From Thecamonas trahens ATCC 50062 (taxonomy: Eukaryota; Protista; Apusomonadida), in the NCBI RefSeq assembly GCF_000142905.1, contig NW_013657663.1, positions 248,001-312,000 of the forward strand: 64,000 bases of DNA, in the 5' to 3' direction. The position numbers were made by a program, and so were the translations under genes. Of the stretch, positions 1 to 64,000 are shown piece by piece. The notes under the pieces are model-generated. The model was not told the DNA's origin, ran no database searches, and was given only the letters and a program-made list of their open reading frames with translations. Each line of letters opens with the position of its first letter. Position 1 is the stretch's first letter.

Positions 1-609
1 GAGGAGGAGCGGGTCCGGCGCAGCGAGATCGCCAAACCATGCAGTGCCGCCCGAAGCAAAGCCGGCCACGGGCGCGTCGGGCGTGGCGAGGCCGAGCGCA
101 GGGAACGCCGCCATCGACCGGATGGTCAACGAGGCGGTGATCCAGACCGGGATTTGGAGCCAGGGGAGGAAGACATGCAACGGAACAGCGCGGCCGCCAG
201 GCAGCGGTAGGCTAGGCGCTGCACCGTGCTTGGCCGCCGCAACCTTGGCCGCCGCCGCTGACGCCCGCGCCAGCTCGGCCTTGAACTCTTCAAAGGGCAG
301 ACCGCGGCGCTTACACGCCGCGGCAGTAGCGATGAGCGTCGCCTGCGCGCCGGCCTTGGCCTCAGCAGCCGCGTTGACAGCGCGGGCTGTGAGCAAGTGC
401 ATGGCGGTCGAGAGCGGCGCCGAGAGCGCAGCACGCGATGCAAGCGTTGCAGCTGCGAGGACCGCCCACCACGGCATGCCCGTGCTGGCGTGCACCGCTT
501 CGAGCCCGCTGGCTAGCGCCGTGGTCGCCTCTGTCAGCAGTGTCCTTCTCGACGGCACGCTTGCCCATGGGGCGCAACTGCGTGCAGCCCGAGTTGCAAC
601 ACGCAGCAT
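1..609 (-). CDS. COX18: Mitochondrial inner-membrane insertase, Oxa1/YidC family, COX18-like (3' end runs off window; not in ORF track)
   Basis: Manual translation from ATG at 609: MLRVATRAARS (Arg-rich, presequence-like), LEAVHASTGMPWWAVLAAATLASR, PWLQIPVWITASLTIRSM, GGTAWFGDLAAPDP. These are Oxa1/Cox18 signature segments. The frame is open to the window edge. Confidence 0.82.
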   Translation of the reverse strand, partial: MLRVATRAARSCAPWASVPSRRTLLTEATTALASGLEAVHASTGMPWWAVLAAATLASRAALSAPLSTAMHLLTARAVNAAAEAKAGAQATLIATAAACKRRGLPFEEFKAELARASAAAAKVAAAKHGAAPSLPLPGGRAVPLHVFLPWLQIPVWITASLTIRSMAAFPALGLATPDAPVAGFASGGTAWFGDLAAPDPLLL

Positions 610-1278
610 GGTGCAGAGTGCGTGGGTGTGAGTGGACAGGGGTGGGGAGCGGGGAGGAGGGGAGGGGAGTGGGGAGAAGTGGTAGGGGTGTCAGCGAGTC
701 GCCGGTGTGAGGGTAACCCATTTGGCGGAGGGCAGCGGGCGAGTGATGGCCGAAGACTTTCTCGTGGGGGAGATGGTGAACGCGAGCGAGGGCATCAAAG
801 TATCCCGGTTGCGCAAGGCGCGTCTGTGCTAGTTGCAGGCGGGCGATGGTGTGGCCGCAGAACGAAACACACAATCCGCTCCTTTAGCTTAGCGTGCCCG
901 CCATATGGTTCGCAGAGTCACTCTATGCGGGTACAGCAGATGTAGGGGAGCACAGGTGTGCCAAACCCATTTGACGACGACACGAACAACTTTGGCCCGC
1001 TCGCGGCCGATTCTGCCCGCGGTCAGTGTCACAGATCGAAAGTCGCGCTCCGCGAAAAACAAAAGTCAGAAATTTGTCCCCCCCGTCCTCTTCCATAGGA
1101 CGGGGGTGCTCAAGCGGAGCAGAGTGACTTTCGGAATCTAAGACACTGTCCGACCTAACAATGCTCGTGGCAGTCACCCAGATTTCCGACAATCTGTTTC
1201 CTTTTTAATTTGTAACGAACACGAACACACGACGATGGATGGCTCATGTTGTGACGACGGAGCTTTGCTGTGCAACAA

Positions 1279-3567
1279 CTACGACCGCGTCCGGGCGGCA
1301 ACGCCAAACCGCTGCATGACCTCAAACAGGAGCTCGGGATTGTGCTTGAGCTCGGCAAATGACGGCTGCTGGCGGACAACCGGGAGATGAGCAACCATAA
1401 AGTCGAGGCAGAGCCGCTTGAGGCCGTCGGAGTGGTAGAGATCGGCGAGCATGAGGAGAAACACGACATTAGGGACGGAGATCGCGGTCCGCAGCGTGTC
1501 GATGCATAGCGCCTTGAGCCGCGGGAGCGCGTACTGCTCGGCCAGCGGAATGAGTTGCGCCGCAAGCTCGAACTGCCCGCGGAGCTGGACATGGTCGGTG
1601 TACATAAACTCGAGGAGTGGCGCAAAGACGGTCGGCTCGACCTCGGGCAGCTCGACAACCGACTCGAGCGACTCGCGCATTGGATTGCGGAACATGAGCC
1701 GGAAGGTCTCGGAGCGGGCGCAGAGGATGAGCTTGTGAGCCGGGACTGCGACGCGGGAGGCGCCGACCCGAAAGGTGACATCGGCTAGCTCGGGGCAGTT
1801 GAGAAACGCGCGCAGGTCCGAGTCGAGCGACGGCGGCGGGACAACGATGGGCTCGAGCGCAAGCTCGAGCAGGTCATTGCGAAAGTGCTTTCGCTTCTTG
1901 ATCGAGTCGTTGGCGTAGCCACCAAAAACGACAATGCGGTCGTTGCAGACAACGGCCGAGGCAAAAGAGCGGGCGCGCGGCTGGATGCCGCGGCACTCGA
2001 TCCGCCGCCACTCAAAGCGCCCGTTGGCCTGTGGCCGGAGCGCCACCCGCCAGACCACCCCGCGCTCGCCATGCTTGCCACCAAACACGTACATGTCGCC
2101 GTAGTGTGTCACAGCAACGTGACCCGACCGCAGCTCGGGTGGCTCGCCGTCAAACTCGAGCACCCGCCACGTCCGCGTTGCAAATTGGTACTGAAACAGG
2201 ATCGACGACGCCGAGAGCGCTCCGGTCTGACCGCCAAACACATACATCAAGCCCTCGTGGACCACAGCAGTGTGGCCCTTGAGCGCCTGCGGCGCGCCGT
2301 CGGCGCCCATCACGTCGGCGCCCGACGGCCGCCGCCGGTGGCGGGTCGGCTGCTGCCCAGCCGGCCGCGTCCGTAGAACCGGACTCTCAACCGCAGACAC
2401 TGCCCGCGGCGAGACTGCCGGCGAGAGCTGCAACACTGGCGGGACCGTCTCGGCAACAGTTTCCACACGCGACCACTCAAAGGTGACCAGCGAAAGTCGG
2501 TGGATCTGTGATGAGTGGTGCGTTCCGCAAAAGCCGCCAAACACATACATGGCCCGCTCCGGCTCGACCCCGCCATCGCCCACGGTCTGCCCGGCAGGCG
2601 GCCAGACCACCGCCGTGTGCGACCGCCGCCCAGCAGGCACAAGCCCGCTCACTTGCACGGGCACCCACTCGCACTCGTCAAAGTCGAACTTGAGAACGTC
2701 GTCGTAGTACGTCCCGCCGTGGCCCGAGTGTCCGCCAAACACGTACATCGCCCGCCCGCATCGCACCGCAGAGTGGTAGAACCGCGGTGCAGGGAGGTCG
2801 CCCCCGGGCTCAAGCTGCGTCCACACGTTCGAGTCAAAGTGAAAGACCCAGAGGTCGGCCAGCGTGCCTACCTCGGGATTGAACCCGCCAAACACGTACA
2901 TGCACCCATCAAACTCGATCGCGGTGTGTCCGTACCGCAGGACAGGCGTCTGCGGCTCAGCCGGCGACACAATCCGCCACACAAACGGATCATGCACCGC
3001 CGCTCCGGGCACCGACATGGCCATGCCACCGCCGCTAGGTCCACTCGATCGTGAGACCGCCAGCCGCGGTGAGGTCGCCGACCGCGGCGCCGCCGCTGTG
3101 GCCCCACCCGCTTGTGCTGTCACTGCACTCGCCACCGCCGCCGCTGCTGCCGCCGCTGCACTCACCAGCGACGGGCTCGGTGCCGCTGAGACTGACCGAT
3201 GCATCGTCGGGCTCGCCGACGATCCGTCCATCCTCGTCTCCGAGTCGGACGACGATCGGACTCGCCGTGGCCGGTTCGGCTGCGGCACCGCCAGCCGCTC
3301 TCCCGTCCCAGTCATCTGCTGTGACGAGCAATACGACGACGATGCATCCCGCGCCTGGTTGGTCCGGGAAGAGGTCGATGTTGATGACGACGAGGTTGAT
3401 GATGACGAGGTTGACGACGACGAGGTTGACGACGAGGACAGTGCTCGCCGAGGAGGGGAGGACGGCGACGACGAGGTGGTAGGTGCTGTACGTGGCAGGA
3501 TGGGCGACGAACCTGACGGCGTAGCCGACGACCCGTCCGCCGAGGCCTCCCCGGGTGGGTCTGACAT
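1279..3567 (-). CDS. Kelch-repeat + BTB/POZ protein (LZTR1-like architecture, probable CUL3 adaptor)
   Basis: Six kelch repeats (R.GH/HSA...MYVFGG), then a BTB domain (ADVTFRVG...AHKLILCARSETF...LLEFMYTD) and a BACK-like helix. Ser/Pro-rich N-terminus. Confidence 0.9.
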   Translation of the reverse strand: MSDPPGEASADGSSATPSGSSPILPRTAPTTSSSPSSPPRRALSSSSTSSSSTSSSSTSSSSTSTSSRTNQARDASSSYCSSQQMTGTGERLAVPQPNRPRRVRSSSDSETRMDGSSASPTMHRSVSAAPSPSLVSAAAAAAAAVASAVTAQAGGATAAAPRSATSPRLAVSRSSGPSGGGMAMSVPGAAVHDPFVWRIVSPAEPQTPVLRYGHTAIEFDGCMYVFGGFNPEVGTLADLWVFHFDSNVWTQLEPGGDLPAPRFYHSAVRCGRAMYVFGGHSGHGGTYYDDVLKFDFDECEWVPVQVSGLVPAGRRSHTAVVWPPAGQTVGDGGVEPERAMYVFGGFCGTHHSSQIHRLSLVTFEWSRVETVAETVPPVLQLSPAVSPRAVSAVESPVLRTRPAGQQPTRHRRRPSGADVMGADGAPQALKGHTAVVHEGLMYVFGGQTGALSASSILFQYQFATRTWRVLEFDGEPPELRSGHVAVTHYGDMYVFGGKHGERGVVWRVALRPQANGRFEWRRIECRGIQPRARSFASAVVCNDRIVVFGGYANDSIKKRKHFRNDLLELALEPIVVPPPSLDSDLRAFLNCPELADVTFRVGASRVAVPAHKLILCARSETFRLMFRNPMRESLESVVELPEVEPTVFAPLLEFMYTDHVQLRGQFELAAQLIPLAEQYALPRLKALCIDTLRTAISVPNVVFLLMLADLYHSDGLKRLCLDFMVAHLPVVRQQPSFAELKHNPELLFEVMQRFGVAARTRS

Positions 3568-3759
3568 AGGGGACGACGAATGGGGGTAAAGTGGTGAGTT
3601 GTGTGGCGTGAGTGCGACTCGGGAGTTTGCAGGTGGAAGGGGGAGGGGGGGGGGGGGGGGGGGGGACAGGGATGGTCACACACTTGACACCCACCCACCC
3701 CCCCCCCCCACCACACACACACACATACATACACACACGCGCACACACATTCAAACATC

Positions 3760-4504
3760 ATGTCGGGAGGTAGCACTATGGATAACTTTGTCAACGTCAA
3801 CATTGCCAAGGTACGGGTGTCGGCCGGGGGTCGGCTGGGTCGTCGTCGTCGTCTTGGCGCCAAGGGAAGCGAGGAGGGGGGGGGGGGGGGGGGGGGGGGT
3901 ATTGAAGACCACCTACACACACACTAGCACGACTCACACTCATTGACCGGCATTGCGCTCGCGGATGGAATGCTTGGCAACATGGACGGCGTGGGCACTC
4001 TCTCTTTGGGCTGATGAATGGGCGGGGGTTGGGTGCGCTGATCGGATATGGACCGGGCTGGCTGGCTTTGCCTTGCCTGTTGTCATGCCGGTGGTTGGAT
4101 GCGCATGGTAATGGTGCGGGTGCTTCTGATGGGACGGTCTGTGATCGCGTGTAGTTGACGTCGTTCCGTGGCGTCAAGGTTGATGGCACCGGGCCGTCTA
4201 TCCGTGTCCCGGGTACGTTCACGCTGTGTGTAAGAGATGAGGGGGAGAGGCGAGCGAGTGAGTTCTGACTGACACCGCATGTTGGGGCGAGAGGACAGGC
4301 ATCGGCGACATCTCGGCTGATGCGCTCGAGGAGGCTGGCATCATGACTCCGCTGCAGCTGCTGGGCCAGTATCTGGCGCTGGCAGACGAGGACGCGTTTG
4401 TGCAGTGGGCCACCGAGCTGGGCTGCATCGAGTGGCGGCTCCGCGACCCGACCAAGGGCACCGTCGTCGCACTTCGCCAGATCTGCGAGAAGCTGTTCTC
4501 CTGA
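3760..4504 (+). CDS. BANF1: Barrier-to-autointegration factor (BAF)-like protein, 3 exons: join(3760..3810,4155..4212,4299..4504), 104 aa; not in ORF track
   Basis: Spliced translation: MSGGSTMDNFVNVNIAK|LTSFRGVKVDGTGPSIRVPG|IGDISADALEEAGIMTPLQLLGQYLALADEDAFVQWATELGCIEWRLRDPTKGTVVALRQICEKLFS*. It matches the BAF pattern GIG...LEE.G...LGQ(F/Y)L.L..DE..F..W. Introns are GTACGG..TAG and GTACGT..CAG, phases are compatible, and a CTGAC branch-like site precedes the second acceptor. Confidence 0.8.
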
Positions 4505-4550
4505 GCGAGCATCAGCTACTTGGCACATGTAAACTCATCCATTCATCCCT

Positions 4551-7500
4551 TTACTCCTCACTCTCGCCCTTGACATACCCATCGCCGAGGTCGCCAGTCA
4601 CCAGCGACGCCACAGAGTTGGTCCGCGAGCCGCCAGCGGGTGGCAGTGTTGAGCCGATGTTCGTGGCGGCCTCGTTGGTCTCGCCGTCGTCAGCCTCAGC
4701 CTCGCCTCCCGATTTTGCCTTGACAGACCGCCGCCGGCGCGCCCGCTTCTTCCTCTTCCGCTTGCGCTTCTTGACCAAAGGCACGGTCCCATCGGCAGCA
4801 TTCTCGGCCCCAGACTCGGCCTTAGCCTCGTCCGCCCCAGACTCGGCCTCAGCCACAACCTCGCCCTCGGCCTCAGTCGCAGCTTCAGCCTCAGCCTCAG
4901 CCTCGACCTCGGGCACAAACGACTTGATGCGATACCGCACGGTCTTTCCGGTCATCCACGAGTAGTGGTTCGACCACTTGAACGAGTAAACGCCCGGAAC
5001 CGGCGCGACAAGCAGCGCATCGTAAACGACGTCGCCGCCGCCAGGCGCCGCGGGCACGCGCCGCAGCGGCACCACCGCCATGTCCTCAGTCAGCTCGGAC
5101 GAGCGCCAGTAGACGGCAAAGTCGATGTCGAGCGCTGCAAGGCTGAACGAATAGAGGAAGACTGTGTCAGCCACATCGACTGTGAAAGAGACGACGCCCG
5201 TGAGCCCAGCGTGGATGAGAAGCTCGCCCTCCGAGACAGTGCCTGGCAGCTCACGTGCCGGTTGCAGGCTCGGCTGCAGGTTGCGCGGCGAGAGGCTGGC
5301 CACGCCGGCAGCCAGCTCGGGCTTGGCAAGCAGGCCTGTCATCCGGGTGGCGTCGGCAGCCTCGACCGAGCTGGTCGCCAGGCTGGCAATTGCCGCTGCC
5401 ACCGCCTGCCGCACCCGCTCGCTAGGGTGCTCGACCGCAACGGTGAGCGCTGCCAGATACTTGGCCGCCAGGCTCGGCACGTCGGCCGACGCCACAGACA
5501 AGTTGCGCAGCAAGTCGGCAAAGGCAACCACGTCATCTTCGTCGTCCGAGTTGCTCAGTGCCACAAGCACTGCGTCCCACACCTTGACGGCCTCCGGCAC
5601 CGTCTCTAGCCGTCGCACCAGCTGCAGCCGCGCCGTGTCGACCGGCGCCTCGCCCTCCCGCCCGGCTCCGCCTACCATCCACAGCACGTTGCCTGCCAGC
5701 CCGCCGCAACCCGCCAGCGACCGCGGAACCACATGCACGCCCTCGTATTGGACACTTGTCCACTTGTCGGTGATGAGCTCGCAAAGCGCAAGGTCGCCGA
5801 GCTTGCGTCCTTCCGAATACAAAGTGGTAGCGTACGTCCGCCGCTGCTCCTCGGCGTCGGTACCGTCGTCAGCGGCGGCGGCGCTCTCGCCGGCCTCGTC
5901 GCGGCCGTCGGCGCGCGCCTCCCATGGCTTGTTGTCAAACGCGACCCGCTCCTCAGCAAGGAGCGACCAGCCGCCAAAAACGCCAAAGGCGTGCGGCCCA
6001 GTCCAGAACGCAGCATGCGCCGCCCGCGGCCGCCCGCTCTCGCCAAGCTTTGTCCACGTCCGGTGTCCAAGATCGAGCAGGTACGAATCGCCGTGCGTGG
6101 CAAGGGTAAAGCCGCCAGTGACAATGAGCTTCCGCCCAGAGCTTCCAGTCTCCAGGTGCGAGGCCTCCAGCGTGGCGTGGCCATCGCGGAGTGTCGGCCC
6201 GTTGCCGGTGATCATCGACAGCGCACTCCGCACGCGTCCATCGTCCTCGACGTCGAGCGCAAGGACCCACACGTCATTGTACTTGTATCCGTCGCAGTAG
6301 CCGCCGACAACGACAAGTGCGTCTGGATCGTGCAGCCCGGTGAGCGTGTGCCCGGTCCGCGGCGGCAGCGGCTTGCCCACACACTCCACCTCGCGCCACT
6401 CGCGAGTCACCGTGTCAAACGCGTGCAGGTAAGATGTCGGCGTCGAGGTCAGCGCGAGGCCGCCGTGGATGTACAGTGTGTGCCCGACCCGCGCCGCTGC
6501 ATGCCGTGTCCGCACCGCAGGCACAACACTCGACGACGCCGCAGCTTCGACGACCTCCCATGCCCCGCTCACCACATCGAGCGTCCGCAGCATGTTCGTT
6601 CTGCTCCCGTCGGCAAGCTCGCCGCCAAACACATACATCTTCGTCCCGACGAGCGTAACTGACGCACCGCGCGTCTCTCCAGCAGGGTCGGGCTCGACGC
6701 CGGCCGTCGCGTTGATCACGCCCGTCACGACGTGGCGGGCCGTCACCGCAACCATGCCGTCGAGCGCAGCGCGACGCACATGAGGTGGGCTCGCCAGCCG
6801 TGCCACTGCGCCCGCGAAAAACTCCAGCGCGTCCTGGGCTGCGCCCAGCGGCAGCGCCCCACCGCTCCGCACCATGCCGACAAGGCTCTCTACAGCCAGC
6901 GTGTGGAGCGGGTCGCCAGGCGCCGCAGAGTCGGCAAGCGCTGCTACCCGGAACGTTCCACCGGTCTCACACAAGACGCGCCAGACTGACGCATCGCGGG
7001 CGCAGAGCAGCAGCGCACGGAGGCCAACAATCTGCCACCGCCTCTCCTGCGAGTACACCAGCTGCTCGAGCAAAAAGTAGGTGCCACAGAGTAGTGCGAG
7101 TGAGTCATGCATCTTGACCTCGCTCACAAGCGGGGCCAGAGCCTCGCGCGCAGCCGAGCACACGCTTAGCGGCTCGGAGCTCGCCAGCTCGGCCATGCAC
7201 GACACAATCGAGACCAGAAACGGCGGCGGCGGCGGCTCGAGGCCAGCAAGCTGAGCGTCAATGTGCGCCCAGACGCCGGCTTCAAACTCGGCCCGATGAT
7301 GCATCTCCTTGCCAAGTTGCAGCACAAACGAGAGCCCGCCCACAGCCTGAACTCGTAGCTCATCGTCGAGCATGGGGTCAGAGGCGAAAGCCATGAGTGT
7401 GTTGGCCAGGTCGATTACCTTGTTGCGGAGGTCAGCAAAGTCGGCCGAGCTCAGCAGCTCGGTCGGATCTTCGACGTAGGAAGCATCCGTGGCTGAAGCC

Positions 7501-8075
7501 TCAGACGCGGCGATGACCTTGTCCAGCAGCGCCGTGACAACGTCGGCCGCCGCATACGCCAGCATCTTGAGGGCATAGACCTGGACGCCCGGACTGGCGT
7601 CCGAGGCCACTCGGCGGAGGCGGGAGACCGAGAAGACACGATACAAGATCTTGCGCGCATCCGCGGTCGAGGCCATGCCTACCAGCGCCAGTGCCGCAGC
7701 TTCGGCCGTCTCGGGCCCGGTCCGGCCATCAGGCTCGCACAGCGCCAGCAGGACGACCAGGTGGGCCGAGTCGAGCGCCGCCACAAACCGGGTGGCGAGC
7801 CACGGCAGCGCGGAGGCAATCAGCGCCAGAGCATGGAGTACTTGAGTGCTCTCAGCCTCGTCGACCTTGCCTTCGGCGCTGAGCACCGAATCCGCCAGTG
7901 CCTGCATCACCCCCACCACCGCAGCTTCGGCCACCGGCAGCTCGTCGCTCTTGGTCGCCCCACACCCGTCGAGAGCGTCGGCGAGGGCGTCGGCGGCCTT
8001 CGCCAGTCCGAGCTCGCGCGGAAGGCCTGCTGCCTCCAGGGCGGCTACTAGTGCTTGAGTTGTACTTGCTGCCAT
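4551..8075 (-). CDS. ARM/HEAT-like + Kelch + GOLD domain protein
   Basis: Ala/Leu-rich helical N-terminus; kelch repeats (MYVFGG, LYIHGG, VVVGG, IVTGG, VFGG, WMVGG); C-terminal GOLD (YSFSLAALDIDFAVY...PGVYSFKWSNHYSWMTGKTVRYRI); basic tail KKRKRKRKKRARRRR. First ATG at 8075. Confidence 0.82.
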   Translation of the reverse strand: MAASTTQALVAALEAAGLPRELGLAKAADALADALDGCGATKSDELPVAEAAVVGVMQALADSVLSAEGKVDEAESTQVLHALALIASALPWLATRFVAALDSAHLVVLLALCEPDGRTGPETAEAAALALVGMASTADARKILYRVFSVSRLRRVASDASPGVQVYALKMLAYAAADVVTALLDKVIAASEASATDASYVEDPTELLSSADFADLRNKVIDLANTLMAFASDPMLDDELRVQAVGGLSFVLQLGKEMHHRAEFEAGVWAHIDAQLAGLEPPPPPFLVSIVSCMAELASSEPLSVCSAAREALAPLVSEVKMHDSLALLCGTYFLLEQLVYSQERRWQIVGLRALLLCARDASVWRVLCETGGTFRVAALADSAAPGDPLHTLAVESLVGMVRSGGALPLGAAQDALEFFAGAVARLASPPHVRRAALDGMVAVTARHVVTGVINATAGVEPDPAGETRGASVTLVGTKMYVFGGELADGSRTNMLRTLDVVSGAWEVVEAAASSSVVPAVRTRHAAARVGHTLYIHGGLALTSTPTSYLHAFDTVTREWREVECVGKPLPPRTGHTLTGLHDPDALVVVGGYCDGYKYNDVWVLALDVEDDGRVRSALSMITGNGPTLRDGHATLEASHLETGSSGRKLIVTGGFTLATHGDSYLLDLGHRTWTKLGESGRPRAAHAAFWTGPHAFGVFGGWSLLAEERVAFDNKPWEARADGRDEAGESAAAADDGTDAEEQRRTYATTLYSEGRKLGDLALCELITDKWTSVQYEGVHVVPRSLAGCGGLAGNVLWMVGGAGREGEAPVDTARLQLVRRLETVPEAVKVWDAVLVALSNSDDEDDVVAFADLLRNLSVASADVPSLAAKYLAALTVAVEHPSERVRQAVAAAIASLATSSVEAADATRMTGLLAKPELAAGVASLSPRNLQPSLQPARELPGTVSEGELLIHAGLTGVVSFTVDVADTVFLYSFSLAALDIDFAVYWRSSELTEDMAVVPLRRVPAAPGGGDVVYDALLVAPVPGVYSFKWSNHYSWMTGKTVRYRIKSFVPEVEAEAEAEAATEAEGEVVAEAESGADEAKAESGAENAADGTVPLVKKRKRKRKKRARRRRSVKAKSGGEAEADDGETNEAATNIGSTLPPAGGSRTNSVASLVTGDLGDGYVKGESEE

Positions 8076-8245
8076 GGTGTCGTGCACGTGGGTGCGGCAA
8101 GGTGTCAAGTGTGGCCGGGTCTGGTCGCAAGGGGGGAGAGGGAGGGAGGGATCGAACGGGCAGCCGCAACTGACGAGTGTTGACGAGTTCAGGGCTCGGG
8201 GCTCGGGAGATTGCAGGATGTTCCATTTGTTTCAGTCTTGTACAT

Positions 8246-10911
8246 CTACATGCAGAGGAAAGATCCGCCGCGTGAAGACGAGGCGTGGCCGGAACCATCG
8301 TCGGCGTCGGGATCGCGCTCGTTGACCTCCTCCTGGAGAAGAGCCTCCTTGAACAGATCATAGCCGAGGTACCAGAGCATCATAGCCTTAGTCTTCCGCT
8401 TGTACTTGCGACGGATGGCGGGATCCTTGGAGAGCTGTAGGACGTCCATGAGATTCTCGTCGAGGAAGGTCCATAGGTGCTCGTCGGCAGAGCCGGACGA
8501 CTTGCGCTTCGAGTCAAGGACAAACATGTCGTGGAACTCTTCCATGAGGCGGTTGAGCGGAACCTTGCGGAGGACGGTGGGATGGAGCCAGTTGAGGAAC
8601 TGGACAAAGTCCTCCTGGAGCAGGTCCTTCTCGAGTGGGGCACTTGGGCTTGTGGGCGAGTTGTAGATGGGATGCAGGCGCCAACGGTAGAGGCGGAACT
8701 TGATGGTGCCCTTGCGAATGATGACGACGGCGCCGTGGTTCATCGACTTGTCGGTGTAGTTGGGCGCGGAGAAGACGGTGACAACACCAGGGAACTTATA
8801 CTCGGGCCCGTAGCGGTAGAGCTCGTAGCCGAGCTGCTTCTGCTCGTGGGCGCGGAAGATGGAGAGTAGCTTGTTGCGCTTGAGGAACGAGGCGACGGCC
8901 GGATAGCCAAACGACTTGAGGGTCGAGCCGCGGTCGCACGGGTGGAAGAAAGCGTCCGAGAACGACGACGGCGCCTGCTCCTTGCGGCGCTTGAGCTTTT
9001 TGAGATTCCATACGTGCGGGAGCGAGGCAAAGTCAGGCACCTCGTTGTCCTCGTACGGGTCAGTCCACAAGCAGTCCTTGAGCGGGCCGTACTTGGGCGG
9101 CTCGTTGAACCTGTTGATGGCCTCGATCTGGTCGAGCTTTTCGATGCGGTGCGAGAGGCCACCATGCATCATGAGGATGCGCTTGTCGGCAGTATGCACA
9201 AGAGCGTAGAGCGGCATGGCGTCAAAGCACGCCATGAGCTTGGTGTAGAATTTCTTGCCGTACTTGATGCGGCACTCCTCGAGCGTGCCCATTTTGCGGG
9301 TTGTCTTGCGGCTCTCGTGGTTGCCGCGAATGAGGTAGACCTTGTCCGGGTACTTGAGCTTGGCAGCGAGGAGGTAAAGAATGACTTCGCATGAAAAGTA
9401 GCCGCGGTCGACGTAGTCGCCGAGGAACAGATACGTGTACTTGCTCGAGATCTTGCCACCTGCCCGAAATATTTCCTCGAGGTCGAAGAACTGGCCGTGG
9501 ATGTCGCCGACGACCGTCATCGGCTCCCACAGCTCGAGCATGTTGGGCTCCTTGCGCATCAGGCCGCGCGCGCGGTCCACCAGCTCCAGCGCCACAACCT
9601 TGGACAACAACTCCTCCTTAAGAAACACGTCGTAGATCACCGAGAGCTTGGGCACGTCGTTTTCGTCAAACACGTCCTCGCGCGAGACAGAGAACTTGCC
9701 GGTGAGAAAGATGAAGAAGACCGGCCGCGAGCCGTCGATGCCGAGCTCGGCCAGGCTCGACGTGCCCTGCTTGGCGGTGTCGAGGTGGAAGCCCTCGTAG
9801 TAGAGCCGGTGCGCCGACGTGGCAAAGCCGGTCATCCGCGCCAGCCGCTGCAAGAGCATCATCAGCGTCGCCGACCGCGCAATATGCAGCTTGTAGCGGT
9901 GGCCGAGGTAGAAGGCCTGAATGCGGAGCTTAAAGTAGCCAATCTCGACGGACGAGCTCGACGATTCATCGGCCGACGATCGGCCCCACCCGGCGCCGGG
10001 CGACGGCTTACTTCTGCTCGTGCCCGATGACGAGCCCGAGTCGACGTCCGAGTCGGTGCTGTCCAGCTCACGCGACCGCCGCTTGGCCGCCGCCGACGCG
10101 GCCTCGAGCTCCTCCACCGAGTACATGTCACCGTCGTAGTTGAGGATGCGAGCAAATTCTGCAAACGAGACCTGCCCGTCGTGGTCGGTGTCGGCAGCCG
10201 CCAGCATCTTGCGCAGCTGCGGCGCAGACATCTTTTTGCCCAGATGTGCCATGACCTTGCCCAGCTCGCCCTCGTCGACAAAGCCTGAGTTGTCGTCGTC
10301 AAAACCTTAAAGGCATCGTACAGCTCCGAGAGGTGGGTCTTCTGCGTCTCGATCATCATCTGCACAAACTCGGAAAAGTTGATGAGGTTGTCCGAGTCCA
10401 TGTCTGCTGCGTCGAGCATGAGCTGCACATCGGCGGCCGAGTGGTCGGTCCCGAGCATCTCGAGCATCGACTTGAGCTCGCGCGCGTCAATGACTCCATC
10501 GCCGTCGCGGTCATACTGGTCAAACACCCGTCGGTACGACTTCATCCGCTTCCGCGGCACGTTGTACTTTTCGCGGATCTCATCGTCGGTCAGGTACATC
10601 TCCGACGGCGCTGTCGACGCTCCGCCACCGCTCCGCCGCTTGCGCTTCTGCTGAGACTTGGTGCTCGAGCTTGAGCTCGAGTCTGAGCTCGAGCCGGCCT
10701 TCATCGCCATGGCGGGCATCGGTCTCCTGCCCAAGCCCGAGCTGCTGCTCCCAGAGTAGCTACTGCCCGTCCTGCTACTGCCCGTCCCGCTGCTCCCAGT
10801 GCTACTACTTCCATACCCGCTACTTCCCGAGCTGCTTCCAGAACGAGAACTGCTCGAGTACCCAGAGCCACCACTCGAGCTTGATGACGATGATGAGCCC
10901 GAGGACGACAT
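8246..10911 (-). CDS. Calmodulin-like (4 EF-hand) + ubiquitin-like + calcineurin A (PP2B)-type phosphatase fusion; one-base frameshift at about 10301-10304
   Basis: ORFs 9862..10917 and 8246..10252 join if the T4 run is T5 (AFKVFDDDNSGFVDEGE). EF loops: DRDGDGVIDARE, DMDSDNLINFSE, DDDNSGFVDEGE, DTDHDGQVSFAE. PPP motifs: GDIHG, GDYVDRG, RGNHE, HGG, RAHE, FSAPNY, in calcineurin-like context (YLFLGDYVDRGYFS, FPGVVTVFSAPNY). Confidence 0.87.
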
Positions 10912-11048
10912 GAACAACTAGAGGTGGCTGTGGCAGGGGAGGGGGGGGGGGGGGGGAGGGAGTTACACTTGTCTTGGTGTAGTGGCTTGGTAGAGACGGT
11001 GGACAACTGAGACGAGGTTGTGTTGTGACGGTGAGGACTGCGGAGGAT

Positions 11049-12550
11049 ATGGAGTTTGACCTGCCTGTAGAGGCTGTGTGTGGGGGTGACGGAGTGGCGG
11101 TGTGGCAGGCCGACAGCCTCCCACACGACCGCCGTCATGCCTCGGTCCTTAAGGCTATTGTCGATGCCATGGGAGAGGCTTCTGCTGCGGTAAGTTGTTA
11201 GGGTGGGTGGTGGAGGATGGTAACGGGAGGGGAGAGGGAGAGGAGGGGGGAGGAGGGGGGGGGGGGCNNNNNNNNNNNNNNNNNNNNNNNNNNNNNNNNN
11301 NNNNNNNNNNNNNNNNNNNNNNNNNNNNNNNNNNNNNNNNNNNNNNNNNNNNNNNNNNNNNNNNNNNGGAGTTTTTTCCGTGACGGGCGGCGCTGTTGGT
11401 CGGGACGCTGTGCGCATGCTGCGGCCTGTTCATGGAAGTGTGGCGTTCACGTGCATCGTTGGGTTCGCGATTGTACGCTCAACTAGCCGGTCTTGCCAAT
11501 GCGTTGTAGGTGTCTTGCTCGGGATCTGACATCATAACGTGGATGCACGACGGGCGACGCAGGAGCCGGGGCATTTGTAATGACCACACTTTCCTTAAGG
11601 GGGGGGGGGGGGGGGAGTATCGGCAAGGGGCCTTGGACTGACCGAACCGACGATGCTCTCTGGCGGGTCAACGCTGCGCGGCGCGGCACGACCAACACGC
11701 GACCACGGCCGATTGGCGCGGCGTGCAGGCGCAAGGGCTCAATCATGTCATCACCAGCTACGACAAGCTAGCGACGTCGAGCCACACTCTCTACCTGTAC
11801 ATGCTGCCCGAGGAGCGGAGAGTGGCTGGCTTGCTCAAGGTCGGCCACAAGCGGCTGTTCATCATGGACGGTATCCGTGGGACCGTGGAGATGGAGCCAC
11901 TTTGTGCGCTCGATTTTTATGTCCACGAGTCGATGCAGCGACGTGGTATCGGTCTCGCGCTGTTCGAGACCATGCTCAGCGACTGCAGAGCAGTGCCGGC
12001 GCGGATGGGTTACGACCGCCCGTCTGACAAGTTCTTGTCGTTCCTGGCCAAGCATTACGGCCTGCGCTCGTACACGCCGCAGAGCAACAACTTTGTGGTC
12101 TTCCACGACTACTTTGACCCACCACGGACAGTAGCTGTGGCTAGTGCTGCCAACGCAGGCCCCTCCACCGGCTTGTACTCGGGTGAGCACGCCCCGTCGT
12201 CGCTCACGAGCTCCCACAGCACCGTGCTCCCAACAGCTTCGTACCAGCTGTACGGCGGCTCGGTGCCGCCTCCGTCGACCACCCCGTCGGCGTCAGCGTA
12301 CACGCCGCCGGCGTCGCCGCCGACGCCGCCACGGGCATCGACGGCCTGTGACGACCAAGAGTACGGGTACGCCGGTCATGCCTCGACGCCGACCGCGACA
12401 ACGCCATACACGGGCGAATATCACACTCCGTCGGCGTCAGCGGCCGACGGTCTGCACACACCTGCTGACGTATACTACACGCCATCGGCACGCACCCCGC
12501 GCCTGCGCCGTCATCGTCAGCCCGCGCCGCCTCGTATCGCTCGCAGATGA
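11049..12550 (+). CDS. ATAT1: Alpha-tubulin N-acetyltransferase (MEC-17/ATAT1), join(11049..11189,11729..12550)
   Basis: Exon 1 MEFDLPV...IVDAMGEASAA|GTAAGT splices in phase 0 to CAG|AQGLNHVITS. Motifs GLLKVGHKRLF, LCALDFYVHESMQRRGIG, YDRPSDKFLSFLAKHYGL, PQSNNFVVF. The exact C-terminus is uncertain: it could end near 12642 if a C is missing at about 12495. Confidence 0.93.
11268..11367. other. Assembly gap (100 N) inside the ATAT1 intron, next to a poly-G tract
   Basis: Run of 100 n's, probably a placeholder length. Confidence 0.99.
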
Positions 12551-13107
12551 TGTCATCGGCCGGCGTCGCCGCTGCGCTCTCGCCAGCGCTACCGGTGCAG
12601 TCATCAGCCCGCCGCCGCAACTCGCGCTACCGCCGCCGCTGAGGTCGGCAAGCGCGCGAGTCGACGTCGAATGCATTAGACGTTGTCGAATGAATCCTTT
12701 CCACCGCCCCCAGTCGCGGCAGCTTCGGCGAGACACACCCAGCGTCGCTCATCGGCGTCTTTCGCAGGCTGAGCACGCTGGTCGCGCCCCTGCGCGAGCC
12801 TACGCCGCGTCGTGGTGGCGTGCTTGGTCCCGCATTCCCGCTCGCCCCCAGGACAGCCGGGCGCGCGCGGGGACGCGAGTGCAACGGTAGCAGCGGACGC
12901 GGCGGTCTCGACTGCAGCCAAGCTGAACTTGCGACCGCTCGAGACGCCGGCGGCGACGCCGAACGAGACGCCGGCGGCGACGCCGACCGCTGGGGCCAAC
13001 TCCATCGCGCCGAGACAACTGCTGAGAGCGAGTCTCCTGCAAAGACAGCCTTCAACTTCCGGACGTCCTCGCTCTCGATCTGCATCCAGCCATAACCACC
13101 ACTGTCC

Positions 13108-13146
13108 ATCATGTCCGTCATGTCCGTCATGTCCGTCATGTCCGCC
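13108..13146. repeat. 9-bp tandem repeat (catgtccgt), about 4 copies
   Basis: Seen directly: catc atgtccgtca tgtccgtcat gtccgtcatg tccgcc. Confidence 0.85.
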
Positions 13147-13242
13147 TAAGTTGGCTCAGCCGCCGAGCTCCTGCCTCACCTGAGCCGAGCGGAAGAGGAA
13201 GGAGGTAGAGCTGGTGTTCGCTCAACAGATCAACCGAGTCTG

Positions 13243-13336
13243 TGAGCGAGAGTGAGCGAGAGAGTGAGTGAGCGAGAGAGTGAGTGAGCGAGAGAGTGAG
13301 TGAGCGAGAGAGTGAGTGAGCGAGAGAGTGAGTGAG
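13243..13336. repeat. 16-bp tandem repeat (gagcgagagagtgagt), about 5-6 copies
   Basis: Purine-rich minisatellite seen directly. Confidence 0.9.
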
Positions 13337-13524
13337 TCGAGTCTGGTTCTTGGGTCTGTCTTGGCATTCTCGGTCCGCCTGCAGTTGGCTGGCCATTGAG
13401 CAATGGGGGGGGGGGCACACTCGATGCGTGGTCCTCTCCATCTCCGCAGACATCGTCCCCAACACCAAAAGGCTCGACAGCTGGATGGACTGGATATGTG
13501 TGCGCGTGGTGGTGATGGACGTGG

Positions 13525-14514
13525 TTGAGGCAATTAGATGGCGCCGTCAGATGCCGATGCAGACGTATCCTCGAGGGGAATTGCCTTCTCGGCAAGGACT
13601 GGATGACGCCACTGTGGGGACATTCTTCCGGAGGGCGAAGGAGGAGAGGCAGGGGAGAACGGGAGAAGGGGGTGAGACACTCCTCTGCAGCAACGAGACG
13701 TACCCACAGACAGACACTCTTCCTCAACGGGATATCCTCAGAGTCCGACATGGACATGCCATGGCGCGAGTCAGACGACGGCTTGGCCGACATGGAGACC
13801 GTGCCGGTGGTGAGCTCGGTCAATGTGGCGGAGACCATGTCGGGGAAGGCCGTACGGGAGCTGGGCACAGCCATGCGGAGGAAGCGCAAGGCTTGGGGAG
13901 ATGCCGATGGTGCCCGCCCGTCAAAGAGCAAGATCCCTGTCCGGCCAGTGCTCGCTGATGACTTGGCAAGCGACGATGACGACGCCGACAATGATGACGA
14001 TGGTGACGGCCAAGATGATGGTGGTGGCGGCGGGCAACTCGCCCTTGATCCGGCCGTTTTGGCACTGCAAGCGCTGGACGGATGGTTGGCAGAGGGAGGC
14101 GCGGACGATTGTGATGCGTGCGCGATGCCGGTGCAGGTGATGGTCACCGGCCGGCGCCGGGTGGCGCTCACGGTCTCAGCGGCGCATCTGGATCTCCAGC
14201 TCGCGCGGACTCTGCGGAGAGCGGGGCGGGTGGTCCGTGGCCTCAGCATCCGCGGTTGCGAGCACGTCTCGGACTCGGCCATCCACCGGACTATCCCAGA
14301 GTTGCCGAACCTGGTCGAGCTCTCGATGTCGGGCGCGTCGCGCGTTGGCTTCTCGTCGATGCGGCACTTTGCACGCAGGGCGCGGTCTCTTCGCATTGTC
14401 GACGTGACGCGCACAAGGCTGGAGGCACAAGGCGTAACGGTCTATCTAAAGCGTGTGTATGCGCCCGCGAGCGTCTCGGTCATTGCCTCGCCGTCGCAAG
14501 AGTCGTCCAGCTGA
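13525..14514 (+). CDS. Hypothetical protein with C-terminal cysteine-containing-type LRRs (start uncertain, ATG at about 13602 or 13750)
   Basis: LRR-like LSIRGCEHVSDSAI...LPNLVELSMSGASRV...LRIVDVTRT, preceded by an acidic tract and basic RRKRK. Confidence 0.62.
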   Translation: MRQLDGAVRCRCRRILEGNCLLGKDWMTPLWGHSSGGRRRRGRGEREKGVRHSSAATRRTHRQTLFLNGISSESDMDMPWRESDDGLADMETVPVVSSVNVAETMSGKAVRELGTAMRRKRKAWGDADGARPSKSKIPVRPVLADDLASDDDDADNDDDGDGQDDGGGGGQLALDPAVLALQALDGWLAEGGADDCDACAMPVQVMVTGRRRVALTVSAAHLDLQLARTLRRAGRVVRGLSIRGCEHVSDSAIHRTIPELPNLVELSMSGASRVGFSSMRHFARRARSLRIVDVTRTRLEAQGVTVYLKRVYAPASVSVIASPSQESSS

Positions 14515-14569
14515 TTGGAAGGCCAAGGAGCAACGGTTTATGTGGAGACGCGACCGCGCTGGCGGAGCC

Positions 14570-17095
14570 TCAGTCGTCGTCAGACGTCGAGGTGTAGTAC
14601 GAGCTCGATGTGGTGGTGATGGAGATGTCGTCATCGTCATCGTCGTCGTCGTCGTCGGTGGCGGCGGTGTGGCCGTCGGCGCTCGGATCGAGGGCCGCCG
14701 AGCTCACGCCTTCAGAGGTCGAGCCGCCATCGCGGGTGTCCGTCACAGGCCCGCACGAGGTGGCGTCGTCAGAGCGCTTGTTTGCCGACGAGGTGCGCGG
14801 CTTGGACGACCCGTCGTCGTCGGCGTCAGCGTCGTGCGTGTCGTCGATAGTGATAAAGTCGTCGGCGGGCCCGCCGGTGCCGGAGACGGCCATGGAAGCC
14901 ATGCCGGCGCCGAGGTACTCGCCATCGGTGGCGGTGTCTGTGACGGTGGCGAGCGAGAGGGCAAGGTGAGTGGGATGGTTCGGGTCAAAGGCGTCGTCGT
15001 CGCCGGTCGCGCCCTTGCCATACAGCCTGTTGGTGTCAAACGGCGAGAGGTAGAGCGGAAAGTTTCCGCGGGCAATGACCTTGCCCGCAGCGTCGAGGCG
15101 GACGACCGAGTCGGTGGCCTCGTCGATGGTAAAGCCCGCCGGAAAGTGGACGTCTGTCGAGTGAGCAAAGTAGTCGTCGGGCACGCCAGTGTTGGCCTCG
15201 ATAAACTCAAAGAAGCGGCGGGCGTACTGGTCGGGCGGGACGGCGGAGATGGTGTCCTTGTCAAAGCGGAGCGACTTGTAGCGGTTCTCGAGCTTTTTCT
15301 TGGCGTTGTACTTTTGCAGAAAGTCGATGATGCCCAAAAAGTAGACCTCGTTGAGCGGCTCGTTCTCTGTTCCGGTCGAGGCAAAGCCGCCCTGGTCAGC
15401 AGCAAAGAGCGAGACCTTGATGGACGAGGCGACGAGGTGGGTGGTCGGCTCGCCGGCCTGGGCCAGCGGCGTCAGTGCCACGGGCCGCTTGACAAGCGCC
15501 TGCTTAGCCTGCCTCCGGTACTTTTTGCGAAGGTTGGCGTTGACAATGTCGTCGCGCGAGGCGAGCTCGGGCGCGATTGGCTTGACCACCGAGAGATTGG
15601 TGGCGCGGAGAAACTGCGAGTTGGAGATGTTGAGGTCGTGGACGCCGACCAGCAGCGAATAGTCCATCACGCCGATTGAGGTCAGGTACTCGACGTCGCG
15701 GCGGACCTGATCCAGGAATGCCGCCCGCTTATGCGGGCCGAGGAGGAGCGAGGCCTTGCGCGAGAGAAAGTCGAGGTCCTTGAGCGTCGACGACTCCTTG
15801 TCAACCTTGGCGGCGCCGACGGTCCGGCCCCATGTTGAGCCCTTGAGGTCGTACTTGCGGTGGATGTCGAGGTCGGGCGGGAAGACGTTTTCCATAATGA
15901 CAAAGTACGTCTTTTTGCCCTTGTGCGGCTTGACCCGGTGGAGACCGTAGAACTTGGAGAGCAGCGTGTTGGGGTTCTCCTTGAGGTACAGATAGTACTC
16001 GTACAGAATTGACCGAAGGAGCTTGGCTTCCGTGAGCGTGATGGTCTTGATAACAAACCGGAGGTCGTTGGAAAAGTACAGGTATGCACCCGACTTGCCC
16101 GGCGACGACAGCTCGGTGAGGACGTAGTCGTCGGTGAGCGACATGAGGTACACATCCTCGTCAAGAAAGAGCGACCGGATGGCGCGAAAGGTGACCGGAG
16201 CGTAGTCCTGGAACTTAAAGTCCGAGTGCTTGTGCGCCGGCGTCCGCTCGGTCCCGTCGTGAAGAAAGTTCCACCGATGGACGAGCTTGGACGACGCCGC
16301 CGTCGGCTCTTCCACCACACCGCCGTTGCGGACAACCACCGTAGCAGCTCGCGAGACAACCGTGCGGATGCCGAGAATCATGATGTACACCAGCTCGTGC
16401 GACGAGCCGTCGACTCGGGTCCCAACGTTGAGCTTGGGCTCGGACGCCGACTCGCCACGCCCGCGCCGCGCCATGCTCACGCTTGTCGACGTGGTGCACA
16501 TCGACGACGTAGTCGCCTCGGACCGCCCATCTGACTCTTCGCCGGCGTCCGAGGTGGAGACCGAGTCAGCCGATGAGCTGCACGAGGTGTTTGACGAGCC
16601 AGATCCGGACGAGTTGACACCAGCGCTAGCACCTGCGCCGCCACCAGCAACAGCGCCAGCGCCTGTGCCCGAGCCCGAGCCCAACGTTGCGTGATTCGAT
16701 GGCGTCGCATCGGAAGCATGCGCAGCAACAGGGGGAGTTGCGGGCGGAAACTCGTCGTCAAAGACCCCGATGGAGTGGGAGAACCGCGGGTGGGCGTGCG
16801 GCGAGGGCTGGTCGCCAGTATGTCTGCGGACATACGAGGTCTGCAGCGGAAGACCGAGCTGGTCATGGCCTACACTGCCCCCTGCAGCAGGAGGAGCAGC
16901 AGGAGCAGCAGCAACAGCGCCGCCAGAACCACCACCAGCAGCAGGAGCAGGAGCAGGAGCAGCAGGAGCTGGCGGGGTGCTATCTGCCACGCCAGGACCT
17001 GCAGTGCCAGCAGCCGGCGTGCCTGCAGCCTGGCCCTGGCTCCTGCCACGGACTCGCTTGTCGCCGCTGTCAGGCCCGTTCTCGGCACTTGCCAT
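14570..17095 (-). CDS. Phosphatidylinositol-4-phosphate 5-kinase (Mss4/PIP5K1-like)
   Basis: Motifs FKFQDYAPVTFRAIR, SPGKSGAYLYFSND.RFVIKT, TLLSKFYGLH, YDLKGST, KDLDF, MDYSLLVG, YFLGIIDFLQKY, ISAVPPDQYARRF. Confidence 0.96.
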   Translation of the reverse strand: MASAENGPDSGDKRVRGRSQGQAAGTPAAGTAGPGVADSTPPAPAAPAPAPAAGGGSGGAVAAAPAAPPAAGGSVGHDQLGLPLQTSYVRRHTGDQPSPHAHPRFSHSIGVFDDEFPPATPPVAAHASDATPSNHATLGSGSGTGAGAVAGGGAGASAGVNSSGSGSSNTSCSSSADSVSTSDAGEESDGRSEATTSSMCTTSTSVSMARRGRGESASEPKLNVGTRVDGSSHELVYIMILGIRTVVSRAATVVVRNGGVVEEPTAASSKLVHRWNFLHDGTERTPAHKHSDFKFQDYAPVTFRAIRSLFLDEDVYLMSLTDDYVLTELSSPGKSGAYLYFSNDLRFVIKTITLTEAKLLRSILYEYYLYLKENPNTLLSKFYGLHRVKPHKGKKTYFVIMENVFPPDLDIHRKYDLKGSTWGRTVGAAKVDKESSTLKDLDFLSRKASLLLGPHKRAAFLDQVRRDVEYLTSIGVMDYSLLVGVHDLNISNSQFLRATNLSVVKPIAPELASRDDIVNANLRKKYRRQAKQALVKRPVALTPLAQAGEPTTHLVASSIKVSLFAADQGGFASTGTENEPLNEVYFLGIIDFLQKYNAKKKLENRYKSLRFDKDTISAVPPDQYARRFFEFIEANTGVPDDYFAHSTDVHFPAGFTIDEATDSVVRLDAAGKVIARGNFPLYLSPFDTNRLYGKGATGDDDAFDPNHPTHLALSLATVTDTATDGEYLGAGMASMAVSGTGGPADDFITIDDTHDADADDDGSSKPRTSSANKRSDDATSCGPVTDTRDGGSTSEGVSSAALDPSADGHTAATDDDDDDDDDDISITTTSSSYYTSTSDDD

Positions 17096-17397
17096 GGAGG
17101 TAAGGGAGGGGAGGGGGGTGGGGTAGGGTGGGGGGAAGGGGAGGAGGTTAGTGGGTGCAGTGGTGGCGCTGGAAGTGGCGCTGGTGGTGGCGGTGTGCGG
17201 TGGACGGTCGGCAGGTCAGTGCTGCTGGGAGTCTGGCGAGTTCGGAAGGCTCGCCAGTGAACCAACGCTCACCTTGATTGGTATTGGTTCGGTCACACGG
17301 TCACACAGCCACAGCCACAGTCAGCGACACACCTCACGCCCTTCTCCCGACCACAGCAGACACACCAAGCTCTTCTCTCAACCCTTCACAGACAAGC

Positions 17398-18168
17398 ATG
17401 GCCTCCCTTCCTGAGATTGCCTGCGATCCTTCCGCCCCCTTCTTTGGCTCCATGGGAGCTGCTGCCGCCATTTCGCTCGGCTGTACGTGTGTAGAGGGGG
17501 AGCGTTGGTGAGGGGGGGTCCACTAGGCGTGTGACTTGCGTTGCCCTGACGAAGGCCGGGCGGCTTATGGTAGCAGATTTTTTGAAGCCAGTCCAGGGTG
17601 CGGGGGTGGGGGGAAATAGAGGAGGAGGAAGAGGAGGAGGAGCAAGAGAGGGTGGGAGGATAGAGAGGGTGGGGGTGGAAAGGTGGGAGAGGGTGAGGGG
17701 GGGGTTACTCACGGGCTGTGTGGTGTGGTGGGTGTAGGCCTCGGCGCTGCCTACGGCACCGCCAAGTCGTCGATCGGGATCTCGGCTGTTGGTGTGCTCA
17801 AGCCCGAGCTGATCATGCGGTCGATCATTCCGGTGGTCATGGCCGGTATTGTCGGTATTTACGGCCTCATTGTCTCGATCATCATCTCGACCTCGATGAA
17901 GCCGGCGACGTACCCGGACGCGTCGGGCTACATTGACCTTGGCGCCGGCCTCGCTGTCGGCCTTGCCGGCCTCGCCTCGGGCATGTGCATCGGCATCGTC
18001 GGTGACTCGGGCGTCCGCGCTTTTGCCCAGCAGCCGCGCGTCTACGTCACCCTCATCCTCATCCTCATTTTCGCTGAGGCGCTCGGCCTTTACGGCCTCA
18101 TTGTCGCCATTGTCATGGGCGGCCAGAAGCCGCAGACTGGCTCGTTCAAGTGCGTCACCTCAAACTGA
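17398..18168 (+). CDS. ATP6V0C: V-type ATPase 16-kDa proteolipid subunit c, join(17398..17482,17738..18168)
   Basis: [15 protein letters not shown]|[11 protein letters not shown]...[15 protein letters not shown]...[18 protein letters not shown] with the essential Glu. Phase-1 intron GTACGT..TAG. Confidence 0.97.
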
Positions 18169-18204
18169 TAAAGCCACACAAGCCTAGCCTCAGCCTTGCT
18201 CTGG

Positions 18205-19280
18205 CTACCGGAACGCGTCCTTGGCCGCGCGGAGTAGCGCGAGGATGGCTGCGCGGCGCTGGCCGCGCGACGCACCATGGCCTTGCGCGCGAGCCACACC
18301 CGCAAGCTGTGCTACCCTCGGCGACGACTGGCGGGCAGCCCAGGCGATGACGCTCTGCGCCACAGCTTCGTCGTCGGTGCGGAGAAAGACATTGTGCTCG
18401 CGCTCGGCGCCAATACTGGTCGGCACAGCCGGGTGGCCGACGGCGCGGGCGGCCTGAGCCGCGGCGAGCGATGTGACCACCGCCTCTGACGACGGCAGAA
18501 TGCTCAACCCAAATCGCAGATTGGAGACCGTGTACTCGTGGCCGGGAAAGACGAGGGCGTCGCGCGGCAGGCTCGCCAACGCGTCGAGCGAGGTCAGCAT
18601 CACCGCGGCCGAGCCCTCGAAGAAGTGACCGACGCCACCAGCAAACAGCACATCACCGGTAAAGACGGCACTGGGTGCACTGTCACCTGCCGTCGGTACG
18701 ATGTGGTAGGCCACGTGGCCGGTAGTGTGGCACGGGACCGAGATGACGTCGACGGTAAAGCCGGGAGTGAGGGCAATGCGCTGGCCGGGCACGGCGCGAT
18801 GGGTGCGGCCGACGGCTGGCTCGCCGGCGTAGACCGGAGGAGCGGCGGGGGCAAGCGCAGCGACAACGTCTGCGTTGCCGCCGGCATGGTCCCAGTGATG
18901 GTGGGTGGTAAGGATGCCGGCGCAGGCAAGGCCGAGTTCGTCAAGGATGCGGGCGGCGTAGCGGCCGTGGGCGGGGTCGACAAGAACGCCCGCCCCGCAG
19001 CCACGTCGACGACCACGTAGCAGTAGTTGTCGTTAAGAACAGGCACAATCTCGACTCGCACACCCTTGCCCAGCACCACCGCAGCCCGCTCTGCACACGG
19101 TGCCCGTGGTGCCTCGGTCGCCAGCTCAGGATGGGTGTAGCGGAAGAGCCACAGGCCGAGCGGGTTCGAGGTGTACAGCCAGTAGCCGATGGGGAAGAGA
19201 ATGGCCATCGGGCCCTTGATCACACACAGCACCGCAGTGCTCGCTGCCACCATCATCGCCGCTATCCATCCCCACCACAT
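18205..19280 (-). CDS. Hydroxyacylglutathione hydrolase/PNKD-like metallo-beta-lactamase-fold protein with hydrophobic N-terminus; frameshift at about 18982
   Basis: IGYWLYTSNPLG (PNKD-like), VPVLNDNYCY, then after adding one base VDP...ILTTHHHWDHAGGN, PCHTTGH, FTGDVLFAGGVG.FFEG, FPGHEYTVSNLRF, ERE.NVFLR, LR..KD.F. Confidence 0.88.
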
Positions 19281-19363
19281 GACGCACGAGGGGTACCGGC
19301 GACAAGTGGCCCAGGGCGACGGCGGAGACTACCCACCGACAGACACAGCTCTTCAATGACATG

Positions 19364-22271
19364 CTAGACAGCGGTTGGGGAAAGGCGAGCTGCGAGCCGT
19401 CGATCGAGCCACCAGGAGTAACGGGGACCGAGTCTGGCGGCACCACCATGACAGCACCGCCCGAGCCGTCGACAACAACGACGTCATCGGTGGCGAGCCG
19501 CGCCATGGCATCGGGAATGCACACAACTGGAAGCCCCATCTCGCGAGCGACGATGGCGGTGTGCGAAAGGAGGCCACCGACCTCGACCACCACGCCGGCT
19601 AGCCGCGAAAAGAGCGGCGTCCATCCCGCTGTCGTCCGTGCAGTGACCAAGATGGCACCGTGCGGCAGAGCTTGTGCCGCGTCCAGGTCGCGGGCGACAA
19701 AGGCCCGGCCGGACGCGCGCCCGCCGGCAAGCCCGCGCCCAGAGATAAGGCCCGCGCCGCCGGCATGCGGCCCGTCTGCCGCGCTTGCGCCACCGGCGCT
19801 GCTCTGGCCGAGCATGTCGGTATTGGGCATGAGCCACGACGGTCGCGGAACTCGCTGGAACATCTTTGCGCTCGTCACATGCGCCTGCGCGTTGCCGACA
19901 AGGGCGTCCCAGACCGGCGGCGGCGCAGAGTCGTGGACGCTCACCATCTTAGCCAGGAGCGAGGCAGGAAGCTCAAAGACATCGTCAGCAGTTTCCAGGA
20001 GCCCGGCATTGACCCAGAGCGCGCCGAGCGCGCGCGCAGCCTTGAACACCGCATACCCGACCTCGGACGTCGCAACGTGGATCTCTTCCTTGAGCCGGAC
20101 GTAGACAGCAAGCGCGCTCGCGAGTGAGTTGTCGCCAAAAACGGGCGTCGGCTCCGGCTTTGGTGCCGCCGCCGGCGGCTCGTCGGTCAACATCGACGCC
20201 AGCGCGTCGAGTGCACGCTGAGGATGGTCTCCCCAGTGAGTGTCCGAACCCAGGTCCTGGTCGTCGTCGCTCATCCATGCAAAGCGAGCGAGGATGTCGC
20301 TTAGTGGCTTGGCTGACGCCGGATGAGTGAGCAGTGCCGACGGCGAGGCGACCAACGCCTCAAGCTCGGCCGGTGCCACCGCGGCCGCGAGGTCTGCACC
20401 CAGCGAGCGGAGCGCGGCCAACGCGCCGCCGGTCACTGATGGAATGGCTGCCAGGTATGCCTGGGCGGGGGCATCACCAAGCTCCTCACGCAACTGTGCG
20501 AGTACATGCCCGGCAAGGAGGCCTGATGCCCACGACCACGAGCCGACGGTAATGTAGAGCGGAAGGAGCCGTGCCACTACGGCGCAGGTGTGGGCAAGGC
20601 CGGCGGCAACCAGCTCGTCAGTGGCGAGGCCGCGAGCCCACGGCAGGTCGCCATCGGCCGCCGAAGCGGCGTCGAGCCAGGCCTGGATCTCTACATGGGT
20701 CTGATCACGGACGGTGTCCAAAACGCCGGCGTTCTCGAGCTGAGCATAGAGCCCGTGGCGGGCGTAGACCTGCCCAAACGAATGATCTTCGGCGCCAGGC
20801 TGGGCGACAGTTTGTAGAGGTCACGAGGTGCAGCCCAGCCGAGAAGCTGCGAGCCCCAGGTGAGGAGGAGCCGCGAGTGGGCGTCGCCCTGGAGGCTTTG
20901 AGTGAGCAAGCCGAGATAGTCGAAGAGAAACGGATACCAATTGCCGCCAGTCACTGCCGTCGCCGACGAGAGGGTGGTAATCGGCCGAGTCTGCAGAACC
21001 ACCAGCGCGCCGCTCGACTGTAGCGCCCACTCGATGTCCTGCGGTCGGCCGTAGTGTTTGGCGACGTTGAGGCCAAGCTGGACCAGCTCGCAAACCTGCG
21101 CCTCGGTCAGCGGAGGGCCCTGACCAGACACATTGCGGACCTCGGTCCCGCCGGCAGCGACGGCAAAAACGCCGTCGACTTGAGCGCCTAGCTCAGACTC
21201 GACAACCTTGCCAAGGAGCCAGTCGAAGACAAACGAGGCTGGAGTGACCGAGGCCGAGACCAGCGACTCGCCAAGACCCCACACAGCTTCGATCCGGGCC
21301 CGCGGCGCAGCGGCGTTCATCGGATCGACGGTGAAGAGCACGCCGGCTGCCGCAGCAGGGACCATGGTCATGACAACCACAGCCATCGACGTGGCGTCCG
21401 CGGCCGCGACCTTGGCCTCGCGGGTCCTGTGGTAGGCAAAGGCGCGCGGGTGCCAGGCCGATGCCCATGCCTTCTTGATGGCAACAAGCACGCCGTCGAC
21501 GGTCTTGACATTGAGATAGGTCTCGTAGATGCCGGCGTGCGACGCCGACGCGCCATCCTCGCCCACGCCCGACGACCGGACCGCCACGCCCGACGCCAGC
21601 AGGCTGTCACCGCCAGCGCCGGCAATCCACTCGCCCACCGCGGCTGCAACGGCAGGATCCAGAGGATGCGCCACAATCGCGGCCTGAAGCGCCTCCAGCG
21701 CCTCCTTCGACGACGCCAGCCGCGCGCCGAGCTTGGCTTTGGCAGCAGCGCGGAGTTTCGCCAGCTCTGGCGAGGCCATGTGGGCCTGATAGGCCGAGGC
21801 GGTGACAACGCACCCGAGTGGGACCGGCACACCAACAGCGCTCAGCTCGACGCATCGTAGACCCTTGCCGCCCAGCTCGTCGACGCTCATACCGGCTGCC
21901 TCGTTGAGATCGACAACCGCCGCGGCACGATCGGGCTCTCCGACAAGAACCAACTCAAACGAGCCGCCAGCCGGGAACTCTGCCTGAACTACCGATCCGC
22001 GCCACACAGTGCGGCCACACGTATCGGTGAAGATATGGCCAGAGCACGCTGTCTCCGAGTCGGCAATCGTCGCAACCACACGCCCATCGCCAGCACCAGC
22101 CTCCTCGCCGACCACCACATACTCAGCTTGTCCATACGCATAGTGCCTCCCTGCTGTCGACGAGACCAGGTCAATCACATAAGGCGACGGTGTGAAACCT
22201 GGCACAACAAGCGTCCCCTCCCACCGCTGTCCCGCTTGCAGGATGGTCTGAGAAGGTTTCGATGCCGACAT
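19364..22271 (-). CDS. PEP-synthase/PPDK-superfamily dikinase with rifampin phosphotransferase (RPH)/PigC domain order; frameshift at about 20781; 3' end uncertain (19364 or 19126)
   Basis: ATP-grasp domain (GGKG, VAVRSSGVGEDGASASHAG, GVLFTVDP, WGLGESLVS, PQDIEWA, LQTRPIT), a helical middle domain, and a C-terminal swivel phospho-His domain (TTAGWTPLF...GGLLSHTAIVAREMGLPVV...VDGSGG.V). ORFs 20691..22604 and 19126..20721 join with one added T. Confidence 0.86.
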
Positions 22272-22501
22272 GCTAGAGAGATGGGGGGAAGGGGCAGGGG
22301 GCAGGGGCAGGGGAAGGGTAGGGAGGGCAGAGAATTGGGCTTCTTTTGTGGCGACAGTTTTTGTTCCAAAAGTGCGAGGGAGAGGAGAGGGGGGGCTGCA
22401 ACATGCTGCACACTGCAGGATTGACGGGGGGGGGGGGGGGGGGATGGAGGATGGGGAGGCTGGCTGCAAACACTTGTTGCCACCCTGTTTGCGGGAGGAA
22501 C

Positions 22502-22954
22502 ATGGGCTACACGCACTATTGGAGCTTTGCGTCGGATGAAGGGTTCTCGGATGAGGCTTGGGCGGCCATTGTGGAGGCTGTGGGGAGAGTCTTGGAGAAT
22601 TCACCGGTTGCGCTCTCCAACGAGACTCGGGTTGATGATGATGCGATCGTGATCAATGGTGCCGAACCAGACGACTTTGAGACGCTTGTCATCCGTCATG
22701 ATGTGTCAAACACGCATGCCTTTGGCCCCATGCCGCACGCCGGCTTTGTCAAGACCCAATGGCGCCCGTACGACGTCGTGGTGTGCGCCACGCTCCTCAT
22801 CCTCCGCACCCTGAGTCCAGACGTCATCACCATCTACAGCGATGGCGAATGGGACGGGGAGTGGATCGGTGCCCGCGCCTTGGCGTCGAACGTCCTCCCG
22901 GACCTAGCCGCCTCCTTTAGCGAGCAATCGAAGCTCACGCCGTTCCCCGAGTAG
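22502..22954 (+). CDS. Conserved hypothetical 'MGYTHYW...KT...PYD...SDG' protein, 150 aa
   Basis: MGYTHYW start, ING...FETL, FVKTQWRPYDVVVCATL, YSDGEW. I recall this pattern from uncharacterised phage, bacterial and fungal proteins. Confidence 0.78.
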   Translation: MGYTHYWSFASDEGFSDEAWAAIVEAVGRVLENSPVALSNETRVDDDAIVINGAEPDDFETLVIRHDVSNTHAFGPMPHAGFVKTQWRPYDVVVCATLLILRTLSPDVITIYSDGEWDGEWIGARALASNVLPDLAASFSEQSKLTPFPE

Positions 22955-23243
22955 CAGCCGGGCGGCTTGTAGCCGATCAGGCATCCGATCAGACTTGACC
23001 GATCGCAGCCAGAAGCCGCCGCCCGCTCACGCCTATCAAGCGCCACGTGCTGCAGTAGTTTGTAAAGAACCGGAATGGTGGCAGTAGCTGCTGCGCCATC
23101 GCGCATCATGCCCTCTCCCTTCCCCTCCGCCGCGTCTGGCTCCACCACCACGTGACGCGCACGCGGTGACACCTCGACAACCACAGGCCCGAACGGAAGC
23201 AGACAACACGGCTCGCTCGGCTCCAGGCCTGGCAGTTTGGCAA

Positions 23244-24062
23244 ATGAAGCATGTGTCGACATGGGGGAAGCGTGAAGAGGCTGTGGCGGGGCTGGTGTGG
23301 CTGAGTCTGGCGCTCGGCCTTGCGGCGGTAGCCGGGACATCCGTGTGGGCGGCGGCGGTCTCGGCCGTCCTCCTCGGCCACGTGGCGGTGTCTGTGGGCG
23401 AGACTGTAGTCCATCGCAACGTGTATCATGGCCATTGGGCATGGATCAAGGCCAAGCGGCCACCGGCGCTCGCCGGGGCCATCGCTTTTCTGCAGCCAGT
23501 GGTGGACGGCGTCCACGGCTGGCTCCGCGCCGGCTACGTCCACCACTGGGTTGTCCACCACGACCACGCACGGCGCGCGCCTGCCGAGGTGGCGACGACC
23601 GGCATGCCGCCGGCCGATCTTGCGGCTGAAGCCGACAATGTGCACGGCGCCGGCCACGCGGCGGCGCTGTACTACTCGAGCTACGGCATGGAGTGCTTCT
23701 CGTTTGGCATTGCCGCTCATACGTCGACACTGCTGGCAACGCCGATGCCGCTGGTCGGCGCCGTGCTGGGTGGATGGTACGCGTGGGCCGGAACATCAGC
23801 AGCCGGAGTGGCGGCGCTGATGACGCTGTTCTGGCTGCCTGCATGCTGGTACGCCGCATCATCGTGCGGATATCACAAGTACCTGCACTTGCGGCCCAAG
23901 CTGCGGGCGGCGGCGACGCCGTGGTGGCTTCGCTGGCTTGTTCTCTCTCGCGAGGGCGCCCGCCTTGCCGCCGACCACCACGCCCATCACTTTGGAGCCA
24001 ATGCCGATGCCTATTACAACATTGTCCCGCTCGGCCGCTGGTTCACGTGGTGGCTCGCCTAA
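23244..24062 (+). CDS. Membrane di-iron His-box enzyme (fatty acid hydroxylase/sterol desaturase superfamily)
   Basis: TM segments with ExxxHRNVYH, HWVVHH, YHKYLH, HHAHH followed by YYNI. Confidence 0.8.
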   Translation: MKHVSTWGKREEAVAGLVWLSLALGLAAVAGTSVWAAAVSAVLLGHVAVSVGETVVHRNVYHGHWAWIKAKRPPALAGAIAFLQPVVDGVHGWLRAGYVHHWVVHHDHARRAPAEVATTGMPPADLAAEADNVHGAGHAAALYYSSYGMECFSFGIAAHTSTLLATPMPLVGAVLGGWYAWAGTSAAGVAALMTLFWLPACWYAASSCGYHKYLHLRPKLRAAATPWWLRWLVLSREGARLAADHHAHHFGANADAYYNIVPLGRWFTWWLA

Positions 24063-24095
24063 CACAAGAACGGTGTACAACCCAAATGAACACAA

Positions 24096-24704
24096 TTAGC
24101 TAGATGTTATGAGCTCGACAGAGCGGAACTCGACGCTGATGGCCTCGACAGCGGCATCGTCGACGGCATCAATGTACGTCACGTCGAGCGACTTGAGCGA
24201 GGGCAGGGCGTGGAGGAGGGCTGTGATGCCTGCAGGCGTGACGTTCCACAGGAAGCGAAGCGAGAGGTGCTCGAGCGCAGGGCAGTGCTTGGCGACAGAA
24301 ACCAGGGAGGCATCGGTAAGCAGATGACAGCCTCCGAGGAAGAGCGACTTGAGCTTCGGCGTGTGGACGAGGACCTTGGCCAGGGCCGCATCGGTGGTGT
24401 TCCACACACCGCCGATGTTGAGCGTCTCCACGTTCTTGAGGAACGGGGCTGCCGAGATGAGTCCGTCCGCCGTCAGCCGCCGGCACGAGAGGAACGACAC
24501 GTCCTTGGCCAGCTCGAGCTTCGGCCCCAGCACCTGCAGCGACTCGTCCACCACCAAGGCCTTGGCCAGCATCAGCTCCACAGACTGCCACAGCCCGGGG
24601 AACTGCGCATAGTCGTACCACTTGTGGCACGTCTGTGCAACCTTGGACAGCGACTCGGTGTCCAGAAACTTGAAGATGTATCGCCAGCACTTTTCGTCCA
24701 GCAT
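24096..24704 (-). CDS. F-box/LRR protein (FBXL-like); may have an upstream exon
   Basis: F-box LDEKCWRYIFKFLDTESLSKVAQTCHKW...LWQSV, followed by LRRs (LFLGGCHLLTDASL, CPALEHLSL). Confidence 0.87.
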   Translation of the reverse strand: MLDEKCWRYIFKFLDTESLSKVAQTCHKWYDYAQFPGLWQSVELMLAKALVVDESLQVLGPKLELAKDVSFLSCRRLTADGLISAAPFLKNVETLNIGGVWNTTDAALAKVLVHTPKLKSLFLGGCHLLTDASLVSVAKHCPALEHLSLRFLWNVTPAGITALLHALPSLKSLDVTYIDAVDDAAVEAISVEFRSVELITSS

Positions 24705-25738
24705 CTGCGCGTTCTCCACCCCCACGGTTGCGGCTGTGAGTCGCGCCGCCCGCACCCACCCGCGGGTTTTCCCGCAAGCGCCAAAAAAAATATCCGCGCC
24801 ATCTCGCGCCATCGTTCCCGCCACGTCGCGCCACCGCCACCCGCGCTCCCCGGCCGCGGTCAACCGCCCATGCACCCCCTCCCGCCCTCCATCCCGCCTC
24901 TCCTACCCACTACCGACAGAGTCTAGGCCGGCAATGACCAGCGCCATCTCCTAAGAACGCGGAGCAAGCCTTCGCAAGAAACCCAAAAACCGGGGAAGCT
25001 TGCCTCCCACCACCATAACTAATCGTTCGATACCTTGACATTCGCGAACTTTGGTCACGACGCGTCCGACACCCACAGCCAGCCAGCAGCGGTGGAGCCC
25101 CCCTCTCCCCCCCCCCTGCCCCCCCCTCCCAAGGACACAAGCCGGGCTATAGCCACTCTAAAAAATCGCAACAAGGCCTACTAGCCTCTAAACCCAACGT
25201 ACGTTTGCCGGCGAGGTCATGCCGTCTGAAGCCCCAGGCGCAGCTCGCCCCATTACCGAGTTTGTCCCTTGGGCTGAGGGTAGGTGGTGAAAGAGGAGGA
25301 GGACGGGCAAGCAAGCGGTCGGAGAAGTGGCGTTCCCACTCACCGAAAACTACCACACCAACCGTTGCATCGGGCAAACAAGGAAGAAAACCAAAGAGAG
25401 TCACTCGCCCAAAAAATAATCATTGCCACCCTCGAAAACAATTGAGTCGTTCATCGTTTGTGGGTGGCACTATGGTTGGCTGACTGGCTTGCATTCGCTC
25501 ATTCGCCTCGTCCACCCGCACGTCTCGCACATTTTTGCGCGCTTCTCCCGACCGTTGCGGTTGTAACCAACAAAACAACCCGCGCGCGCTGTGCCCCCCC
25601 CTCCCCCCCCTCTATCCCTCCCCTTGCACGCAACAGCAAGTGGGCTCGCGAGACAGTAGCTACCCTCTACTCTACCCCCCCCCCCCCCCCACCACACACA
25701 CACACACACATACACAAACGCAGTTGCGTTACTGAACC

Positions 25739-28700
25739 ATGTCGTCGCGGCGTGACTATGACGACTCGCGTTCAGACTCGGGCTCGATGTCCGGCTCCAA
25801 CTCGGACGGGTCGTCGAACCGCTCGCGCGGCGAAGACGACGACTCGGAGCGGGCGATCAAGTGGCTGCAGCGGTACGTGCTTGCAGAGCTTGGCGTGAAG
25901 AAGGACAAGTGGAAGAAGATGATGCTCATCTCCGAGTGCCGCTACGCGGTTCACAACTTTGTGGAGGAACCGTCGCTGCGGTGGATCCTGTTCTACGTCT
26001 CGGGCCCCGAGCTCTTTGCGGCGGTCAAGTACCCGTCGCAGCTGAGCAAGAAGGCGTTGTACCTCATCAAGGAAGATGACGCGCCCGAGGTACTCTCGCC
26101 GGAAACGATGGGCGAGTACATTACGTCGGGTGACCTCGCGACGGCGCCGCTCGACCAGCTCTCGCTGCTTGTGGACGAGGTCTACACGCCGCTGCTCAAG
26201 AACCGGCGGAACCACGCCGGGTGGCCCGACGTGGTGGAGGACGACATCATCCGCCACTTCCACAAACTCGCGGGGGCCGTGTATGTCATCGGTGGGCAGA
26301 CCAAGGGCAAGACGCTGCTCCCGCTCCCGCCCGAGGCCGACGCCACCGACGCCACCTCGCAGGACAAGTCGCTCGTCCACCAGATCGAGTCTGCGGTCAT
26401 TGAGTGGACCCACCAGGTCCGCGCAGTTGTCAAGTCGTCCAACGACGAGCTTCTCAAGCGGGCGTACACCAACTTGCAGTCTGCGCTGCAGTCCTCGTTC
26501 TCACCGGCGCTCTCAATCGGGCCCAACGGTGAGCTTCGAGTCAACGGCGTCGACGCCACCGACCCCACTGCTCAGCTTGCCGCGCTCTCGAAGGCTGGCG
26601 CCGCCGCGCTCACCTCCGAGTCGTCGGGCTCCGACTCTGCACCCAACGGTGGCGGCGCCGGCTCGGACGCCGGTGACGCCGTCTCGGCCACCTCGGAGAT
26701 TGCGTTCCCAGGGCCTGGCGCCGAGCTCGACTTCTGGGAGGCCAAAGCCGCTAACCTGCAGTGCATCCACGACCAGCTCTACGATGAGAAGATGCGCAAG
26801 ATTGGGCGGGTCCTCGACATCTCGCGCTCGTCATACTACCCGGCCTTCCAGGCCATCTACGCCGAAGTCGACACTGCGCTCACCGAGGCGTACGACATCC
26901 ACAAGTGCATCGCCCCGCTCCGCGAGTACGTCGAGGGCATGGAGAACCTGTCGGCGTACGTCGACCTCGCTGGCGTCTTCAAGCCCATGATCCACGTACT
27001 CTCGCTCGTCTGGGCCGAGTCGGCGTACTACTCGGTCCCGCACCTCATTGTGCTCATTCAGGAGATGTGCAACGATGTCATCGAGCACACCCGCGAGTTC
27101 ATCGGCGCCGACCGGTTGTTCTCGATCGAGACCCATGACGCCGTCGAGTCGCTCGAGGTCGCCCTCGAGGTCCTTGCCCAGTTCAAGGCCACATTCTTCC
27201 ACTACAAGTCGCAGATCAACGCCGCCAATCCGGAGCGCGCGTGGCGGTTTGACGACATCACCGTCTTTAAGCGCCTCGACCAGTTTGTGGCCCGCCTCAA
27301 GGACCTCCTTGACCTCATGCAGACCATCCTCGAGTTCAACAAGCTCGAAAAGGTCGAGGTTGGTGGCTCCAAGGGCGAAGTCCTCACCGCCACCGTGGTC
27401 GAGATCTTCAAGGAGTTTGAAGAGTCGGTCCTAGTCTTTGCCGGCATCGAGTACGACGTCCTCGACGTGTACGACATGCGCTACGCCTCACAGGCCGCGG
27501 CCTTCCGCGTCAAGATCCAGGACCTCGAGCGCCGCATCTCCACCGTCATCTCGGAAGGTTTTGACGACGCCGTCACCGTCGCCGCCTCGTTCAAGCTCCT
27601 TGACTCGTTCCACGGCATGCTCCATCGCGACGCCATCCGGTCCGACTTTGATCGCAAGTACGTCGAGCTAGTCGACATGTACGCCCGCGACCTCGACGAG
27701 GTCCACGGGCTCTTTGTCCGTGAGCGCGACAACCCGCCGCTCCACACCAACCTCCCGCCGGTCGCCGGCGCCGTCTTTTGGGCCCGCAACCTCTCCAAGC
27801 GCATTGCCCAGCCGCACGCCAAGCTCCTCAAGCTCAACTCGGACGTCCTCGAGCTCCCGCAGGGCCTCGACGTCCTCGCCAAGTACGACACGCTCTCGGC
27901 CGAGCTCGCCAACTACGAAGCCGAAAAGCACGTCCTCTGGGTCGCCTCGGTCGACCTCAAGGCCTCGGAGAAGCTCAACAACTCGCTCATCGCACGCGAC
28001 GCAGACACCAAGAAGCTCGAGGTCAACTTTGCGCCCGCGCTCGTCACCCTCCTCCGCGAAGTCAAGTACCTCCAGTACCTCGGGCTCGAAATCCCGCCGG
28101 CCGGTGCCCAGCTCTACGCCGAGTCGGAGCAGTTCCGCGCACACATTGCCGGCCTCAACATCATTGTCGACACGTACAACAAGATCATCTCGACTCTCCT
28201 GCCCGTCGAGGTTCCGCTCGTCGAGGAGCGGCTTACCAAGATCGACCGCGAGCTCGAGCAGGGCATCCACCACCTCAATTGGCGCTCAACCTCGATCGGT
28301 GAGTTCATCACCTCGGTCTCTGCCCTCGTTGCCGACGTCGACGCCATCCTCACCACCCTCAAGGACAACGTCGAGGAGCTCGAGTACATCATGCTCCACT
28401 GGTCGAACCGCCCGCTCATCTCGCGCAAGGACTCACGCAAGTACCTCGACATGGACGACTGCCGCGAGAAGATCATGGCCCGCTCGCTCGAGATCGAGCT
28501 GCAGGGCGGCAAGATCCACTCGCTCATCAAGGAGTCGCGTGCCACCGTTGGCCTGCCTGCAGACGCCCAGCCGTGGATTGACTACGTCGCCTACGTCAAC
28601 GGCATCATCAAGAAGGGCTTCCACGACACCGTCAAGACCTCGCTCGAGTTCCTCGCCTCGAACATGAACGACGACTACCTCCGCCGCAACGAGCTTCCGC

Positions 28701-31700
28701 CACTCTTCGAGGCCCGCCTCGAACTCCGCGAGCCCGAGGTGGTGTATGACCCGCCGCTGCTCGCCTCGTCTGAGGCCGACCTCAAGCAGATCTTCATCGA
28801 GCTCATGGCCGCCTTTACTAAGATCGGCAAGCTTGTCAAGCGCATCGACTCCAAGCCGGGCTCGAAGAAGGAGAACTACTTCCGCTTCCTCAACGAGGAC
28901 CCGGTCCTCCGCCAGCTCCGCAACGAGATCATCGACAACATCAACGTCACGATCCAGGACTGCCTCCACTTTAAGAACGAGTTCATGGCGTACTCGGACC
29001 TGTGGATCAACGACCGCAACGACTACATGGAGTCGTTCCTCCTCTACGGCAAGGAGCTTGAGCTCGGCGAGGACGAGCTCCTCGAGCACGCTGAAGTCGA
29101 GGAGAACGCGCCCACCCTCGATGACTTTGCCCACCAGATCGACCAGCAGACCAAGTACCTCGAGTCGGTCATGGACATCCAGGACTCGGCCACCTTCCAC
29201 TGGCTCCGCATCAACATCAAGCCGTTCAAGACCTCGCTCTCCAACGTCATCCGCAAGTGGCGTCTCATGTTCACCGACTACCTCTACAACGACGTCGTTG
29301 GCTCGCTCACCTCGCTTGCCGACTTTATCGACACCACCCGTGCCGGCCTCCTCCGCGACGTCAAGGAGGGCGACTACGCCGCCCTCGTCGAGACCATGGG
29401 CGTTCTCCGCGACGTCCGCTCGCGCATCGACGCCACAGACTCGATGTTCAAGCCGCTCCACGACAAGATCACCATGCTCAAGGAGTACAACATCGAGATG
29501 CCCGGCTCGGTCGTCGACCAACTCAACGACCTCCCGCAAGAGTGGACAAACCTCAAGCGCTCCATGTATGCCGTCCGCGACAAGCTCACCCCGCTGCAGC
29601 AAATCGAGGTCGCCAAGATCAAGAAGCGCCGCGAGGCCTTTATGCGCGAGGTCGCCGCCTTCCGGGTCTCCTTTGAGCGGACCGCGCCCGTCGCTTGGGC
29701 CCTCGACCAGCTCGAGGCGTACACCACCATCGACGCCACGTTTTCCAAGCTCCACGAGCTCGAGCTTGCTGCCGCCGACCTCGCCGACCAGGAGGAGCTC
29801 TTTGAGCTCACCGTCACCACCTACAAGGAGCTGCCGGAGACCCGCAAGGAGCTGCTCCACTTTAAGGCCCTCTGGGACATGATCTCGCTCGTCCGCTACC
29901 AGTTTGAGGAGTGGCGCTCCACTCTTTGGACTCACATCGATACCGAGCAGATGGACGCCGACTGCAAGTCGTTCCTCAAGCAGATTCGCTCGCTCCCGCG
30001 CGAGACAAAGCGCTGGGACGCCCGCGCCGGCCTCGACGTCTACCTCAAGAACCTTCTCAAGTCGCTCCGCTCCATCTCGGACCTCCGCTCCGACGCCCTC
30101 CGCCAGCGCCACTGGGACGAGCTCATGCGCGAGACTGGCGTCCGCATCGACATCTCGGGTGAGGTCTACCTCAAGGACCTCCTCGCCCTCGAGCTGCACA
30201 AGTACGAAGAAGTCGTCTCCAACATTGTCGACTCGGCCCAGAAGGAGCTGCGCATGGAGAGCGCACTTGCTGACATTGCCGAGACCTGGCGGACCATGGA
30301 GTTCTCGTACGAGGCCCACACCGATGGCACTCCGCTCCTCAAGCCCGACGACGACCTCATCGAGACGCTCGAGGAGAACATGGTCAAGCTGCAGAACATG
30401 CTCTCGTCCAAGTCGGTTGCCTACTTTCTCGACAAGATCGAGACGTGGCAGTCCAAGCTCTCCAACGTCGACACCGTCCTCCACCTTTGGCTTGAGGTCC
30501 AGCGGACTTGGCTTCACATGGAGTCGATCTTTATCGGCTCCGAGGACATCCGCGAGCAGCTCCCGGCAGACTCGAAGCGCTTTGACCGCATCGACGCAGA
30601 CTGGAAGACGCTCATGGCGTCGGCAGAGGGTGTGACCAACGTCATCGAAGTCACCGCCGCCCCGGGCCGGGCTGCCAAGCTCACCAAGCTCGAGGAGGCT
30701 CTCGAGGTCTGCGCCAAGGCCCTCGAGCAGTACCTCGAGACCAAGCGCCTCGCCTTTCCGCGCTTTTACTTTATCTCGGTCAACGACCTGCTCGACATCC
30801 TCTCCAAGGGCAACGACCCGGCGGCCATCATGATCCACATTCCCAAGCTCTTTGACAACATCAAGTACCTCGACTTTGCCGTCGACGAAGAGACAGGCGA
30901 GCCTTCCAAGACCGCTATCGCCATGCACTCGGCAGAGGGCGAGGTCGTCAAGCTCAACGTTCCCTGCGAATGCTCCGGCCAAGTCGAGGTCTGGCTCAAC
31001 CGCCTCATCGACTCGATGCGCACTTCCCTCCGCAACATCCTCGCCGAGGCCTACGTCGCGTACGAGGAGAACCCGCGCGTCGACTGGCTTCTCGAGTACC
31101 CGGCTCAGATTGCGCTTGCCGGCTCGCAGATCTGGTTTGCCCAGGAAGTCGACCAGGCTTTTGAACGCCTCGTCGACGGCTACGAGGCCTCGCTCAAGGA
31201 CTACCTCAAGAAGGTCCTCGCGCAGCTCCACGAGCTCATCCAAATGCTACAGGGCGACATGGGCAAGCTCGACCGGAAGAAGATCATGACCATCTGCACG
31301 TACGACACCCACTCGCGCGACGTTCTTCGCAACCTCATTGCAGACAAGAAGGTCGAGAACCGCATGGCCTTTGGCTGGCAGTCGCAGCTCCGCCTCCGCT
31401 GGGACGACGACAAGGCCGACTGCTTCCTCTCCATCTGCGATGCCGAGTTCCAGTACCAGTACGAGTACCTCGGCAACCAGACCCGCCTCGTCATCACCCC
31501 GCTCACTGACCGTTGCTACATCACCCTCACCCAGTCGCTCCGCCTCGTCATGGGTGGCTCACCGGCAGGGCCCGCCGGTACCGGTAAGACCGAGACGACC
31601 AAAGACCTTGGTCGCGTCATGGGCATCCGCGTCCTCGTCCAGAACTGCTCGCCGCAGCAGACGTACCTCGACCTGGCCAACATCTTCAAGGGCCTCGCCC

Positions 31701-34700
31701 AGTCGGGCATGTGGGGCTGCTTTGATGAATTCAACCGTATCTCCATCGAAGTGCTCTCGGTCGTCTCCACCCAGGTCAAGTCCATTCTCGACGCCATTCG
31801 CGCCCGCAAGTCGCGCTTCCTCTTTATGGGCGACGAGATTTCACTCAACAAGAACGTCGGCATGTTCATCACTATGAATCCCGGCTACGCCGGTCGTACC
31901 GAGCTGCCCGACAACCTCAAGTCGCTCTTCCGCCCGGTCTCCATGGTCGTGCCCGACCTCGACCGCATTTGCGAGATCATGCTCATTGCCGAAGGCTTCG
32001 AGAACGCCCAGGACCTGGCCCTCAAGTTCACCACGCTCTACGCCCTCACCTCGGAGCTCCTCTCCAAGCAGGACCACTACGACTGGGGCCTCCGCGCCAT
32101 CAAATCGGTCCTCGTCGTTGCAGGTCCGCTCAAGCGTGCCGAGCCGCACCTCTCCGAAGAGGCCATTCTCATGCGTGCGCTCCGTGACTTTAACCTGCCC
32201 AAGATTGTGTCGGAGGACGTCTCGGTCTTTATGAACCTCATCAACGACCTCTTCCCCGACATTGCCCTCGACCGCAAGGTCGACGCCGTCTTTGAGGACA
32301 CCATCACGCAGGTCCTCGTCGAGTCAGGCCTCCAGCCCGAGCCCATCTTTGTGCTCAAGGTTGTCCAGCTCGCCGAAATCCTCAACGTCCGTCACTCGGT
32401 CTTCATCATCGGGCCTTCTGGCTCGGGCAAGTCGCAGGTGTGGAAGACGCTTGCCAAGACCCAGACCCGGATGGGCTCCAAGACACTTGTCCGCGATATC
32501 TCGCCCAAGTCGGTCTCCACCAACGAGCTCTACGGTTTCTCAAACCCGGTCACCAAGGAGTACACCGACGGACTCCTCTCCAAGATCATGCGCGATCTCA
32601 AGGACATGCCCGACTCGAACCCCAAGTGGATTGTGCTTGACGGCGACATCGACCCCGACTGGATCGAGTCGCTCAACACGGTCATGGACGACAACAAGGT
32701 CCTCACACTGCCGTCCAACGAGCGTATCGACCTCCTTGCCCACATGCGGCTCATCTTTGAGGTCGGCGGCCTCAAGCACGCCACCCCGGCCACGGTCTCA
32801 CGTGCCGGCATCCTCTTCCTCAACGAGTCGGACCTCGGCTGGGGCCCGTTCCACCTCTCGTGGATCAACGCGCGCTCCAACGTCGGTGAGACCTCGAACC
32901 TCACCGTGCTCTTTGACAAGTACGTGGCCAACATCCTCGAGTTTATCAACAAGAACCTCGCCCACGTCATTCCGCTCTCCAACTTTGCCATGGTTCAGTC
33001 GCTCTGCAACTTGCTCGACGGCCTTCTCACTCCGGCCAACGTCCCGCCGGGCTCGGACAAGGAGCTCTACGAGTACTACTTTTGCTTTGCCTGCGTCTGG
33101 GCCTTTGGTGGTGCCTTTGTCAACGAGGGCTCGGTCACCAAGCACCGCGCAGAGTTCTCATCGTTCCTCAAGTCGAGACTCGCGCCGTCAAGTTCCCCTC
33201 GGCCGGCACCGTCTACGACTACTACGTCGACTCGTCCGGCCGCTGGGCGCCATGGACCGATCTCGTTCCGGCCTACGAGCACGACCTCGACGCCATTGTC
33301 TCGCGCTCGTTTGTGCCGACCGCTGAGACCGAGCGCCTCCGCTACTTCCTCAACGTCCTCGTCTCGGTCGGCAAGCCGGCCATGCTGGTCGGTGGCGCAG
33401 GCTGCGGTAAGACCATGCTCCTCAAGGACGTCATCTCGGCGCTGGACGACACCGAGTACATGTCGGTTGGCATCAACCTCAACTACTACACCACCTCGGC
33501 CATGCTGCAGTCGATCATGGACGCGCCGCTCGAGCGCAAGATGCGCCGCGACTTTGGCCCGCCCGGCATGAAAAAGCTCATCTACTTTGTCGACGACTTC
33601 AACATGCCCATGCTCGACACCTACGATACTCAGACCCCGCTCACCCTCATCCGGCAGCACATCGACTTTGGCCACTGGTACGACCGCGAAAAGTGGGAGC
33701 TCCGCAACGTGCTCCGCTGCCAGTACCTCGCCGCCATGAACCCGTCGACCGGTACCTTTACCATTGACCCGCGCCTCCAGCGGCACTTTACCACCCTCGC
33801 CGTCGAGTTCCCCTCCAAGGACGCCCTCTCGCACATCTACACCTCCATCCTGAACGCTCACCTGGCCGAGTTCCGCGGTGGTGTGGCCAAGATGGCGCCG
33901 TCGCTGGTCGAGGCTGCATACCAGCTCCACACCCTCGTTGCCAACACCTTCCTTCCCACCGCCATCAAGTTCCACTACCAGTTCAACCTCCGCGACCTCG
34001 CGTCCATCGTCCAGGGCCTCCTCGAGTCGCAGCGCGGCATCATCAAGGAGCCTGTCGAGATGGTTCGCCTCCTCGCCCACGAGTGCCGCCGCAACTATGC
34101 CGACGTTCTGACCACCATGGACGAGATCTCCCGGTTCGAGACCTTCCTCGCCGACATGGTCCGCAAGAATTTTTCCTCGGAGTTCCGCATCAAGGACGAG
34201 GACGTGCTCCTCGAGCCGCTCCTCTTTGCACACTTTGCGCAGGGCGTCGGTGACAACACCTACGCCCGCGTCCCCTCGTTCGACTCGCTCCACGCCATCC
34301 TCACCGAGGCCCTCGAGCAGTACAACGAGCTCAACGCGGAGATGGACCTCGTGCTCTTCCAGGACGCCATGGAGCACGTCTGCCGCATCTCGCGCATCAT
34401 CATGAATGGCGAGGGCAACGCCCTGCTCGTCGGCGTCGGTGGCTCGGGCAAGCAGTCGCTCTCGCGCCTAGCCGCGTCCATCAACTCGTTCGAGGTCTTC
34501 CAGATCCAGGTCAAGGCCAACTACGGTGTGCCCGAGCTCAAGACTGACCTCATGGCCCTGTACAACAAGGCCGGCCTCCGTGGCGACGACGTGGTCTTCC
34601 TCCTCACCGACACTCAGATCGTCAACGAGGCCTTCCTCATCTACGTCAACGACCTGCTCTCTTCCGGTGACATCCCCGACCTCTTTGCGCCCGAGGACAA

Positions 34701-37700
34701 GGACAACATCGTGGCCTCCATCCGGACCGAGGTCAAGCAGGCCGGCATTATGGACACCCGTGACAACTGCTGGGCCTACTTTATCTCCAAGGTCCAGCGC
34801 CACCTCCACGTTGTCCTCTGCTTCTCGCCGGTCGGCGAAGCCTTCCGCTCGCGCTACCGCAAGTTCCCGGCCCTCGTCAACAACTGCTCCATCGACTGGT
34901 TCCACCCCTGGCCGCATGAGGCTCTCGTCTCGGTCGCCTCGTACTTCCTCAAGGACACCGACCTCGCGTCCGACGACATCAAGAACTCTGTTGTTCTCTT
35001 TATGGCCGAGTGCCACCGCTCTGTCGAGGCCGCATCGACCACGTTCAAGGAAGTCTACCGCCGCCACAACTACACCACGCCCAAGTCGTTCCTTGAGCTC
35101 ATCAAGCTGTACAAGATCAAGCTCGAGGAGCGTCGCGACCATATCATCCAGGAGCGCAACCGCCTCACCTCGGGTCTCGACCGCCTCGAGTCGGCCGCCG
35201 ACCAGGTTGCCCAGCTCCACGAGCGTCTCGCCCTTGAAAAGGCCGAGCTCGAGGAGCGCTCCAAGGTCACACAGGACCTTGTCGAGCAACTCGCTGCTGA
35301 TACCGAAAAGGTCAACGCCGAGCGCGAGGCCGCTGAGGAAGAGGAGCGCAAGACGGATCTCGTCGCCCAGGAGGTCGCCAAGCGCCAGGCTGCGTGTGAC
35401 GAGGACCTCAAGCTCGCCGAGCCGGCCCTCATCAAGGCCATGGAGGCGCTTGACACCTTTGACCGTGACGACATTGTCTTTGTCCGCTCGCTCCCAGCAC
35501 CGCCCAAGGCCGTCGTCAAGGTCCTCGCCGCGGTCATGGTCCTCATGTCGCCGCCGGGCCGCCTCCGGCGCGACGTCTCGTGGGCCTCGGCCAAGAAGAC
35601 CATGAAGGACGTGAACCGGTTCATGGAGTCGCTCAAGGAGTTTGACAAGGACAACATTCCTCCCGAGAACCTCCGCGAGCTCGAGCGCAAGTACCTCAAT
35701 GATCCCGAGTTCAACTTTGACTCGATGGTGTCCAAGTCCAAGGCCGCCGCCGGTCTCTGCGACTTTGTCATCAACATTGTCGAGTACCACCGCATTTACG
35801 TCGTGGTCCAGCCGAAGCGCGATGCTCTCGCCGAGGCCACCCAGCAGCTCGAGGTGGCCCAGGCCAAGCTCGACTCGGTCAAGAAGCGCGTCGGTGCCCT
35901 CAAGCGCAACCTCGAGGAGCTGACCGCCAAGTTTGAGCGCGCCAACGCAGACAAGATGGCCATGGAGGCCCAGGCTGAGCAGACCGCGCTCACCATCCAG
36001 CTCGCTGATCGCCTCGTTGCAGGCCTCGCCGGCGAGAAGGTCCGCTGGTCGCAGGAGGTCGACAGCCTGCGCGTCCAGGAGTCGACCCTCGTGGGCGACG
36101 TCCTCGCGGCGGCTGCCTTTATCTCGTACATTGGCCCGTTCAACCGTCCGCTCCGTGAGGACCTTGTCCAGGTCCAGTGGCTCCCGTGGCTCCTCGAGCA
36201 CAAGGTCCCGCTCTCAGACAACTACGACCCGCTCGACATTCTCACTTCGGACGCCCAGATTGCGCAGTGGAACAACGAGGGTCTCCCCACCGACCGCGTC
36301 TCGCTCGAGAATGCCGCCATCTGCGCCAACTGTGAGCGCTGGCCGCTCATCGTCGACCCGCAGAACCAGGCTGTGGTCTGGCTCCGCGCCCGCGCCGGCT
36401 TTGAGGACATGATCTCGCTGCAGATGACCAAGGACGGGTACCTCTCCTCGGTTGTCGACGCGCTCTCCGACGGCGGTGCCGTCCTCCTCGAGGACGTCCG
36501 CGAGGAGATCGATCCCATGCTCGGCCCGGTCATGGGCCGCAACGTCTTCCGCCGCGGCAACGAGGAGGTCATCATTGTGGGTGGCCAGGAGCGCTCGTTC
36601 TCGCGCAACTTTAAGATGTTCATGGTGACCAAAATGGGCAACCCGCACTTCCGGCCCGAGGTCCAGGCCCAGACCACGCTCATCAACTTTACCGTGACCG
36701 AGGACGGCCTCGAGGACCAGCTCCTCGCGACCGTTGTCAAGAACGAGCGGCCCGACCTTGAGGCTGAGCGCTCTGAGCTCATCCGCCAGCAGAACGAGTT
36801 TGAGATCAAGCTCAAGGAGCTCGAGTCGTCGCTCCTGCAAAAGCTGCAGGAGGCTGAAGGCGACTTCCTCTCGGACACCGCCCTCGTCGAGAACTTGGAG
36901 ACAACCAAGGCGCTTGCTGACGACATCAACGCCAAGAAGAAGCAGGCCATTGAGACGCGCATTGCACTCAACAAGATCCGTGACAACTACCGCCCGGTGG
37001 CGTCGCGCGGCTCGCTCCTCTACTTCCTGCTCAATGACCTTGCCGAGGTCGACCACATGTACCAGTACTCGCTTGACGCCTTTGCGCTTGTCTTTGAGCG
37101 GGCCATGGGCGGCGCCGAGGAGTCTGAGGACGTGGCCGAGCGCGTGCGCTCGCTTACCAACTCGATCACCTTTGCCGTCTTCTCGTACGCCGCTCGTGGT
37201 CTCTTTGAGCGTCACAAGCTCATCTTTGCTTCGCTCCTCTGCTTCCGCATCCTCCGCTCGCTTGACGAGGTCGACGCCGCTGAGCTCGAGTTCCTCGTCC
37301 GCGGCAAGGACGCCGGCGAGGTCTCGTCGCCGCTCGAGTGGTGCTCGTCGGCCGCCTGGTCGATGGTTGTCGAGCTCTCCAAGCTTCCGGCCTTCAAGCG
37401 GCTCGCCGACGACATCGAGGGTTCGTCGGCTCGCTGGCGCAAGTGGTGCGAGGAGCCATACCCGGAGGACGTGCCCATGCCGCAGGACTGGAAGCACCGC
37501 CAGAACGTGCAGAAGCTCTGCATCATCCGCTGCCTCCGCCCGGACCGCCTCATTGCCGCCCTCATTCAGTTCATCACCGAGTCGCCGCATCTCGGCGTCC
37601 AGTACGTCGACTACAAGCATGAGCCGATCTGGAAGACGTTTGAAGAGACGTCGCCGTCGACGCCGCTGTTCTTCATCCTCTCGCCGGGTGTCGACCCGCT

Positions 37701-39446
37701 CAAGGACCTCGAGGCCCTTGGCCGGCGGCGCGGCTTCACCCTCGACAACGGCAAGCTCGTCTCGATCTCGCTCGGCCAGGGCCAGGACGGCATCGCGCTC
37801 GCTGCGCTCGACAAGGCCTACACCGAGGGCACGTGGGTCATGCTCGGCAACATTCACCTCATGATCTCGTGGCTCCCCACGCTTGAAAAGAAGATGGCTC
37901 AGCTCCGCGGCGGCGCCCATCCGGACTTCCGGCTCTTCCTCTCGGCCGAGCCGTCAAGCCAGGCCCAGTCCCAGATTCCAGTGGCCATTCTTCAGCAGTG
38001 CATCAAGGTGACCAACGAGCCGCCGCGTGGCATCCGCGCCTCGATGCTCCGCGCGCTCGACAACTTTGACCAGGACGCGCTGGAGCGGTCGTCCAAGGAA
38101 ACCGAGTACCACGCCATCCTCTTCTCCATGTGCTTCTTCCACGCGCAAGTTCTCGAGCGCCGCAAGTTTGGCCCGCAGGGCTGGAACATCCCGTACCCGT
38201 TCAACACCGGCGACCTCACCATCTCCATGGACGTGCTCATCAACTACCTCGAGATCAACACCCGTGTCCCGTGGGAGGATCTGAAGTACATCTTTGGCGA
38301 GATCATGTACGGTGGCCACATCTCCGACGACTGGGACCGCCGCCTCTGCATGACCTACCTCGAGGGCTTCCTCAAGGACGAGCTTCTCAACGACGAGATC
38401 GAGCTCGCCGACGGCTTCCCCTCCCGCCGCACGGCTCGCTTGCCTCTTACCGCGAGTACATTGTCGAGTTCCTGCCGGCCGAGTCGCCGTCCATGTTTGG
38501 CATGCCTCGCAATGCCGAGACCGGCTTCCTCACCCAGCAGGCCGCCACCCTCTTCCGCACCATTCTCTCGCTTCAGCCGCAGATCGGCGGCGGCGCCGTG
38601 GCCGAGACCAAGGAGGAGCGCGTGCTGACCGTCATGACCGAGATCCTCGACTCGATCAACGATGATACCCTGTTCAACATGACCGAGCTCTACCTCGAGG
38701 CCGAGGACAAGATGGCCGACCCCTACGTTGTCGTCGCCCTCCAGGAGGCCGACCGCATGAACATGCTCGTGTCGGAGATCCTCCGCTCACTCCGCGAGCT
38801 CGACCTCGGCCTCCGCGGCGACCTCATGATGTCGCCGGCCATGGAGCGCCTCCTCCTCGAGCTCTACACCAACAAGGTGCCCGAGTCCTGGGCCGCCCGC
38901 GCCTACCCGTCGCTCAAGGGCCTCTCGGCCTGGTTCGTCGACCTCAAGAAGCGCATCCGCCAGCTCCAAAAGTGGCTGCAGACCTTCCGCATGCCCACAG
39001 TCATCAACCTGGCCTACTTCTTCAATCCGCAGTCGTTCCTCACTGCCGTCATGCAGGCCACCGCCCGCAAGAACTCGCTCCCGCTCGACTCGATGCGCCT
39101 CGTCACCGACGTCACCAAGCGCAAGCCGTCCGACATCTCCACCTCACGTCTCGAGGGCGCCTACATCACTGGCCTCAACCTCGAGGGCGCCCGCTGGGAC
39201 ACCCCGACCTCGCAGCTTGTCGAGGCCGACTCGCGCTCGCTTGTCTGCGACATGCCCGTTGTCTACGTCCGTGCCGTCACCCAGGACAAGTTCAACACCC
39301 AGGGCATGTACGAGTGCCCGGTGTACAAAACCCGTCGCCGCGGTGGTGAGGCCGGCGGCTTTGTCTGGGCCTTCTTCCTCCGCACAAAGGCTCCGCCCTC
39401 GACCTGGATTAAGGCCGGTGCCGCCATCCTGCTCTCTGCCGAGTAG
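25739..39446 (+). CDS. Axonemal outer-arm dynein heavy chain (beta/DNAH9-11-17 class), intronless, about 4570 codons; one-base frameshifts at about 33174 and 38423
   Basis: N-terminal tail (ESAVIEWTHQV, ELDFW), KRLAFPRFYF, P1 GPAGTGKTET, CFDEFNRI, P2 GPSGSGKS, P3 GGAGCGKT, P4 GVGGSGKQS, stalk, and C-terminal YECPVYKT...W..AGAAILL. The three ORFs join seamlessly (KSETRAVKFPSAGTVYDYY; GFPSPPHGSLASYREYI). Confidence 0.96.
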
Positions 39447-39629
39447 TCCTTGCTACAGACGAAACAAACGAATTCACCATTCCTCTCCTTGCCTTGAGCC
39501 GCCCCAGCCGCAGCCATGCGTCACCGATCGCCCGCGCGTGGCGGCAGCCGAGCCTGAAAGCACTTCCCCATGTACTGTGTTGATGCTCCCTTTGAGGCGC
39601 GCGACAACGACCATACCGTTACGGGGTTT

Positions 39630-42032
39630 TTACTTGAATGCAGCCAAAACAGTCTCGGCAGCAGCAACAAGACTTGCCACATACCGCACCACGCCCTCAT
39701 CCGCCGGACAAGACACATCGACGCTCTCGGCCGCAGCCGCCAGCGCACGCCGCTCCTCGACAACGCCGATGAGCATCTCGTAACCGGCTTGCGCCACCTC
39801 GTCGCCTGGCGCCTGCGTGGCGTCGCCATACAGTGCGCGTGCCATTGTAGCCCGCCACTTGGCAGGCCCGTCGCCCAGCGCAAACTGCAGGCGCACCTCG
39901 TCACCGTCATCGGCGCTCAGCTGAAGCTCGAGCACGTCGTTGGTGTTGCCTGGTGCCGCTGCACCAAACCGGAGCGCAGCCTCTGCATTCGATGCCTCCA
40001 CAAGCGGTGCATTGGGGATTGGCACGCCTGGTGTGGTGTTCTCGCTGAGCCACACGCTCACAACCTCGTAGCTGCCATCAAGCCGCGCCACAGCGTATGC
40101 GTCAGCATGAGGCGAGTAGACAAAGGCCGACGGGTGGATCGGAAGGAAGACAAGGTCGCTCGTCCGCCCCGCAACAGCCATGGCGTGGAGGTCGACGCAC
40201 GCACTCGCCCACAGATACCGCGGCCAGGCAAGGAGCGCAAGTGTCTCCTCTGCTAGCCCGAGGCTCTCGGCGCTCAGCGCTGCCACAACCGCATCGTACT
40301 CGGTCTTGGCTACAGTCATGGCGTCGACAAGAGCGGGAAAGAGCGGCGTAGCGGCGAGGACGTTGCGCATGCTGGGCGAGGCGAAGACTGGGCTGGGATG
40401 CTCGGCTGGCAGCGCCGCCGCCAGCCCATGCAGGGGTGCCGACGGCGTGTGGCGTGCGTAGATAATCCAGATCGCAAATGCGGTGCTGAGCTCCAGCTCG
40501 ACCATCGGGTCCGCCAGCAGCTGGTCGAGCGCTCCCGCCATCCGGTCGCCGCCCGCGGCCCACGGCACGAACGCGCTCCGGGTCAGCGCCGCCGCCTCGG
40601 GAATGCGCAATGGCGAGGAGATGGGCAAATCGAGGCCAACGCTGCTCGCCCACGTCCGCCAGGTTTCAACCTGTTGTGTGCCGGCCTCTGAGCGCGCAGG
40701 CGCCACCCAGAGCTTCTCCGGTTGCAGATCAAGTGCGCCAATCGCCGTCTCGACCGCTGCCATGGCCGCCTCCAGAATAAGGCTCTGGCCGCGGCGGTAG
40801 TAGAGGCAGTGCCGCTCGTCAAGGGTGAGCTCGGCGCCCGAGGCAGGCCAGACGCCAGCATCGAGCACGGCCTCATCGTCTGCCGCCGAGACGCCAGCAG
40901 CGAGATGCCGGGCACGGAAGAGCGCAAGCAAGTGCGTGAGTGCCCGAAGCTTGTGCGTGGAAGCAGTCGTGCCGGACGCATGAGTCCGTGCCTGCGCCTC
41001 GTCGACCAGCGCGTCCGGGAGCGGCGCCGCCAGCGAGAGGTAGTGTCCGGCGCCGCCGGCGCTTAGCTGCACAAAGTACGTGTCCTCGACGACCGACGGT
41101 CCGGCAAAGCCGTAGGTGAGAAGCAGCTTCTCATTGCCCTTGGCATCGCCATAGTTGGAGAAGACTTCGCACCCGGCTGCGGTTGGCGTCCGGGTCTTGA
41201 GCGCAAAGTAGCCGTCGGTGAGCGAGGTGACGTACTCGACGCCGACATCGCCCGAGTGATTGAGGATGTCGGCCAGCGGAACGAGTGCCGCCGAGAGCCG
41301 GAGGTTTCCGGTCGCATCGCGGGCGGGGATCCCATAGCATCGTGACCAGAAGACCGAGTACGCCCAGAGCAGGCTGTCCATATCAAAGACGTCGCCATCC
41401 AGCACACCGCGGGCCACCAGCGGCCGAATGTGCGAGTCATACAGCGCATGCAGGCCACTGCGGATGCCAGCCACAGTCCGTTCCATGTTGGTGCCGGCAA
41501 GCAGGCGGGCCACCTCGGGGCTGTAGGTGACGGGCGTCGAGTCGATGACCTGCGGGAGGAGATCGATGTACGGAGTGTGAAAGGTCGTCCGCTCCGCGCG
41601 TGCATGGATCAGATACAGGTACAGCACCAGCCGCTCCAGCGACGTCGTATGCGTCCGCTCCTCCACCGACGGCCCGTCCAGCGCCTCGCCGTCGTCGCTG
41701 CCATCACCGCCGACGACGTCGTCATCGTCGCCGCCATCACTACCAGCCGGAGTTTCAGCCGATGCCGGCAGCGGGCAATCAGCGTCCGCCCAGGCGGCGA
41801 CCAGCGAGCCAGCAAATGGTGACGAGGCCGCCGTCTCTTGCGTGAGCAGCATGGCCAGCGGGATGCGCAGCAGCTCGTCGCCTCGGGCAACGCCGTCGTC
41901 CTTTGCCGCCGTGATGCCCAGGCCATACCGCGACGGCGCAATGGCCAGGAGCGGATACTGCACCCCGCCTGCATCCAGCCAGGCCTCAAACGCTGCCACC
42001 CGTTCGGTTGTTGCTGCGTCAGGGTGGTACAT
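39630..42032 (-). CDS. SET-domain protein methyltransferase (SETD3/Rubisco-LSMT-like) with a second degenerate SET-like repeat
   Basis: AFEAWL...YGLGITA...LLRIP, FHTPYIDLLP, LLWAYSVFWSR, LVPLADILNHS, EVFSNYG..KGNEKLLLTYGF. The second copy has YLWASACV and SNAEAALRFG. Confidence 0.88.
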   Translation of the reverse strand: MYHPDAATTERVAAFEAWLDAGGVQYPLLAIAPSRYGLGITAAKDDGVARGDELLRIPLAMLLTQETAASSPFAGSLVAAWADADCPLPASAETPAGSDGGDDDDVVGGDGSDDGEALDGPSVEERTHTTSLERLVLYLYLIHARAERTTFHTPYIDLLPQVIDSTPVTYSPEVARLLAGTNMERTVAGIRSGLHALYDSHIRPLVARGVLDGDVFDMDSLLWAYSVFWSRCYGIPARDATGNLRLSAALVPLADILNHSGDVGVEYVTSLTDGYFALKTRTPTAAGCEVFSNYGDAKGNEKLLLTYGFAGPSVVEDTYFVQLSAGGAGHYLSLAAPLPDALVDEAQARTHASGTTASTHKLRALTHLLALFRARHLAAGVSAADDEAVLDAGVWPASGAELTLDERHCLYYRRGQSLILEAAMAAVETAIGALDLQPEKLWVAPARSEAGTQQVETWRTWASSVGLDLPISSPLRIPEAAALTRSAFVPWAAGGDRMAGALDQLLADPMVELELSTAFAIWIIYARHTPSAPLHGLAAALPAEHPSPVFASPSMRNVLAATPLFPALVDAMTVAKTEYDAVVAALSAESLGLAEETLALLAWPRYLWASACVDLHAMAVAGRTSDLVFLPIHPSAFVYSPHADAYAVARLDGSYEVVSVWLSENTTPGVPIPNAPLVEASNAEAALRFGAAAPGNTNDVLELQLSADDGDEVRLQFALGDGPAKWRATMARALYGDATQAPGDEVAQAGYEMLIGVVEERRALAAAAESVDVSCPADEGVVRYVASLVAAAETVLAAFK

Positions 42033-42356
42033 GGTGAAGTCCAGAGAGGAGTGGAGGGTGGGGTTGGGGCTGCTCGGAGACGGGGGGGGGGGGGGGGGGG
42101 TGCACGCGGTGATGGCTGGGATCAAACACACCGCTGCTGCACGATGGCACACGCATCGGCAAGCACATTGCCTGGCACTGCCGCCGCAGGTCACGAATCT
42201 ACATGGAGCACTTTACACACGCAACAACTTCGCCTCTCCCAACTCAACACACGGGCCGAATACAGCACGTGCTCGACGGAGAGCGGGAGATGTGACGGAG
42301 AGATTGGACAAGCGAGAGAGGCGAAGCGTCGGGCGGGGGCACACAGTGCTCTCGAC

Positions 42357-44855
42357 TTAGGACGACGACGTCGAAACGACAACATCGTCCGGCTGGTCCA
42401 CGCCGAGCGCATCGGCAAGGTGCACGATCTTCTCGTGCAGGACCAGAAGCTGGCGCCGCTCGTCGAGGACCGAGAAGAAGGCGCGGGCCTCCTCGCGGTT
42501 GAACGCAACGGGGTTCCGGGGATCGTAGCGCTCCATGAGCTGCTTGGCGTTGTCGATGCCAAGGAGGTCGGGCGCACGATCGGGGTGCTTCTTGATAAAG
42601 TTGTTGAGCTCCTTGGCCGAGAGCAGGCCGTCCTGGTTGGCATCGGCCTCGGAGAAGGCCTTCTGCCGGGCCGAGACAACACGGACCGGCTTGAGGCCGG
42701 CAACGCTGCGGAACTTGTTCTTGACAATGATCCATGCCTCGGTGAGCGGGCCTGGGTCTGCGCCAGCCCAGCGCTGCTCCTCCACCGACGACATGACCTT
42801 CTCGTGCGCCGAGAGGATGATGGCCAGGCCGAGGTTGATGAGCACGAGGTAGACAATGATGATAAAGGCGTAGAAGAAGAGCGGGCCGAGCGAAAAGTCG
42901 GCGCGGGTCAGCTCCGAGTAGTCAAAGTCGCCCAGCGCAAAGCGGAAGAGCCGCGAGAGGGTGAACGAGAACCGCGCAAAGCCTTCAACAGACTCGGCAA
43001 ACAGCAGCTGCGCCGAAAAGACAAAGGCAAAGATGACAATGAGGATGACAATGAGGAAGAGCGCGAGGTCCGACCCGGACTCCTGCATCGTCCGCAGCAG
43101 CTGGTTGAGCTTGGTGTTCGTCTCGAGGAACTCGAACATGCGGAAGAACATCATAACAATGAGAATCGCCAGGCACCGCCGCACGTTGAGCGACGCAAAC
43201 TCAATCTTGGAAAAGTCGACGTACTGCGAGTCCGAGACCACAAACTCAAAGTCCTCCACGAGCGCAACTGTCGCGACGCGGAAGGCAATCGTGAGGAGGA
43301 GGAGGATGACAAGAACAACGTTGACCCAGTTCCACCCGGACCGGAAGTACTTCTTGCCCTGCCGAATGAGCGAGTAGATCTGAAGCGCAATGAAAATCGC
43401 TGTCATAATCCAGAGGAAGATCTCAAACGTGATCTCAAACGCAGCAGACCGGTCGGCGCCAAACCCGTTCAACTCCACGGTGTGGAACGACGAGAACGGC
43501 CGCGCACCGCCAGACGCCAGGAACTCCCACGCAATCGTCACCACAGACACTGTGTCCAGGTACGGGTTGTACCACGCCATGCGGAAGTCAATCAACCGCG
43601 TCTGCACATCAACAAATCCGTTTTCCATCAGGTACGTCACGTTCGACACCGACGACGCAAGGTCCGGGCCGAGCGTCACAAGGAACCCACCCGAAGTGTA
43701 CACACGCCGCTCGATCCAAAGCACCTTCTCATCCTCCGCCGCAGAGTACGTGAAGACCCCGCCCGGGCCGTACGGCGCCTTGTCCTGCTTCTTCTTCTCA
43801 AACGGGCCGACACACGTGTCCACAAACGACTGGAACCGCTTCTTGATGTCACACGTGTCCTTCTTCATCCGCAGCTGCCGGATCCGCGGCGCACCCACAC
43901 GCCGCAAGTTCTGGAGGATCGTTCCAAACTCATTCGTCGTAGTCTTCGGTGACGTGTTGGGCGCCGCCCCATTCGTTGTCTCGTACACACCAGGCAGCAG
44001 ATAGTCGCGCATGTAGATGTACATCTGCTTGGCATCGCGCTGCTCATCCAGCGTCACCTCAACGTCGTCAATCGAGTACGCGCGGAGCTCAAACCGCTCC
44101 CGGAGCCGCTCGTTGAACTCGTACGTAAGCCACGACGCCCGCGTGTTGTTCACCACAACCACGAGCACAGCCAGAAAGAGAATGTAGAACGTGTACTTGG
44201 TGATGGCACGCTTGTTCTCCTTCAGCAGCTGCATCATCGTCTTGTTGCTCCTGTATCCACCCGAGTAGCCCGAGCCAGACTCGGCATCTGTCACCGCGCC
44301 GCCAACCCCCCAACCAACCCCCCCGACCACCACCCACCACCAACCACCCATCACCCGCATCATTCCCCATCAACGTCGCCATCATCATCAACATCAGTCA
44401 ATCCCCCCAAGCTGTCCCGCCCACACCCGACCAAAACACTGCGCCCCTCCTACATCGGCCCGTTCAGAGCCATGGCACCCACAACCACCGACAACTGCCT
44501 GCCCAGGGCACGCGAGGCCTCCCAACCACCTATAGCCACCCATTCTAGCCAACACACGCACACTACGCACACTACGCACAAGTACTGCACCCGTAAAATA
44601 CCCTCCCCCTACCTCCCTCCAGCCCCTACCCCACGCGGTGTGTGGCGGGGATCATTTCCGGTTTTCCCCACAACTTTCCCCGCTCGCGCCGCCTCCTCCC
44701 CCCCATGCCCCCCCCCCCCCGTGCCCCCGCCCCCCCCCCCCCTCAACCATGCGTAAATCCCTCCCACTGCACATACCAGCCGTCTCATAGTCATAGGTGT
44801 AAGCCGAACCCTCTGACGAAGATTCGACAGACGAACTGCGCTTCTTACGGGCCAT
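42357..44855 (-). CDS. PKD2: Polycystin-2 (TRPP/PKD2-like) channel with C-terminal EF-hand, join(complement 44777..44855, 42357..44287)
   Basis: GAPRIRQLRMKKDTC, YTSGGF, LMENGFVDVQTR, YNPY, YFRSGWN, pore LFRFALGDFDY, LGPLFF...LINLGLAII, EF loop DANQDGLLSAKE. Phase-1 intron GTATGT..CAG. Confidence 0.93.
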
Positions 44856-45108
44856 GGCGCTGAGAAAGGTGATAGAAACGCTGCTGCCTTCCACTGCCAC
44901 GAAAAGTCGTCGTGAAGGCGAAAGGGGTGGGGCGGAGGAGGGGGGGGGGCATGCATGCTCCGCGGATGACGCCACCGAATCATCTCAATCCGCAAATCAA
45001 CTCTTACAGTTTCAATTCCACGCACGTCCAACACTCGCATCTCGAGCTGTAATTCACTGCCACTCTCTTTCATGCGCATGTCATGACGCCAATCACGCCG
45101 TCTGCTCT

Positions 45109-48100
45109 CTACGCACTCGCTACGGCGGGAATCGAGACCGTGGTGACCACGCCGGTGGCTGTCAACACATCCAACGTCCGTGCCGCCGTCTCTGAAACAG
45201 CAAGACTTACCACCACATCGCCAAGCTCGACACGCTCACCAACAGCAGCTGCCTTAAAGCCAGCTGCATCGCCCCACGTCGCCGTCGCGAGCATCGCAAG
45301 GTCGTGGAAGCTCAGCCGGCCGCCGTGACTCGCCACACAGACCACGTCATCCACCAGCGCCAGGGCCGCCACGTCTGCGGCGTACGGAAAGACGTACATC
45401 ACCGCGAGGCTCTGCGCGTCGCGGATGTGCGACGCCACTGCCGCAGTCACCAGCAACTTCCCGTGCCCGTAGCTCACCGCCATGCTTCCCCCGAGCGAGC
45501 CGAGCAGGTGCTTCTCCTCGTGGCCCAGACCAGGCACCGCCTCGATCAGCGGCGCGCTTCTGCGGAGCTCCAGACTCCACGGATGACTCGCCACGCCGAC
45601 AACGTGGATCCGCGGGCCGGCGGTAACCACCACCTCGCTGCCGCCGCATACAACCGGGACACTGTCGACTGGATCCAGGAGCTCGAGCGTTGCCTCCAGC
45701 TTGACGTTGGGCGAGTGCGCGCCGGCCAGCACCAGCGCATCGTCGTCCAGCTCGCCATGCGGCTCGATCCGCCACAGCGAGAGAAGCCCTGTTGCTGCCC
45801 CGTCGTTGCCGACCGCGTTCGACGCGCTCACTACCAGCGGCGTTCCATCCGCCCGCGCCACTCCGACCACACCCACCAGCTCGTGCCCGCGGCTCATCTG
45901 GACGTAGCCCACATCAGCAAGTGTGTTGCCGTCAAGCAGCATCAGCCAGTCGGCGCCTGACACTGACCCGCTTTCGCCGCCGATGGTCGCCACCGCCACC
46001 AGCGGCGTCGCCCCGCTCGAGACTGCTGCCACGCTCACAACTGTGAGGCCCAGCGGCCGCCGCAGCGCCACCACACCAGCCCCACACGCCCGCCCGAGCA
46101 CAAGCGCGTGGCTGGCATCAAGCCACGCAAAGCCCTGCACCTCGTCGTCGGTCGAGAATGGGACGAGGCCAGCAGGCGCATCCACACTCGGATCCAAAGC
46201 CAGCACCGAGGAGTTGTGGACGTCGAGAATCGTCCACACAGACGAGTGCGCGAGAACAAACGGACTCGTGCCGCCGTGCCCAGCCCCGGCGCTGAGGCTC
46301 ACTGCCGCTCGGCCGACACGCTCAGAGCCGCGCTCTTCCCACGCACCTCCAGCCTCGGGTGCATACCAAGCCACTCCGCCGTCCGACGAGCCGATGACTA
46401 AGAGCGGCGCGCCGGAGGGTGCGACGCTGGCGGGCGCAAAGACCGCCGAGCTCGCCCAGCCAGATGCTAGGCTCACGCTCCCGAGCGGCAGTGCCGCTCC
46501 ACCGCTGGCTGTGGGCGGAATCGAGAACAGCGCCACATCGGCCGAGTGCCACGCCACCGCGGCCAACACTACATGCCCACCCGAGTTGGGCGAGAGCGCC
46601 AGTCGCGCCACTGGTGGCGCCTCGGCCTCGGCCTCGGCCACGCTGATCACTCTTGGGCCGCTGTCACCGAGCTGCACCACCGCAATCTCAGCTCCTGACG
46701 CCACACCCACAGCAGCCACGTCGGGCGCCACCGCCGCTGTCGCCACTGCCCGCTCCACCGTCGCTGCAGATGTTGCCACGCGGCCGAGCTCACAGAACCG
46801 CACTCGAGTGGGCGTCGCTTGGATGACCAGGCCACCGACACGGCCGAGCCCAATCGTCGCCTCGTCTGTGGCCACACAAACACTTCCGTCCTCCTCAAAC
46901 GACGCCGTCTCGGGGACATACCGCAGCACAAGTGTGGCTCGCGCGGCAGCGTACGAGAACGCGAGGTGCGTCGCAACCGACGGCTCGGGCCCAAGGCTCA
47001 CCGCAAACAGCTGCGAGACGCCTTGAAACCCGTCGTTGCTAGCGCTCGCCCCACTCGGCGTCAGTCGCTCGACCGGCAATGCCTTGGTCAGCTGCGCGAT
47101 GCATCCGGTGGCGCCAACCCCAGCGCCCACAATCCACGACCGCCCGAACGAGCGGTTCTCCAGCGCCAAACTTGCCGACGCAAGCACAGGCGCAACCGGA
47201 AGCAGGTGCGCGGGCGCGAGAACAGCATCGACCTCGACAAGGACACGGCTAGGCCCAGCCTCCCACACCACACCCATCGGCGGCCCGTCTACAAAGCCGA
47301 GAACAACCAGGCCCGATGCAGTGTCATACGCGGCACTGGCCACCCGAGTTCCCATTATAGCTCCCGGCTCAGCCCCGCGGAGCAGCGGCGCCATGGCAGA
47401 GCGGGTCACGTCGTAGCTCGCTCGAGCGGAGCCAGTAAGGGTGCTCGTCGGTGCCGGCGCCACTTGCACACTAACAGCTGAAAGCGTGGCGGCGCCGTCG
47501 TTCCCACCAAACATGAGAGTCAGCGCCGAGAGGCGCCTCGCGTTGCGGCCCACAAGCCAGGCGTCGAGCCCAGGCGCCGGAGCGCCAAGATGCGCAACCG
47601 CCATGGGATCGAGCTGAACGCTTACGTCGCTCTCGCTCGATTCCGCCTCGCGAGTGGGGAGCTCGGCCTCGGCCACCACTCCGCCACCACCGTCGAGAAT
47701 CACAGCGGCAGATGGGCTGACAACCAGCAAGCCGCCGGTTCTCACCCGAACCATGCGCGAGGCGAGATATGGGAGGCCCGAGACGACGAACGGACCCATA
47801 CCGATGTCGACCATCCAGAGGCCGGCGTGTGTGCCAAGGACCAGCGAGAGTGCTGCCGCAAAGACGCCGCGGACCAGTGGTCCGCCCAGTGCACCGGGCA
47901 CGTCGACGGCGTAAAGGACTGAGAGAGTGAACGCCGGGACGCCACTCAGCGTGGCATCGTCCGGCGCCTCAGCCAGCACCATGTCAAGCACAACCGGTAG
48001 CACAGGCGCCTCACTGTCAAAGGTGACCAGCTGCGAGAGTCGAAGCTCAAGGCCCGACTCGGGCTCAACGCCGAGCAGCGGCAATAGGTCCAGGCCGACG

Positions 48101-48699
48101 TTGCCCGGCGCGGCCGGCGCCGCGACGACCCCGGCCCAGCTACCTGCCTCGGGCAGCTTGAGCGTGTAAAAGGCAAAGCCGGTCTCGTACACCGAGAGCA
48201 CAACGAGTACCACATGTGGGTCGATCGCCGCAGACGCTGCTGTAAACGGCGTACTTGGGTTGTGGGCATCAAACGGGGCTTGCGCGGTGCCGACGGCGAC
48301 ATCGATCGAAGCCGGCAAGACGACATGAGCGAGATCGGCGACGTCATCGACAGTATCCGGCGCCGCAACAAGCACATCTAGTGCCACCAGCGCGAGTTCA
48401 TGCCCCCGGCGAGTCGCCAGCAGGATACCAACAGCGCGGGCACGCGGCTCGGCCGGGTGGGTCAGCAGATGCAGGCCGACGATGGAGGCCCGCGACTGAA
48501 GGCGGGAATGGAGCCAGGCGGCATCGAGCGAGCCATCTCCTGGCGCCACCGCCAGAACCGAGATGGCAAAAGGTGCCGCCGCCACCACCACCCGCGGAGC
48601 CGCTTCCAACTCGGCATCACTCCCCGCGCCTTCTTGCGGCCAAGACCCCGCCGCCACCGTCCACAGCCAAGGACCAAGCCCTGCGTCCAAGCGCTCCAT
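45109..48699 (-). CDS. Divergent DDB1/RSE1/CPSF160-family multi-beta-propeller protein (start uncertain)
   Basis: The segment APV...IVGAGVGATGCIAQL...GFQGVSQLFAV...HLAFSY...TLVL...TDEATIGLG..GGLVIQATPTRVR, plus GGLLVV and LVIGSSDG, resembles the DDB1/MMS1 N-terminal propellers. Confidence 0.65.
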   Translation of the reverse strand: MERLDAGLGPWLWTVAAGSWPQEGAGSDAELEAAPRVVVAAAPFAISVLAVAPGDGSLDAAWLHSRLQSRASIVGLHLLTHPAEPRARAVGILLATRRGHELALVALDVLVAAPDTVDDVADLAHVVLPASIDVAVGTAQAPFDAHNPSTPFTAASAAIDPHVVLVVLSVYETGFAFYTLKLPEAGSWAGVVAAPAAPGNVGLDLLPLLGVEPESGLELRLSQLVTFDSEAPVLPVVLDMVLAEAPDDATLSGVPAFTLSVLYAVDVPGALGGPLVRGVFAAALSLVLGTHAGLWMVDIGMGPFVVSGLPYLASRMVRVRTGGLLVVSPSAAVILDGGGGVVAEAELPTREAESSESDVSVQLDPMAVAHLGAPAPGLDAWLVGRNARRLSALTLMFGGNDGAATLSAVSVQVAPAPTSTLTGSARASYDVTRSAMAPLLRGAEPGAIMGTRVASAAYDTASGLVVLGFVDGPPMGVVWEAGPSRVLVEVDAVLAPAHLLPVAPVLASASLALENRSFGRSWIVGAGVGATGCIAQLTKALPVERLTPSGASASNDGFQGVSQLFAVSLGPEPSVATHLAFSYAAARATLVLRYVPETASFEEDGSVCVATDEATIGLGRVGGLVIQATPTRVRFCELGRVATSAATVERAVATAAVAPDVAAVGVASGAEIAVVQLGDSGPRVISVAEAEAEAPPVARLALSPNSGGHVVLAAVAWHSADVALFSIPPTASGGAALPLGSVSLASGWASSAVFAPASVAPSGAPLLVIGSSDGGVAWYAPEAGGAWEERGSERVGRAAVSLSAGAGHGGTSPFVLAHSSVWTILDVHNSSVLALDPSVDAPAGLVPFSTDDEVQGFAWLDASHALVLGRACGAGVVALRRPLGLTVVSVAAVSSGATPLVAVATIGGESGSVSGADWLMLLDGNTLADVGYVQMSRGHELVGVVGVARADGTPLVVSASNAVGNDGAATGLLSLWRIEPHGELDDDALVLAGAHSPNVKLEATLELLDPVDSVPVVCGGSEVVVTAGPRIHVVGVASHPWSLELRRSAPLIEAVPGLGHEEKHLLGSLGGSMAVSYGHGKLLVTAAVASHIRDAQSLAVMYVFPYAADVAALALVDDVVCVASHGGRLSFHDLAMLATATWGDAAGFKAAAVGERVELGDVVVSLAVSETAARTLDVLTATGVVTTVSIPAVASA

Positions 48700-49132
48700 T
48701 CCTGCTCGGAGCAGAGTAAAAGCAGCAAAGCCAACAAGGTCTATCCCCACCCTCCTTCCCTTGCGACAGCACAACGATGAAGCAGAGAGAGGTAGTGATG
48801 AAGACCAAGGCCAAGTCCCCATCCCCTGGCCACCACCACCACCACCACCACCACCACCACCACCACCCACTGACCAACCCCGCCTGCTGACCAACCCGGC
48901 CACCCGGCCACCCGGCCACCCGGCCACACCCGGCCACCCGCCCGCATCTTCGCCCCAAAAGCAACGTGACAAACGAATGTGACAAACGAACAAAGACACT
49001 ATGCTTGCCAGGTTTGCCGGTCGCTCCCAGCCAGACAGACACCCGCCCTTACCCTCCGCCTTCCCCTCTCGCCCCCCCCCCCCCCCTTCTGCCTCAACAC
49101 ACTCACACACCTCTCACCCTCAGACCGCAGGC

Positions 49133-50557
49133 ATGTTCAACACACGGCTGTTGTCGTCTGTGGTGCTGGTGCTGCTCGGAGTGGTGCTAGGCGTCAACGT
49201 GGCGGTGTTTATGATCTCCTCCTCCTCGGGCTACTGTGCTCACGACCCGTCGGAGACCTTTACCGCCTCCTCGCGGAGTCAGGGTGGAGGTGCTGGGATG
49301 AAGAGCCCTGCAGCGGCGGCAGCGAGGAAGCTAGAGTCGCCGTCGGGGGATCCGCTGGCGTCGGCCGTGCCGGTGACGCCAAAGGTGGCAGCAGAAATGG
49401 CGGCCAGAGCGCACGCCACGCCTTGCCGCTACGGCGACGACATGGTTACCTTTAAGGGCGAGCGCAACGAGCCGCTCTACCACCAGTACTGCACCGGCCT
49501 GGTGGTGCCGACAGAAGAGCATCGCAAAAAGTATGCTGCGCTCGAGGCCGTGCTGGAAAAGGTAGCCATCAACCGCGAGGTGCTGGTGGCGGTGTCGGAC
49601 GTCAACCCGCTCCGCGGCGGCATGCTCAAGCTGTGGATCGACGGCGTGCTCCGTGCCGGTGTCAAGAACTACCTCATCGTCACTTTGGACGACGAGCTGA
49701 CCAAGTACTGCAAGGAGAACAACATCAACCACTACTACCGCAAGACGGTGGCGTCCAAGGCCCAGGCCGACCTCGGCGGCAACCACCGAGTGTCGGGCAT
49801 GAAGTTCCAGATTCTCAAGGACTTTCTGCTCCTTGGCTACCACGTCTTCCTCTCTGACGTTGACATCATTACTCTCCACGACCCGTTCCCCTACCTCTAC
49901 CGTGACGTCGACGTCGAGTCGCTCTCCGACGGCTTTAACGACGCCACGGCCTACGGCTTTGACGACGTCTTTGACGACCCGGCTATGGGCTGGGCCCGCT
50001 TTGCCCACACCTACCGCCAGTTTGTCTACAACTCGGGCCTTTTCTTCATCCGCGCCACCTATACCTCGGTCGAGCTCGTCGACCGCGTCGCCGCTTGGCT
50101 CGAGGCCGAGAAGGCCTGGGACCAGGCCGTCTTCAACCTGGTCATCTTCAAGCCCTCGCACGGCCAGTACGTCGGTCTCAACCCCTCGACACGTGTCCTC
50201 GATCCCTACGTCTTCATGAACTCGAAGACCTTCTTCACCATCGTCCGCCACAACCCAACCCTCCTCAAGCGCGCCGAGAAGACCCTCTCCATGGCCCACG
50301 TCAACTACCACCCGGACAAGTTTGAGCGCCTTAAGGGCCTCTGGGCCTACTTTGTCGAGGGCAAGAAGGACGCCATCTCGCTCGAGCGCTTCCCCAACGG
50401 CTCCGAGACTCCCGAGCGCCTCGCGGAGATCCGCAAGGAGGAAGAGCGCAAGCGCAACGGTGGCCGCCGCCGCCTCCTTTCGCTCGCCGCCGCTGCCGTC
50501 GGCCACGACGTGGCTATCCCAGCCAACCAGACCGAGCCCATTCCCTTCTACAACTAA
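49133..50557 (+). CDS. GT77 glycosyltransferase, RRA (hydroxyproline O-arabinosyl chain) arabinosyltransferase-like, type II membrane protein
   Basis: N-terminal signal-anchor; GGNHRVSGMKF, LSDVDI (DxD), YRDVDVESLSDG, TAYGFDDVFDDPAMGWARFAHT, NSGLFFIR, WDQAVFN, FMNSK, HVNYHPDK, FPNGSE. Confidence 0.92.
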   Translation: MFNTRLLSSVVLVLLGVVLGVNVAVFMISSSSGYCAHDPSETFTASSRSQGGGAGMKSPAAAAARKLESPSGDPLASAVPVTPKVAAEMAARAHATPCRYGDDMVTFKGERNEPLYHQYCTGLVVPTEEHRKKYAALEAVLEKVAINREVLVAVSDVNPLRGGMLKLWIDGVLRAGVKNYLIVTLDDELTKYCKENNINHYYRKTVASKAQADLGGNHRVSGMKFQILKDFLLLGYHVFLSDVDIITLHDPFPYLYRDVDVESLSDGFNDATAYGFDDVFDDPAMGWARFAHTYRQFVYNSGLFFIRATYTSVELVDRVAAWLEAEKAWDQAVFNLVIFKPSHGQYVGLNPSTRVLDPYVFMNSKTFFTIVRHNPTLLKRAEKTLSMAHVNYHPDKFERLKGLWAYFVEGKKDAISLERFPNGSETPERLAEIRKEEERKRNGGRRRLLSLAAAAVGHDVAIPANQTEPIPFYN

Positions 50558-50837
50558 CCCACACCTGTCCCCATCGCCCTGCAAGCAGCCAGAGGTCTGC
50601 TACCGCCTCACCTGTTATGAAACGACCCAGATTGAGGGAGGAGGAGAAGAAAAGTCCAAAAAAGCCTTGCAACCTGTAACCCACGCACAGGCAGCCACAG
50701 GCAGCCACAGCCCCCCCCCCCTCGCTACACCCACTACACCTACAACCTCATCCACCTGACTCCCACCCTCCCCCTCCCCCTCCCACACCCACACCCACAC
50801 CCACCTCCCACCACCTCCCACTTCCTCTCTCAGCAGC

Positions 50838-51864
50838 ATGGGAAAGGGCCAGTCCAAGAACGCAAAGGCGTCTCCGTCAGAGAGCAAGCCCAAGGTTACC
50901 GCACCTGGTACGCCACACCTCCACACACACACATTTACCCCCTCCCCTCTCACTCACACACCACTCACGCACGACTCTCTCACGACTCCCTCACGACTCC
51001 CTCACTCCTTCTGTAGTGGCCAAGGATACCAAGCGCGCGCTGCGGAAGCTCAACCCAAAGGTGGCTGGTGATCTGGTGGCGGAGACGCGGCTGACCAAAG
51101 ACGAGGTCTCTGCTCTGCACACCTACTTTCAGCAGCTGGAGAGCCTGGATGGAGTCGACTACTCGGACGGCGTGACACGGGAGACCTTTATCCAGCACTG
51201 TCTCAAGGTCGATCTCGGTCATGCTGATGCCGCTGATCGACTCTTCTCGCTCTTTGACGTCGATAACTCGGGCTCGATCGATTTTCGTGAGCTCTGCCTC
51301 TTCACCTCGCTCATGGGCCGCGGCTCGACAACCGAGAAGATCCGCTACGCCTTTGCCGCCTTTGATCTCAACTCGGATGGCGCTCTTGACACCGATGAAG
51401 TCCGCGGCATGCTGCAGGCCTCGCTCAAGCTCGCCGAGTCGCTTTGCATCGCCAACCGCGAAGAGAGCGAGATCCTCGCCGCAGACTCATCCGCGGCAGA
51501 GGCCATCACCAACGACCACGTCGAGGAAGTCTTCCGCGACGTCGACACCAACCAGAACGGAACCATCGAGCTCGACGAGTTCCTCAACGCTGGCACTTCG
51601 AACAAGTACATCAAGCGCGTTCTTGACTTTTTCTACATGATCTCGCACCCGGCCTACGTCGACGCCCAACGGAAGAAGAAGGCTGCGCGCGCTGCCGCCA
51701 AGGCCCAGGCTGCGACAGTTGAACCTGCCGCCCCTGCCGCCGTCGCTGCCTCTTCTTCGGCTGATCCCCCTGCTAACGCCGCAAGCCCGGCCGACAGCGA
51801 CTCGGATCTGGACTCCTCCGACTGCTCCGACTGGTCGTCCTTCTACTCGTCATCATACGAGTGA
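50838..51864 (+). CDS. Myristoylated EF-hand Ca2+ sensor (NCS/calcineurin-B-like), join(50838..50907,51017..51864)
   Basis: MGKGQSK N-myristoylation motif; EF loops DVDNSGSIDFRE, DLNSDGALDTDE, DTNQNGTIELDE; RGSTTEKIRYAF. Phase-1 intron GTACGC..TAG. Confidence 0.9.
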
Positions 51865-52229
51865 TGGTCGCCACGGCATGTCGAGCGCCCCGCCTCACAG
51901 AAGCGACCATCTTGAACATAGTGTCGCTCATCCGACCATCAGACAAACGCACATTTGATACTCTGCTGTGTGGCAGGTCGGTCACATGCATCACCTCCAG
52001 AGAGGAGAGAGATGGAGAGAGATAGGGCGATACGGCAGACGGTGGCATGGTCACGCCACAGGACTCCACTCGATAGCATGGCCTCACAGGCACATACAGC
52101 AACCCAGACCAGAGCCACACAAGCATCGAGTCTGCCCCGCCAAGCACCGGTTCGCTCTGGCATACACGGACTCAATCTCCGACAGAGAAGCGGCCGTCGC
52201 GAGCCGCACGCCAGGAGCCGGCATGCCTA

Positions 52230-52999
52230 TCATGCTCCCTTGTAGGCGTACATGTACGAGCGCAGCTCGGAGACGTCGTTCTCGAGCTGCTCGCAGCCGC
52301 GCTTGACATACCAAGTGATGGCGCACATGGCAGCGTTGGTGCCGGGTAGCCAGATGATGTGTGTGGGATATGTGACAAAGGCCGAGAACTTATAGCTCCA
52401 ATACAAGGCCGGGAGCGCGGCAAAGAGGAGCGAGATGGCGAGCCAAGCATCGCCCATGCGTGTGATGTAGAGAGCCGAGGCAAAGAGACCCACTGCTGCC
52501 ACCAGATGCATGGACACGATGTGGGTGGAGGAGACTGCCGATGAGAGGAAGGCATGTGTCTCTGCCATGTACGGATACAGCACTTGATGAACCGCCAGAT
52601 AGACAAAGACCGCCGCCAGGGCCGCACAGAGGGTAGCCAGGGCGTTGCGATACACCCCATGGATCCGCTCGTTCTCGGCACGCAGCGTGTCGACAAGCAG
52701 TTCTTGCTCTGCTCTCCCAACATGGTAAACACCTCTTGCTGTGTATAAGTCCAAACCCTGCCTCTCCCTCTCCCTCTCCTCCCTGCTTTCCCATCCCGGT
52801 AGCCTCGCCCCCACCATGACGTGGCGACTGCGACACGCCGCCACCACCGACCGTGCCCCCCCCCCCTCCCCACCCAAACACACACACACATACACACATA
52901 GAGCAACATACGTGTTTCGTCCAGATATCTAGAGTCTTCGAGCATGGTGTCAATGTCGGCCATGGTCGGCCGCGATCGCAGGGTGGTCACCGACGACAT
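52230..52999 (-). CDS. Conserved uncharacterised 4-TM membrane protein, join(complement 52912..52999, 52230..52708)
   Basis: Spliced ...RYLDETQQELLVDTLRAEN..., hydrophobic helices, C-terminal ELRSYMYAYKGA*. Phase-1 intron GTATGT..CAG. Confidence 0.75.
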
Positions 53000-53283
53000 G
53001 GCGAAGCGTCAGGTGGTTGTCCTTCTCTGGCCATTGTCTTGTCAAGCCAGCCACGTGGCTTGCTGCCGGCCAAAATGGCGTGTGCGGAAGAGATTGATTG
53101 ACCGTAGGCAACGTGGCAGACATGGTGGTCACCAATGGAACCCTGCAGCCCACACCTCACACGACAGACACTGCTTCGATCCCAGCTTCGGCAAGGACGC
53201 CACGCTCACTATTTATATTCACACAAATGGAGACACGGACAGGAACGCAGACGGTGCCAACCAAGCACAGATGAAGAACGAGG

Positions 53284-55221
53284 CTAATGGTCAAGGATGC
53301 GGAGCGAGCCCGTCACAATCTTGTTCTCAAAGACGGCACCGGACGGCACGTCAATGTGCTCGCCGTGCGAGGCGACAATGATGACGGTGCCGCGGAGGGT
53401 GATGTCGGAGCCGAGGATGACGTCACCGGAAATCGTGAGGTGGTCGAGCTCGAGCAGGTCAGGCGTGGAGAGGATGCGGCTCTGGTAGCCAGCCATCTTG
53501 GAGAACTCTGCGCCGAGCTTGATGACGGGCGGCCCGCCGATGCGAAGCGGCGAGAGAATGAGCGAGCCAGAGACGAGGTCATAGAGGTTGGACTGAACCA
53601 GCAGAAGGTCTGAAGTCTTCTTGACCGGGAGGAAGCGCGAGCGCGGAACGTTGACGCCGATGGCACCGCGGAAGTACTCCATGGCTGCGCCGCATGCCTG
53701 CTCCAGCTGAATGACCGACGAGCCGTCGCTGAGCGACTTGTTGTTGACAATGATGTCCATGTTGAGCGCATTGTCGTTGACCAGGCGCTTGATGGCCGGC
53801 AGCGAGCACCAGAGCGAGTTGGTGTTGAAGATCTTGAACTTTTTGATTGACTTGAACTCCTCGACCTTGTCAGACGGAACCTGGGCAATCTCCAGCAGCT
53901 TGGAGCGGCCCTCGTAGGTGATAATGGTGCCGCCCTTGACGTCGGCCTTGGTCTTGTCGGTCACCTCCATGATAAACTCGATGTCGCCGTCGGACGAGAC
54001 CATCTTGTCCAGGATGGGAAGCGAGACGGTGGCGCCGAGGTTGTCGACGTTGGAGATGAACACAATCTCTTTGCCCATGCTGCGGAGGGCGTCAAGGATG
54101 CCTGACCGCTCCAGCGAGGCGTAAACATCGCCGTGCCCGGGCGGGTACCAGTGGGTGCGGTCCGGATCGTCGGCGGTCTGCGGGACCGGCGTGAGCGACT
54201 CCTTGAAGATCCGCGGCATGCGCGACTGATTGAACGTCAAAATGTTGACGCCCTCGATACCTTCGTACTTGCGCACAATCCGGAGCGTGTCCTCGTGGGT
54301 GTTGAACGAGTTCATCAGAACGAGCGGCACAGAGACCCCGTGCGTCGTGTTGAGGTGCTGGATCTGCCGAACCGTCAGATCGAGGAACGTCTGCCCGGCC
54401 CGGACCTCGATCGCAGACTTGGGGCCCACGCAGCCCATGGTGGTCCCGAGTCCGCCGTTGAGCTTGAGCACCGCAAGCTTTGAGAGCAATTCCTTGGGCG
54501 GGAGCCGCGCCTCGGCCGCCAGCTCTTCAAACGGGATGACCAGGTCGTCGGCAGGCGGCTGGATCTTATCCCACTTGATCGTCGACCCAGCTTCGTTGAG
54601 GTACCGCGAGAAGAGCTTGTGGTACGTCTTGAACTCCTGCTGCATCATAAACTGGTCCTCTGCGTCCTGCGCCGTTGCCAGTAGCTCGTCGAGCTCGGCG
54701 CGCATCCGCACGTCCGCCTGATTGTGGAGCTGTCACCGCGTACCCTCTCTCGCGTGAGTGCCCTCATCCTCCTCCCCTTCCCCAGCTCAGTTCAGCCCGC
54801 ATGACGACATGAGCCGACATGAGCCGACATGAGCCGACTTGAGCCGACTTGAGCCAACATGAGCTGCTCCGAGCGCCACCATGGAAGCCGCCACCACACG
54901 GCCACCCGCATCCCCCCACACACACACAAACGCACACACAGACGCACAGACACGCGCAATCACACGAACAAGGGTAGCTACAACAAAGTCAACGAGATCC
55001 TCCCATCTCCAACCCCATCACTCATCCCTTTCACCCCTCTCTCTCTCTCTCTCCTCTCACCCTCCCACCCACTTCCCATGCCTCACCCTCGCCCAGCCAC
55101 GTCACCCTCTCCCTCCTCAGCCACCGGAGCCAACCGCCTCGGCAGTAGAGTCTGACAACAGACGTACGTCGTTTTGGAAGTTGGCTTCTGAAGAGAGTCG
55201 ACCAAGAGAAGAAGCTGCCAT
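53284..55221 (-). CDS. UGP2: UTP--glucose-1-phosphate uridylyltransferase, join(complement 55168..55221, 53284..54729)
   Basis: KLNGGLGTTMGCVGPKS, LMNSFNT, WYPPGHGD, SNVDNLGA, DVKGGT, FNTN, RSRFLPVK. Phase-0 intron GTACGT..CAG. Confidence 0.96.
54806..54864. repeat. 10-bp tandem repeat (gagccgacat/gagccgactt), about 6 copies, in the UGP intron
   Basis: Seen directly in sequence. Confidence 0.9.
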
Positions 55222-55439
55222 GGTTGTACTGCAGTGAGAGAGAGGGGTTGCCGGCTTAGGGGGGGAGAGGGGGAGGAGGGAAAAGGTGGTGAGTTCAACG
55301 GAGGTGAGAGGCTTGTTTGGATGCAGTTGAAACGAAGAAAAACATGTCTTCCGTGACTGGCCCGGATCATACATAGCCATGGTAAGGGGAGTAGCAGAGT
55401 CCTCTTGAACCGCCATCATTTAGTGCAATACCTTCGAAA

Positions 55440-57320
55440 TCAATAGTGAGTGTGGTCGATGGGAACGAGGGACGGAGAGAGAGGGACGGCGAGATGCACG
55501 ACAGTGGCATCAAAGTAGAGGGCGAGGAGCGAGGGAACGTGTTGGATGACATGCAAAGTGCCTGCCCAGTGCAAAGCGCGAGAGATCTTGAAGACTTCCA
55601 GCTCGGGGCGTGACTGCAGGAGCAAGAGAATGGCTTCGTCGGTCATGAGTGTCCGCCGCACGTCGAGGTATCGGATGGAGACAAGATGCGGAACAAGGGC
55701 GAGCCAGAATTGCGGCGGGACCAGCACGTTGCGTGCGACTGTGAGCGAGATCAGCCGCGAGACTGAAGGCGAGTCAATGAGCGCAGAAATGGCAGAGGCG
55801 TCAAATGGGACACCATCCAAGTCGAGGACCCGCAGCGCAGTCACCGACCCCAGGAGCGCGCAGAGCGCCTGGCTGGTGGCCGGCATGAGTTGACCGCGCT
55901 GGGCCAGAGGCTCGGAGAGCCGGTGGGAGAGATTGAGAACTTTGAGCGATGCCACGTGTGGCGCCACCGCCAGCTGCGTGAGCGTCTCGACACCAAAAAA
56001 CACGTTTGCGAGCGAAAGCTCTTCGAGGCCGGATGTGAGTGAGCCCAGGAGGCTGGCCACCGCCGGGTCGGAGAGGTGCGGGCACGACGCAAGCGAGAGC
56101 TTTCTCAGAGCCGAAAGCTTTGCCGAGGCCAGAAGCTCCACGCTGGCATCGGTCATCGACCACGCGCACCGCGACAGATCGAGCGAGGTAAGCGACGCCG
56201 CCAGCCGAGACGTTGCCGGCGTCGGCACGAACGCCAGCTGCATCAGCGCCCTGCAGTTTGCGCCGCGCGCTACCCACCAGGGCCACCACTCGCTCAGCAC
56301 CTGGCCCGCCACCAACGCGTCCAAGTCCTTGAGCATCTGGCAGGCAGGCGAAGAGTCGCCCGGATTGGTGCACGCTCCGCGCAGAGTCGCCGGTGCATGT
56401 GCGTGGACAAGCCGGCCGACTGCGCCGGCGGCAAGCTCCTCAAGTGACCGCACGTCACCGGCGGCGCGCCGAGCAGCGGCTGCTGCAGGCGGTGGCAGCG
56501 CAGGCGCGACGACTGATTGCAAGAGCAGCCGCGGATCGGTGGTAAACTCCGCCGCCGCCGCATGAGAAGCCCGGACAGCAGCTGTCCACTCGGCCGGCGG
56601 CGCAGGTGGAGGTGGAGCAGCTGCAAACGACGATGATGACGCCGCCACCGACACAGTCTGCTTTGACTCTTGCCATGCCATCCATCGCAGCTCTTCCAGG
56701 CTCTGGCCCGACTCGCCGATGGTCTCGAGCGCGACAACATGCTCGAGACGGACCGGCGGTGAGGTGGCGCCGGTGTACCGCAGCGTGCTCAGCTCGGTCA
56801 TTCGCCGGCTGCCGGCCGCCACAACGCCCGACCGATGCAGCGACGAGGGGGCGAGCGGGCCAAACGAAAACGAGAATCGCGGCGGGGCGGCTGACGCCGG
56901 CGTCGCATCAGCCGCCAGCGCCACGCTCGATGACGACGACGCAGCGTCGTATGTATCATCATCGCACGACGTCTCGCCATCCGTGGTAGCCGCCACAAAC
57001 GGGTCAAAGTCGAGACCGGGACTTGCAGCCGCAGCACGGCCATGCGATCTTCTCCGAGGCGAGCCGAGCCGCAACGCTGCCGTTCGACGACGGGCACAAC
57101 CAATCACTTTCGCAGCCGACGCATCGCTTGCAACGTGCTTGGCAGCACGAGCCGACCCGAGCTCACCAGAACTCGACACGGACGTGAGAAGAGGGGTACG
57201 TGATGCCAGACGCGGAGACAAGGTACTAGATCGACCGTGGCCGTCTCTAGTGTCCGAGTCGGAGACATGGGCCGTAGAACGGGCCGTCTCGTCGTGAGGG
57301 TACCGCGAGGGACGAGGCAT
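55440..57320 (-). CDS. Leucine-rich repeat protein with low-complexity N-terminus
   Basis: LRRs LTSLDLSRC, LRKLSLASCPHLSD, LEELSLAN, LKVLNLS, LRVLDLDG, IRYLDVRRT. An SLEELAA motif precedes the LRRs. Confidence 0.82.
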   Translation of the reverse strand: MPRPSRYPHDETARSTAHVSDSDTRDGHGRSSTLSPRLASRTPLLTSVSSSGELGSARAAKHVASDASAAKVIGCARRRTAALRLGSPRRRSHGRAAAASPGLDFDPFVAATTDGETSCDDDTYDAASSSSSVALAADATPASAAPPRFSFSFGPLAPSSLHRSGVVAAGSRRMTELSTLRYTGATSPPVRLEHVVALETIGESGQSLEELRWMAWQESKQTVSVAASSSSFAAAPPPPAPPAEWTAAVRASHAAAAEFTTDPRLLLQSVVAPALPPPAAAAARRAAGDVRSLEELAAGAVGRLVHAHAPATLRGACTNPGDSSPACQMLKDLDALVAGQVLSEWWPWWVARGANCRALMQLAFVPTPATSRLAASLTSLDLSRCAWSMTDASVELLASAKLSALRKLSLASCPHLSDPAVASLLGSLTSGLEELSLANVFFGVETLTQLAVAPHVASLKVLNLSHRLSEPLAQRGQLMPATSQALCALLGSVTALRVLDLDGVPFDASAISALIDSPSVSRLISLTVARNVLVPPQFWLALVPHLVSIRYLDVRRTLMTDEAILLLLQSRPELEVFKISRALHWAGTLHVIQHVPSLLALYFDATVVHLAVPLSPSLVPIDHTHY

Positions 57321-58029
57321 GGCGCCCAATTTAGCAGCCACGTGTGAGGGCAGGTCGCGCTCAAGAGCGAGCAAGCCAAGCGCTAGCGACCAAGTACGAG
57401 GCGAGTGCTGCAGAGGGTGCACAACCTACACCAAGTGATGGGTAGCGGGTTGAGTGGTTACCGACTCGTTCCACAGCGGCCCGGGCTTGGTCTGAGCCAT
57501 CGGCGAAGGTTTGGCCTCTGCACTAATTGCAGCCAATCACGGCAGGGACAGGAAGTCTCCGCTTGCCGCGGAAAACCGAAGCAATATCTCCAACAACCCC
57601 ATACACAACGCACCGGCCTGCGGCACCTCTACTCTACGACAGCACCACAGGGTGCTATGGACTCTTGATCACACCGATGTTCAGACTAGCAGACTGGAAA
57701 CAAGCACTACTACCGTAGCACCGGTCATGAAGGTGGGCACGGTGACATACAGCTCGGTTGGAAGGGGAATGGATCTGGTCGGGGCGAGGGGGTTCAAGAG
57801 TGGGTGTCGGGCCTTGGCAAGCTGTCGAGCAAATAGGACGCAATGGCAAAAAAGTCCCGCATCACTCCGCGACAGCCACAGTTGGGAAAGTGTGGCAGGT
57901 CGGCGATGCGCGACAAGAAGGGCCACGTGCGACGATGCGGCGATGTTGGGAGGGTGGCAGCGAGTGCACGGCTGTGTCCACGGCACGCTGGAGGAGGCCG
58001 GAGAAGGAAGCGGAGTAAGAGGAACGCAT

Positions 58030-59099
58030 TTACTTGCGCTTGTTCTTGCCGGAGGACTTCTTGGTCTTGCCGCCGATCACCTTCTTGCGGAGGTGGGCGG
58101 GGAGGAAGTCGACATCGTCCTCAGTGAGGCCGGCCGGCGCGGTGCCAGCCTCGACCTTGACGGCAGCGCGCTTGCTCGACTTGTTGGGCGACGACGACGA
58201 TGACGAAAAGTACAGGTAGGCTGCGGTGGCCAGAACCAGGAAGCCTGCGACGTAGCGGAAGGCCGTCGAGGCGTCGAGCAGCGGTGCGGCGTCGACGATG
58301 GCAATGGTCGAGTTGTAGGCGGCCGAGAGCCACAGGTTCTCCTCAGCGTCCGAGTAGTAGACGAGGACCATGAGGCCGAACGGGCGCGGGTCAAAGTTCT
58401 CGTTGGGCGTGAAGCGGTAGACAAACGAGCCCTCCTCGTTGGGGTGAACAAAGGTGGCGTAACGCCAGGCGGTGTAGTTCTCGACAAAGTAGCCAAAGTC
58501 GTTGGGCATGACCAGCGAGGCCGTGATGTACGTCACATTGATCTCGGTGTTGGCACCGTTAGAGACACCGACGACAACGTCGACGGTCTCACCAGGCGGG
58601 AACTCCTTGTCCATGTGGTTCTCAAACAGGATCGAGGTGGTCACATCCGGGTGCGCGTACGACTGGACAGCCGCCGCCTCCTCCTCGCCACCGAGCTCGA
58701 GGCCAGCCCCGCCGTCCTCACCGTAGAGGTCAAAGTCATCCTCCTCGTAGCCCTCCGCGTCCTGGGCGAAGGCCACCGCTACTCCCCGCATCCGTTCCAC
58801 TCTCTCCGTGAGCTCATGCCGTTGCCTATGCCATGGTCAACTCCCGCCAGCTACGGCTGCCACCCACAAAAACGAAAAACAAAGAGCTGGCGACCTCTGA
58901 CCGTCTTTGCCAAGGGGGGGGGGGGGGGGCAACCGAGCTACCCTTCCGCAACACTTGCTCACCAGGTACAAACTCTCTACACACGTGCTGGCTGTCACCC
59001 GCTTGCCAACAGCGCACTCTCCCTTGCTCTCGTTGACGTACGCAGCATCGTCGCCGCCACAAGGGCAAGGGCCATCAGCACAACGATAAACGACTTCAT
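58030..59099 (-). CDS. SSR1: Translocon-associated protein alpha (TRAP-alpha), join(complement 59042..59099, 58030..58778)
   Basis: Signal-peptide exon MKSFIVVLMALALVAATML, acidic N-terminus, HPDVTTSILF...VVGVSN...YFVENYT...SFVYRFTP...RPFGL, single TM, basic tail. Phase-1 intron GTACGT..TAG. Confidence 0.92.
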
Positions 59100-59449
59100 A
59101 CGATCGATCCGCGCGAGTCGAGTGGCTACCACCGCCTCCCGCGCGTCGCCCGGTTGCCGGCTGCTGATTGCCGGCTGCCGGCTGGAGACGACCAACCGCG
59201 CGCGGAGCAGACAGCTGTGTCGCGTACATTTGGTGAATGGTGACTGGTCTTGTCAGCCAACTTGTCTGCGTACCATCTCGATGGACACCACTCTCCGGTT
59301 AGATGTTGTGGCCATGTTGATATAAAGGCCATGCACTGGCTCGGCACACGAGCAAGTACGAGAGCGGACACGGCTACATCTCTGGCCGCAGCAGAGCAAC
59401 ACCAAGAGAAGGCTGTCGGCGACCGGATGTGTTTGCGATGGGGGGGTTG

Positions 59450-62400
59450 CTACAAGTCGTCGTCATCTAACAGCCCAGACGTCGAAATGTCCAGATCTTC
59501 GATGGAGCCGCTGCCGCCGCTGACGTTGTCCTTGAACGGCGAGGTGCACATGGGGCAGAGGCCCGACTCGAGGATGTGCAGCTCGTAGTCGGCCTCGTGG
59601 TAAACGTGGTTGCACGCCGCGCAGGCGTAGACCGGAAAGGCAGGCGTGATGTTGAGGTAGAACTGCGCCCGCATGGCCGGGCACGCCCACTCCCGAACAA
59701 GAACCTGCGAGGCGTCGAGCGCCGCAAGGCCAGCACGCGAGATGACAAACGGAACGTACGTGTCTGACGATGTCACCGCCATCAACTGGTCGCCAAACAG
59801 CTCTTGCACCAGGCCCCGCGACGAGCCGTCCTCCGGCTCAGCGCCCGAGGCCAGCGACAGCGTCTGCGCCCCGCCGTCGCCGCGAGCCGACTCGCGCCAC
59901 CGCCGTGACGACCCACTACCGCCGCTACTGTTACCAACACTGTTCCCGGGCAGGGTGAATGTCGGCACAGCCGGCGCGTCAGCTTCCAGCTGCGCAGCCG
60001 CGAGCTTGCGCGCCAACGGCGTCTTGGCAAGCGAATCTGTGCGGATGAGATCCTTGGCGGCGTCGGCGGAAATCGAGTCCGGGAGGACAAACTCGACAAG
60101 CGGGAGCGTGTCGAACGAGTAGAACGAGACCTGGAACTCGTGGTGGCACGTGGCACACGCCCCGTTGCGCGGGACAAGCGCATTGAGCGCCCCACAGCGC
60201 GCACACCGCGGGTGCAGGTCGCGCAGCGTCGGCTCATCATTGAGCTTGCTCCGCGTCGCAATTGCCATCGCGTCGAGCTCGTACAGCCACTTGGACGGGA
60301 CAACCAGCGCCGTCAGCTTGTCGAGCGTCGACCGCGCCAGGTTGTACGCCCCGCAGTCGAGCCCAAGCCGCGCGAGCGCAATAAGCGTGTAGACTTTGGA
60401 GACTCCGCGCGGCGCGACCCGCTCGATTCGAGTGAGCAGGTAGCGGGTGATGTTGAAGACTGCGTCCTGCGAGCCGAGGTGCGGGTTGAATGGCTCGTCA
60501 ATGTACGCCGACACAAACTGGAACGCGTAGTAGATCTCGGCCTTGTAGTAGTAAACGGAAAACTTCTTGAGCTTCTTCTTGTCGCTTGACGACAGGCTCG
60601 AGACCTCGGACTTGACCTCGGAAAGGTACTGCATGCCGAGCCACCAGTAGTAGTGCGCAGCGGGGCCGAACCGGCGCTCAGAAACCGCATTGGTGATGAG
60701 CGCCTCAAGAAGCTTGATCGACTTTTCACGCGAGCCCGACTTGCCCAGCGCCTTGATGGCCGCCTCAAACTCGTCGCGCTCCAACAGCCACTCGGCATAC
60801 GGCACGTACACATCCTGCGCGTACGCCGGCACGTCGGCAACAACCGCAAACGCCTCTTTCCAGTGCGCGAGCTTGACATGCAGCTCGACGAGCGACTTGA
60901 CGTCCCCAAGCTTCTCGTACGCCTCCAGCGCCGCCTCGTACTGCTCGTGGGCGCGCAAGAGCTTGGCTGCCTCGCGCAATGGGCCCTTTTCCTGCGCCGA
61001 GAGTCCGCCCACTACCTGTGCCAGCATGTCCAGCTTGTCGCCAGTTGAGCCGCCCGCAGACTCGGCAAGCGCCTCGGCAATGGTCGACACCACCTTATCG
61101 TGCTGGCCCGACGAGTGGTACAGCTCGACCAGCGCCCGCCAGTCGCCCGAGCCGACCACCGATGCCTCGCGCTTCTTCATCAGCTGCTCCATGGGAATGC
61201 CGTATTTGGCCGCCACCTGCTCAGCCTCGTCGAGCTCGCCGAGGTCGACGTACATGTCCAACGCAAGCTGTGGCTTGTTGGCCCGCTGGTACAGCTTGCC
61301 CGCCTGCGCAATCTTGCCCTGAAACGCCAGGATGTGAGCCATCAGCACCGAGTCGTCGGCACCTTGAATCGCCGCCTGCCGCTCGATCGAGTCTACTAGC
61401 TCAATGTACCGCAGCTCGCGGATGCGGGTAAAGGCCTTGCGTGCAATGCCGAGCTCGAGATTGATGAGCGCGTCATGCGCGAGCCGCGACCAGTCAGCCT
61501 CGGTTACGCCCAGGCACGCCACGGCGTACGCGTTGCCAAAGTCCTTGACGCTCAGATACTGGTGCAGCGGGCCCGACTGCGGGACCTCGATCGGCTTCAT
61601 GGCCAGTGCGTCGAGGCAGAACAGCCGCGAGCCCATAAAGCCGACCACAAACCCATTCTGCTTCCGCGGAATGGCCGGAAACTTGCCGGCCTTGACAAAA
61701 ATGGTCTCGCTCCGCGTCGAGTACGCGAGCATGTCTTCGTGGTGGGCGTTAAAGGCGACCGAGTTGACGTCGGCCTCGCTAAACTCGAGCTCGCCCGATG
61801 TCACGCTGTACACCATGAGGTTGTGGTGCTCATCCACAACCGCTAGTCGCATCCGTGACTGTGAAAGGTCCAGGCACCGGATCGACGCGCCCTGGTCGAT
61901 GAGCTTGACCGGGAATGGCGAGTTGACAAAAACCTTGACCACCTCGCCCGACCGCATGCCCACAAGCAGACCCTCGCCGCCGACCGGCCCGCCCAACACC
62001 TTGACATACCGCACCAGGGATGCCAGGTTCCACTCGCGGAGCCGACTCCCGTCAAAGCCAAACATGACCAGCGACCGCTCGTGGCAGAGCACCACGTGCT
62101 CGGCTGTCACCACAAGCAACGAACACTCAGTCTTGCCCACATCGAGCCGCGCCAGCTCGCGGAACTTGATTCCGTCGCCGTCAGACTCGGAGCCGCTGTC
62201 AGCGTCCGACGCCTCCATGTCGCCAGCCTTGAGCGCCGACGGCACAGTGCCCGGCAAGTGGACGCCATCCTCGGTCCCGTACAATTCGTACACTACAACG
62301 CTCGACGGCGTCTGGACCGCAAGCCGCGAGGTGTAGACCGCGAGTTTGAGCACATGGTCGCGGACAGGCACCAGCGTCTTGTCTTCGGTAATGAGATCCT

Positions 62401-63573
62401 GAACCGTCACCGACGTCATCGCCTTGCGCGCCGCGTACGTCTGCTGATGCAGGCCGTGGACCGTTGAGTAAGTCACATCGTGGAGCGAGATCGAGCCGTC
62501 GGCTGTTCCGATGGCAACCGCCGAGGTCTCGGCCCGATGCGCCGCCGCCCACACCCACCCGTCACGGCCCACAACCTCACCGAGCGCCACCCCCTCTCGC
62601 GAATACAGCGAGAGCGCAGAGTTGGAACCGCCAATGAGCATATACTCGTCGTCACCGTTCCAAAACGCCAGCGACGTCGGGTCAAAGCCGAGCTCGACCT
62701 CGCGCCCAAGTTGGCGCCCGGTCACCGAGTAGAACGAGAGCTTCTGCGACCAGTCGCCGACCGCCAGCACCGGCGAGCCCACCAGCGACGGCCGCCACGC
62801 AAGGCACCACACCGGATCGGTTCCGCGCGAGACGCTGACCACCTCCTCGCCGTCCTTGTTGCGGATGGAGAGCGTGCCGTCCCACATGCCGAGCGCAAGG
62901 TTCTGCCCATCGGGCGTCCACGCGCACGAAACCACCCGCGATGAGACCTTGGTCTTGTCCACCTCGTTGCGCTCCGGCGACCAAAGGCCAAAGTCCGAGC
63001 CTGTGCACGATGCCAGCTGCTGTGAGACCGGGTTGTACGCCATGCAGTAGACCGGCTCGTGGTGCTTGTACCGCAGAATGCCCTGCAGCTCCGAGGTCCA
63101 GATGATAACATGCTTGTCAGCCGAGCCTGAAGCAAACCGCGTCCCATCACGCGAGTAGGCGACACAGTACACCGGGGCCTTGTGGCCCTTGAGGCCCTTG
63201 ACCAGCTCGCCTGTGTCCATGTCGTACACCAGCACCCGGTGGCCCACTGCCGCCACCAGGTGCGGACCCGTCGGCTGGAACGCCACTCCGTAGATAGGCT
63301 GGCCCACTCCCTCCATGTTCCGCTACCCCCACTCCCCCCCCCCGGTCCACCACCACAGCCACACACACTCCATGAGTCCTCCCCCCTCCCTCCCCTCTCG
63401 ACCCTCTCGACCCTCTCGACCCGCGCCTCTCGACCCTCTCGACCCGCGCCTCTCGACCCTCCCGTCTCACCTTCCCCCTCTTGCCCCCCTCCCCTCCCCG
63501 CCTCCCTCCCCCCTCCCCACCACCACCACCACCCACATACCACCTTGTTGTCCCACACCACTTGTGAGCTCAT
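59450..63573 (-). CDS. IFT122: Intraflagellar transport protein 122, join(complement 63541..63573, 59450..63322)
   Basis: LKGHK..VYCVAYSRDG.RFASGSADK.VIIWT, GILRYKH, DFGLWSPE, YAVACLGVTEADW, ARKAFTRIR, and C-terminal Cys motifs. Phase-0 intron GTATGT..TAG. Confidence 0.96.
63396..63460. repeat. Imperfect tandem repeat (ctcgaccct / ctcgacccgcgcct) in the IFT122 intron
   Basis: Seen directly in sequence. Confidence 0.75.
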
Positions 63574-64000
63574 GGTTACTCCCTCCTTGAGCCCTTTGCT
63601 CCTGTCTTCAAGAGCAGAGCGGTGGTTAGCCAGCTCCCGCTGCCGCCCCTGTCAGGAGTCCGGCTGCTGGGACTGACTTGGCGCGGAAACAAGCTTTGCG
63701 CGAACAAACTGGTATGTCTGATCGTGGTGATGGCGACGATGTCAACGATGGCAACGATCGGGAACGGGAATGAAGAGGGAAAGAGGGTGAGAGGGGGGGG
63801 GGGGGGGTAATTAGCTTTTGCTAACCGCAAGCGCGCGTATGACTACCGTCACGGTCTTGGTTGAGATCAAGTCCAAGGGCCAGGCCAGATCCCAAGCAGC
63901 AATCAGACTGATGGCAGGCGGTTCAGCAGGACAAATAGCACCTTAGCAGTCCGGATAAGAGAGAGGGGGATACGGCGCGGCGAGATCAGTGATGAAAGTT

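What the first reader, a model, noticed from the sequence alone, without database searches (positions are those of the whole stretch)
8246..10911. Possible self-contained calcineurin: calmodulin + ubiquitin-like domain + calcineurin A in one polypeptide
Seen in sequence: one added T at about 10301-10304 gives one ORF of about 888 aa. It reads Ser-rich N-terminus, four canonical EF-hands spaced as in calmodulin, a Ser linker, a beta-grasp-like segment, then a complete PPP catalytic domain of calcineurin type. EF4, the UBL and the phosphatase are in one uninterrupted ORF even without the correction. The tail appears to keep degenerate calcineurin regulatory elements, compared with human CnA from memory: DFVQFLNWLHPTVLRKV vs the CnB-binding NFMDVFTWSLPFVGEKV; basic AIRRKYKRKTKAMMLW vs the CaM-binding helix; FKEALLQEEVNERDP vs the autoinhibitory FEEAKGLDRINERMP. 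Established: calcineurin normally needs separate CnB and calmodulin, and PPEF/RdgC phosphatases carry EF-hands C-terminally on a different catalytic clade. Inference: this may be an intramolecularly Ca2+-switched phosphatase, a phosphatase analogue of CDPKs. I do not know of this architecture being described.
Basis: partly seen in the sequence, partly recalled or inferred. Interest (0 to 1): 0.9.

Follow-up and report, generated by a model that had tools for sequence, protein, structure and literature searches.

The report
Calmodulin-fused calcineurin-type phosphatase of Thecamonas
One intact gene of the marine flagellate Thecamonas trahens, split in the assembly only by a one-base error, joins a calmodulin-like calcium sensor, a ubiquitin-like domain and a calcineurin-type phosphatase in one chain; it belongs to a small family that papers do not seem to describe and that may sense calcium without separate subunits.

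Summary
Contigs from four public runs, two of them environmental metagenomes, carry five A (five T on the coding strand) where the window has four at 10301-10304. The frameshift is therefore an assembly error, and the gene is one intronless ORF of 888 aa (10911 to 8246, minus strand).

The protein has a Ser-rich N-terminus, four canonical EF-hands closer to calmodulin than to calcineurin B, a ubiquitin-like domain, a PPP catalytic domain with all catalytic residues, and a conserved 135-aa tail.

- **Phylogeny:** the catalytic domain lies in the PP2B (calcineurin A) supergroup. It forms its own clade, separate from canonical CnA, PPEF and Bsu1-like EF-hand phosphatases.
- **Family size:** small, about a dozen 50% clusters among 1.84 billion proteins. 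It has six paralogs in T. trahens; the rest are mostly marine metagenome proteins. One member carries the calmodulin-like module at the C-terminus instead.
- **Canonical calcineurin:** T. trahens also has ordinary CnA and CnB.
- **Tail:** its similarity to CnA regulatory elements is not statistically significant. Two AlphaFold models nevertheless place the C-terminal acidic helix where the CnA autoinhibitory helix lies.

Two paralogs are in NCBI, one named "calcineurin subunit A". I found no paper describing the family. The scan noted the same architecture on two other pieces of this genome (s1-744754, s1-760480).

The parts
8246..10911 (-). Whole coding sequence. It is one ORF of 888 aa once the missing base is counted (ATG 10911-10909, stop 8248-8246), with no intron.
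   Evidence: ortholog P0001 is collinear
10301..10304 (-). T4 run that is T5 in the reads. This one-base assembly deletion splits the ORF inside EF-hand 3.
   Evidence: table 4 (extra A behind 10300 in X1, X2, X6) and table 7 (X4 loose end)
10612..10911 (-). Ser-rich N-terminus (48% Ser in the first 100 aa), followed by a basic stretch. The equivalent part of the ortholog is predicted disordered.
   Evidence: AF2 pLDDT about 30 for the equivalent part of P0001
10145..10587 (-). Calmodulin-like module with four canonical EF loops: 10477-10512, 10369-10404, 10265-10300 and 10157-10192.
   Evidence: Pfam; loops; PDB search of the ortholog's module gives CaM 83-96 bits and CnB 41 bits; AF2 shows four helix-loop-helix units
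9938..10144 (-). Linker made of one long helix followed by a Ser/Asp-rich disordered stretch.
   Evidence: AF2 helix 255-277, then pLDDT under 50 for 276-309 of P0001
9707..9937 (-). Ubiquitin-like (beta-grasp) domain. It has no C-terminal Gly-Gly, so it is a built-in domain and not a modifier.
   Evidence: profile A6 against PDB ubiquitin, E 1e-6 to 9e-5; Pfam PF00240 in paralogs and orthologs; AF2 beta-beta-alpha-beta-beta-beta pattern at pLDDT 93-97
8660..9682 (-). PPP catalytic domain of PP2B type with intact motifs: GDIHGQ 9491-9508, GDYVDRG 9401-9421, GNHE 9314-9325, HGG 9158-9166, RAHE 8843-8854, SAPNY 8756-8770. It carries a family-specific basic insert of about 23 aa (KKLKRRKE).
8522..8659 (-). 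First part of the tail: 'PLEKDLLQEDFVQFLNWLHPTVLRKV...' and the next helix. It is conserved across the family. Its resemblance to the CnA CnB-binding helix is ambiguous.
   Evidence: family alignment; hhalign register; no significant tail-only match; VIA alignments to CnA end at the start of this segment
8366..8422 (-). Basic amphipathic helix 'PAIRRKYKRKTKAMMLWYL', the candidate target of the calmodulin-like module.
   Evidence: conserved 'K..TKA...WY' in the family; AF2 helix 823-841 of P0001. Binding is inferred, not tested.
8309..8356 (-). Acidic C-terminal helix 'LFKEALLQEEVNERDP' with two Glu invariant in the family. It is the candidate autoinhibitory (pseudosubstrate) element.
   Evidence: invariant E853 and E857 (P0001 numbering); VIA-align puts this part of both AF2 models on the AID of 1aui, 4or9, 4ora and 4orb

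Best explanation
The locus is a functional, intronless gene of Thecamonas trahens for a single-chain, calcium-regulated phosphatase of the calcineurin (PP2B) lineage.

Shown:
- It is one ORF of 888 aa.
- It has four canonical calmodulin-type EF-hands.
- It has an integral ubiquitin-like domain.
- It has a complete PPP active site of PP2B affinity.
- It has a tail conserved in a small family. In that family the calmodulin-like module is at the N-terminus in most members, at the C-terminus in one, and apparently absent in others.

Inferred mechanism: at rest, the invariant acidic C-terminal helix lies in the catalytic groove, like the calcineurin autoinhibitory domain. When Ca2+ loads the fused calmodulin-like module, the module clamps the adjacent basic amphipathic helix within the same chain and pulls the inhibitory helix out. 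This is the logic of CDPKs applied to a phosphatase.

The ubiquitin-like domain is rigidly attached in front of the catalytic core. It probably serves as a docking surface or structural support; its role is unknown.
For: - Single ORF: reads and ortholog.
- EF module: CaM-like, with four canonical loops.
- Catalytic residues: invariant across the family.
- PP2B affinity: CnA 268 bits against at most 178 bits for other PPPs; PP2B supergroup at 98/96 and family clade at 100/99 in the tree; hhalign to a CnA profile gives E=9e-102.
- Autoinhibition: in two AF2 models, one built with a family-only alignment, the four autoinhibited calcineurin structures rank first. They score Z 48.3-49.1 against at most 46.8 for CnA chains lacking the AID. 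The aligned range runs to model residue about 862 and chain residues 475-495. Chains of PP1 and PP5 fused to a substrate peptide also align out to model residues 859-864.
- Conserved tail elements: the basic helix, and the acidic helix with two invariant Glu.
- Variable fusion: P0125 has UBL, catalytic domain and tail followed by a C-terminal four-EF module in one 777-aa ORF. Other members seem to lack the module (P0005, P0122, P0121). This pattern is expected if the module binds the phosphatase reversibly, as calmodulin does.
- pTM of 0.70 in both models, with 17-20% of residues disordered, hints that the EF module is placed against the core. This is weak evidence.
Against: - No experiment exists, and no contact map was available.
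- The tail has no statistically significant sequence similarity to the CnA regulatory region.
- AlphaFold has seen the autoinhibited calcineurin structures, so the docking of the helix may be partly memorised.
- pLDDT of the tail helices falls to 61-73 with the family-only alignment.
- T. trahens has CnB and free CaM-like proteins, so regulation in trans is not excluded.
- Expression of this paralog is not shown. Only contigs were laid, and their kind (DNA or RNA) is uncertain.
Confidence: 0.55

Rival explanations
1. The fused EF module plays the part of calcineurin B. It would be a permanently bound structural and Ca2+-sensing subunit on the first tail helix ('EDFVQFLNWLHP...'), while free calmodulin binds the basic helix in trans, as in ordinary calcineurin.
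For: Family members without a fused module keep the basic helix. T. trahens has CaM-like genes.
Against: The module scores twice as high to CaM as to CnB. The predicted helix is 13 residues long, is broken by Pro, and does not superpose on the BBH. The alignment to the engineered CaM-CnB-CnA chain 4il1 has rmsd 16-18 A, so the EF module is not at the CnB site in the models. The module can sit at either end of the chain (P0125).
Confidence: 0.15
2. The protein still needs separate CnB, and perhaps CaM as well. The fused EF module would serve another purpose, such as Ca2+-dependent targeting to substrates or membranes, and would not relieve autoinhibition.
For: Canonical CnB is encoded in the genome. 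Other PPPs carry EF-hands whose exact role is unclear (PPEF, EFPP; PMC8355824).
Against: The BBH is not recognisably conserved. The family is a separate clade with its own conserved tail. The fusion recurs at either terminus, which points to an interaction with the enzyme itself.
Confidence: 0.15
3. The gene is a decaying or non-catalytic paralog (a pseudophosphatase or pseudogene), and the frameshift is real.
For: The assembly shows a frameshift. One paralog (contig C3, L014) has a degenerate catalytic domain that Pfam does not detect.
Against: Contigs from four runs carry the extra base. All metal-binding and catalytic residues are intact. The ortholog is 67% identical over the full length without a break. 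The end branch in the tree is short, at 0.15.
Confidence: 0.03

Closest known systems
Calcineurin (PP2B/PPP3): CnA catalytic subunit with CnB and calmodulin
   Same: The catalytic domain is nearest to CnA (37-42% identity; Z 49, rmsd 1.7-2.7 A over 340-355 residues). It lies in the same supergroup in the tree. A C-terminal helix is modelled in the AID position. The Ca2+ sensor is calmodulin-like.
   Different: It forms a separate clade (100/99), not canonical CnA. T. trahens has its own canonical CnA (contig C36) and CnB. The sensor is fused in cis. A ubiquitin-like domain precedes the catalytic core. The CnB-binding helix is not recognisably kept. The basic helix abuts the inhibitory helix instead of lying about 50 residues away. 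There is a basic insert in the catalytic domain.
Engineered CaM-CnB-CnA single-chain calcineurin (PDB 4il1)
   Same: Calmodulin and a calcineurin catalytic subunit are in one polypeptide, with the sensor N-terminal. It is the top PDB hit of the EF module.
   Different: It is artificial and contains CnB. The relative placement of the modules differs from the models here (rmsd 16-18 A).
CDPKs (calmodulin-like-domain protein kinases of plants and alveolates)
   Same: Working logic only: a catalytic domain, an autoinhibitory segment next to a helix that a fused calmodulin-like domain binds in cis.
   Different: CDPKs are kinases, not phosphatases, and there is no homology outside the EF-hands. The mechanism here is inferred, not shown.
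PPEF/RdgC phosphatases
   Same: A PPP catalytic domain with EF-hands in the same chain.
   Different: In PPEF the EF-hands are C-terminal and the N-terminal region is PPP5-like. It is a different catalytic clade: the T. trahens PPEF (contig C44, XP_013754939.1) groups with an oomycete PPEF at 97/81, outside the PP2B supergroup.
EFPP/PPP8 of Apicomplexa, and Bsu1-like PPPs with EF hands (Kerk et al. 2021, PMC8249667)
   Same: N-terminal EF-hands in front of a PPP catalytic domain.
   Different: EFPP is described as apicomplexan-specific, very long, and mutated in catalytic residues (PMC8355824). None of the family-level hits is apicomplexan. The Bsu1-like T. trahens protein (XP_013758396.1, contig C20) falls outside the PP2B supergroup. 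No EFPP sequence was on hand, so EFPP was not placed in the tree.
UBLCP1 (ubiquitin-like domain plus CTD-type phosphatase)
   Same: A ubiquitin-like domain fused N-terminally to a protein phosphatase. This is from my own knowledge and was not tested here.
   Different: Its catalytic fold is unrelated (HAD/FCP), and it has no Ca2+ sensor.

Membership tests
PPP superfamily (Metallophos, PF00149) | Motifs GDxHG, GDxVDRG, GNHE, HGG, RxHE and SAPNY, with all metal ligands | tested here: met
   Pfam 5.8e-31; motifs located; invariant across the family
PP2B / calcineurin A | The catalytic domain groups with CnA to the exclusion of PP1, PP2A/4/6, PP5 and PPEF | tested here: met
   PDB scores of 268 against at most 178 bits. 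The PP2B supergroup is supported at 98/96 in the tree. However, the family is its own clade (100/99) beside the canonical CnA group, not inside it.
PP2B / calcineurin A | CnB-binding helix directly after the catalytic domain | tested here: inconclusive
   BLAST of the tail against the T. trahens CnA tail gives E=10. Tail-only hhalign finds nothing there. Full-length hhalign runs into the region in a different register. The AF2 helix is short and not superposed on the BBH.
PP2B / calcineurin A | C-terminal autoinhibitory helix occupying the active-site groove | tested here: inconclusive
   Sequence: the best tail-only hhalign match is the AID, but at E=0.43, with the reversed control at 0.23. 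Structure prediction: AID-containing calcineurin chains rank first, with the aligned range reaching the AID, in two models.
PP2B / calcineurin A | Obligate heterodimer with CnB, activated by free Ca2+/calmodulin | not testable with these tools
Biochemistry is needed.
Calmodulin-like EF-hand domain | Four canonical 12-residue loops at calmodulin spacing, with best matches to CaM | tested here: met
   Loops at aa 134, 170, 205 and 241; CaM 83-96 bits, CnB 41 bits
Ubiquitin-like (beta-grasp) domain | Profile similarity to ubiquitin, and the beta-grasp order of secondary structure | tested here: met
   Profile A6 against ubiquitin chains, E 1e-6 to 9e-5 over ubiquitin residues 10-71; PF00240 in relatives; AF2. 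Pfam alone did not report it for the window copy.
PPEF/RdgC | PPEF catalytic clade with C-terminal EF-hands | tested here: not met
   The EF-hands are N-terminal, and the PPEF clade is separate in the tree
Bsu1-like PPP with EF hands (Kerk et al. 2021) | Groups with the T. trahens representative XP_013758396.1 | tested here: not met
   That protein is the contig C20 locus, and it lies outside the PP2B supergroup
EFPP/PPP8 (Apicomplexa) | Orthology to apicomplexan EFPP; degenerate catalytic residues | not tested
   No EFPP sequence was available by reference. Indirectly, the catalytic residues are intact here, and none of the roughly 12 family-level clusters carries an apicomplexan name.

The most novel reading that the evidence does not exclude
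This would be a natural, self-contained calcineurin: a PP2B-type phosphatase that needs neither CnB nor free calmodulin, because a fused calmodulin-like domain releases a C-terminal pseudosubstrate helix in cis. It would be the phosphatase counterpart of CDPKs. The built-in ubiquitin-like domain would take over a scaffolding or targeting role. The family would have arisen in apusomonads and related marine protists, with the sensor fused independently at either end.
Probability: 0.4. Interest if true: 0.75.

Novelty: new variant of a known kind. Interest (0 to 1): 0.62.

Why it matters
Calcineurin is the textbook case of a phosphatase that needs two separate calcium sensors. A natural single-chain version would show that the kinase solution (CDPK) was also reached on the phosphatase side. 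It would give a minimal system for studying how calmodulin-type modules release autoinhibition in PP2B enzymes. It could also serve as a compact, genetically encoded Ca2+-switched phosphatase that immunophilin drugs, which act through CnB, should not affect. In addition, it adds a lineage-specific expansion (six paralogs) to the signalling repertoire of apusomonads, which are close relatives of animals and fungi. Finally, it corrects a broken spot in the public assembly.

Tried and rejected
There is no verdict on binding.
- **The search for homologous proteins with the tail alone**: found only the query itself, which is uninformative given the word index.
- **First tree** of 143 rows with the mixture model: did not finish in two runs. 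It was replaced by 75 rows under LG+G4 with a careful search. Left out were two thirds of the unnamed PP2B-like representatives and the partial P0004.
- **Exact look-up** of the window's two ORF products in the protein collection: not present. How the public annotation treats this locus remains unknown.
- **ESM Atlas**: only scores below 0.9, to assorted EF-hand plus Metallophos clusters (haptophytes, oomycetes, giant viruses, PPEF). These are leads only.
- **Literature searches**: no description of an EF-hand, UBL and PP2B architecture. This is absence within an open-access library, not proof.
- **Pseudogene or two-gene reading:** rejected on the reads.
not confirmed as homology.
- **RNA evidence:** three metatranscriptome runs hold small shares of the stretch.
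Full report
**What is in the sequence**

On the minus strand, an ORF of 351 aa (9862..10917) and an ORF of 668 aa (8246..10252) overlap in different frames.
- The first frame makes sense only up to '...THLSELYDAFKV'.
- The second frame, read upstream of its first ATG, begins 'FDDDNSGFVDEGELGKVMAHLGKK'.
- The switch lies in a run of four T at 10301-10304, in the middle of an EF-hand.
- Pfam finds EF-hands in both pieces and a Metallophos domain (E=5.8e-31) in the second.

**The frameshift is an assembly error**

I laid contigs of four public runs on 8100-11000.
- Three contigs bridge the site and carry one extra A behind + strand position 10300: X1 (a marine metagenome), and X2 and X6 (runs labelled with the organism, from 2010 and 2020).
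- The contig of X4 (an estuary metagenome) begins at 10301 with a loose end GTCGTCGTCA, which also gives five A.
- No joint was reported inside the gene, so there is no sign of an intron.
- With that base added, the CDS is 2667 nt and 888 aa with one terminal stop.
- These are contigs, not raw reads, and their depth is low (3-8). But they come from at least three independent samples and agree with the ortholog.

**Organism and relatives**

Earlier notes of this scan name the genome Thecamonas trahens. I confirmed this: the paralog P0002 is XP_013760814.1 of T. trahens ATCC 50062, on a contig of 584,593 bp, the length of contig C9 of the window's assembly.

The best hit of the 668-aa piece is P0001.
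- It is an 888-aa protein found as an unbroken ORF in three marine metagenome assemblies, one of them from Tara Oceans.
- It is 67% identical over residues 92-883 of the corrected protein.
- It reads 'LYEAFKVFDDDDSGFVDEEELGKVM' across the site.

All other strong hits are calcineurin A, at 37-43% identity over the catalytic domain only.

**A family, expanded in T. trahens**

A six-frame search of the assembly finds the window gene plus five further loci that share the UBL, the catalytic domain and the tail:

| Locus | Notes |
|---|---|
| C9 | P0002; EF-hands present |
| C6 | EF, ubiquitin and Metallophos; annotated by NCBI as 'calcineurin subunit A', XP_013761524.1, 777 aa; its frame also breaks in this assembly relative to P0008 |
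| C5 | EF-hands; a low-complexity insert of about 400 aa in a catalytic loop |
| C29 | Ubiquitin and catalytic domains; no EF-hand detected |
| C3 | EF-hands; catalytic domain too degenerate for Pfam |

The same genome also has:
- a canonical CnA (C36) with a textbook CnB-binding helix, CaM-binding region and AID;
- a second CnA-like gene (C52);
- a canonical CnB, at 195 bits to human CnB;
- a PPEF (C44) and an N-terminal EF-hand PPP (C20).

The last two are the T. trahens sequences listed by Kerk et al. 2021 (PMC8249667) as PPEF and as 'Bsu1 with EF hands'. That survey does not list the present family.

**How large is the family?**

I searched a profile of nine members against 1.84 billion representative proteins. 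There is a clear step in the scores.
- Twelve true members score 424-1014 bits.
- After them, a plateau of calcineurin-like proteins begins at about 380 bits.
- Two high scorers are artefacts with doubled catalytic domains: a sandfly CnA and an oomycete PPEF-type model.

The true members come from JGI, ENA and Logan metagenomes, from T. trahens, and from one EukProt transcriptome (P0124, a complete ORF with EF-hands and a catalytic domain).

Architectures vary.
- N-terminal EF module: the window gene, P0001, P0002, P0123, P0124, P0127, C5 and C6.
- No EF module seen: P0005, P0122, P0003 and P0121. For P0121, the frame upstream of the called start stays open to the contig end, so this case is uncertain.
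- C-terminal module: in P0125 a four-EF calmodulin-like module follows the tail, within one 777-aa ORF.

**Domain identities**

- *EF module.* The ortholog's module matches calmodulins at 83-96 bits, and the CnB part of the engineered chain 4il1 at 41 bits. The window's four loops (DRDGDGVIDARE, DMDSDNLINFSE, DDDNSGFVDEGE, DTDHDGQVSFAE) are canonical and spaced 36/35/36.
- *UBL.* A six-sequence profile that includes the window copy hits ubiquitin chains at E of 1e-6 to 9e-5 over ubiquitin residues 10-71. AF2 gives a beta-grasp pattern at pLDDT 93-97.
- *Catalytic domain, scores.* Against the PDB, CnA scores 268 bits, PP2A 178, PP5 172 and PP1 164.
- *Catalytic domain, tree.* The maximum-likelihood tree has 75 catalytic domains and 327 columns (LG+G4, careful search). 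It puts the 16 family rows in one clade (100/99). That clade sits inside a PP2B supergroup (98/96), together with the canonical CnA group and a second CnA-like group. The PPEF group (100/99 with a PP5-like row) and the C20 Bsu1-like protein lie outside.
- *Limits of the tree.* The order of branching inside the supergroup is unresolved. The root is on T. trahens PP1/PP2A-like rows. Two thirds of the unnamed representatives were left out to make the search finish.

**The tail**

The family tail is conserved: 'PFEKD..EDFvQFLN', 'W.FL..NL', a basic helix 'K..TKA...WY', then 'G.D.F..AL..E...E' with two invariant Glu.

- BLAST of the window tail against the tail of the organism's own CnA gives E=10.
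A reversed control gives 0.23.
- The full-length profile comparison (E=9e-102) runs a little past the catalytic domain.

**Structure prediction**

I built two AF2 models of P0001.
- One used 82 sequences including CnAs: pLDDT 80.2, pTM 0.70.
- One used the 15 family sequences only: pLDDT 75.4, pTM 0.70.

Both give the same secondary structure: four EF-hands, the beta-grasp domain, the PPP core, and tail helices at 758-770, 780-791, 803/805-820, 823-841 and 845-856.

VIA-align gives the same picture for both models.
- The four crystal structures of autoinhibited calcineurin that contain the AID (1aui, 4or9, 4ora, 4orb) rank first: Z 48.3-49.1, with 340-355 residues aligned at 1.7-2.7 A. The aligned range reaches model residue 861-862 and chain residues 475-495.
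- CnA chains without the AID score at most 46.8, and their alignments stop at model residues 748-761.
- PP1 and PP5 chains fused to substrate peptides also align out to residues 859-864.

I read this as the C-terminal acidic helix being modelled in the substrate and AID groove. The tool reports only ranges, not residue pairs, and AlphaFold was trained on these structures, so this is supportive and not decisive. The first tail helix does not follow the CnA CnB-binding helix. The EF module is not at the CnB position (rmsd 16-18 A to 4il1).

**Mechanism**

The best-supported reading is a cis-regulated, Ca2+-switched phosphatase. It rests on four observations:
- a calmodulin-type sensor in the same chain;
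- a basic amphipathic helix directly in front of an invariant acidic helix;
- the modelled position of that acidic helix;
- the fact that the sensor can be N-terminal, C-terminal or absent across the family.

The steps 'sensor binds the basic helix' and 'binding releases inhibition' are inferences. Rival readings, in which the module acts as CnB or the enzyme needs subunits in trans, remain open.

**Novelty**

The idea of EF-hands fused to a PPP is known: PPEF, apicomplexan EFPP, and Bsu1-like forms. Two T. trahens paralogs with this exact architecture sit in public databases under automatic names.

I found no paper describing a calmodulin-like module and a ubiquitin-like domain fused to a calcineurin-type catalytic domain. 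The searched library covers only open-access papers and bioRxiv preprints.

I class it as a new variant of a known kind.

The scan's first readers noted the same architecture on two other pieces of this genome (s1-744754, s1-760480). Those are paralogs and had not been followed up.

Noticed in passing
window 8130: Contigs of X1 and X2 carry an extra G behind position 8130. This is a second single-base assembly error, in the spacer between this gene's stop (8246) and the start of the neighbouring 1185-aa ORF (4551..8108, minus strand).
   Followed up: no
L013 (G000:C6:76000-85000), about 5226-5631: The C6 paralog also changes frame in this assembly inside the catalytic-domain insert. The metagenome protein P0008 and the NCBI model XP_013761524.1 read through. 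This is either another assembly indel or an intron handled by the annotators.
   Followed up: partly
P0125 (NCBI GCA_041445565.1, contig of 3693 nt, gene 1334-3667): A family member with the four-EF calmodulin-like module at the C-terminus, after the tail and an acidic/Ser linker. It mirrors the window protein's order.
   Followed up: partly
L011 (C29) and L012 (C5), catalytic-domain insert: Two paralogs carry low-complexity inserts of 300-400 aa (Lys-rich, or Asp-Ser/Pro-Asp repeats) at the same loop where the window protein has its 23-aa basic insert (KKLKRRKE).
   Followed up: no
L014 (G000:C3:622000-631999), frame 2292-6812 +: A 1507-aa open frame with EF-hands and a family-type catalytic domain that Pfam no longer detects. 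It has a long branch (1.4) in the tree and may be a pseudophosphatase member of the family.
   Followed up: no
window 11267-11420 (approx.): A run of N (assembly gap) about 350 bp upstream of the gene's start, within a pyrimidine-rich, low-complexity stretch.
   Followed up: no
L029 (G000:C20) and L030 (G000:C44): T. trahens also encodes a Bsu1-like PPP with an N-terminal EF-hand (XP_013758396.1) and a PPEF (XP_013754939.1). At least three different PPP lineages in this organism therefore carry EF-hands.
   Followed up: partly
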